Source of the DNA: Oculina patagonica
Taxonomy: Eukaryota
DNA: 64,000 nucleotides
Assembly (NCBI RefSeq): GCF_052425735.1
Contig: NC_135760.1
Coordinates: 22,816,001 to 22,880,000 of the forward strand
Direction: 5' to 3'
The stretch's first letter is position 1, and every line of letters starts with the position of its first letter. This document shows, in pieces, positions 1 through 64,000 of this stretch. Below the pieces are notes generated by a model. It was not told where the DNA came from, ran no database searches, and was given only the letters and a program-made list of their open reading frames with translations. The position numbers were made by a program, and so were the translations under genes.

Positions 1-757
1 CTCGGTACCCATGTTTGGTTGCCTTAGCTAGAATGTGCAGTGAAGTGTCCCCATCACTGTTCTTAACACTCAGAGCTTGCACGATATCCTTTCTGCTTAA
101 TCTGGCGTCCTCTTCAGCAAGAAGAAGTTTCAAGATCACATCAAAACTCTTGGAGTAGAATGCCAAGGACTGATCTTCTACTTCAGAGTCGGCCTCCGCG
201 GAATTGGCGAGGACAAGATGGTTGGCGAGAATATGAAAAGGTGTCTCTCTATTCAAGCCATCTTTTGCCCAGAAAAGACTCACTTCTTTCGCGATCAGCA
301 TCGAAACTACTTTCTCGAAATTAGCGACCTTCGCACTGATGCTCATGTTTTCTAGCCGCGTTGATTCTGACAGCAACGCTTTGTAAAGGTGGCGAGCAAC
401 TAAATGAAGTGCAGTTTCGTTTGATGAGGAAGATCTTTGAGCCGCATCGAATCCTTCATCGTTTAACAACCAATCGACCGCTTCGTACTTTCCAAACATG
501 CTCGCCAAGTGAAGCAGGGGTAACTGAAATTGCTTGCTACTTTCTGGGACATTTTTGTTCTTCTTCCAGCCGGTGGAGAGGAGTTTATGGACCTGTTTTT
601 TGAAGTCATCTTTGTTATTGCCACGCGTGACACGAGATGGGCTGAAGATCGTTGCATTCATCGATGAACTGAATCGTGGGGCCAGGGCTTGCAGTGAATT
701 GATAACATAGTGGTGCCTGATTTCACAGTCTTTCGGGCACAACGGTGTGTGAAACAT
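1..757 (-). CDS. Partial gene (3' part runs off the window): His/Cys motif plus degenerate ankyrin-repeat protein, paralog of 5236-11004
   Basis: Not in the ORF track because it is open to the window edge. Manual translation from ATG 757: MFHTPLCPKDCEIRHHYVINSL...FQLPLLHLASMFGKYEAVDWLLNDEGFDAAQRSSSSNETALHLVARHL...AKVANFEKVVSMLIAKEVSLFWAKDGLNRETPFHILANHL...LSVKNSDGDTSLHILAK. No stop between 757 and 1; first upstream in-frame stop at 815-817. The start codon is uncertain. Confidence 0.8.
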   Translation of the reverse strand, partial: MFHTPLCPKDCEIRHHYVINSLQALAPRFSSSMNATIFSPSRVTRGNNKDDFKKQVHKLLSTGWKKNKNVPESSKQFQLPLLHLASMFGKYEAVDWLLNDEGFDAAQRSSSSNETALHLVARHLYKALLSESTRLENMSISAKVANFEKVVSMLIAKEVSLFWAKDGLNRETPFHILANHLVLANSAEADSEVEDQSLAFYSKSFDVILKLLLAEEDARLSRKDIVQALSVKNSDGDTSLHILAKATKHGYR

Positions 758-1879
758 TGTGAGTTCAAAACCGAAGTAGTTTTGTAAATCGTTTCGATCT
801 GCTCGTTCGTGTTTCTAATCCATCAGTCGCTTCTTCACCTCACGTCTTCAAGGCAACTGGAGCATTCAACGCGAATCGGAGAACTTTATGGCAGCACAGT
901 TGAAAAATTAAAACCCACAGCTATCGACGAAGCGAAATACTTTCCAAATAAATTCAGAACGGATAATCGTTCTTTGCAGCTTTCTCAACGCGCCGCCATT
1001 CGAACGCCAATCTTCACCACCCGCGCGCAAGGAATTGCGGGATGGTTCGGTTTGGAAAGTGCCCGCGCGCGGGAAAACCATGTGCATAAACAATGATTTG
1101 ATTTCTAATGATCGGATTTGACTTGCGGTCGAAAAATCCTTCTGTTTTACGACTTTGGTGAATAATTTGAAAGTATCAAGGAAATCGAAGATATAGAATG
1201 CATTTGTAAGCTGCATCGGCCCCCAATGCCTATATAAAATTCCCTTTACATGATCGACTCCGGTTCGACTGCAACACGTTGTGAAAGGTCACATCTACGG
1301 CTCGTATAGTCTGCTCCCCTCGTGGAAAAATCCATAAAATCAATGGAAAAATTTCAATTAAGCTTACCTTCCGTGGACGATTCTCCACACGCGGCCATAG
1401 CCAAACAAGCGTTAAAAATCTCTCCAACCGTCCAACCGAAAATTCCTTCCTCTTGAGACTCTCTTTAGTTAACCGACTTTCAGCAAGAAATCGTCTTTTT
1501 AGCGGACCGCAAAGCACGTCTCTATGGGGGGTCAAAACAATGCGTTATTTCCTATCTCTTGGGATTGGTCATACCACAAGTTACTTGTCATGATCATATC
1601 TATAACATACATTTGCCAGACTTCTACCGAAGAACCATTCTGGCCACCCTGGGTGTTCGGTATTTCTTCGTTGTTTATCTTTTGCGGCTTAATTCTGAAC
1701 TGACGTTCTCTGCGTACAACGTAAAAAAAAAATCGTCTCATTTTCTACCTTGAACTTCTTGTGAAGAAAAGACCATTTAATTTTTGCAATAATTTTTTTT
1801 TACCAATACTACTTTCTGCAAGATTTTTTTTGCATCATCCATGTTTGTTGCTTGATTTGTTTCCCTTTCTTAGTTACTT

Positions 1880-2336
1880 CCCGGCGTATCCAATCGAACA
1901 AAATCGAACCAAAAATCAATCGAACCCAATCGAACACCAGTCGTTCGATTGGGTTCGGTAATCGAACAAAATCGAACATCTATTTTGCTGTGAGTTCGAT
2001 TTTCGAACCAATCGAACACAATCGAACTCAATCCGATTTGATTTTGATCCGAATCCGTCTCTTTATAAGTAACGGACGGTGCACCGTAAAAATTTTCCGC
2101 AATATAAACAAGCAGGAGTTCGGTAATTGAACGTTCGACTGAGTATGATTGTCGACTGTTCGGTAATCGAACGTTCGATTTTGCTCGATTGTCGACTGTT
2201 TGGCAATCGAACTTTCGATTTTGTTCGATTGACCAAATTTTTATTGTGAGTTCGATTATGTTCGATTACCGAACCCAATCGAACGATTGGTGTTCGATTG
2301 GGTTCGATAACCGAACGTTCGATTGGATACGCCGGG
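1880..2336. mobile_element. Non-autonomous DNA transposon with CCCGG...CCGGG TIRs, 6-bp TSD and polarised AATCGAAC subterminal repeats
   Basis: TIR cccggcgtatccaatcgaac / gttcgattggatacgccggg; TTACTT on both sides (1874-1879, 2337-2342); many tcgaac/gttcga motifs. Confidence 0.85.
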
Positions 2337-4040
2337 TTACTTGTGCACGATTTTTTTTCTCCTACTTTTCTTGTGCAAGATTTTTTTCGTTATTGGGCAG
2401 CCCCCCTCCCTCCCCCTGCCTAAAAAAATGAAATGGTCCGTTCCTAATCACTGACCGCGAAGGAGACACGGGCTAGCGGACGAACCGTATTTCCTTGAAT
2501 CACAACCAATTGCCCTCTTTGGTGAAAATATTTAAAATAATCGCCCCCTCTAATAATTGTCCCCTCCATCCCGACCTCCCTCTAATAATCAACCCCCACT
2601 CCTTGTACTTTCCCCTTCTTTAACCCCCCCACCCCCTTGTCAAGCTTAAAAAATGACTAAGTATTTTGACGCTGTTAGTCAAAGAAAATTCATTGAGAAC
2701 GCGTAGAAAGTAGAAAGCCAGTGTTTAGAACACTTGTACGCTTGGTGGGATAACAAAACAAACTACTGAATGATACTGACTGCTACTTCCAGCGAGCGAG
2801 ATGTGAAATAATCTCCCCCCGGTTAATTGCCTCCCTTTGAATAATAATTGTCCCATATTTTGTGCAAAAAATAAAATAATTGTCATGGCAATAATTCAAA
2901 GGAAGATGCTATATTAAAAGGGAAATATTTTGGGCGACATTAAGAATTCAGGACATTGGGGTAAAAACTGGTGATTTTGTAGATGCCCAAATTGTTTGAT
3001 TGTTGTTTTTGTCATTTTTGGTGATAGGAGTGGGGGTTACGGGTTTGAAATTGTTAAGGGTTTCTGATTTGCCAATGGTGCCCAACAGTTTCCCTGGAAA
3101 AAGCAGCCTGTCAAAAGTCCATTTCATTTTAGTTTTGCTATGACCTAAATTTTAAGAAAAAAAGTGAAAATTGAGCAACACTACAATGTTGCTATGGCAA
3201 TTAATTTTTTTTAAATTAAAGAAAAAATAATACACAAAATTGCTATTACAGTGTACTGGGTATTTACCCATACTTGGTTATGCTGTAAGCCAGTTAAGCT
3301 GGGTTACCTGTGGTTATTTCAAAATATATGTGCAACATTAAAAAATTAATTTATATTTGCAACAATGTGTGAAGTGCGTGACAGCTTTAATTGATAGGGG
3401 TGGTGAATGGTCCTTCAAAAATGCATGTCTCGCAAAAATTTAGCCAAATTTCAGGGGTCTCATCGTCTCAAAGTTTTCTTTGACGCCTTCTCAGAGTCTT
3501 GATTTCTTTAACAAGGCTAAAAAGGTCTTGGGCTCGCAGAAAAGATATCAGTCTTGCTGTCTCGCATTTACCATTTGACACCCCTATTGATATGAAATAC
3601 ATCTATATTTACATTACATGTAAATACACCTTATACAGATTATATAATGTCTGGTGTCTGTATCCGAATGTTAAAAGGAAGTAGGTTGTCTATCGTAACT
3701 CATCTTAATTTTCCTCATCAGTAAACATTCTTGTTACTTTCAGATTTTTATTTTAAAAAGTTAAAAAGCCATTGTTTTGAGGCTTCCTTTAATATGAAAG
3801 CAATTTTGTACATCAGAAAAAGACATAGCCCCTGTCTCTCCCCTCCCTTGGACAACTTTTTGACTTGCCCCGTTTAATTAACTTGATTCCTTTTTAAATA
3901 GATCAAAACCAACAAAAGAAGTTAATTTGTAGCAATATTGCTTGCAAGAAACACATGCAGTGTAGGCTACACTCAATAAACCCCTTAAGACAGCTACTAT
4001 GTTGGAGGATAGTACCGATACCACAAGCTGAAAGCTAAGA

Positions 4041-4185
4041 TAGAGTGATTTTATTTAACCCGTGAAACAACATCTAACAATTAGTGCTAAATAGTGAAAA
4101 CTAAACAAAAGAAAACAATGGAATAAGTGTCTAATAGTATCTATTTGAGTAGTAACTATTTCACGGTTGAAGTAAAATCACTCTA
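4041..4185. mobile_element. Small MITE
   Basis: tagagtgattttatttaacccgtgaaa ... tttcacggttgaagtaaaatcactcta imperfect terminal inverted repeat. Confidence 0.6.
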
Positions 4186-4441
4186 ATGCCAAAAATGAAC
4201 AGTACTGTTGTGAAATTTTGAGGACAACATTTTTAGCCAAGGGCATTATCTTCCAATACACCAGCAAGCCATAGAGGGGTAAATTATTATTTTGTGGGTA
4301 AAATAACTGTAAGTGAATCGGTTTACTTATTTTTTTTAACACTGAAACCCACTGTTTGATTTTGTACCGAGTGATCTGTTTTGTCCAATGAGAGCATGCG
4401 GAAATTATTCAGTGGGTATTTCCACCCCCAAAAGCAAAGAA

Positions 4442-4662
4442 ATAAAAATAAGCGAAAATAAGCCACGACGTTTCGAACTCATCTTGAGTTCATTATCAAG
4501 TAGATATGAGTAAAATAACGGTCGAGTTAAGTTTAAATATAATATACTCTATCACCTCTATTTGCATTTAAACTTAACTCGACCGTTATTTTACTCATAT
4601 CTACTTGATAATGAACTCAAGATGAGTTTGAAACGTCGTGGCTTATTTTCGCTTATTTTTAT
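4442..4662. repeat. Near-perfect ~97-bp-arm palindrome; each arm contains a minimal hammerhead-like motif (PLE-type 3' end)
   Basis: Arm 4442-4538 is the reverse complement of 4566-4662 (one mismatch seen); motif CTAC-TTGATAA-T-GAACTC-AAGAT-GAGTT(C/T)-GAAAC-GTC-GTGG at 4601-4641 (+) and 4463-4503 (-). Confidence 0.8.
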
Positions 4663-5046
4663 ACTTAATTGTATATCAAAATGTTCTCTCATTAAAAGCA
4701 AAGAAGCTCAAATATTTTATTGTTCCTGTTACAACAACCATTACAGGGGCAGATCCAGAAAATTTGGAAAGAGGGGGACAAAAAAACAGTGGCAATGTTG
4801 TTCGTGGAAATGTTGCTTACAGCATTCTGGTGCATTTGTGAAAAGGGGGACAGCCCCCTTGGCCCGCCCTTCCCCCTCTTTATCTGCCCTGCATTTTTGT
4901 GACATGGGAGTTGTACTCTTTACTAAGTAAGAGAAAATAATTGTGTATAAAAAAATTTCCCCCTCTCCGAATTTTTTGCATCTGCCTCTGTAATTGGTGT
5001 TGCTTTAAAACAGATTGTGGTTAAATAAAGGTTTTATTAATATTTA

Positions 5047-5077
<31 letters not shown>
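5047..5077. repeat. (TTA)n microsatellite
   Basis: attattattattattattattattattatta. Confidence 0.9.
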
Positions 5078-5079
<2 letters not shown>

Positions 5080-5235
5080 CTAATATAAGAGTAATATACA
5101 AAGCTCATTGCACCCAGAAAAATGGTAAAATATGCCAAATTAATGTAATAAACCCATCCACTTTCCAAATAACTTGGGCAAATAATATATCTCCCACCCC
5201 TTGCCAAAGAAAAAGAGAACAGATGGAAATATACC

Positions 5236-8200
5236 CTAATTTAAGGGAAAATCATTTGCATGGATAACTTGTAAGCACTTGCATTGTAGCCTGTCTATGA
5301 GCTTAAGTCTTTTGCGAAGAAGTTCTTTCTTCTTTCTTGTTTGCTCCAACAGCTCCTTTTGCTTTTGCTTCATCTCACCTCCCCTTAATTTCATTTTTTT
5401 CGCATTCAATTTGAGCTCTGATTGAATCTTGTTCAAATTATCACGTGCAATAGTAATGTGCATTTGTAACGTCCCTGCTAAGACCAATTCCTGTTTTACA
5501 GATGCCACCCTGTCCCTGATCAATTGCAGCCTATTGTGATATTCTGCAATGTAACACTGCACAATTCTTTCCTTGGATGCACTACTGATTTTACAATCTG
5601 CCGAGAGAATGAAATCAACAAGGCTCTCAGGCTCCTCGCCCATTAAGCGCACACCCATTCCTGTTCCAGGACCATCCTGTTCTTGAACAGTAGACGTGTC
5701 ATGCTGGCCTTCTGAAAGAAAATATAACAAAAACAGTAACATAAATCATGATGTCATCATGTGTGTTACTGTATGGGCTAGAAGGCTTGATGCCAGCTAG
5801 TTGGCCAAAAGCATCTTGTCCACTTATCTTAGTCATTTAAGAAAACAAAAGCATCTCCTTGTTCTATTGCTTTTAGAATATGAGCCAGAAATTTCTGTGC
5901 TGAGTAGTCAACAAGGTGCATCCAAATTGATTATTGCTTATAGAGAACAAGGGCCAGTTGTCTAATCATTTAGGTCATAACTTCGTACAAGATTTACCAT
6001 ACAAATCTGGTTACAAGTAAGCCCGGGATAAATTAAGGTAGATGGGCCTATAACCAGGTGGGCTTATAAGAGGGAGGGCTTATAACCGGAATTTTGAAAT
6101 ACACTATTCAGAACTCTGAATGTAAAATGCATCAACCTTTCATTTGTACTATGCTCTTGTGGAAGTGCAGTTTTACCTTGGGTTCCAACTGATGTTACTA
6201 GCACACTTTTTTGCATGAGGTCTCTGAGGTACTCCAACAGCCACTGACCGTAAATACTTTTCTGCAGTATTGACTCAACATCTAGTCCAAATTTGTTACA
6301 CTCCTTCAAACAGCTTGACAGAATCTGAAGTGACTCTGACTCAGGGATATTCTGTTGTCCCTTCAGTAAAAAATGGACAAACACTCTGAACAAGTGAACA
6401 TAGAGGAGAGCCGCTGATACAGGGACATTTGACGAGATCAGTTCAGCCATTGCATGAAGAACTGAATTCCCATTCTTATCCTTGGCTGAGAACAGTGATA
6501 TGGCATGGCTGTGCCGATTCAGAGTCTTCAAGATGCTCACGACAACTTCAGACAAAAAGACACTGCTACTTGAGCTCTGGTGACGCAACAACTGCATGGT
6601 CATGTGTAATGGCGTTTCCTCGGTTCTAGCAGTGTGAATAAGAGGATGAAAGCCCAATTCTGAAAGCACCCACAACGCCTTGTGCTTTCCTAGAAGGCAA
6701 GCAAGATGTACAATGGGCAGGCGCAAGGACGGCATGGGTGAAGGGACAACACTGGACATGTCCCAATGGCTTTTCTTCAAGTAGTCCTTGAGTTTTGCAC
6801 ATGACTCAATTTCCACTGTGGCTAAATCGTTGCTCAGGTGGTCGGGTGTAGCACAAAGAAGTTGCACCAACTTGTGATGTGTTAAACTACACTCAGGGCT
6901 GCACAGATAAGTGTGTTTCCCTGAAAAATGAAGCATCAAGAGCTCATTTTAAAATGGGACATTTTCATTAACATTACCTAGCCTGCAGGGTAGGTATTTT
7001 CTGTGGGGGAGAGTTTTCTTTACCACCTCCCATAAAACCAACCCCTGATGATATTATGACTTACCACTCCCTTAGACCTGTATCAGTCGCGGCTTGTGAC
7101 ATGCCTTACAAACTTGAAAAAAAAAAAAAAATAAAAATAAAAAAATAATAATAAAATAAAAGATACCTGTACTTGACTGTCGTCTCTCAGAATTCACTTG
7201 CATTGTTGGCACATCACTGTCATGTGTCAAAGTTTCTGTAACTGGTGCTCTTGTATCTACGCTCTGAGAAGGTGCTGACACAGACACAGTCGTTAATGAA
7301 GTTTGACTTGTACATCCATTGGATGCTTCGACTGATGAATGATTAGTCAGAAGGGTTGTGGTTCCACAGGAATTTGTCACTTGAGTTGGTGCTATAGTTT
7401 GAGGTATCCTCGCTGAAGCAGATGCAGATGCAGTGGTTGGACAGTTAGTTGGTAAGGTGATGGTCTCTGTGGAATTTTCAGTTGGAGTTGATACTACAGC
7501 TTGAGGTATCTTCATTGAGGCAGTTTCAGTGGTTGATGTGGATTGATTTGGCCATCCTTTGGGTGCTTGGACTGATAGAGAGTTTGTTGCTAAGGCGATG
7601 GTCCCTGTGGAATTTCCAACTTGAGTTGACGCTACAGTTTGTGGTGCCCACAATGTGGTGGAAACAGTGGTTAATGCATTGTGATTTTGACATCCATAGG
7701 GTGTAGATGAACAGTCAGTTGGTAAGGTGATGGTCCCTGTGGAATTTCCAGTTGAAGATACTACAGCTTGAGGTGTACTCATTGATGCAGTTGTAGTGGT
7801 TGACGTGGATTTATTTGGCCATCCTTTGGGTGCTTGGTCCGCTGGAGAGTTAGTGGAAGAGGTGGTGGTTTCTGTGGAATTTACTGCTTGAGATGATACT
7901 ACAGTTTGTGGTGCCCACAATGTGGCAGAGACAGTGGTCGATACATTGTGATTTTGACATCCATTGGGTGAAAGAACAGATGGACAGTTGGTTGGTAGGG
8001 TGATGGTCCCTGTGGAATTTCCTGCTTGAGTTGATACTAGAGATTGTGGTGCCCACAATGATGCAGAGACAGTGGTTGATGCATGGTGATTTTGACTTCC
8101 ACTGGGTGCTTGGACAGATGAACAGTTAGTGGAAGAGGTGATGGTCCCTGTGGAATTTCCAGATTGAGTTGACACTACAGTTTGTGGTACCCACCACAAT

Positions 8201-11004
8201 GAGGTAGAGACAGTGGTTGATGTATTGTGATTTGGCCAACCTTTGGGTGTTTTGACTGATAGAGAGTAAGATGGTAAGGCAATGGTCCCTGTAGAATTTC
8301 CAACTTGAGTTGCAGCTTGAGGTATCCTCGCTGAGGCAGACACAGTGGTTAGTGCAGGTTGTTTTTGCCATCCATTCGGCACTAAGGCAGATGGACAGTT
8401 AGTTGGTAAGGTGATGGTCCCTGTGGAATTTCCTGCTTGAGTTGACACTACAGCTTGAGGTATCCTCACTGAAGCAGATACAGTGGTTGTTGTGGATTGT
8501 TTTGACCATCCATTGGGTGCTAGAACAGATGGACATTTAGTTGGTAAAGCAATGGTCCCTGTGGAATTTCCAGATTGAGTTGACACTACAGTTTGTGGTA
8601 CCCACCACAATGAGGTTGAGACAGTGGTTGATGCATTGTGATTTGGCCATCCTTTAGGTGCTTGGACTGATAGAGAGTAGGTTGGTAAGGTGATGCTCCC
8701 TGTGGAATTTCCAACTTGAGTTGATACTACAGCTTGAGGTATCCTGCTTGAGGCAGATACATTGGTCAATGCAGGTTGTTTTTGCCATCCATTTGGTACT
8801 AAGGCAGATGGACATTCAGCTGGTAAGGTGATGGTCCCTGTGGAATTTCCTGCTTGAGTTGACACAACAGTTGGTGGTGCCCACAATGAGGCAAAGACAG
8901 CAATGGATGCAATGTGATTTTGACATATATTTGGTGCTAGGACAGATGGAAAGTTAGTTGTGGTATTTTCAGTTTGAGTTGATACTAAAACTTGAGGTAT
9001 CCTCACTGAAGGAGATGGAGTGATTGATGTGGGTGGCTTTAGCATTCTATTGGGTGCTTGCACTGATGGAGTGTGAGTTGGTACGGTGATGGCCCCTGTC
9101 AAATTTCCAGTTTGACTTGACACTACAGTCTGAGGTATCCTCACTGAGGTAGATAATACAGTGGTTGAAGCAGGTTGTTTTGGCCATCCATTGGGTGCTA
9201 CGACAGATTGACAGTTAGTTGATAAGGCAATGCTTCCAGTAGAATTTACTGCTTTGGCATGAGTTGAAACCACAGTTTGTGTTGACCTCATTGAGGCAGT
9301 TGAATGGAAAGACGGATAGTTAGTGGACAAGCTTACAGTTGGGAAGTGATTTGCTGCTTGAGTTGACAGATTTGTATTGCCACTTTGACGTGAACCTGAC
9401 ATCTTAGTAACAGTATTTAACTGTGTTGTGTCTTCTTCTGTTATTGCATCTTCACACGTCTCTTTAGCAACTGAGTTTTGTTGCTTTGCACATTCTGTAC
9501 TTTGTTCTTCTGGAACTGTTGCGGTTACCTGACTGGCAACAACTCTTCTGTTACTCCTTGCCAATTCATCTTCATGAAGTATCTGCGTCATTGTTTCTCC
9601 AGCTTTATTTACACAGTCAAACAATTCAATGACTTGCCTGTGAAGCAAATATCCATCAGTACAAAGCTGCTTAAATGTGTGGATCATCACTTTGAAAATT
9701 CCTTCCAACAACTGTCTCTGGTTAAGCAATTCTTGGCGCATTGACTCATCACGACCAAGAAAGACAAATTTAACAGCCTTAATCTGATTGGTTAGTCTTC
9801 TGATTTGCCGAGAACACACATGGAGAATGGTGTCTTCATTAGCCTTGTCCCTCGCCAAAAGAATTTCACAGTTGTACTTTGCAAAAAGTTGCAACATGCG
9901 CTGAAATGTCATTACTTTCTCCTGATGGGAGGAAGATGGCATATATTGATGCATGGATGTCATAACTGTGTGAAGCGGCAAATTCTGAGTGAAATCCATG
10001 TCTGAGCGATCAAGGCACGCGTTTAATAAACACTTCAGTAAGTCATATTTACCAAACAACACTGCCAAATGAACCAAATGATGAATACGATTATTTAATT
10101 TGGGATCTAAACTCCAGGCACCCTTCATGGCGAGCTTCAAATGATTTTCAAGATTTTTCTTCAGCTTGTAATCATCTGGAGCACAAATGGCCAGAAGAAG
10201 AGGATTGTGCTTTGATCTACAATCACTTTTACACAGTTGAGTGTGAACTCCAGCAAGCACATCCCTCACTGGTATTTTCACACTTTTACTAAGTTTTATC
10301 TTTTTTCTTGGTGGTTGTTTGAGTTGCTCAGTCGACTGATGGGAAGTTTTGTTTTTCCTGTCAACACCAGAGGCACTCTGACTTATCCCTGAAACTTCCT
10401 TGGATGTTGTTTCATCTATCGCAGAGCATTCTACATCCACACTACAAGAAGATGGTTGTTCAGAATCTAACACTGTCATGTAAGAAATATCTCTAAATAT
10501 TGAAGGTGTATTCTCTGACAGACGTGTGTATGAGACCATTAGATCTTCTAGACCAGCCATACTGAAATCCCTCATTTTCTCACCGTTATCTAAAGCGCCT
10601 TGATTTTGACTAGATTGATCCTCTGCAATAGAAGCTGATGAATGCTCTAGATTACTAGAAGCATCAACTGTCCATGGATACGGTTTTGTGTTCACACTAG
10701 ACGATTGTCTTTCACTTAATGAATCCACTGCGGAAGCCGGCTTTTCTGATTGATCATCTTCCCTATGTGCATGTGTATCCTCAGTTTCGACAATCACACC
10801 TGAAGAGGACTGCCGTTTACTCAATGCATCCTCTGTTATGGAAAATGTTTCTTTCAATATGGCTGCAAATGAAAATGTTTGATCACCAAAAGTGTCCACA
10901 CTTGAAGGTGTACAATCTGTTCCATTGTTCATATTAGAACTAGACTGTCTTTGATTTGCCGGATATTGTTCTTCAGCATTAGAATCTGGTTCTTCTGATG
11001 ACAT
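5236..11004 (-). CDS. ~1685-aa predicted nuclear protein: two His/Cys plus ankyrin-like modules, central Thr/Ser repeats, C-terminal coiled coil; join(11004..7167, 6920..6177, 5711..5236)
   Basis: Three ORF-track ORFs joined by GT-AG introns in matching phase 1 (ACAG|GTATCT..TTTCAG|GG; CAAG|GTAAAA..TTTCAG|AA); 5058 nt in total. Ankyrin-type motifs LVHLAVLFGK, NLPLHTV, DTILHV, ETPLHM, GNSVLHAM; NLS-like PPRKKIKL; heptad-rich exon 3; AATAAA on the minus strand at 5038-5033. Confidence 0.85.
7300..9340 (-). repeat. Coding tandem repeat, ~138-nt (46-aa) unit, about 14-15 copies
   Basis: Anchor g(t/c)ccctgt recurs at 8006, 8144, 8285, 8417, 8555, ~8696, 8834 (spacing 132-141 nt); approximate consensus PQxVVSTQxGNSTGTIxLPTxCxSxxAPxGWxxxxxxTTVSxS. 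Confidence 0.9.
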
Positions 11005-11702
11005 GGTTGTAGTTGAAATTCAAATGAACATTAGATCAGTTTTCATCAACAAGGTCTTCAGTAGATCTGTGGGTCTTGTTCATACCTTCAGAAGTTATTT
11101 GGTTTCTATTTGGCTGAATTCTTCCCATGGAAACTGACAATTCTAGTGTACATTTGAAGGCTTTTAGACACATTGAAGAATCCCATGCTGTAAACAATGT
11201 ATAGGGATCAAATGTCCAGAAGTCAGGAAAATTCAATTCACATGCACACAATTATTTTGCTTTCACAAAAAACACCAGTCAGTATCTTGTTTCTTTGTCG
11301 ACGTATATTGACACTTTGTTAAAAGATAAGCAGCTGCAGATCAGCTTATTCACTTGAAGTAGTTGCAAGTGCTGTTGGGTGTTCCAGAATCTTGTTTACA
11401 TCTCGGGGCGGTGCTTACATAACATGTGCTCTGACAAAAACTGGTGAAACGTTCAGATAATATCGATTTCAACCTACTCTTTTCGATAACAACGCATTTA
11501 ACTGACGGTTAGCTGCATAAAAATGCTAAATGCTTTTGCAGATACGTCCTTTTAGCCATTAATTGGAGCTTTGCTTTGCCGAAAAAGTGCAGCGAAAGAC
11601 AATACAACTTGCCGCCATTTTGTTCTGGGTGATAGGATAATTAGGTAGACATACATGAAGCACATACCCCGCATAAGTTCCTCGGTGTCCCTCGTTACCA
11701 AA
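11005..11702. promoter_or_regulatory. Bidirectional promoter / 5' UTR region between the ankyrin-module gene and P2X; YY1-like GCCGCCATTTT at 11611-11621
   Basis: Divergent start codons only ~700 bp apart; YY1-consensus match. Confidence 0.55.
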
Positions 11703-14700
11703 ATGGTCACTTGTAGCCAAATTTGTGATGTCGTACTTACGGCCTTCTTTGAGTACGATACAGCCAAAATCGTGCACATAAAAAGCAAGAAGGTTGGACT
11801 TATAAATCGGCTGATACAACTGGTTATTATCGTCTACATTATAGGGTAAGTTTTTGGCCTGATTGCACGCTTTGTATTTCGTAATACAGAAGGTGTTTTG
11901 TCTACGGGGTTGGAGACGTGTTAGCTTTTTATTATTCATTCAAAATAAACTCGAAATGTACTAAAAGTCAATAAAGGCGATAGGAGAGGGGTGGACCTAA
12001 AAGGACTGTAGACCGAATTGCAGGGAGATCGCAAGCTTGATTGGTTTCCAAGAAAATAGGATTACAGAAGGGGACCAGAAGCACTGGCTAAAAGCTCAAG
12101 CTTATTACATGTACGTTTTACCTTAATAGTTTTACGCAACTGAAAAAACTAAGACAGGCAAACCTAAACTCACCAAGTCGGAATGCTTAATGGCAGGTCA
12201 ACCATTTTTTTCTTTGAAAATTGGGCTGGGTAATGTTTTTAAAGCTCTTTCAAAAATGAAGTTGTGTAATGAATGTACATGGGGTTTACACAGGGTTGAC
12301 ACATTATGCTAGCATAATTTGGGACACATACTATTGTTGGAGCATCGGAAATAATTCTGGCATAATAGTCTGATTTTGCAGGAAAAAAAAAATAAATAGA
12401 AATAATAATAAAAAATAAAAATAAAAATAAAATAAAAATTGATGGTTCGGCACAGTGACGTGCATGTTATATTTCTCGTGCCTTTGTTGTTTTGTGGGCA
12501 TAATCTGTCAAATTTCCATTTGGCTGCAGCTGTTGTAAGTACTATTGTTAGTAACAACACTGTAGGCTTGATTTCATTTGATTTTCTTTTATTTCCTATA
12601 GAAAAGACCTGAAGTGGCCTTTTTTTCTACAATTTTTTGGGGGGAGGGGGTGAGCCAGCAATTTTTTTCAGCATGATAAGGAGCATAAATTATACTTTTG
12701 GATATTTTTAAAGGCCATTTTAATATCAAAGGACACTAACTACACTTTCCAAACTTCAACCTGTGAAATCCCTACCCTTTATATAACTCCAGCCTAAAAA
12801 AGGCATCCCTTTCGAGGGAGCCTCCCTGTTTAGCCCTCTAAAGGGAGTACTTCCTCCCTCCCCACCAAACAGACAATTGGGGCCCACACTGTAGGATCAC
12901 AGTTTTTTAATTTTTTTTTATTTTTTTTTTTAAGTTGTTGTATTAGGGGTAAAGCAGCTAAAATTTTTCTAATGCAAAGTTTCTCAGATAGAAGCCTAAT
13001 CATCTTTGAAATGCAAATTCCTTTAGTTTCCCCCCAGAATACCCCCCCCCCCAAAAAAAGATAAAATACATCTATCAAAAAGCCTTTAAACAAAGTTTTT
13101 TGTAGCTTAAGATTCTAGGCAGTGAGACTTCAAGGAAGAGAGGCAAGTTTATGAAGGGAACAGTGTGACATTTTATGTAGAGCAAGGAAGCTTCAGTCAC
13201 TGGCCTTTTAAAAGAAGTTTCAATAAGAAGAGTTAAACAAAAACTTTTTGTTAGTGCACTGAAATTACTGAAATTTCTCGGACGTTTTGAGACTTCTGTC
13301 TCTTCTTCTCTTCTTCTCTTTAAAAGTATCAACGCTGATGATGAGGCAGAAGTCTCAAAGCATCCGAGAAATTTCGTATTTCAGCGCATTAACAAAAAGT
13401 TTTTGTTTAATTTTTGTCATATCATACATGTGCTACACAGTTTTTTCCTGATTTGTGTTTTTCAATAAGAAGAGTAGTTTTGTCCAAAAAAATATGCATT
13501 TTATTGAATAAATATTTTATTACTCTTTTTAAATTTTAAGATATGTGATTGTTTACAAGAAGGGGTACCAGGAGTTTCAGAAGCCCTACAGTTCTGTAAC
13601 AACAAAAGTGAAGGGCCTATCACTTACAAACTTAACAAACAGCAGCAACGAACTCCCACTGTATGGAGGTGTTCATGTCTGGGACTCGTCTGATTTTGTT
13701 GTGCCTCCAGAGGTATTAATACAACATTTTAGTATTTAATTAATTAGTTAATCTTTATTTCAACACAGTTAATTATGCCATCAGCAAAACAAATACTTCA
13801 CATAATCCTTACATAAATACTTATAATTTATTCTAATTATAAGCTATATCATAAGTACTTTAAGGCATGGCATTCATGGAAAGAAGCTTTTTATTAAGAT
13901 ACTACAACTTTTAAATGGAGGTGCGGTGGCCTAATGGTAAGCGCGCTTGACTCTGAGTGGAACGGCCCGGGTTTGAGGCCTGGCCGGGGCGCTGCATTGT
14001 GTTCTTGGGCAAGATACTTGAATTTACTGCTGGGGGTAACCCTGCGATGGACTAGTATCCCATCCAGGGGGGAGTAGCAATACTCCTAGTCGTTTAATGC
14101 TACGGAAGCCGGGATAAGCTCCGGCTGTATGGGCCACTTGGCTCGGACACAGACTTTACCTTTTTACCTTTTACAACTTTTAATTTGTCCAAGGGACTCT
14201 GGTTATATTGCACTGGAAGGTAGACTGTTCCATAGACCATGCTACTATATGTTAAGCTATTTTTTTAATAGTTTGTGTGTGGCAATGGAAAATTGAGTTT
14301 GTTCTCAGTGTCCCTAAGGTTGTACGCGGTTTCACATTTTTCAAATTTAGAACACAGATGGTCTGTAGCCAACCTGTGTAGTACTCAATACTTGTGGTTG
14401 CTTAGTGTGATAACAGAAGCAGTACTAAATCTAAACTAGTTAAACCTAGTAGACCAAGGAAGCTTCAGTCACTGGCCTTTTAAAAGAAGTTTCAATAAGA
14501 AGAGTTAAACAAAAACTTTTTGTTAGTACACTGAAATATGAAATTTCTCGGACATTTTGAGACTTCTGTCTCTTCTTTTCTTCTTCTCTTAAAAGTATAG
14601 ATCTACGCTGATGATGAGACAGAGGTCTCAAAACGTCTGTGAGGGGGGGCACTCAAAAAAGTTTTATACGGGGAGGCTCCGCCCCAAGCTCTTACCCCTT

Positions 14701-17700
14701 ACCCTTTTATATACCATTTTGACAGAAATTGTACCCCTTTCGTATACCCTTTTACTGAAAAAAGGTACCCCTTTCATATACCTAAAATACGTGACATAGC
14801 CTTAGAACAGGACATTTTCTTGTCATTTTGATGAAGCGCTTAATAAATTAAAATAATACAGCCATAAAGTGGGTCTGTTCGAAATATTTTAATTACAGGC
14901 CTTTTAAAAAACCTAAATGACGGATTTCCATACCCTTTCGTATACCTAAACTTGTGAAATCGCTACCCTTTTATATACCTGAAGCCTGAAAAAGGTACCC
15001 CTTTCGGGCGGAGCCTCCCAGTATAGGCCGTTATATGGAGTACTCCCCCCCCCCCGGGAGCAGGTGTTGAAGTAGTATTAAAATTTTGCATTGCAACAGT
15101 CAGCCAGTCATCCAGGTGGCCCTAACCAGGAGGGCAGGGTGTCCTTTTTCTAAAAGTATACCATTCAAATTACTAGCCCTGCTAGATACTTAGTATCTAG
15201 TCATCTAGCTAAAGCCCAGTTTTCAAACACCAAGAATAAGCTACCGTGGAACCTCTATTTAACAAACCACTATATAGTATATAGTAGTCCTTGGTCCTTC
15301 ACCCTAGTAATTAGCAAAATAAATTATATGGAAAAGAACCCTGATATAATGAAACCTTGTTATAGCAAACATATTTTGCCAGTCCCTTGGCCCTTCGTTG
15401 TATCAAGGTTACACTGTACTAATTCCATGAATTAATATAAATTATAGTAAATTGGTGCAAAACCCCTTTTTTCAATGCTTGTCTTGATAACCAAACAATG
15501 ATTTCTGTTTGTTTAATCTAGAGAACTCTTTAAATACAATTTCTCTCTTTCAGTAGTAGTCCTTTATTTTGTTTTGTGTTCTATGTACTCGATATCCCCA
15601 GGGGTAGTACTTGGGATTTCCAGTGAGGGGTATGATCAAATGGGGGCAAAAATCAAGGCCCAAAAAAATCCCTATGGCTTCCAACAAAACCCCAAGAAAT
15701 CCCTGGACTTAGAATTCTTCTTCTTAGTACCTTGCCCCTGGATGGGGGATAGGGTAGGAGGACTTAAAATTAATCCCAAAAAAATCCCATGCCAAATTTC
15801 TGACCCTAAAATTTTTGGAAAGTGGGAATGATATAACAGAAAAAAACAACAACAGAAACACATTTGTTTGTAATTTATTTGCAGAACTTTAGAGCCAAGG
15901 TACTACCAAAAATCCTTAGATTTTTTTTTTCAATACTCCATCAAATCCCTACTTAAGGACCTTCGCGCTAACTGTTTATGCGCATCCCTACTGCACACGT
16001 AATTCATGTCGCAACGTCACGCCACGTCATGCACAAGCGCGCGCGCTGAGAAAACTTTCCAAACACGTATAGGGTTGGTAGCCGTTGCGTTAACTTCGCT
16101 TGCAGTTTCCTCTCTTAAACGGTCTGTGACCCCCACTTTTTTCGGGATATACCACCTTTACCGATAAATCTCTACTGATTGACAAAAAATGAGCAAATTT
16201 CCAATGTTGGAACTTTGTTATTTTTTCATTTTCTCCCCTCGCGCGCGACCAAATTAGTCACATTTTCCAGTCTCGAGTGTTCGCAAATCCAATTCTTTAA
16301 GGCAAGATTTTCCTTAAGGGACTTTAAAACCAAAATATATTTGTACAATAGACCCACTAAAATAAATTCAGACAAAGAAAGTTAGCCTACATCAATTAAT
16401 TTAAAATATATTGTCGCCCGAAGCCGCTGAGGCCATATCGAGTGACGAAGTGAAATTTATCCAAATACGCGCCCTCTTTCGGTTATCATATTTCGGAAAC
16501 GAAGTCGGTGACCCCCACTTTTTTTTACATTTCTGATAAAAGTAACTAATAAACTAGCTCTGGTGAAATTTTAAGAAAAATTGCAATGTTGGAAGATTTT
16601 CGCGCGAACGTCCTTAAATCAAGCCACCCCCAAAAATACTTGCCAAATTTTCCTACCTAAAAAAAAAATCCTGGTATCAAAAAATTCCAAAATATCCCCC
16701 AAAATCCTTTGATCTTTCCCATTACTTGAATCCAGAGTACCCCCCCCCCCCCCTAGGCCCAGACAGATTGTGCTCGGCAACTTTTGAGCAACGTTTTGGG
16801 TTTTTGGGCAACATTTTAGCAACTTTTTGGCTTTAAAAAGAGCAACTTTTCATGATTTTGCGAGCACAATCTGTCTAGGCCTACCCCCCCCTCCCCTGGG
16901 TTGGAGATCATCTACAAAATGGTGATGTTCTCTCATTTGATTTTTTTACCTGCATGTTTCAGATTTTGGCAATGAATATGACACAATGAAAGTAAACTAG
17001 TTTGAAAAAATTTAAAATGTAAACCAACGATAAATTTAAACCACAATTATCCACAACCCCACCCCACCCACTGAGACCATTTGCAAAGAAAGATCGAGAA
17101 GGATTCTGGGATTACAACTGACTCGTCCCCAGGGTATTCCGAGTGTTGCAAGACAATATGGCGGCCATAATCGAAGCAACGGCATCTGAAGGAAAAACGC
17201 CTTTATGGGAAGACTTTAGAAGAGAGATAAGTCATGTAGAAGATGAAGTAGCCGTTGTGACGTCTCAAGTCGCCGAACTGAGAAAAGCAAATGGAAATTT
17301 GAAGGGAAACCACTTGGCACTGGAAGAAAAAGTAAACGTGTTGACGTGTGAAGTGAACGATATGAATCGATCGTTGAAACGTTTTCAGTCAGAACAAGCG
17401 ATTTTTGAAAGGAAAATCGAGGATTTAGATCAGACATGTTATGAGAGAGAGGTTTCTGAAGGAATGAATCTTTTGAGCGAGTTGTGCTGGCAAATACAAT
17501 CTCTTATTTACCGAAAGGTTTTGCCAAATTCTTATGACGATAAAGAGTTTTACCAAGTGAAATACATCGAGGAAGATGTTGATGCTTTGGACAATGAACA
17601 AGAGCGAAGCTTAGCTGCTCAGGTGTGGGCTAAACTCAAGATGGAGCTGAATTGGGAAACGAAACAGTTCAACAGAACGATTAAATCGGTTCAAGAACCA

Positions 17701-20700
17701 AGAATTTATACAACTTATCCTAAATTAACTGAGGACTTGCTTCTTCAGACAGCAACACAAATGAGTAATGCAGGCATGTATGGCACTAAGACCTTTGAAA
17801 GTGTCAAGAAGTTGATCAGCGTATGGAAGAAACTTGTCAAAATACAATGAAAATTGAAATGCGTTGAAACATTATAATTGTGGTTTTGACAAACATGAAC
17901 TCTACAGTTCTGTTTTCACTACCATCAACAACTAACAAACCTTGAAAAACGGAAACAAACAAAAATGGATCAAAATTGATCAATTTATAACCAACAGATG
18001 TGACCTTTTGTCCCGGTTGAAGTGAACTCCTGTTTCCCAAGTGGTCCGCTAAGATGATCGACGGCAGAAAAAAGTGTAAATCATTGGTCAAGATTTGAAA
18101 TTCGGAGTTCAAATGTTTGTGAAAACCGGAATAATTTGTGGCACTTTTCAGAATTTACAAGAAATATGCTGTGAAGTTTACGTGTTTGTTGGTAGAAAAC
18201 TGTTAGACTGACAATTTAATACATTACTTCTAGCACTTTCCAGAACTATGATGTTTTGCACAGCATCGAAATCCTTTTAAGTATTGTTAATCAATGTTTT
18301 GTTGACAGAGGATTCCATCTTTCTGCAAGTTTGATAGGGTGGGAAATTTTAAACAAGAATTAGATTAGGTGTGACAACAATAAAGTTTTTGAGATACTGA
18401 CTTTTGGTATTTTCCTGAACCATGATAGTGTACAGTGTGGAAATCTTACAAACAATGATTCTTTAAATGGAGTCGATTGTTCAATAGAACACTTGAACAA
18501 ATTTTTTTTTCAAATGTTAGCTTGAATTGGTGAACTCCATTCTTGTGCAAGTTTGAAAAGACTTGGAATATTAAACAACAAGTTAATTATATTATAAAAT
18601 TTCTAACATGTTTAAGTTTACAGCCAGGTATGAGAAATTAAGACTTGATTTAGAGCCTTTTTGTGAGCCCATGTGACAACCAGACACCAATACCATTGGA
18701 GCACCATTCACACTTGTAAAAACAGACTACGAGCAGTCACTATTAATTTTATTTTCGCAGTCCGTCAAGCGTCAACGAAATGCCTTGTCCCCAATTTTCA
18801 TGCCTTCACTGAGTTTGGGTTGTTTCCCACCTTAGTACTCCTTGGCCCAAATACTGGATTTTGATTAGTTAAGAGGTTCACTGAGATGACATCACTACGT
18901 GAAAACAAGACAAATTGCCATAACCCGTCAAAGTACTGTTAAGGTCAAGTCTGCATACGAGCCTAATGGCCGATGAGGCTGGGGCTTACCTCTGTTTCGG
19001 TAGCATGTAGCAACTAGGAGTATTTCTACCCCCTGGGTGTTATCCCCCAGCAGTAAATTTGCTACTATCCAATTATCGCTTGCGGAATGGGTGGATAGAG
19101 GTACTATGGAAGTAAAATGTCTTGCCCAAGAACACAACACAGCAACCCCTGCCAGGGCTCGAACCCAGACTGCTCAATCCAGAGTCCAGTGCGCTAACCA
19201 TTAGCTCAGTGCGCCTCCCACACAAGTACTGTACAGATCCCTTGTTCTTTCAACTATAGACTGATGGGCTATATATACTTATTTTATTATTTTACAGGAA
19301 GATAATGCTGTGTTTATTATGACAAACATGATAATCTCACCTAACCAAACCCAATCCACATGTCCTGAGGACCCCAACTTTCCAGATGTAAAGTGCAAAA
19401 AGGACAGCGATTGTAAACGATTAGAACCTGTCAAAACTGGCCATGGTAAGTTACACAGGGGCATTAATGCTTCCAAGAATGCCAAAGTAGAGAATTGAAG
19501 AAGATCCCAAATCGTATTTCTAAATAACATTTTATAATAAAAAATATACTAGAACTTTCATTATTATTGACTCCAGATGTCTGTTGAAATTTTTTTTTTT
19601 TTTTTGGGCCGTTTCATAGACCATTTGCTTTGGTCTTGTTTTTGAAAAGGGACCCAAACGTGGGCAATGTTCTTAAACAAGGAATAATTATCTATTACCA
19701 TTTGGTTTTGCTGACAACAGTTTAATAATTTCTAACATAATCTACGCACTTTCATAAAATAATCTACTTTTTTTAATACCGTTAATTATCAAAACTAGAT
19801 ATGGTCAGTGAAGTTATGAAGTTGTTGGTTTGCCATCTGTTTTAAAAAATTATTTGAGATTTTGTTGTTTTTGTTGTGGTTTAATTTTGTCTTTGGTTTA
19901 AAATTTTTCAAACCAGTTTGGTTTTTATTTTTCATTGTCTCATATTCATTACCGTACCATAATATGAAACAAAGGGCAACAAAAATCAAACTGGTTTGAA
20001 AAATTTTAAACTAAAGATAAAATTAAACCACAACATTTATAACTTATTAATAGTTTCCTTTACTTCTCAGGGCTTAAGACTGGAAAATGTGTGAAAGCTG
20101 ATAGAGAACCATACGATGATGTTTGTGAAATCTACTCTTGGTGCCCAGTGGAGATAGATGAACTTCCCATGCCAGGCTACAATTTGAAGTGTGTAAAATG
20201 TGTGGTTCCAGAAAAAATGTCCATCTCCTGCCAACAGAAGGGCTAAGAAATTCCTGTGGGTGGGTGGGGTCACAAAGGCCAAAAACTTTAAGGAAATGTA
20301 CAAAGCCTAATTGGAATTTACCAGAGGGCTGGGAGGGTCTTAGGAAAAATCCCTTCCATGGGGGAGGTAGTATACAAAATGAGACTTGGGGGAAAGTGTT
20401 TTTGCTAACTGTTTACTGGTGCGTTGGACCCATTAGACATATTAGAATGTGGCTACCATCCCAACTCCCGCCTTACAAAAAACACCATTGAAAATGTAAT
20501 ATTCCCCAAAGTTACTGAAAGTAATACTTCATTTGACAATTTTCTACCACAGAAAGTTTTGTGCCTACATCAATCACTTTCCTCAGGACTCCCTGCAATA
20601 TCTGCTCTTTATAGGAACATTCTGTAGCATGAGCAGATTAAGCGGGGGGCCAAGGGGGCTGCAGTCTCCCTCTTTTCCTTGGCCCTGTTTAAAAACTAAT

Positions 20701-23700
20701 AACCAACTGTTTTTAAGAGGTATTATGCAACCAGGGTTGTGTTATGGGTGTGGGACAAGGTTGCTGTCTTGCCAAATGTTTTCACTCCCCACCCCCTTTC
20801 TGAATTTTCTGTAACCACCTTGTGTACTGCTTTTAAAGATTACTTTTTCAACACTTCTTTTTTCCTTTTATAGGAAAAATGTTCCACTGCTTGATACTGC
20901 AAAGGATTTCACACTGCTCATTAAAAACAATGTACAGTTTCCCAAGTTTGGTGAATCACTGTAAGTATTAGTAATCATCTCATAAGCTCAGAATGTTGTG
21001 TTGTTTCAAAAAATATCAATACCCTACCATGGAAGGTTTTTTGAACGAGTTGTCAAAGCATGAGCCTGGGCTCCCTGTGGTTGTTATAAAAAAATATGTG
21101 GTTTCTTGGAGATATGAAATTTATCTTCTTGTGTTCAATCTATATCTCACGAGTAAGCTTCAAAGATAAATTTCATATCTCCACACACCATGTATTATAC
21201 TCTATACATCACCTTATTGTTTGAAAGTAAATGGGTCGTAAGTTGTTGTTAAAGGACTAATGCAAAAAACTTTCAGAGTTTAGTGTTTAGGCAATATCAA
21301 AGCATTAAATATTTTTTATTTGTCAATTAATCCATTTTGATGTAGGAGAAACATCATTACAGAAAATGCAACCTACTTAAAGACCTGTAGTTACGACCCT
21401 GACACTGATCCTCTGTGCCCTATATTCAATCTTGGAAAAATTGTAGAACTGGCAAAAGTTGACTTTAATGATATAGCATATCAGGTATGTTGGTTTCTAT
21501 TTAGAGGGATTCACTGAGGGGTATTTCCCTTTCTATCATAACTGAGAAAGTTCTAGCGCAATCATTGGTTGAAGGTTATGGTTAATGAGATTATAGACCA
21601 TCCCAGATTATCAACCATTCGGAAAACTTGAGATACTTTGTAAAAAGGCAGCTGGAATGGAACATTTTAGAAGAAATTTCCACACATTTGTCGACTTCAA
21701 GTGAAAAATGTGATCTTATGAACTGTCCCCAGGGGGGTACTCCGGCTTGTAAATGACGGGGATGATCGAAGGATTTTTTGGGGTTTGAAATTTTCGATTC
21801 TGGGATTTTTTTGGGTAAGAAGATTTGGCAAGTATTTTTTTGGGTGACTTGATTCAAATAGGGGACCTTTTAGGGTATAAAAAACAAACTAAAGTGCGTT
21901 GGCGTATTTATGGTATGATGAATAATCAAACGCGAGCGTTATTGCCCCTCCTGGCAATTTAGGGGTAATTTGACAAGGGATTTTTTTAGGGGTTATTTTT
22001 GGTCCAGGGATTTTTTTGGGTAATGTCGGAAGACTTAGGGATTTTCTGGGGTCCTGAGTTTTGCCTTCATTCGATCATCCCGTCATTAACAAGTCGGAGT
22101 ACCCCCCTGGGGAACTGTCACACACACCAATGACTTTGCACTGATTAAGCACCTAATTTGCTGGTAAATTTTACACTTTGACTTCTAGATCATAGAAAAT
22201 AATGCCATAAAATGTCTGTAACATTGATAGAAGTGAAACCATTCACCTAATGGCTTGTCGTTCCACTTGAGTTTTTGAACATTTTTATTTTTATGATGTC
22301 ATTTCTGTGGCCTATAAGAGTGTATGTATACCATGGGGGAATTTGGTCGATTTGTAAAATGTAATCTAATCTATATGTACCTGTACCATGGTATGTGTCA
22401 CCCAGAGCGTTTGGTTTCTATTTCCTCCCACACTCAAACACATCATCCTTACATGTGATTTTGCCTATGTGGGAGAGAACAAAAGATCATGGAATTTGCA
22501 CGGCGCAGAGCACAAGCCAGGCAAAAGATCTGATAACGAAAGCGCAATAAGATTTCACGCGGAAACAACAGACCATGACATTCATCCGGATTATGTAGAA
22601 ATTTTAGAAAGATTTGTCATCAATAGGCAACAACGTCTATTCCTAGAAGCGCTGCATTTTATCTAGGACATTAACTGTGTGAATGAGCATGTGCATTTCC
22701 CACAAGTTTATTTAACATTGGGAACATCCCTAGAGACCGGCCGCGTATGAAAAACTTATTATGCAAAAACTGAACCAATTTTAACTCTGATGAAGGTAGC
22801 AGAGAGTTACCGAAAATTCAGTTTTATACGTTTTTGCCAACATTTTTAGATCAGATACAAACCAAAATTTTATTACATCATCCTTTTTTATTTTCTTTAT
22901 TCTAGGGTGGGGTCATGGCCATAGTCATCACATGGAATTGTAACTTTGACCCACTGGCATATTTTTGTGAACCTAAGTATTCATTCAGAAGGTCAAACAA
23001 CATATGAACGTTTGGTGGTTTTGTTTTTTTTTGGGAATTTTAAATTAGGGGGGATTTTTATAAATGCTTTTATTTAAGTCTGTATCTTATTGATAACTGT
23101 TGTTTGTTAGTTTGGATCCCTTACCTTTAAAAGCTTGCAAATATCTTGTGTTAAAAAAATTGTTTGAAAAAGATTTGCTTGCTACTACAAAGCTACAATC
23201 CTGGAAAAAAGTTCTTGGGACACTTAACAGAATAGTACTGAGTGACAAATCCTTTTGAGTTGTTTTCCGAGCCCCCCTCCCCCCTAAAGAAAACAATGTT
23301 GAAATATTGTTGGATGGGTTGTAGTCAACATTGCATTGGGGGTGGGAAAGAGGAAGTGAAGACAATACCCACCTTTTATCAAAAAGATGAAGTGTCCCAA
23401 GACTTTTGTCTAGGATTGTAGTTAGCATAAAGTAAGTTTTATTAGTTTTTTTTTTTTTAATTGACAAATCTTAATGCCCTTTCTTTGACACAGTACTCTT
23501 ACATTAACCTTATTCTTCTGTGACACGCTGAAAACCCTTGTAAATATTAGCAGCAATAACAGTGCGATCAATGATTCATAATGAGTGATTGAAGTGCTTG
23601 TTTTTTTTTTCTGTTTAGACTGGATGATTCCAAATCACCGATTGCTCCAGGCTATAATTTCAGGCATGTATAATTTTTATTTGTTGGTATTGATACATGT

Positions 23701-26700
23701 AGTATATTTTTTGTCTTCTACATGTTACTAATTTATGCATGATCCTTGATCGCTAGTTGAATTCAACCTAGCTTTTTGTTTCAACTTGGTTTCAGATATT
23801 CTAATTACTTTGTTCAAGACAACGTTCTTCACAGAAGTCTGATTAAGGCCTATGGCATACGCTTTATGGTCATGGTTTATGGAGAGGTTAATCACATTTA
23901 TTACTTTATTGAAATTATATTTTAATAATTAAAAGTAGATCATAGTCTTTTTCTTTTGAATAATTGTTTAGTGTTATAATTTTGAATTTAAGGTGAAGAC
24001 AACTTGATTGTGAATTAAAAGTTATTGATTTTGCTAATTAATGCAGCAATGTAGAGCTGTATGCTAGTTGTACATGTAAGCTCAAGTTTAGTTTTTTTTT
24101 GAAAGAGGCTGGTGGAGATCACTAGAGTCTCTTTTTTTTGTTTGGTTTAGAAAAACTGAAAAAGACAAACTTCAAATTCTGTATTTGTCCCTAATTTTAA
24201 GGCACTGTTTTACTTTTTGATGATTGACTGAAAAATGAAGCCCTCGCCTTTCTCTGATCTGGGAATTCCCATGTTTGAGTTATATATTTGTGTTAATTAC
24301 CCTATTTTTGAATGTTTCTTTTACTTAGGGAGGCAAGTTTAGTGCGATTCCACTGTTTCTTAATCTGGGCTCAGGCCTTGCCCTGCTTAGCATTGTAAGT
24401 ACTCATAATTTAATGCATCACCTTTTGCAGTGTTGCAAAATTATAAACATTAAGATACAAAATCAAACCTTGCTCAACTAGCCATTTCTCTAATTAAAAA
24501 AAATGTTGTTACCTTGTTAATTTAAAAAGTTTGCTTCCAATTTTAAAATCATTTTTTTCAAAGTTCAACAGTTTTTTAACTCCAGTTTTTATCCAGAAAG
24601 TTATAGTAACCCACAACATTTTTTTTTGCACCTCACCATACATTGTACAACAGGCATGTTCTTTTGTTCAGTGATAAATGGAAAACAATTCTGTCAGCTG
24701 CGTGGTACAGGAAACAAAATGTGCCTTAAAAAATAAGTACTTTTAAACTGGGCACCTGAGTCAGCCGCCCAGTTTGAATTAAGAATTCAACAACCTCTAG
24801 GTTGTCACATGCTCTTCTCGTGTGCGCACCTTTGAACTCAAATCTGGCTTCACGACACCATCTTTTAAACTGAAATCAGACTACAACATTTCCATTGATG
24901 GAGAGCTAAGCCCGAAATGTTTGGAACTTTGAACTTATTTTATGGCACTTTGACTATTGACCTGTTAGGAGAGAATGTTTATTATCTTTTGAATTTTTAA
25001 TGTTGTTTTGTTGCAGGCTACAGTTCTGTGTGACATTGTAGTGTTGTACGTCCTTCAGAAGAAGTATTTCTACAGAGAGAAAAAGTATCTACTTGTTGAC
25101 GATGATTCAGATGATGACGATGGATCTGAAGGCAATCGGGTAATTTGAAAAATGCTCAGAATGCAGAGTAAATAGCTGCCTGTCTTTTTTGGGGGGTGGG
25201 GGACAGGGGGTTTGAACCTCCCACTTCCCATAACTTTCCTCCTGCTTCCCGCCCCTTTCCACACTGGTTACCTCCTCCTTGTCCCATTTTTTTTGCAAAA
25301 CATAATGAAATGTTGTGATGTAAATAATAAAGATGGTAAATTTTAAGCTCGGTGATAAAGAATGAAGATGAATTTTTCAACAATGACACAAGCATGGGAC
25401 AAAGAAAAATTCTGAGTCCCCGACGGGAATCAAACCCATGGCCTCCCAGATACCGGTTGGGCGCTCTAGCCAACTGAGCTACGAGAGACTCGTGGTGAGC
25501 TGGGCCATTTACTGGGTTGATATGTGACACGCGTACTGCATACTCCTAGGATCAGCAATGTCGAAATCATCAAGTGTGTTGTAAATAATAAAGATGGTAA
25601 ATTTTAAGCTCGGTGAGCTTAAAATTTACCATCTTGTCCCATGCTCATGTCATTGTTGAAAAATTCATCTTCATAATGTTGCGATATTTTCAATTTTTGC
25701 CCGTTCTTGCCAACTTGGGAATCCCACTTCTGCTCTCTTTTCTACCACCTACTGCCACTTTTTTCCCGTGCTCCCAGTCTCCATTTCTTTGCCCAATTCC
25801 TTCCAACCTTCAAAACATGTCTGGGAATTGACTTGGAAAATTTCACACTGATGACATAGCTGTCTGGAGAAACATTCAGTTTCTCTTATTGGATTTTGGG
25901 AGAGGGGGGGGGTGAATAGACTCACGGATCGACGGATTTGCCCTTGAAAAGCGCACAGATTATAGATGTTTACATTACATTGGGCAGATTTGCATAATGT
26001 CATTATGGAGAGAGAACAATAGGAAAGTGATGGAAATATCAAACTCTCAGTGGGAAGTGGGGCATGAATCAAAAAACATTTCATTCCTGTGTCTGACTCG
26101 TCCCCAGTCGTCTTTTGAGTCCGTCGAGTCAGTTCCTGTGTGGTATCTGAACAAAAAAGAGATTACAACTCAGTCCCATCTATTCATTCCCAAGAGTGAT
26201 CAATATCCAATTTCTGCTTGCACTCTCCATGCATTATCAAACAGGTTATTGATAGATGAAAACAGTCGTATTTTTGGATTCGGTTGGGGGGGGGGGAAAA
26301 TAAAAAAATAGATAAACTAATAACTAAATTGGAAACTAAAGAAAACCACCAACTTAGCTAATAGTGTGCACATGGAATTGTGATAATAAGTTCTGGCTTT
26401 ATTTTTGCTCAAAAAGGTTATTGACTTGGAATTATTTTCCATTGGGCATATTTCCAGAGTGGCTTACTATTAAAAGGAATTTTGCCTTATTAGTCAGGCT
26501 TATACTAGTGGAGCGATTTAGCCTCTGAAAACCTTCATGATGTTAAAACTGCCTAAATATAAGTCTGTGAAGACAAATTATACAACATGAGATGATTTTG
26601 TGGGTATTCTTTGTTGGAGGGTGGGGGGGGGGGGGGATTTATTTCGAGTGATATGTAAAGTCCTCAAATTCTACACTTCTGCCACAAGCTAAATGTTTAT

Positions 26701-28609
26701 CCCTTTCTCTCTGAGATGATCTACCATGGTTAACGCCAGTTTATTTTTTACCAACAAAAATAATTTTTTCATTATGTTTCCATGGGCATGATTGGCAGCT
26801 TATAGAGTACAGCACAGATGATACTGGTAACGTCAACTAACAAGGAACAAGCCTTAAATACCTATAAGGTATTTACCACAAATGCAGTGATTTTAAGTCT
26901 TTGCTGTACATAATTTCTTCAAGAGAAACCAAACATGCATTTCAGTACATTAGCCATCCTGGCTTCCTGCTGATTTATTTACCAAATGTGATTCTACAAT
27001 CAAACTTATTATTTTTTGGATTTTCTATCGTCTAGATATGTTCGGAGTTTCTCAAACTCTCGCCTAAAATATTCTCACTGTTGTCACCACACACAAACGC
27101 CCAGCCCTTACTTAAGCATACAATTCAAGATATTTTACAGTTTATAATTTCCAATGCATTGTATCCTTTATGGGAGTACTCATTATGCAAATTATGTTGT
27201 GGCTGGGTATGTATAGTTTTTTTCCTCTCTTTTTTTAATTTAATTTTTATTTTATTATCTTATTTATTCCTCTCTTGATTTAAGTGACCAACAGAGTTCC
27301 TCTTATGATGCCTTTTTTTGAGCTTCTGCTCTTTTCTGCCTCTAGGCTAAGTTTTCTTCATAACTTAGTCTAGCTTGGGCCATCTGGGAGTGATGGATTG
27401 CTTGTGGGAATGGATATAACTATTAACGAGCTAAACCTTTCACTCCTTAAGTCTGTGAATGAAACCCTAGTGTGCGTTACAAAGCTATTTTTGCTGTACA
27501 AGGTGGCTCTTAATGAAAGCTATGCTGAGCAATGCATTCAAGTGGTACTGTTTATTACGCTTTACAAAGTGGTTTCAACTTTAAAGTCTGTGATTGAAAC
27601 CCAGATTTGCGATTTGGTAAACAAAAGTTATCGAGTAGTATTTTTTGTTAAATTTCAGGATATTGTAAAATGAGTTTTTCCCTAGTTTTTAAGTTTGACA
27701 CTCTTGGGAGTGAATAATAATAACTATAATGATAACGATAATGATAATGAGTGGCCTTCTTAAAAAAATAATAACATTAAAAGCGCTCTGTTAAATCTCT
27801 AAGGGGACTACAGAAAGGAGCTTATATCAATTATCGTAAGTCAGCTAGTGCAATTATCTTTTGCAACAGAGTAACGCAAAAGGAAAAAACATATAGTAAG
27901 TTATAATAAATGTTTGTGGGTTCATTAAGTTTCTTGGCTTGCCTTCTTGAAAGTATTATAAAGAGAGAGGTGGGGTAATAGGGGCTCAAAGAAGGGAATG
28001 AGGAGAGGAGCTTAAAGGGCGTTACTCTATTTAGACCCTGGGGGGACTCTCGGATAATAGGGATGGGGATGCTCGTCGAAAAATTTGTATGTGACAAATT
28101 TGGGCGTGGCTCAAGCTAATGACACCATTTTTCGCTGTTTTTTATTTCTTCATGTCCAACCCTAAACGAGGGCTTGACGGCAAAAAATAATGGCGTTCTG
28201 CCTTGAACACTTAAAGTGAGACCAAAATCCTTGATGTAAACTCCTAAGCGAGATGACGAGCATCCCCGTCTCTTTTATGTGGGAGGCCCCTATCCCCACC
28301 CCCTCCCGCACCCCTTCCCCAGATTTAGACTTCAATTACAAAATATTAGTTAACTGGCCGGGGGATAACTGCTGATAGTTGATTCCTGACTATGCTGTCA
28401 GCTGCAGTTGAAGTCTTGTAACGTCATTCAAATTTTGTTGTGTGTATTCTGCTTGATTATTACTATTATTATCGTCTTTTTGTTTTTGACAACAGCAGTC
28501 AAGATCCCAAGGTCTCAATAGTACTGGTAGCATGGACCGTGATAGAAAGAAGTATTCACCGATACAAAATGACGATGAATCCACAGAAGCCGACAATACA
28601 CAGAGATAA
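11703..28609 (+). CDS. P2X: P2X purinoceptor (ATP-gated cation channel), ~443 aa; exons 11703-11845, 13541-13712, 19298-19445, 20071-20188, 20874-20960, 21346-21484, 22906-22991, 23619-23663, 23796-23886, 24329-24394, 25017-25139, 28496-28609
   Basis: [10 protein letters not shown] (YxTxK), TM1, SSVTTKVKG, Cys-rich ectodomain ([20 protein letters not shown]), [19 protein letters not shown]2 [25 protein letters not shown]. All exon phases are consistent. The terminal exon is less certain. Confidence 0.95.
13176..13410. mobile_element. Hairpin repeat with degenerate hammerhead-like motif (PLE-type end), copy A, in P2X intron 1
   Basis: Internal inverted repeat aaacaaaaactttttgttagtgc..gagacttctgtctc / gaggcagaagtctc..cattaacaaaaagtttttgtttaa; ctgatgatgaggcagaagtctcaaagcatc at 13335; near-identical to 14447-14640. 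Confidence 0.65.
13745..14440 (-). mobile_element. 3' fragment of a LINE (L2/CR1-group RT tail), interrupted by a SINE
   Basis: Minus-strand translation [38 protein letters not shown], typical of the C-terminus of LINE ORF2, with a stop and frameshift. Confidence 0.6.
13917..14171 (+). mobile_element. tRNA-derived CORE-type SINE
   Basis: A box gtggcctaatggtaa, degenerate B box gggtttgaggcc, CORE-like gttcttgggcaagatactt, (TTTACC)n tail, TSD tacaacttttaa (13903-13914 / 14172-14183). Confidence 0.85.
14447..14640. mobile_element. Hairpin repeat with degenerate hammerhead-like motif, copy B, in P2X intron 2
   Basis: Near-identical to 13176-13410; ctgatgatgagacagaggtctcaaaacgtc at 14608. Confidence 0.65.
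14641..15057. mobile_element. Non-autonomous DNA element (related fragments at ~12760-12860 and ~48450-48750)
   Basis: G-rich/C-rich ends; internal gggaggctccgccc / gggcggagcctccc inverted motif; repeated taccccttt motifs. Confidence 0.55.
15957..16613. mobile_element. TTAA-specific non-autonomous element with GG termini (Kolobok-like)
   Basis: ttaa|ggaccttcgcgc ... gcgcgaacgtcc|ttaa. Confidence 0.75.
16754..16883. mobile_element. MITE inserted in a poly-C tract
   Basis: taggcccagacagattgtgctc ... gagcacaatctgtctaggccta, flanked by C runs. Confidence 0.75.
17158..17850 (+). CDS. Intronless 230-aa protein (N-terminal coiled coil plus helical C-terminal domain), nested in P2X intron 2
   Basis: Uninterrupted ORF; start context CAATATGGCG; heptad pattern over the N-terminal half; AATAAA at ~18379. 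Confidence 0.7.
   Translation: MAAIIEATASEGKTPLWEDFRREISHVEDEVAVVTSQVAELRKANGNLKGNHLALEEKVNVLTCEVNDMNRSLKRFQSEQAIFERKIEDLDQTCYEREVSEGMNLLSELCWQIQSLIYRKVLPNSYDDKEFYQVKYIEEDVDALDNEQERSLAAQVWAKLKMELNWETKQFNRTIKSVQEPRIYTTYPKLTEDLLLQTATQMSNAGMYGTKTFESVKKLISVWKKLVKIQ
18940..19222 (-). mobile_element. tRNA-derived CORE-type SINE
   Basis: Reverse complement has B box GGGTTCGAGCCC and TTCTTGGGCAAGACA; TSD aagtactgt (18931-18939 / 19224-19232). Confidence 0.85.
19871..20035. mobile_element. Palindromic MITE (second copy at ~59372-59526)
   Basis: tgttgtggtttaattttgtctttggtttaaaatttttcaaaccagtttg ... caaactggtttgaaaattttaaactaaagataaaattaaaccacaaca. Confidence 0.75.
21727..22112. mobile_element. Non-autonomous DNA element with CCCCAGG...CCTGGGG TIRs and 6-bp TSD
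   Basis: TIR ccccaggggggtactcc / ggagtacccccctgggg; AACTGT at 21721-21726 and 22113-22118. Confidence 0.85.
22450..22830 (+). mobile_element. 5'-truncated Penelope-like retroelement (GIY-YIG endonuclease C-half plus hammerhead) in P2X intron 6
   Basis: [13 protein letters not shown]...AEHKPG...[23 protein letters not shown]...RLFLEALH, followed by a hammerhead core. Confidence 0.85.
22783..22823 (+). ncRNA. Minimal hammerhead ribozyme (PLE type)
   Basis: Stem I AACT/AGTT; CTGATGA; extra A; stem II GGTAGC/GTTACC; GAA; palindromic stem III AATT; predicted cleavage after C22819. Confidence 0.75.
24690..24930 (+). mobile_element. Decayed PLE 3' end with degenerate hammerhead, in P2X intron 10
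   Basis: Frameshifted FKLGT*.QPPSLN.EF-like GIY-YIG tail; TTCCA-TTGATGG-A-GAGCTAAGCCC-GAAATGTT-TGGAA at 24890-24926. Confidence 0.5.
25321..25675 (-). mobile_element. tRNA-related repeat with internal direct repeat and inverted end (partial second copy at ~46047-46182)
   Basis: Minus strand GTAGCTCAGTTGGCTAGAGC (A box) ... GGGTTTGATTCCC (B box); 35-nt direct repeat taaataataaagatggtaaattttaagctcggtga at 25321 and 25582. Confidence 0.7.
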
Positions 28610-30756
28610 TAGGTACCTTATTGAAACCAAATTACTGGAGTTCTGTGCGCCTCTACAACTCGGAGTCTGGCCAGTTTGACATTTTTATGAAGATTACTGG
28701 TCGATTAATCACTTTTAGATCTTTTAAGTACGACACCAATACCTCGGAACAGTTACACATAAAGAAATTTCAGTAATTAATTTATTCTTAGTAATTAATT
28801 ATCATAATGATAATTCTAATTGTTATAACGTGCATAATAATTATATATTAGGTATTTGTGTTTTTGGCTCCCTTAACATTTAGCCTGTAGTATGTACTGT
28901 TTTTAGAGCTGTAAGGTACATTAAGTTTTTTTTCGTTCGTTTGTTTTTTTTTTTTTTTACTGTGTTGTTTGCAATGAATGTGCCAAGAAGCCGTGGGTCC
29001 CCAACTGGGTTTCACTTTGCACTTCTTAATGATAATGTAATGTTTAATAAAACTCATTGCAGTAAAAAACTGAATTCCAGAGTAAAATACAAGGTAAAAA
29101 ATGGAAACATGTAACCAAAAATGTAACCAAAGTCATAAAAATGTAGCAGCTTTTGTTAACGAGTTAACGGATATATTTTTTAAACGAAATTTATTCGTTA
29201 AACCTAGCAACGATTGAGATCAATTATTTTAATTTTCTATGTATTTTTCTTAAAGGTTATCATAAAGCAGTGATAGAAAGATCGATTCTTTGTGCAGGTT
29301 TCGAATATAAACGTATTCATTCGTCAGTAGCCTCTAACGAAAACGAAAGTAAGAAAACTCAGATGACTTCTATCAATATACTTCAATTATTATCCCTAAA
29401 AATTCATCATTCAGTAAACTTACTTCTCTAGGGAAGGGTGTTCCAAAACTTCTGATAAGGCCCAGAATCAAGGAAACCTGCGTTAAGCGATCGTTGCAGA
29501 TTTGTGTAAAAGAACTGATTTACTTTTTAATAGAAATTACAGTTTCGAATGATTGCGTCATTCAAAAGTCATTTGAACTTGGAAACAGAAAATTGAAACC
29601 ACTCTTGATTTATGAAAACTCTTCTCACTTTTTTACTCTTATGATGTCATTTAAATTTTTAAAATTATAAATGAAATAATAAGACCTTAAAAGTGAGATT
29701 AAAAACATCTGACGTTACGAGGACCACATAAATCCTTTAGCCGAAACCAATCCTCTTCATTACAAGAAATTTGTCAAAAAATTATATAAGAGCGAACGAG
29801 GTGATGGACCTTTTTCTTCTGATAAATAATGTTCTTTTGTCGCAATGTGTTTTGTGTAATTTTTTTATACCTTAGTGGGTGGGTTACAGGAGACTCTGTC
29901 CCTGTTGTATCGATCCATACTCTTTATTTTGACCCTTTGATAGATTCCGAGATATGACAATGTTATTCTAAGAGATAATTCCGTGTTCCGATAGATATAT
30001 TCCGCACTACAGAGATAGATCAATGTCCGCACTAGACTCCTTTCCGTTCCCTCGATTCCTTTCTTGCACACGTTTTTAAGTGTCAATCACGAGACTCGAC
30101 TCAGACCTCGCAGGTCAAACCAGCCCCAGCCCTTAGCTATTTACAACAGTCCCAAAGTTGGACTCTGCGGGTACGCGATAAATGTATCTTTGTGGTGACC
30201 TGTTTAGAACCCATTAGTTTATGAATATTTTATTAGGATTCAAGTCATTACTTGTTGTAATCTAGTCATACATTATTCACAGAAGGGTAATAGTGGAACC
30301 CCGTTCGTCTCGTATCATTCCGATAGTTTGTCTTGTCGAAAAAATTGGGGGGAACCAAAAAAAACCTTAATTATATTAAAATTTTCTACATAATCAGCAA
30401 AAGTCGCCAATAGCGAAGCGCGCGAGGTCTAAAAACCGAATGCAAATGAACATAACCGCCGTAAGGCTCAAAAAACATCAGCGTGTTCTGAGAGAAAAAG
30501 AAGGAATCTAGGCGAAGTTTTCGTTTTATAAGAGTGTTTTAGGAATACCGGCCGCCTTAGAAAGTGTTTTAGGAAAATCGTCCGCCATTTCGGTTTGTCT
30601 GAGTCGTGACGTCACTCGCGCGCTTTGCTATTTGATCTCATTGAGTGTTCCCTTGTAGGTTACATTTAGGCTCCTGTTGTTGCATTGAACTTGGCTTGTT
30701 CATTTGTTTAAATGGTTTAATAATGCTGGACGACGGCTAGGTCTTTCACGGTATAG

Positions 30757-30930
30757 TAACCTGTTCCAGGCGTTCGGTTAGTTGGGAAGCGGCGCGAAGA
30801 ACGGCGAGCGAAAAAATGGCGAGGGGACTAAGGCGAGGGAGCGTTTTCCTCCCCGCCCCTCTCCACTATTTTCTTTCGCTTGCCGTTCTTCGCGCCGCTT
30901 CCCAACTAACCGAACGCCTGGAACAGGCCA
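30757..30930. mobile_element. Palindromic MITE with 8-bp TSD
   Basis: Long TIR cctgttccaggcgttcggttagttgggaagcggcgcgaagaacggc; CGGTATAG at 30749-30756 and 30931-30938. Confidence 0.9.
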
Positions 30931-32029
30931 CGGTATAGTAAATGTTTAGGAAGATAACTCGAACGAAGGTACAAGAGGTGGTGGTATATACTGGCCACAG
31001 GATGACCTGAATGATTCTAACATTCAATTTGATTGGTTGATGAATCGGCACATGCGCATTACTAAATTCCTCGATTAAAGATAATTCATTCGTTAAAACT
31101 TTCTATGCTATAGATATATAAAAAGGCATTAACAATAAATAGAAATAGGGTTTATAAGATAAAAGATGGGGGTATGGTATAATTAGTTTTCGATATATAG
31201 TTTTATACGTAGAAGTCCTATTTAGGTAATAATCTATTTCTGGAAGAAATTAAATAATGTGAAATAAGTACAAAATGTTAAAGAAGTTTATTAGTGGAAT
31301 TAATTGTTCAGTTTAGAAAATGTTTTTTTTTACAACTGACGACAGAATTGATGCAGTCGAATCTTCCTATACGGACCTTAAAGGTTAGTCGAGTGGGTTA
31401 GACTAAAAGCGCGCGCGAAAGTCACCTCGCGAGGAGACGCAACACGCAGAAGGGTCTTTTCTTGCGAGATGATCTTCGCGCGCGCTCACGTTCTTGCCCA
31501 CTCAACTAACCGTGAGAAAAATGAGGGACTACTGGTAGTGCATACGGACATGTAGTACTAGTAGATGCGTCCGCGAGTATCTGCATTATATAAAGGTGTC
31601 CTCAGGATCATGTAAACTATAAACCATAATAACCAGTCGGAGATGTCAAGCCTACGCCTAATCTCGTTCCCAGATCTTTTCATTCTGGTGCCGTGCAGCG
31701 CGAGTCGCGTGGGTGGTGGCAGCGAGAGCTTGCGCGACTTCGCGCGCTTTTCGCTCACCTCGTGCTCCGACTAGGCAGAGTCCGTAAAGAGATATTTGAC
31801 TGTGTCAGTAAAATTGCATTTTTTTCTCCAGTAGAAACACATATTGACCTAGTATAAGGAGTATATTTCCAGTATTTATTGCATATCCCTACTGTTCTTT
31901 ATTACGTTGCTTTGATACAGTCGTAATAATCAATATCCAAATATAGTAACAAACAGATGTAATTTTATAAACATGGATACAAAATATTAAAACTCAGTGG
32001 TGAAAATAATCAAAAGGAAGTGACACAGT

Positions 32030-32990
32030 TTAGGTCCCCTTAAACGAGAAAACATTGTTGCGGAACTGAAGCATTGTTTCCCAAAATATGTCCTGGTTTG
32101 CATGCACACACGCAACATTATATGCGGAAGCAAATTTTGCTTCCAGGAAGCCAAAAAATGGTTTGGATTTTCTTGTTTAAAAACAGTTAGCAAGGAAACA
32201 ATTCTGGGAAACAATGTTTCCGCAACAGTGTTTCCTCGTTTTGTGGGGACGTTAAGATATTTAGTGGTTATATATTTTAGGGATTAACAAGTAACATATA
32301 TAAAATCTAAAAAATAAATGTAAAGTTGAGGATAGTTTGGTTTCTGTTGTGTCATTGGTCGTTTGTATTCTACGCGCGTGCTTTAGACCCGGTAATACGG
32401 GCAACATTTTTGTTCAACTTGTCTCGCAACATTGTTGCATTGCAAGTTGAACGAGTTGTTGCCCGTATTACTACCGCGCGCTCAACTTGTCTCGCAACAA
32501 ATTTCGGTGTTGCAAGTTGCAGCAACATGTTGCACAAAGTAGAACCGAGTTTTTCTTTTTGCAACAATTTTGTTCAACTTGCAACACCGAAATTTGTTGC
32601 GAGACAAGTTAAGCGCGCGGTAGTAATATGAGCAACAACTCGTTCAACTTGCAATGCAACAATGTTGGGAGACAATTCCTGGCGAAACGGAGGAGACGCA
32701 AGTTTTCAACTTCCGTTGGCCAGGACTTGCGTTGAATTGCGTTCACTTTGGTCGAGATCAAATTTGCGCGCAAGTCAACGCAAGTTTTTCACCGTTTGGT
32801 CACTCAACGCAAGTCAAACCAAGTCTTGCTGTTTACTTCAAGTACAGTGCAGCGCGCGCAGTAGCATTGAAATGGCTTTTTTTGACAACTTGCGAGCAAA
32901 CTTGCGAGTCCGTTTGGTTACCCAACGCAAGTCTGTACGCAAGTTCAACTTGCGTCCACTTGCGTTACCGTTTGGCCAGGGCTAACTGAC
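32030..32990. mobile_element. Cluster of three palindromic MITEs (~32030-32255, ~32385-32670, ~32690-32985)
   Basis: Inverted repeats aaacattgttgcggaa/ttccgcaacagtgttt and gttcaacttgtctcgcaaca/tgttgcgagacaagtt; ttgcg-rich element ending ttggccagggcta. Confidence 0.7.
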
Positions 32991-33395
32991 ATGGCAGACG
33001 CAAGAAAACGTCCAAGAGAACTCAAGTTTGAAAGTTCACTTAAATGCATTTGATTCCCAAGCAACCTGTCTCGCTCCCAAAAATGTTACAAGCTGCACGC
33101 AAGGGCGTAAATATTGGAACTTTGCAAATTGAAAACTCAACAAAACGAAAACTACTTAGCATTCATAATTATTTCAAAGGTCTCGGGTTTCCATTTGATT
33201 TGTGAACAATTTATGACGCATACCCTTGCAAATTACTGATGACACTTATAACAAACTGCACGAGATAACCTTCATGAATCTTACATTGTACTTTTTAGCC
33301 TGAAGTTTGTGTTTGTTGTTTCTAATAACTCCTCCTCCTCCACCCACTTGCCACTATGTTACTGGGATACAAGGTGCTCTGAGTCAGAAATAAAT

Positions 33396-33560
33396 TAGAC
33401 TGTTCACAGTCCCCTATTTTCCGTGATGTCGAAGAGATCCACGGGATTTTTGCACTCTCCCCAGTTTTCGCTCGCGTTCGTAAAACAAGATGGCGGCCCG
33501 TCGGACTGAACGATCGATCTCTACGACATCACGGAAAAATAGGGGACTGTGAACAGTCTA
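33396..33560. mobile_element. MITE with 9-bp TSD
   Basis: tagactgttcacagtcccctattttccgtgatgtcg / cgacatcacggaaaaataggggactgtgaacagtcta; GAAATAAAT on both sides. Confidence 0.9.
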
Positions 33561-33809
33561 GAAATAAATGACCATTTTACTTCTTCCTGACTAAGGTTCC
33601 ATTTTCACCCTCTCACGGAATTATTTCATTGCAAACATTTCCAAACCTCACTTTTTTCAGTCTACATACAAGGTAATAGTCGAATATCGTTTTTTTTTTT
33701 TTCACTTTTTGACATGTTTAACAGATTGGTAACGTACAGCTTTAGTTGTAGCCGTGAAGATGTAAAATTTTGCTTCATGTCGATCAGGAAACTTTTACTA
33801 AGGCTATAG

Positions 33810-34080
33810 GACGCGTTGAAAACGAAGCACTTGAAAACGAAGACTGGAACTGAGCAAGAAGTATTAGGAACTCGCAAAAACCTGAAATAATCAAAACTCT
33901 CTAAAACGAACTGACCCAAAACTTGAAAACGAACACCGAAAACTGAAAAACAAATCACCCAAACTCGAAATCAAAGCCCAAAAACTCAAAACAGCCAGAC
34001 TCGGAAGCGAAGCACTTTGGTTTCGCGAGTTTTGCAGGTTTTGCGTGCTTCGTGCTTAGGTCTTCATTTTCGACACCACC
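33810..34080. mobile_element. DNA element with repeated GAAAAC(G) subterminal motifs
   Basis: Multiple gaaaacgaag/ctcgaaa repeats; end cttcattttcgacaccacc. Confidence 0.5.
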
Positions 34081-35207
34081 GCTGACAGACATGCCAGGTC
34101 AATAATAAACTATAAAGGTAAAAGGAAATATTGACACAGGTTACCTAAAGCTTGAAACTGCCAGCGTATTTTGGTGCTAAAATAGCCTTGTGAATGGTCG
34201 AAAAGGTCGGAAAGCCAACAGAAAAACCATCCTGATTGAGTAGTACTCTCATTGTGTGTTCCTAGTGTTTTGGCTGTGTTTAATCCCTAAAATCATATTT
34301 ACTGGTCATACTGGTTCGAAACAAAGCCGAATATTTGCACTCATTAAGTCCTCTTTGTTTAGACTTTTTGATTTCTAGACAACTATGATTTATGCAAAAT
34401 ATCAAATACGCGCGCTAACGCATGTAAATTTTACTGTTTGGTTTGTAGAAATTGGGTGATACTAAACAGTGGTAAATTCTTAATCTGTTTAAAGCTGGAA
34501 TTGTCAAAAGAGAACCGAGACTTTTCCAGCTCAAATGAAATTCTAGAAAAACGCTGACGTCACAAAAGATCCCCCTGCAGTTCCACACGAACTACGAAAC
34601 CTATAAACTCAAATCAAATCTCTTATCTGTTTTGCAACTTAAACCCTCCATTGAATTTGTCAACTAGATTATTGAAAGTTTCAACACAAGCATGAAGCTT
34701 TTGTTAGCTTTGCCTCTGAGAAGCTCTTAGTTGAACTATTTCGTGACTCTGAGTGACAATATGATGAATGATTTAAAAAATTTTAAAAATTGTCCGGAAA
34801 TGGTTTCTCTTTAATTGCACGCTTTGTTTTGCTTTGATTTTTTTCCTACCTTTTTCAGGACGATTTTCTAAAGAAAAAAGGCTTTTCTAATTAAAGATAT
34901 AAAGAATATAAAACGACAGAAAATAGGAAAACTATTGCATTTTTTGCCAATTTTAATTTTTTCCCTGAATTTTCAAAGTGCTTGTCCCCAGGCTTCTCGC
35001 CAAAACATTGATAACGAGGCAGATAAACAATGTTTTTTTCTGACGTAACGCAGCGCCAAAACAGAGTTTTGGTCATCAAAAATGATGTTCAAAGGAACGA
35101 TATGAAGAAACGACTATGGAAATGTGAGAAAAATTGAGCATAAAAGCTACACAGCTTACTCATCTTCAGTTCTGAAGATCCAAAAGAGCTTTTTATAGCT
35201 CTAAACG

Positions 35208-46929
<11,722 letters not shown>

Positions 46930-48057
46930 GGACGAGTGGACGAATCTTCAGATTGTCTTATATGACGTTTCAAGTGGAACCTTCAACTCATGCAAAGGAC
47001 GAAATAAATAATTTATATGGGTTAACAGCTGCTAGCTGGTTCTAAAAATTGACAAAAAATACAAAATGTGGAAATGATCGCTCTTATTTCACGAGAAAAT
47101 TTGGTTAAGTTCTCCTTTAGAAGAGGTGATATCCTTGTCTGTCGCTAGCTTAGCTTAATTGGAAGAATATTTAGAAAGAGTTTTGACAAGCCGCCGAAGC
47201 ATTGTTCTTCTTAATAATGAGTCAGTTTAAAGCAAAATCTTTCTCCGCGCACTTTTATTTATATTGATAGTATTGCATTTGCTTTTCAAAATGCATTTCA
47301 AGTTGCCTGGTGCACCGCTTTGAGAAATAGAAAAAACTGAATTTTTTTAAAGTACTTCGTGAAAAATTGTACCCTGGACATGTTTCTATATTTCTATTTT
47401 AACTACTCAGGTGCTGCTATTCTTAAGCACGTTATTGTTACATGGGTTGTAAAGGTAAATTACAAAGAAAAATTTTAAAATATTGAAAATGTAAAAAAAT
47501 GTATAAAATGCAAAAAGGATTCTGTCCGTACTGTATATGAAGACAACTAAAAGGCAGATCTATTTATCCGCTGTAAAATTATGTATAGCTCTTAAGTTCC
47601 GTTAGAAGTCGGTTTAATGTTTAGTTCTGGTTTCTATAATGTAACTTAAGGTATTTGAACAGTCGCTGTATGAATAATGTTTATAAAAAATCAAAGAACA
47701 AATAATCTATCTCTAGACCTTATAATGTTTATATCAATCAAAGAACAGTTAATTGATCTATCTGTACTTAAACTTGTATAATAATGTTAAAAAGCTGTGG
47801 TGCCCCTTTCTAGTTGTAAATAAGAAGGGTTTTGTAAGCTTTTCAGTCTGAATTTTTGTGAAATGGCCCTTGGTAATTTCCCTGAAATGGTTCTAAAAGG
47901 TTAATTTATAAACCAAGTATACATGAGGTTGCTGTAGATATAAACAGAATCCAAAGGAAAAAAAGATTGTCTTTATATTTTTAAATATGCATGGGTGAAG
48001 AAACAATTAAACGTCATATGAAGCTTGATTGTGTTTGTTAAGTGTTGTGATTGAATA

Positions 48058-48350
48058 TACACCTGATTGAAGAAACGTTGACCCGTGAAAAGCCTAAACG
48101 ATAAACGATGCTACCCAAATGTTTACAGGGAAATCCGAATAAAGTAATCGTCTTCTGTGACGGAACGAGCATTATCACACAGCAGGTTGCATACAATGCT
48201 CTTAAAGCTCTCAAAGAAAATCATGATTGCCTTGATTACAAATAAATGGCATAGTATAAGGCTTACCAATGCTGTTAACCCATAATCCCATTCGGTTTTA
48301 TCGTTCATGGTTTAAGCTTTTCGCGGGTCAACGTTTCTTTTATCAGGTAT
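48058..48350. mobile_element. Inverted-repeat element, possibly a decayed PLE end
   Basis: acctgattgaagaaacgttgacccgtgaaaagcctaaac ... gtttaagcttttcgcgggtcaacgtttcttttatcaggt. Confidence 0.45.
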
Positions 48351-49092
48351 TAATACTTTTGAGTCTTAAAGACCAATCACCTAGAATTGAACCGATCCTG
48401 CATGTATTTTTCGGTGCGGAAGTTGCTGTATAACCTCTGAGTAAACTATACGGGGTGGCTCCGCCCAAAAGGGGTGCCTTTTTAAGGCCGGAGGTTTATA
48501 AAAGGGTAAGGAAAAGTGCCTTTTAGGTATTTAAAAGGGCCTTCCAAAAATATCTTGAACAGACCCACCGAACGGTTGAGTGGGTATTTTATGGGGTTAT
48601 TCACGTAAAAAGTAAAGAAATAGATGTAGGATCCCTATTATAGGTATGTGGAAAGGATACCTTTTCGACCATTTGCTATCAAAGGTGTTCTGTTAAAATG
48701 GTATTTAAAAGGGTAAGGGTTTGGAACTCGTGGCGGAGCCTCTCCGGAATAAAAGTGCCTGACGGGGTAAAATGGGAACTGGGATTCGCCTATTTGGGAC
48801 CTTTAAACAAGGAATGTACAGAAACTCGACAATGCTTCTTGTGACACGCGGCAAAAATGGGAATGGGACTGGGATTTGAGCACAATTTGGGCTGGGAAAT
48901 GGGATTTATACTCCCCTATCCCCCACTCCCCCTCTTTCGGGACCCTCCATATAAAATATTTTTCAGCAGCCCCGGGAGTCACGCGAGATTGAAAGTGAGA
49001 CGTCACGCAATTCAAATCATAAGGTCAAGATTTCAGTGAGTGCATCGGAATAAAAATCTCTACCGTCCTGAAGCCACTCACGCCAGTTCAAG

Positions 49093-51436
49093 ATGGCACC
49101 AACAATAGTCTCAGGTATTGTAGAACTTATTTACCCTAGAAATGTTTTACAGTTTGTATGTATGGGAGTAAAGTGCAGACCCCGAAGGCACTTTCCGTCT
49201 CCGGTATTAATTAAGGGAAAATGCTTTATGACTAATATGCAACCTGATGTTTACAGGTACATGTAACTCTCCATCAGTCGACATGTTACTGCAGAAATTA
49301 GTACCACCTTTTAATAATGATTCATAACCAAGGCAGAAAAAGGTGAATAAGAAAACTGGCACCCAAGTGGCCTATTTTTCCCTCGGCCGTTTAGGCTCTC
49401 GAGCTTCTCTGCCTTCGTCTCGGTAAAAAATTATCCGAAATATTCAATCGGATCTGTTTGATTTCGGTTACTTTTGCACCCTTTTACAACAGTGCTCTTT
49501 CAGTTATAAATTAATCGTCAATCGTATTGTTTATTCCATTTAAATGTTGATTTGTAGGACGAGAGCAAGGAAAAAAGTGGAAATCATATAAGATCAAGAA
49601 AGAAAGTACTGTAAGGAGCAAACGTGTAACTCGAAACCAGTTGAAAGGTGATCTTGCAAGTCACACAACGACCCGTTACAAAGCAAAGTCAGGCAAGAGA
49701 TTCTACAATTTGAGGCCACGAAAATCTACACAAGGTAAGTTATTGAGTAAGGGTGCGAACGAGCTATTTGAACCCAAGCAAGCGAACAAGCTATTTGTAA
49801 CCTTAGAAAAGTCCGAGAGAGAGGCCATCGGTGTTAAGACCCAGTGTGGACCTAAACAACCGCAACGCTGGAAGCAAAATGCTTGCAACGCACTGCGCAT
49901 TTTGATTGCACTCAGCTTTTGCTTTAAAAGATGTCGAGGTTGGTGTTGGGTTCAATGAAACAGATTGGACAGCAAAACGCGTACGCAGCAAAACTCAAAA
50001 AGCGGGACGCTGTAAAAGGGGGACAGGACGGGACGGGACGGGACGGGACGGGACGGGAAAATCCCAGAGCCCTCGCTCCTACTGGTCAGCGACACGGACC
50101 ACAAGGAGTAGGTACGTTTTATTCAGGTTTATTAGTGACATTTAATGTACCAACTGATCAGGATATTTCTGCGTCCCTCTTAACCTGAGATCATGCCTTC
50201 CCTCCCTCAAAAAGAACGCCTGATCGCAGGTTAGGTCCCTCTTGGGTACTGAGCTTTGTAGCATTAGTTGTTTTTCACCGTGAAATATATGTTTACGAGA
50301 ACACTGATTTCAATCAATCACCACTACGATGTAAACAAATCAAGGGATTTATAAAGATAAGGTGATAGGGCTAAATCACGCAAGGAGAAAAAACTGTCTC
50401 TATACCAATATTAACTTGAAAGAAATGCAGAAGATTTAAAGGCAAGTAGCTTTATCACTTTCTGGCTAAGTCTTGTTGAGTGTTAGTTCATTCTCGATAA
50501 TATCACCAAATTCATGTTTCTTAAGTAACCCAAGCTCCTTCCTGTTTACAACGAACGACATAAATATTCATTTTCGCTATCAGTTCTAACTGTATCATTC
50601 TATACCAAAACCGATACCCTTTTGACACTATGACGAAAAATTACAGTAATCGTTTTCACATCGTGACACCAATATCTTCCCGCCAAAACAGCGCTACATG
50701 AAAATGGGGGCAGGAAGCGGGTATAGAAGGGCTGCAACCATCTACTCTCGCGTTCTTGTGCGTTGAAAACTATAGAGGCTGTAAAAAATCTAATACTGAA
50801 CGTAAACTATAATCAGCATGATTTGGTTTAAAAAGCAAACTTGCAAAACTAGAAAGACTTTTTAAAATAGGAGCAAACTTGCAAATATGTTTTTTGGAAG
50901 AATTCGCAACAAAGAGAAATCATATAACAAAGTTATTTTGGTCTCTTGAAAAGTTGGTTTAGTTGATGTTAAAGCTCTCGTTGGAGTAATGACATGTTAT
51001 TAAAGCGAATTTCAAAAATTCGCGTTAATTTTATTTTTTACATGTTAATTAAAAACATCTAACCAGAACTTTTCGCAAATTCGCGTTAATTTTATTACGC
51101 GTAAATTTTGTTCGCGTTGTTAAAATGCTTCGTTACATTCCTATAATAAGGTATCTAACATTTTAAACTGATCGGCACGAACATTTTGGTTTACAGGTGC
51201 GCTTAAAACAGAGGTACGCTTCTGTTGGCAGTTTACTTAGTTTTAATGTACAGTACTTCAACACAGTCGGACCATAGGAAATCCAACAATAATGGATTGA
51301 TTTTGTAGAACAGTATTTGACAAATGACAGGAGTCAATTAGAAAGTGAGGATGTTAACTATGGGACATATGGTGTGGATAAAAATGGATTTCATTGGATA
51401 GGCTTGAAAAGTGAGATTCACGTGTATATAGCTTAG
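49093..51436 (+). CDS. Small Lys/Arg-rich protein; exons 49093-49114 and 49558-49734, then probably 51197-51213 and 51314-51436 (3' exons uncertain)
   Basis: CAAGATGGC start; CAG|GTATT, TTTGTAG|GA and AAG|GTAAGT sites in phase 1; MAPTIVSGREQGKKWKSYKIKKESTVRSKRVTRNQLKGDLASHTTTRYKAKSGKRFYNLRPRKSTQG. Confidence 0.55.
50020..50057. repeat. (GGGAC)n simple repeat
   Basis: gggacaggacgggacgggacgggacgggacgggacggg. Confidence 0.85.
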
Positions 51437-53266
51437 CTTCACCTTCTTTGAAAAAAAAAAGCTTTTGAAAGGTCTTGTAACAACATTTGGCTGAAGTTAT
51501 CAAGTCTTAATTTAAAAAAAAAGGTTAAACTGGGGAATATTCTGTTCTGTTTTGCGCTAAACTGAGTTTCAGGCTTTTTTTTATACAGGAAGGCTTGATA
51601 CTCAGGCTAGTTTTGAGCCCATGCCATACGACAGCGCTCGTCGTGAAATGAAAGCCGCCAACTCTCCGCAGCCGTTACACTTGACTTAGTACCGAACGTG
51701 CATATCAATTGTTTTGCCCACACACTAAAAACAGCTCAAGGGCATAAGTCGCCTGCGCTATAATTACCATACATGTTATGAAATTAGAAACCCTGTATTG
51801 ACCGCATCGTGTAACAACAGCTCAATATCGCTAACTTTATCCTATTTTGCTCGCGTCGTCACCGTAATTCGCAGCTGAGGTCTTGAGGCGCGTCCACCAA
51901 ATACTCAATTCCACTGCCTTCGCAGCTACCTCTCTTAACTAAACGTTTCCAAAAGATTAATTAAGAGGTAAGTTCAAACTAAAACAAACAATCTTATAGT
52001 TCGGTGGTTTCTGTTAGAGCTCTGTAACATGGTGCAGGTTTTACGCGCAGGTTGCGTGTTGCGAAAACAGTTTTACTAAGAGTTTTGTGATTTCCAATGT
52101 AGTGGTTTCACTCGGTTGTTGTATTGGAAGTTGCCTCAACAGAATTGTATTCTACTTTTAAGCCGAAAATGTTTCAAAAGCCATGCATTTCTTTGTAAAA
52201 TTTAACTGTCTCTCGATGTAGCAGTTAACATTTTGACCAAAAAAATTCATTAATATAATATTGAATCAAAACTATTCAATTATTTGAACCATACTGCAAT
52301 TACGTTCTCGCATGACAGATCGAGCTAAATTGTTATCTGGCGGAATCGTTCTACAATTTTAGAAAAAGCTTTCCATAAGTTAGTACATCTTGCTTTTACT
52401 CAAGATTACAAATATTCGCTTTTCAATGAAATGGCGCGCTTTTGTAGAGTAACATTACATTTTAGTCCATAATCATGTGACATTTTTAGTTCTTGTTAGT
52501 AAAGTCCTTGTTAAAGCTCCGCACATCAACACTGGATACGCTCAGCGTGCGGGAAGAACAGTTTACATTCCGCAAAAATCGCGTGAGGAAATAGTTATAA
52601 AAACTTCCGCGCGCTTCACCTCGAGATTGGATTTCTTGTTGAAACTTCTATTGTAAACAAGCGCGTTCTTTAAACGACTCCTCTACGTCATTCTAGAAGG
52701 ACTGATTTTAAGCAATAACTACTTAACCGAATATCATTTTTTTCGTTCTCAGAATAATATAATTATTATGCTGCAGAATATATTGAGTTGTACGTGCCAA
52801 TGCACGATCCATGCATGATAGTTGTTAACCTTCCCTGCTTACGGGGTCAGCATAAATACTTTAAACATTTTTCTAGTCTAGTCTTCGTCAATTTTTTTTT
52901 TCTAAGACGGTCATCCTTTAGTAATTTTCCCTCCACTGTAGAACAAGGAATATTAAAGTAGTTCCCAGCTAGACCGGATGAAAGAGTCAATTTTGTGGTT
53001 ATTTACTGCGGAAGCAGGCAATTTGAGGTTATGTGCGGGCTACAAGCGAGATATGTGTGACCATAGACTTAAGCTCTGAGAGATAATTTGAGTCTGGCCT
53101 CTTCTTACTCAATAAAAGCAACATACAGACTTGCCAAAAGTTCCCACGACCGATGAGGTTGTTTAAAAGTGACCTGTTAATTGCTTTGTAAAAGAATTTA
53201 ACCTATTTAACCTATTTCAATAATCTGAATTCTGCAGAGCTTGACAAGTTTAGAAGTTCGGCAAAC

Positions 53267-56200
53267 ATGGGCATCTTTCGCGACCAACTCGAGAACTATT
53301 TGGTCCGAATGGAGGAGGAACTGGACAAAACTATCAACTTCTGGCTGGATAACTCCGGCGATAAAAGAAATGGGTAAGAGAATTAACCGTGAAGATTGTT
53401 TGAGTTTATTTAAAGAGATATGGATGATTTACCAACCGAAACAAAAGGCCGTGAAGACCGCCTTTTATTATTAGTTGCTTGTTTTGAAATTAGGGCAAAT
53501 TATTCCATGTGTTAGGCCTTGCGCAACTGGAAATAACAATGTTTTTGGTGGTTTATAGTTCGGTCTTCGATTCATGTTGAGTTTTCACACTGTGAGTTAG
53601 TTGTTCAGGTATTTAATCTTGCAGTAATTAATCAAAATTGGACGTAACAGATCTTAATTGAAAATTTCATGTCAAATTTCGAACATTTAACTTAAACATA
53701 AGTACTGAAAGTTCAGATATTGAATTTTATGATTTGTTACGTGTCAAATCTATAAAATTCTAAAGGCTTGTCAAATCTTGAAGTATCCACTTAATCTAGA
53801 CATTGTTGCCGTATAACTCAAATTGTCGCCATTGAACTCACATTATAAGAATTTAAATGTATTGTACATCTTTTACAATTCTTTGTTACTTAGTGTAAAG
53901 AATATGGTGTAGATATTGTCGCTGTTAAAATGTCATACAATTTGAATACGTCGTAGATGACGTTCCTATATCATATTGGTCCGAGTACATAACTGATTAA
54001 TGCTGTCCTAAGATATTATGACGGAATCCATCAGGAAATGAGTAATATTAATATGAGTTGGACAAAAATAGAGTACTTGAATAATTTGAATTCTATTGCG
54101 TTATTTTCTAACCTAAAAGCTAAAGATGTTAGTAATTATCCGTGATAGCACCAACAATAATTTAAAGGCACAAGAGAATGAATTTTAAAGTTCACAAGAA
54201 CCATGTAAACTGTAGGTAAAATCTCACGTGTAGCTATTTTGTAAAATGTCGTCTTTTAAGCGATTCAGTGGAATTCAGTGGAACTTCGAAATTTGTTTTC
54301 GATGTTTGGTGTTGTTAGAAATGATTTTTTTTTGATAAGATATTTTTAAACAGTTACACAGAAGTTTCCAATAAAATGTAAATAATTTTGGTATATAGTT
54401 TTGTCCAATAAATACTCGAAGTCCTGGCGGGTTCCGTCTTTAACACTTACTTTCAAATTCGGAATTCGCAAAAGCTTGATAATTTTAGCACTCATGTCCA
54501 ATATGGGTGTTGAACGCGATCCAGGTCAAAACCAACAATATTTACGCTTATTTTACCCGGTGTCCACGGCAACGTACGAAGTTGGAACCATTTCAACATT
54601 CATACGGTTTAAGGCGCTACAGGTCACGTCGTTTTAACCATTTTTGGAATGAATTACGAATTTTGCAATCCATTTCTATTAAGCTCTAGGATTTATGTAG
54701 TGTGAAAAATGCATCAAACCCGACGTGATTAAACATGAATCCGACGGATTAAAAGCCTCACTCATTTTTTAGCTTTCAAGAAATTACCTTTTAAGCAATG
54801 AGAGCCACAAAATAATACATAACTTTGGCAGAAAAACACCAAAGAGCCAAAGAGGAAATAATAAACCCCCAAAACAAGGATGATCAAATGCGGACAAGAT
54901 TGAGAAAAAAAAAACTGGGGCACATTTTTGAAGACGCGACATCCGACTCTAGCCTCTTAAGCCGTCTGATCCCTTACCTTGTAAAGTTGACATTAGCTTT
55001 TAATTAAATGATAAGCGTTGTGTTTGTTGTTTTTGGATTGCAGGGGTTATTACGTTTGTCTCGACCGAGATGGCAAAGTTTACGATGATTCTAAGTACGG
55101 CTGGCTTGAAGGCAGGCAGGTTAGTCGTGTTGAACTTGTATTGTATCTTCAAAAGGTAACTGATCATCGGTAAAACCAAAAGTAACTTATCACAACTGGC
55201 CAGTTATAATTAACGCAAGTGCCTTGCAATAAGCCAATCAGTGCCAAGCGCGGGAAAACGCGGTGAGGCAAGTCGCAGTTGGTTTTTGGGTTTGCAATTG
55301 CTTCTGATTGGTTACAAAAAAACAGGCAGTTAATTCTGATTGGATGGTCAACAGATGAAGATGTCAATACTGGAAGAGATATTAAATAACCCTCAGTAAA
55401 GCTTTATGTCGCATAAACCAACTTGAACACTAACATATGTAAAGAGAAGACCCAACAAGTAGCTAATAACATAAAGGCTGAAGAAATATTTGAAAAACAA
55501 ATGTTACCTTGTTAATAATCTCGTTGGTGAAAGTTGTCTATTCCTGAGTGTAGTGAATTGGGGGTCATAAATCGTACCCTATTTTAATGTCTAGCATCGA
55601 TTACAGAGTCGTTTTTTTATATTGTAGGTATGGATGTACTCCAAACTTTACAACGAAACTTGGAAATATGGCAAAGTAAAGGTCTTAAAAGCTGCATTAT
55701 CAGGTACCTGGGATGAATTCTTTTTAATGACGACACTCGTCAATAATTTCTTCCAAAAAATTATGACAAAGGAACACAAAAACAAAAAAGTTACAAAGTT
55801 GAGCTAGTATAACTTTCAGATAATAACAGCAGTTGTCCCTCTTATATTAAACATTTGGTCTTCTATTAATCTTAGCAACTATTCTGAGCGGAGTGACACT
55901 TGCACTATTTACAGCAATGAAATATTCATCAAATCTACCCCGGCTTAATATTCAAACCCTTTATGAGCTGAGAGCTTCTTGGACTACTAGCGCCAATACA
56001 CCCTGCAGAAAAATAGGGGACTGTGAACAGTCTAGTGTGGTGGATGTTTGAGAAAATTCTGAAAAAAGTTGTATGGCAATCAATAAGTAAAACAGTAGAA
56101 TCAGAAAATTTGGATGAATCGTAGCTAAGTGGATTTTATGTCGTTTTAGGTGGCGAATTTCTCCTAAATCACATCAAGAGACCTGAAGATGGACGATGTT

Positions 56201-59200
56201 ATTTTCAAGTCACAGCTGAGGGACAGCCAATAAAGATTCAAAGGACGCTCTTCACAGAGTGTTTTTATGTGATTGCAATGGCTGAACTGGCGCGAGCAAG
56301 CAATCTTTCAAAGTACAAGGTACGAAATCTAACACTACAGATTTTGATCATGAAACTGAAGTCTTGAATTAAATAATTTAATAAACGTGCCCTTTGATTG
56401 CATGAGTCATGTTTTTACAAAACGGGTTTATGACATTCGTAAAACCAAAACTGAGATGAAAATATTTAACCAACCACAACGCGCCTAATGACCGCAATAA
56501 ACCAATCAGAGCTTGCAGTTAAACTTGCAACCCGCGGCAAGCGCGGGAATCGTCGAGAAGCCAATTCTTGATTGGCTTTGGATTTGCACTTGACTGGCAC
56601 CTGATTGGCTATAAACCAAAAAGCACGTGTTTTTGGTTAGAACAAGTTGCACGAGCATTTTGAACCAATAACTGCTAATGACCAATAACCAATGAAGCAA
56701 AGATTGCTTTTCCCAGTCGCGTGGTGATTTTTATACCTAATCGTACCTTTTTGGTACGCTTCGGCTGCATATCAGGCGAGTTTGGTCGAGCCATGGTTCG
56801 TATTTTGGCGAGACGCAGTCGAGCCAAAATACCCATGGCGAGACCAAACGAGCCTGATATGCAGCCGCAGCGTACCAAAAAGGTAGGATTAGGTATTTAC
56901 CGTACCCAAATTCAGCCAAAAATTCGGTTATATTTATCGCTCTGTTGAAGCCATGCTTGCATGGTACGCACCACAAATTTTGTTAAATTTATCTTCAACA
57001 CCTTTGCCAAGTTCCTCTTCTGCCTTTTTTTTCTGCTCGTTTGTTTAGAGTTTCATTCTCTAAATTTTCAAAATCCAACTTAAGCGAAAAATTTGGAAAT
57101 TCCGACTCCATTTTTTTCAGTCTGAATGTCTCAGTACTTGTCGGCAAACATCGCGCAATTGGCGAGCGCGCTCAACTTAAGTTTGGCTGGAAGGTTTTTC
57201 TCTTTTTACGACCGCTAAACACCGCTAAATTTAAATTACGAAGTTCTGCATTATCATGTGGTAAAACGTCTTTTTAATTTATCGTTCAGAAAAACTACTT
57301 TACATCAAAGTGACCGTGATATGGTGGCATATCAGGTCAGTGACTTGATATCGTAGGATATCAGGACAGTAGATCGCGCTTCTGATTGGCTACTTGCGAA
57401 TTTGGGTACGGTAAAGAAGTAAAAAGCGATTCTACTTCTATAAAATTTCCTGCCCAACAATTTCGGGGCTGGACACACTGTTCATTTCAGACAAAGCGTG
57501 CAGCATTGTGTTCCCGACTTAAACTCAACTGTTCACTGCTTTAGTTACTAGATAAAGCAGAATTTGGCTGCTTTTATTCATCTACATAGCCTATCCCGAA
57601 CAGAAATGTAAAAATGACCAGCTAAGGAGAAAACAAACATCTCCATTTCAGGACGAAGCTTTGAGAATGTTATCTCTAGTGACGCACTGGGCACGCGTTG
57701 ATGACGCAGACTTAGGCCGACCCAAGCTGTCGGGTCAAGAGGCGGCAAATCCTCTGGCTGTGCCAATGATGTTGTTGTATGTGATTGATGAGGTTTGTCG
57801 TGATGACGATGAGCTCCGTCAAACGTACATTGAAGATGAAGACTGGGCAGTACAACGGATGCTGAAACACTTACAGGTAAATAAGTGATGAAAGACTGGC
57901 CTGCCTCGACTAGCAATTTCTACCTGCGGCGGAGTCTAGTATAGGGAATCTTTGTTAACAATATTTGCATCATTAACATAAGCGCTCAACTTTCTGATCG
58001 AGCTACAAAAATATCAATTCTGCACATTGAAAGTACATGGTACGATTAACTTTCGCTATAAGTTTGAGCTCGCTGTTTTTAATACTTTTTCTGTGACGCT
58101 GGTTTGAAACTTGATATTTTACAAAGAATGTATGGGCTCTCTAGCGCTTTTGCCACCCAAACATTTTGCAGCATTTGGACACTAAAATCTCCTTGAGTAT
58201 TGCACACAAAGAGATGAAACTTTCGCCGTTAATTAAGTTTCAAAAGCTCTTTAAATATCTGGAGTCACTTTGTATATAGCATAATGCCTTCTCTACGCAA
58301 AGTTGTGTGCTAATGCGAGGCAAAATGTAATTCATGACGTCATTAGAGATCGCCCTATTTGACGTATGGGAGGCAGGGTGGCCTAATGGTTAGAGCGCCG
58401 GACTCTGGATCGAGCGGTCCGAGTTCGAGCCCCGGCCGACGTCACTTGTGTTGTGTTCTTGGGCAAGACACTTTACTCTCATAGTGCCTCTCTCCAACCA
58501 GGTGTATAAATGGGTACCGGCGACATAATGCTGGGGGGGTACCCTGCAATGGACTAGCATCCCATTCAGGGGGGAGTAGAAATATTCCTAGCCGCTTAAT
58601 GCTACGGAAACCGGGATAAGCTCCGGCAGTGTGTGCCGCTCGGCTCGTGGCTTCTCCTCTATTTGACGTCACGGCTACGATTTTCGTTTTATTAAGCCTT
58701 CCCCGTCGATCTTTTTGGCTGCATTTTCAGGCGGAGTTTTCAGTACTTGGCCCCGGTTGTTCAAAGGATGGATAATGCTATTCACTGGAAAGCATGGTTT
58801 GTTTTGTTAACACTAATCTACTGGATAGCGATTTATGCAGTGGATAGCGTTATCCCACCCTTTCAATAACCGGGCCCTTGTCTACGTCAGTCTCATCCTC
58901 GGAGACCCAGGGGCAGTTAGTGGGGGCGGGGGAAAGTCTATACGGGCGAAAAAAAAAAAATCGGCGAAGAAAAGTCAAGAACTTTTTTTCGTTCTTGACT
59001 TTTCTTCGCCGATTTTTTTTTTCGCCCGTATAGACTTTCCCCCGCCCCCACTAACTGCCCCTGGGTCTCCGAGGATGCGTCAGTCTGCAAACTTCAGGAC
59101 TTTTGAGTGCACACAGTTTCGTTGTTTGATTGCTGTGGTAAGAAGAGATAATTCACTAAACGATTCTCTATTTAGTATGTAGGCTTATTTTTACTTGACT

Positions 59201-62200
59201 TTTTCTCACCTGAAGTCTCGCAAAATAATCGTTTACAAATAAAAATATCGACATTATTTTCGATAACATTTACTTTGCTTTTAGGCTTCCTAGGATTTGT
59301 GACGGAGCTGATAGCCTTGTATACACCTTCAGTTTCAATTTTAAGTCCCCCAAAAAACTTGGATATATCTGCTGTGGTTTAGATTTACCTCTGGTTTAAA
59401 ATTTTTCAAGCCAGTTTGATTTTTATTTTCCTTGGTTTAAGATTATGATATTAAATGAGACTATGAAAAATAAAAATCAAGCTGGTTTCAAAAATTTTAA
59501 ACCAAATAAAAATTCAAACCGCAACATGTCCAAACATTTGCTAAATCCTTTGAGCTATAACAATGGTTACATATAATTTCTTCTCTTCACATCGATGTAC
59601 AATGCAGCATACATGTCGTGAAATTTAAAGCCTGGCTTTTACTATCGACGCAAGCACAAGCGCGATCACCCAATCAAAAGCCCTCTGGGCTTAGTGTCTC
59701 GTGACTCTTTTCAGAGTTTAATTTATTTGAAATTTATTTTATCTAGTTTGGAAGCTGTGCTCCGTCGGCGAATCGAAGGTCTATATTGGCATGACGGAGC
59801 ACAGCTTCAAAACTAGATATAACAACCACAAGCTCTCTTTCAAGCATCGTAAGCATTCCCACGACACTGTCCTATCAAAGTACATCTGGGACCAAAGAGA
59901 CAAAAACACCGATTTCTCAATTAAGTGGTCAATTGTCACGCGAGCAAGCTCTTACAGGGGAAACCCGTCTCGCTGCAATTTGTGTCTGACAGAGAAGCTC
60001 TGCATTCTATCCGCTGACAGATCTACTCTCCTCAATAAGAGATCTGAATTAATCACCAAGTGCAGGCACGAAAACAAGTTTTATGCAGCCAGTCAAAAGC
60101 AGGATCGCTCAAACCGCCCTCCATGAGTGTAGTTTAAATTTTCTTTCAACTGCTATTAACGGCACAGTCTGATGATCGCCTCGTGCGTGAAACTTTAAGT
60201 AACTGTCCGTGCAGTCTCAATCTTTTAATTATAGTATCCCGCTCTGCATGTATTTGCATCGAGCACTCGTACGATTGTGTGAAACCATTTACATTTTTCT
60301 TTGTTTATATATAAGATTACATGCTTAAAAACAAAGTTTTGAAATCGATGCCTTAATGGTATCCATTCCGATCACTATCACGGTAATTAAGCGTCCATCT
60401 TGATTCATATGCATACTAATTGATCTTTGCTATTTCTGTCAGGGCGGATAATGTTTGTACTTATAATTGTCACGCGACTTGTTTCCGATACCTTATCAAA
60501 AGCGATTTTTCCAAGCAGCCGAAAGTAGGCTTGACTTAAATTCAAAGTACATTCCAGCATGTAGCCGTTGAACAGTTATAGGACTCCGATAACAGCAGAA
60601 AAAGAATACAGACAGAAATGCTTGTGAAATTGCTCTGATAAGGTTTTCGAAAGTAGGCTTGACTTAAATTCAAAGTACACTCCAGCATGTAGCCGTTGAA
60701 CAGTTATAGGACTCCGATAACAGCAGCAGAAATGCTTGAGAAATTGCTCTGATAAGGTTTCTGAATTGATTGTCGCAAAATATTATCTGCTCAAGTAACG
60801 CAACCCGTGACATGTAACCTATATATAGCGTGCACGTAAATTTAATTAACCAAAACATATGTATTGTAAACAAGAACCGGGCGAGACATTGATTGTTATC
60901 AAAAGCAAATGGACTCGACAATTTAGAGATAAGGTCTTTTAGAAAGCCGAAAGGATCTCTAAATAGAGCGTTATCTCTCTCTCCAGAGAGAGAGTCGTGA
61001 CGTTCACTTTGCAATTTGGGTGTTAAGTTTTGTCTTTCTTACAGCGACGAGTTGACCTTTGGCGTGTGTCTTCGTGACTGTTGAATTCCCACACGTTTTA
61101 GGGTAATACTCGAATTGAAGACACGCAAGGAAAATAATGTCCACGGGATCTACCAGTTTTTTTTGAAGTAGTACTACAGCAATAAACGTAAAAAAAAGAA
61201 ATAAATTTTAAGAACAGTAAAGCGTGCCTGTATTTTTACACAATAAGCCCTTTACAATAAATACTCCTAACCTACAGTTTGATAAACCAGCGCGTTAGTT
61301 GCGACCTTTGTAAAGAAACATTATCTGTTCTTTGATATGAAATTCCGGCGGCCTCAGATCACAAAGCAAATGTTGACAAGGCGGGAAAATTCCGCGGCCT
61401 CACAAAGCAAATGTTGACATGACGGGAAAAATGTTGACATGGCGGGAAAATTCGGCGGCCTCAGAAAGCAAACACGCATGGAATGCACCTCTCCCCCTGT
61501 AGATATATCTCGTGTCGTCATGACAACGTCATGACGTCACGAGACAAAAAGGACAAATTTTGATCCTTGTGCTTTTGCTTGAGTCGAAGCCATTTTCACG
61601 GAGAAAAAAGAGCTGTTATCCTTTGCGCTTGTGCTTGCGTCGCTAGTAAAAACCAGGCTAAAGTAAATGATCATCACAGGAAAAATTGTCTTAGATTTAA
61701 TCATTTACCAACTTCTCCCGGCTATTACTATAAGAAATGCTCAGAATTTTTACTTGTCTTATTTGTTCCTTTGCTCTTAATTAGAGAAAGGGAAGAGTGG
61801 TCCTCGAAAAAGTCACAGAAGAAGGCAAAGAAATCAGCGGTGCAGAGGGCCGACTTCTGAACCCAGGCCACGCCATAGAAGCAGGGTGGTTTCTTCTTCA
61901 ATACGCCAATCGCACACAAAATGACGAGTTAGCGAAGATTGCCATTGAAAAGTTCATAGAACAGTCCTTCGACACTGGATGGGACGACATGTATGGTGGG
62001 ATTCTTTATTATTTGGACGCAAATGGTCACTCGCCGACGCAACTCGAGTGGAACATGAAGTTGTGGTGGCCGCATGCTGAAGCTCTTATTGCATTCCTCA
62101 TGGCTTACAAGGAGACTAGAGATGAACGCTTTATGGAGAAGTTTGATAAGGTGTTCCAGTACGCATTCTCACATGTAAGTAATTTGGCATTTTGATACAT

Positions 62201-62954
62201 CGTACGGTAGAGTTCCGAAAGTACCGACCGACGTTATACTTTCGAAAATTTAGTTTTATATAGAAGAATAAAAAAGCTTTAAGCTGCCCCCTCTCCCCTT
62301 CTTTGGCAGATACCGTAAAATTAGCGAGCAAGCAGCAACTGAAAGTTTATAAGAACTGGGGAAAATGGTTAAAGGGGCAGTGTGGCATGATTTAGCGCCA
62401 TTTGAAAATGCAGTGAAGGTGTTGACCTGGCCTTTCCAAAAAGCACTGTACTGGTCATGAAAAATTGTTTAAGGTGATTTGGCTATGGATGGACAGACAG
62501 TAGAAGCCTAAAACTTAAAATCGTCGGGCCGACGTTTTCAAGTTTAACAGTGGTTCTTGGAAGAAAAAACCACTGATTACATTTATTCACACCTTGGAGA
62601 ATGTATTTATGCCTTTATTTTGTTGTTTAAAGATCATGTTGTTGATCCCTGAGCGAACCCTCATAATTATATCATAGTTTTCACAAAACTTGGAAGATTT
62701 CTCGTGAAACTGCTCCTTTAATAAGAAGGGGGGGGGGGGGGGAGGAGGTTACGCCTCCTCCTCTCTCCTCTTTCACGCGAGAATTACATGATTATAGCAC
62801 CACGGCCACTTTCATGTCAAGCAGACTTGTACAAATCGATTAACTATTTATTTATTTTTCTTTTAGTTCTCTGATCCTAAGTATGGTGAGTGGTTCGGCT
62901 ATCTCAGCCAGAAAGGAGAGGTCACACACACTTTCAAAGGCGGACCATTTAAAG
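53267..62954 (+). CDS. RENBP: N-acylglucosamine 2-epimerase (renin-binding protein), last exon outside the window; exons 53267-53373, 55044-55119, 55628-55703, 56150-56319, 57652-57876, 61785-62174, 62867-62954
   Basis: [106 protein letters not shown]...KGGPFKG; phases consistent. Confidence 0.95.
56733..57414. mobile_element. Composite repeat: ~165-bp palindrome fused to a TIR-bounded segment
   Basis: atacctaatcgtacctttttggtacgct ... gcgtaccaaaaaggtaggattaggtat, then ttaccgtacccaaattc ... gaatttgggtacggtaa. Confidence 0.7.
58367..58658 (+). mobile_element. tRNA-derived CORE-type SINE, well preserved
   Basis: A box gtggcctaatggttag, B box gagttcgagccc, CORE-like ttcttgggcaagacactttactctcatagtgcctctctcc..tgtataaatggg; TSD ctatttgacgt (58355-58365 / 58659-58669). 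Confidence 0.9.
58894..59077. mobile_element. Young fold-back MITE with 9-bp TSD (Mutator-like TSD length)
   Basis: ~88-bp almost perfect arms catcctcggagacccaggggcag... / ...ctgcccctgggtctccgaggatg; CGTCAGTCT on both sides. Confidence 0.9.
59740..60310 (+). mobile_element. 5'-truncated Penelope-like retroelement with 5' inversion, GIY-YIG C-half and hammerhead
   Basis: [18 protein letters not shown]...LSKYIW...CNLCLTEK...[14 protein letters not shown]; 59740-59766 is an inverted copy of 59793-59819. Confidence 0.9.
60159..60210 (+). ncRNA. Minimal hammerhead ribozyme (PLE type)
   Basis: Stem I ACGG-C-ACAGT / ACTGT-CCGT; CTGATGA; stem II T-CGC/GCG-T; GAA; stem III ACT-TTA-AGT; GTA cleavage triplet ending at 60201. 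Confidence 0.75.
60520..60760. repeat. ~128-bp tandem duplication
   Basis: cgaaagtaggcttgacttaaattcaaagtaca..ggactccgataacagcag present twice. Confidence 0.85.
61340..61475. repeat. Short degenerate tandem repeat (~40 bp)
   Basis: gggaaaattccgcggcctcacaaagcaaatgttgac variants repeated about 3 times. Confidence 0.7.
62373..62717. mobile_element. TTAA-flanked non-autonomous element (Kolobok-like)
   Basis: ttaa|aggggcagtgt ... gaaactgctcct|ttaa. Confidence 0.55.
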
Positions 62955-64000
62955 GCAAGTTTGTGTAACTTTTTGCTGTCGTATGTACAACTATAGCATT
63001 TTCGTCCAGTTTTTTCCAATTAGAATTAAAAAATTTTGTCGAGTGCCTTACATCCAAGCCAAAGCAATTACAACGGCCAAACAACCAATGAGAACTCAAA
63101 GAAAATACACGTGACCGTCGCTAAGCGCGGGAAAACGCGTCGAGCAAGTCGTGATTCAATTTAATCTTGCTTTTGATTGGTTGATTGGAAAGGGCACATT
63201 TTTTTAAAACAATCACACAGCACAGTGAAGCAAACAATTCAGATTACATGTGTCACTCGATTGAAAAGCACTGTATTGAAAAAAAATACTAAAATTAAAA
63301 AAAATACGGGTTTTGGTGTTGTGTTTACAGAAACAAAACATTATAATATTGTTCAACGAAGGTGGAAACGTTATTAATTATATTAATCCTTTGTCCAACG
63401 AGAAAGTTTTAAAAGTTAACATAATCATACAAAATTGCTAATATAATTAATGTTCACCTCTTAATTGAAATCGTAGTTTTAGATGCAGAATATCACAAAA
63501 TAGGCCTTATTCGTAGTAGCCGTAATAACGGTCTTTGTATTTAAATGCAAATTAGCCATGCTGAAAAAGACAATTTTGGGTTGGGAACAAATGTATATAG
63601 AAGCTCTCGGAAGATCTTACATGAATGGCTCGCTACCTTTCGAGAGAACAATAGAACAAAACATTAACAATGCCCCTAGCCCCAAAAACAATACCAACTG
63701 CTACACTAGAGGACTAGTAGAATTGCAAACTTACAAGAGCTGCTACAATACTGGACAATTTTGAGAAAATTTAATCAAATGAATGATTTGCCACTAATCG
63801 GATCCTGTGTTTTGCGTGGAGGATTCTGGGATCGCTAGGGGGCAAACATTGCAAGTCGCTAGAAGAAAATGTATGGCGAAAAGTTGTTTTGACGTTCAAA
63901 AATACGATTTTGGAGAGAGATCAACGCTTTTTCGCGAGTATTTTATCAGGAATGGATTTGGGCATTGTTGATACTCGAAAGTGTAAGTTTTTGTTTGAAT

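What the first reader, a model, noticed from the sequence alone, without database searches (positions are those of the whole stretch)
1..11004. Tandem gene family built on an unnamed 'H-T-x-L-C-x3-C-x3-H + degenerate ankyrin' module (3 copies in 2 genes)
Seen in the sequence: three divergent copies share the same N-terminal motif - FHTPLCPKDCEIRHH (~710-754), VHTQLCKSDCRSKHN (~10204-10248) and KHTYLCSPECSLTHH (~6874-6918). Each is followed ~40-75 aa later by (L/I)(L/V)HLAxxxGK, then xPLH/ALH, then A(K/R)DxxxxxxLH/FH ankyrin-type repeats. The left-edge gene is missed by the ORF track. The large gene has an NLS-like PPRKKIKL, no signal peptide and a terminal coiled coil. Inference: the invariant H/C/C/H spacing across otherwise low identity suggests a Zn-binding cap on an ankyrin solenoid, in a lineage-expanded nuclear regulator family. 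I recognise no named domain for it.
Basis: partly seen in the sequence, partly recalled or inferred. Interest (0 to 1): 0.75.

Follow-up and report, generated by a model that had tools for sequence, protein, structure and literature searches.

The report
Coral zinc-knuckle-capped ankyrin gene family
The window holds two coral genes with three copies of a real, conserved but unstudied protein module, an irregular ankyrin-repeat domain preceded by a short, probably zinc-binding His/Cys motif, which belongs to a family found so far only in cnidarians and multiplied in this coral.

Summary
H-T-x-L-C-x3-C-x3-H lies on the minus strand at 713-751, 6877-6915 and 10207-10245. Each copy is followed by HLAxxxGK and ankyrin-type repeats.

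The three copies are homologous (BLASTP E 2e-14 to 3e-8). The genome holds at least 20 such modules. Most sit in a tandem cluster just left of the window.

All 45 aligned modules and all 20 own-genome copies keep the four ligand positions. These are the most conserved columns of the roughly 290-residue module. The first His is Cys in an old subfamily shared by Hydra, Nematostella, Actinia and Acropora, and the Cys-Cys spacer varies from 3 to 7. That pattern is typical of a metal site.

AlphaFold2 models (pLDDT 85 and 93) give an irregular ankyrin solenoid, with the motif as a confident non-helical N-terminal extension. No Pfam family or PDB sequence matches the motif.

The large gene has three exons (11004..7167, 6920..6177, 5711..5236) and encodes 1685 aa. 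The order is NLS-like motif, module 1, S/T-rich 46-aa repeats, module 2, C-terminal coiled-coil-like tail. One splice is seen in transcript-like contigs.

Zinc binding, nuclear location and function are inferred, not shown. Named relatives are all cnidarian "uncharacterized proteins". I rate it a new variant of a known kind, of moderate interest.

The parts
1..757 (-). Left-edge gene, first coding exon. It starts at Met 755-757 and runs off the window. It holds one whole module, and the exon ends 136 bases left of the window at a GT donor.
   Evidence: Orthologues start M-x-H-T-P-L-C. Pfam Ank_2 E 1.4e-9.
713..751 (-). Motif copy 1: HTPLCPKDCEIRH (H-x3-C-x3-C-x3-H), two residues after the start Met.
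488..511 (-). First canonical ankyrin repeat mark HLASMFGK of copy 1.
   Evidence: Profile positions 77-117 match DARPin and ankyrin repeats.
7167..11004 (-). Large gene, exon 1: start Met, acidic and Ser-rich N-terminal region, NLS-like motif, module 1, S/T-rich repeats. The donor is G|GT at 7167|7166.
   Evidence: Contig depth drops to 0 over 6941-7139, and a contig piece ends at about 7166.
10291..10314 (-). NLS-like PPRKKIKL (aa 231-238), 15 residues upstream of motif copy 2.
   Evidence: Conserved as PP(R/K)KK(I/L/T)(K/R)L in orthologues and in the C9 paralogue.
10207..10245 (-). Motif copy 2: HTQLCKSDCRSKH (module 1 of the large gene).
9505..10245 (-). Module 1 of the large gene (motif plus irregular ankyrin domain, about aa 254-500).
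   Evidence: Alignments A1, A2 and A5. It pairs with C9:24.408 Mb module 1 in the tree at 100/100 support.
7438..8960 (-). Tandem array of 138-bp (46-aa) S/T/P/Q/N-rich repeats, about 11 copies, inside exon 1.
   Evidence: Composition S 16% and T 18%.
6921..7166 (-). Intron 1 (GT..AG, phase 1). It contains an A/T-rich low-complexity tract.
   Evidence: Zero depth over 6941-7139 in X1 and X4. The junction itself is not listed as a joint.
6177..6920 (-). Large gene, exon 2, which equals module 2. The motif begins at the third codon of the exon.
   Evidence: AF2 model pLDDT 92.9, pTM 0.89. VIA Z 15.3 to the ASB7 ankyrin domain.
6877..6915 (-). Motif copy 3: HTYLCSPECSLTH.
5712..6176 (-). Intron 2 (GT..AG on the minus strand). 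It contains a dispersed repeat at about 5946-6144.
   Evidence: Joint 5711->6177 with ends CT..AC in contigs of X1 and X4.
5236..5711 (-). Large gene, exon 3: linker plus a K/L/Q/R-rich, coiled-coil-like C-terminal tail and the stop codon.
   Evidence: In-frame junction. Heptad score reached by 7 of 500 shuffles. C-terminal coiled coils are present in Nematostella, Actinia and Hydra relatives.

Best explanation
The three copies are instances of one cnidarian protein module of about 250-290 aa.

The module starts with a short knuckle, [H/C]-x3-C-x3-7-C-x2-5-H, that most likely binds one Zn2+ through its four His/Cys residues. The knuckle runs directly into the first helix of an irregular five- to six-repeat ankyrin solenoid. 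It would act as a metal-stabilised N-terminal cap, and the ankyrin groove would be the protein-binding surface.

The module occurs alone, in small genes of about 300 aa such as the left-edge gene. It also occurs once to three times in long proteins, followed by a disordered S/T-rich region and a C-terminal coiled-coil-like tail. The large gene here has this long form: 1685 aa, three exons, two modules.

These are intracellular proteins with no signal peptide. The large type carries a conserved basic NLS-like motif, so it is probably a nuclear scaffold or adaptor.

Shown: homology of the copies, family size, conservation of the tetrad, the ankyrin fold, one splice junction, and purifying selection. 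Inferred: zinc binding, the capping role, nuclear location, oligomerisation through the tail, and any cellular function.
For: Motif and repeat marks sit at the stated coordinates, and the copies are pairwise homologous.

A profile search of the window's own genome gives 20 modules, and all 20 carry the tetrad. A profile of the 35-residue cap alone retrieves 19 of these same 20 loci and nothing else below E 0.1. In this genome the cap therefore occurs only with the ankyrin domain.

In the exhaustive HMMER search, all 52 fetched single-stretch family members have the motif, and none of the generic multi-ankyrin hits does.

In a 45-module alignment, C6 and H14 are invariant. C10 is 43/45; the two exceptions are alignment shifts, since regex extraction finds the tetrad in all 45. 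H2 is H in 41 and C in 4. These are the lowest-entropy columns, below the ankyrin hallmark G and H.

The first ligand is Cys in the subfamily conserved from Hydra LOC100215049 to Acropora LOC107337783, Nematostella and Actinia. Spacers of 3, 4, 5 and 7 occur between the two Cys.

AF2 model of copy 1: pLDDT 85.2, pTM 0.85, with motif residues at pLDDT 84-86 and non-helical. AF2 model of copy 3: pLDDT 92.9, pTM 0.89, with motif residues at pLDDT 90-97, non-helical, followed by helix 16-23.

Fold matches are ankyrin domains: IkappaB-zeta Z 15.5, Swi6 Z 14.9, ASB7 Z 15.3, and DARPins. Most alignments start at model residue 10-20, just after the motif.

Gene model: joint 5711->6177 in two runs, zero depth in both introns, phase-compatible GT..AG sites, and a 1685-aa open CDS.

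dN/dS is 0.24-0.44 between paralogue pairs.

The architecture of module(s), disordered region and C-terminal coiled coil recurs in Nematostella LOC5513704 (2 modules), Nematostella LOC116619003 (3 modules), Actinia LOC116296361 and the Hydra protein.
Against: No coordinates were available, so the clustering of the four ligands in the models was not measured, and no metal was modelled.

Pfam Ank models do not reach significance on the two modules of the large gene. Their ankyrin nature rests on homology to copy 1 and on the predicted fold.

The runs that show the splice are only guessed to be RNA, and their contigs differ from the window by a few percent, so they are probably from related corals. 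The exon 1-exon 2 junction is not listed as a joint.

The homodimer prediction for the C-terminal tail gave no verdict, and the heptad signal is modest.

Nothing tests location or partners.
Confidence: 0.62

Rival explanations
1. The motif is a short CCCH-type (C3H1-like) zinc finger that binds RNA or DNA. The module is then a nucleic-acid-binding finger fused to an ankyrin platform, not a structural cap.
For: The oldest subfamily reads C-x3-C-x5-C-x2/3-H with an aromatic residue between the first two Cys (CTPFC). Its second half equals the C-x5-C-x3-H of CCCH fingers. The proteins carry a conserved basic motif next to module 1.
Against: No Pfam zinc-finger family matches the N-terminal 74-80 residues of five members, even at E up to 10. 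No PDB sequence matches the cap profile. The first spacer (3) is far shorter than in CCCH fingers, which use 4-15 by established definition. In this genome the cap never occurs without the ankyrin domain, and it is modelled as continuous with the first ankyrin helix.
Confidence: 0.15
2. The His/Cys residues are conserved for a reason other than metal binding, for example a redox-sensitive Cys pair, a disulfide or a docking motif, and the module is simply a divergent ankyrin domain.
For: Metal binding was not measured or modelled here. The spacing i, i+4, i+8, i+12 could also lie on one helix face.
Against: Both models place the motif in a non-helical loop at high confidence. The first position exchanges only between His and Cys (41 H, 4 C), which fits a ligand and not a hydrophobic or docking role. 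The spacers vary while the four residues do not. Disulfides are unlikely in proteins without a signal peptide.
Confidence: 0.12
3. The copies are decaying pseudogenes, or chance similarity in ankyrin-like sequence.
For: The two modules of the large gene give no significant Pfam hit.
Against: The ORFs are long and open, and dN/dS is 0.24-0.44. Orthologues at 52-91% identity exist in other corals. Transcript-like contigs cover all three exons, with introns removed. Profile E-values reach 1e-104 to 1e-125 for the window copies and 1e-18 to 1e-42 for nearly all paralogues.
Confidence: 0.02

Closest known systems
Ankyrin-repeat domains in general (Pfam Ank, Ank_2, Ank_4; DARPins, ankyrin-R/B)
   Same: Stacked helix-turn-helix repeats with TPLH/ALH and G-K/H marks. 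Pfam Ank_2 E 1.4e-9 on copy 1. The family profile hits DARPin and ankyrin-1 sequences at E 1e-28 through one or two repeats. VIA Z 13-15 over 150-205 residues.
   Different: The repeats are irregular, with long inserted helices. Pfam misses the two modules of the large gene. No canonical ankyrin domain in the hit lists has the N-terminal His/Cys knuckle.
IkappaB-family ankyrin domains (IkappaB-zeta 9bor, Bcl-3 1k1a/1k1b, IkappaB-beta 1oy3, IkappaB-alpha 1nfi)
   Same: They are among the best structural matches: IkappaB-zeta Z 15.5, 205 residues aligned at 3.0 A. They have six to seven irregular repeats, and some members are nuclear regulators.
   Different: Z values are within 1-2 units of unrelated DARPins, so no specific kinship is shown, and sequence identity is 13-19%. 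No zinc knuckle is present in those structures' matched ranges. No evidence links this family to Rel/NF-kappaB.
Fungal Swi6/Mbp1/Swi4/Res1/Res2 ankyrin domains
   Same: These are the top reviewed-protein fold matches (TM 0.47-0.53), and Swi6 scores Z 14.9. They too are irregular ankyrin domains with inserted helices in nuclear transcription regulators.
   Different: The similarity is at fold level only, at 15-18% identity. The surrounding domains differ (APSES DNA-binding domain), and there is no His/Cys cap.
CCCH (C3H1) zinc fingers
   Same: Three Cys and one His over about 15 residues. The C-x5-C-x3-H half occurs in the Hydra/Acropora subfamily.
   Different: The first spacer is 3 residues, not 4-15. 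Most family members have His at the first position. There is no Pfam match. The motif is always fused to the ankyrin domain.
Uncharacterised AlphaFold DB cluster representatives R7VCL3 and A0A1S3ICT3
   Same: These are the best full-length fold matches, covering model residues 2-287 (TM 0.69, E 1e-9) and 1-267, which includes the cap region.
   Different: Their sequences and organisms were not available to me, so I could not check whether they carry the tetrad. Both are unnamed.

Membership tests
Ankyrin-repeat superfamily | Significant match to Pfam ankyrin models | tested here: met
   Copy 1: Ank_2 E 1.4e-9 and Ank_4 E 2.4e-7, both above the gathering scores. The two modules of the large gene give no significant Pfam hit on their own, but they are homologous to copy 1.
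Ankyrin-repeat superfamily | Stacked helix-loop-helix solenoid fold | tested here: met
   AF2 models have pLDDT 85 and 93. VIA Z is 15.5 and 15.3, with 159-205 residues aligned at 2.8-3.0 A to solved ankyrin domains. Foldseek against PDB, AFDB and the Atlas returns only ankyrin proteins.
CCCH (C3H1) zinc finger | C-x4-15-C-x4-6-C-x3-H spacing and a match to Pfam zf-CCCH models | tested here: not met
   The spacing is [H/C]-x3-C-x3-7-C-x2-5-H. Five N-terminal fragments of 74-80 aa match no zinc-finger family at E up to 10: three match nothing, two give only weak unrelated hits.
Structural zinc site (generic) | Four invariant Cys/His ligands, with only Cys/His exchanges tolerated | tested here: met
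   45 of 45 aligned modules and 20 of 20 own-genome copies keep the tetrad. Position 1 is H in 41 and C in 4.
Structural zinc site (generic) | Tetrahedral clustering of the four ligands around a metal | not testable with these tools
   Structure prediction returns no coordinates and models no metal. Only confidence (pLDDT 84-97 over the motif) and secondary structure are given.
IkappaB family | Binding to Rel-homology dimers; signal-response degron or PEST region | not tested
   Only fold similarity, at Z values tied with DARPins.
Coiled-coil oligomerisation domain (C-terminal tail) | Heptad periodicity and self-association | tested here: inconclusive
   The heptad score is reached by 7 of 500 shuffles. 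The homodimer prediction gave no verdict. Relatives give weak Pfam hits to coiled-coil families, for example CENP-F_leu_zip E 0.001-0.002.

The most novel reading that the evidence does not exclude
The [H/C]-x3-C-x3-7-C-x2-5-H knuckle is an undescribed zinc-binding N-terminal cap, evolved once for an ankyrin solenoid. It defines a cnidarian-restricted protein family of the form Zn-capped ankyrin module(s), disordered region, coiled coil. The family is conserved from Hydra to stony corals, and its single-module members were multiplied in tandem in corals as a set of intracellular, possibly nuclear, recognition adaptors.
Probability: 0.45. Interest if true: 0.55.

Novelty: new variant of a known kind. 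Interest (0 to 1): 0.42.

Why it matters
Ankyrin domains are among the commonest protein-binding scaffolds, and their terminal caps decide their stability. A natural metal-stabilised cap would be a new solution to that problem. It would also be a compact marker motif for a family that current domain libraries label only as "ankyrin" or miss altogether.

The family is conserved across about the whole depth of Cnidaria, and all named members are "uncharacterized proteins". This coral has expanded it in tandem. It is therefore a candidate lineage-specific regulator or adaptor family for functional work in Nematostella or Hydra. Nothing here links it to a particular process, so its importance is still open.

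Tried and rejected
1. Homodimer prediction for the exon-3 tail, two copies: no verdict. It counts neither for nor against binding.

2. I tested whether the cap is a diverged ankyrin repeat, since HTPLC resembles the TPLH of the repeat consensus. hhalign of the cap columns against the family's own repeats gave only 3-10 aligned columns at E 0.09-0.3. The repeats themselves mostly fail to align with each other at this length, so the test is inconclusive and the idea is dropped.

3. Looking for a named relative gave nothing. I tried Pfam on whole proteins and on N-terminal fragments, PDB sequences with the module and cap profiles, the protein atlas, and paper searches by locus names and by keywords. 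All returned only generic ankyrin hits or nothing.

4. Two word-index homologue searches and the exhaustive search found no named member outside Cnidaria. This is not proof of absence. Only the best 150 of 18,478 hits are listed, and generic ankyrin proteins crowd that list.

5. I looked for a downstream coiled-coil exon of the left-edge gene in the 1.4 kb left of its donor. No candidate ORF was found, so its 3' end is unresolved.

6. The poly(A) raw-read runs X23 and X24 laid only 8 and 6 reads at 90-99% likeness. They say nothing about expression level.
Full report
**What is in the sequence.** Translating the left end of the window on the minus strand gives an open frame that runs off the window. 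It begins M-F-HTPLCPKDCEIRH-H. A six-frame pattern scan finds HT.LC...C...H only three times in the 64 kb, at 713-751, 6877-6915 and 10207-10245, all on the minus strand. HLA...GK follows each, at 488-511, 6685-6708 and 10048-10071. The three regions align over about 250 residues with 27 invariant columns. They are pairwise significant by BLASTP: E 2e-14, 5e-9 and 3e-8. The ORF lister omits the left-edge gene because, by its own rule, it skips ORFs that run off the source.

**Size and age of the family.** The window is G000:C3:22816001-22880000. A profile of the three copies finds 20 modules in this genome. Twelve lie at C3:22.697-22.826 Mb, so the window holds only the right-hand end of a tandem cluster. 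The others lie at C3:9.29, C3:22.28, C3:29.86, C9:24.41, C9:26.23, C2:10.66 and C4:9.21 Mb. All 20 carry the tetrad. Variants include CTPFCDKNKECPEHH, CTPFCDRKKDCPKHH and CTPLCFEPGLPECSNSGKHH. A profile of the 35-residue cap alone finds 19 of these same loci and nothing else below E 0.1, so in this genome the cap exists only in front of this ankyrin domain.

In a maximum-likelihood tree, module 1 of the large gene pairs with module 1 of a two-module paralogue on C9, and module 2 pairs with its module 2, each at 100/100 support. The internal duplication is therefore older than the gene duplication. The left-edge gene is a separate lineage. dN/dS between paralogue pairs is 0.24-0.44, which indicates functional genes.

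Contig C2 of the assembly has the same length (46,518,285 bases) as the contig that carries an Oculina patagonica protein of this family.

**Relatives elsewhere.** A single-sequence search found only close orthologues at 52-91% identity, all unnamed. The exhaustive profile search listed about 60 full-length, single-stretch members among its best 150 hits; the rest are giant generic ankyrin proteins. All 52 members that I fetched have the motif.

Every member that carries a source name is a cnidarian "uncharacterized", "predicted" or "hypothetical" protein:
- Nematostella LOC5513704: two modules plus a C-terminal coiled coil.
- Nematostella LOC116619003: three modules plus a coiled coil.
- Nematostella LOC5512877 and LOC116619005.
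- Actinia LOC116296361 and LOC116306346.
- Acropora digitifera LOC107337783.
- Hydra vulgaris LOC100215049.
- Unnamed proteins from Oculina, Pocillopora and Desmophyllum.

No paper mentions these loci.

**The His/Cys tetrad.** In a 45-module alignment the four positions are the least variable columns of the whole module. C6 and H14 are invariant. C10 is 43/45, and both exceptions are alignment shifts. H2 is His in 41 and Cys in 4. The ankyrin hallmark Gly and His come only after these. The Cys-at-position-1 form (C-x3-C-x5-C-x2-HH) marks a slowly evolving subfamily shared by Hydra, Nematostella, Actinia, Acropora and this coral. The Cys-Cys spacer is 3, 4, 5 or 7 in different members.

Invariant ligands, exchange only between His and Cys, and tolerant spacers are together what a metal site predicts. 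No Pfam zinc-finger family matches the N-terminal 74-80 residues of five members at E up to 10; two fragments give only weak, unrelated hits. No PDB sequence matches the cap profile at E up to 10.

**Fold.** The AF2 model of copy 1 has pLDDT 85.2 and pTM 0.85. The model of the exon-2 module has pLDDT 92.9 and pTM 0.89. It leads straight into the first helix. The rest is a stack of helix pairs with several long inserted helices.

All structure searches return ankyrin domains:
- Foldseek on PDB: E 1e-5 to 1e-3.
- VIA-align: IkappaB-zeta Z 15.5 (205 residues, 3.0 A), Swi6 Z 14.9, and ASB7 Z 15.3 for the second model, with DARPins within 1-2 Z units.
- Swiss-Prot models: fungal Mbp1/Swi4/Res first, at TM about 0.5.
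- The Atlas: ankyrin clusters only.

Most alignments start at model residue 10-20. The knuckle therefore lies outside the canonical solenoid, as an N-terminal extension of its first helix. The best AFDB cluster matches, which do cover the cap region, are two unnamed proteins: R7VCL3 (TM 0.69) and A0A1S3ICT3. I could not read their sequences.

The tools give no coordinates, so I could not measure whether the four side chains meet. This is the main gap.

**Gene models.** Contigs of two runs from two studies and two organism labels were laid on 5150-11100. The tool only guesses that they are RNA. They cover 5150-5746, 6145-6940 and 7140-11100. Depth is about zero over 5747-5945 and exactly zero over 6941-7139. 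Both runs show a joint 5711->6177 with ends CT..AC, which is GT..AG on the minus strand. That joint fuses ...VTSVGTQ to EGQHDTS... in frame.

For the other intron, the donor ACAG|GTATC at 7167 and the acceptor TTTTTCAG|GG at 6920 are phase-compatible. A contig of depth 25.4 has pieces ending at about 7166 and at 6919, but no joint is listed there. Orthologous ORFs lose similarity exactly at ...QSG|I.

The three exons (11004..7167, 6920..6177, 5711..5236) give an uninterrupted 1685-aa CDS. In order, the protein has:
- an acidic, Ser-rich N-terminus without a signal peptide;
- PPRKKIKL at aa 231-238;
- module 1 from aa 254;
- about eleven 46-aa S/T-rich repeats, roughly aa 682-1189;
- module 2 from aa 1282, exactly one exon;
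- a K/L/Q/R-rich tail.

The basic motif and the 15 residues between it and the motif's first His are conserved in orthologues and in the C9 paralogue. The tail shows a modest heptad signal, with the score reached by 7 of 500 shuffles. A homodimer prediction gave no verdict.

The left-edge gene starts two residues before the motif, as its orthologues do. Its exon ends at a GT donor 136 bases outside the window, and its 3' end was not found.

**Interpretation.** I read the module as an irregular ankyrin protein-binding domain whose N-terminus is held by a small zinc knuckle. It is used singly in small proteins, and in one to three copies in long proteins with a disordered middle and a coiled-coil-like end. 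I put about 0.6 on this structural reading, of which zinc binding itself is about 0.75. A nuclear scaffold or adaptor role is plausible from the conserved basic motif, but it is untested.

The rivals are a CCCH-like nucleic-acid-binding finger (0.15) and conserved His/Cys without metal (0.12). The first suffers from the lack of any profile match and from the strict coupling to the ankyrin domain. The second suffers from the exclusive His/Cys exchange and the non-helical model. Pseudogenes or chance similarity are excluded.

**Comparison and novelty.** The ankyrin part is a known kind. The cap has no match in Pfam or in PDB sequences. The whole family is present in public annotation only as uncharacterised cnidarian proteins. 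I file it as a new variant of a known kind. It is a sound and moderately interesting finding: real, old within Cnidaria, expanded in this coral, and with a clear biochemical test. It is not a surprise of the first order, and its function is unknown.

Noticed in passing
window 5946-6144 (inside intron 2 of the large gene): Depth in the contig runs jumps to 271 and 2018, against about 25 elsewhere, with many loose ends at 6036-6095. A 16-bp tandem unit lies at 6043-6087. This looks like a dispersed repeat (SINE- or MITE-like) sitting in the intron.
   Followed up: no
window 7438-8960: A 138-bp (46-aa) S/T-rich tandem array lies inside exon 1. Contigs of run X4 skip 801 or 816 bases, or go back 1371 bases, within it. 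This suggests repeat-number differences between corals, or assembly collapse.
   Followed up: partly
The genome is therefore very probably Oculina patagonica.
   Followed up: partly
L013 (G000:C3:22.812 Mb, next gene left of the window's left-edge gene): This paralogue has a partial second motif, HTKHFPGLCSPDCFDTM, about 20 residues upstream of its complete HTPLCKPDCDLQH. Its orthologue P0045 shares it.
   Followed up: no
G000:C9:24405343-24408795 (L005, L006): A whole-gene paralogue of the large gene has the same layout: a long ORF holding PPRKKIKL, module 1 and S/T-rich repeats, then a separate ORF of about 290 aa for module 2.
   Followed up: partly
window 4442-4662, 22783-22823, 49093-51436: Other first-reader notes on this window report hammerhead ribozyme candidates and a basic microprotein. 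I did not examine them.
   Followed up: no
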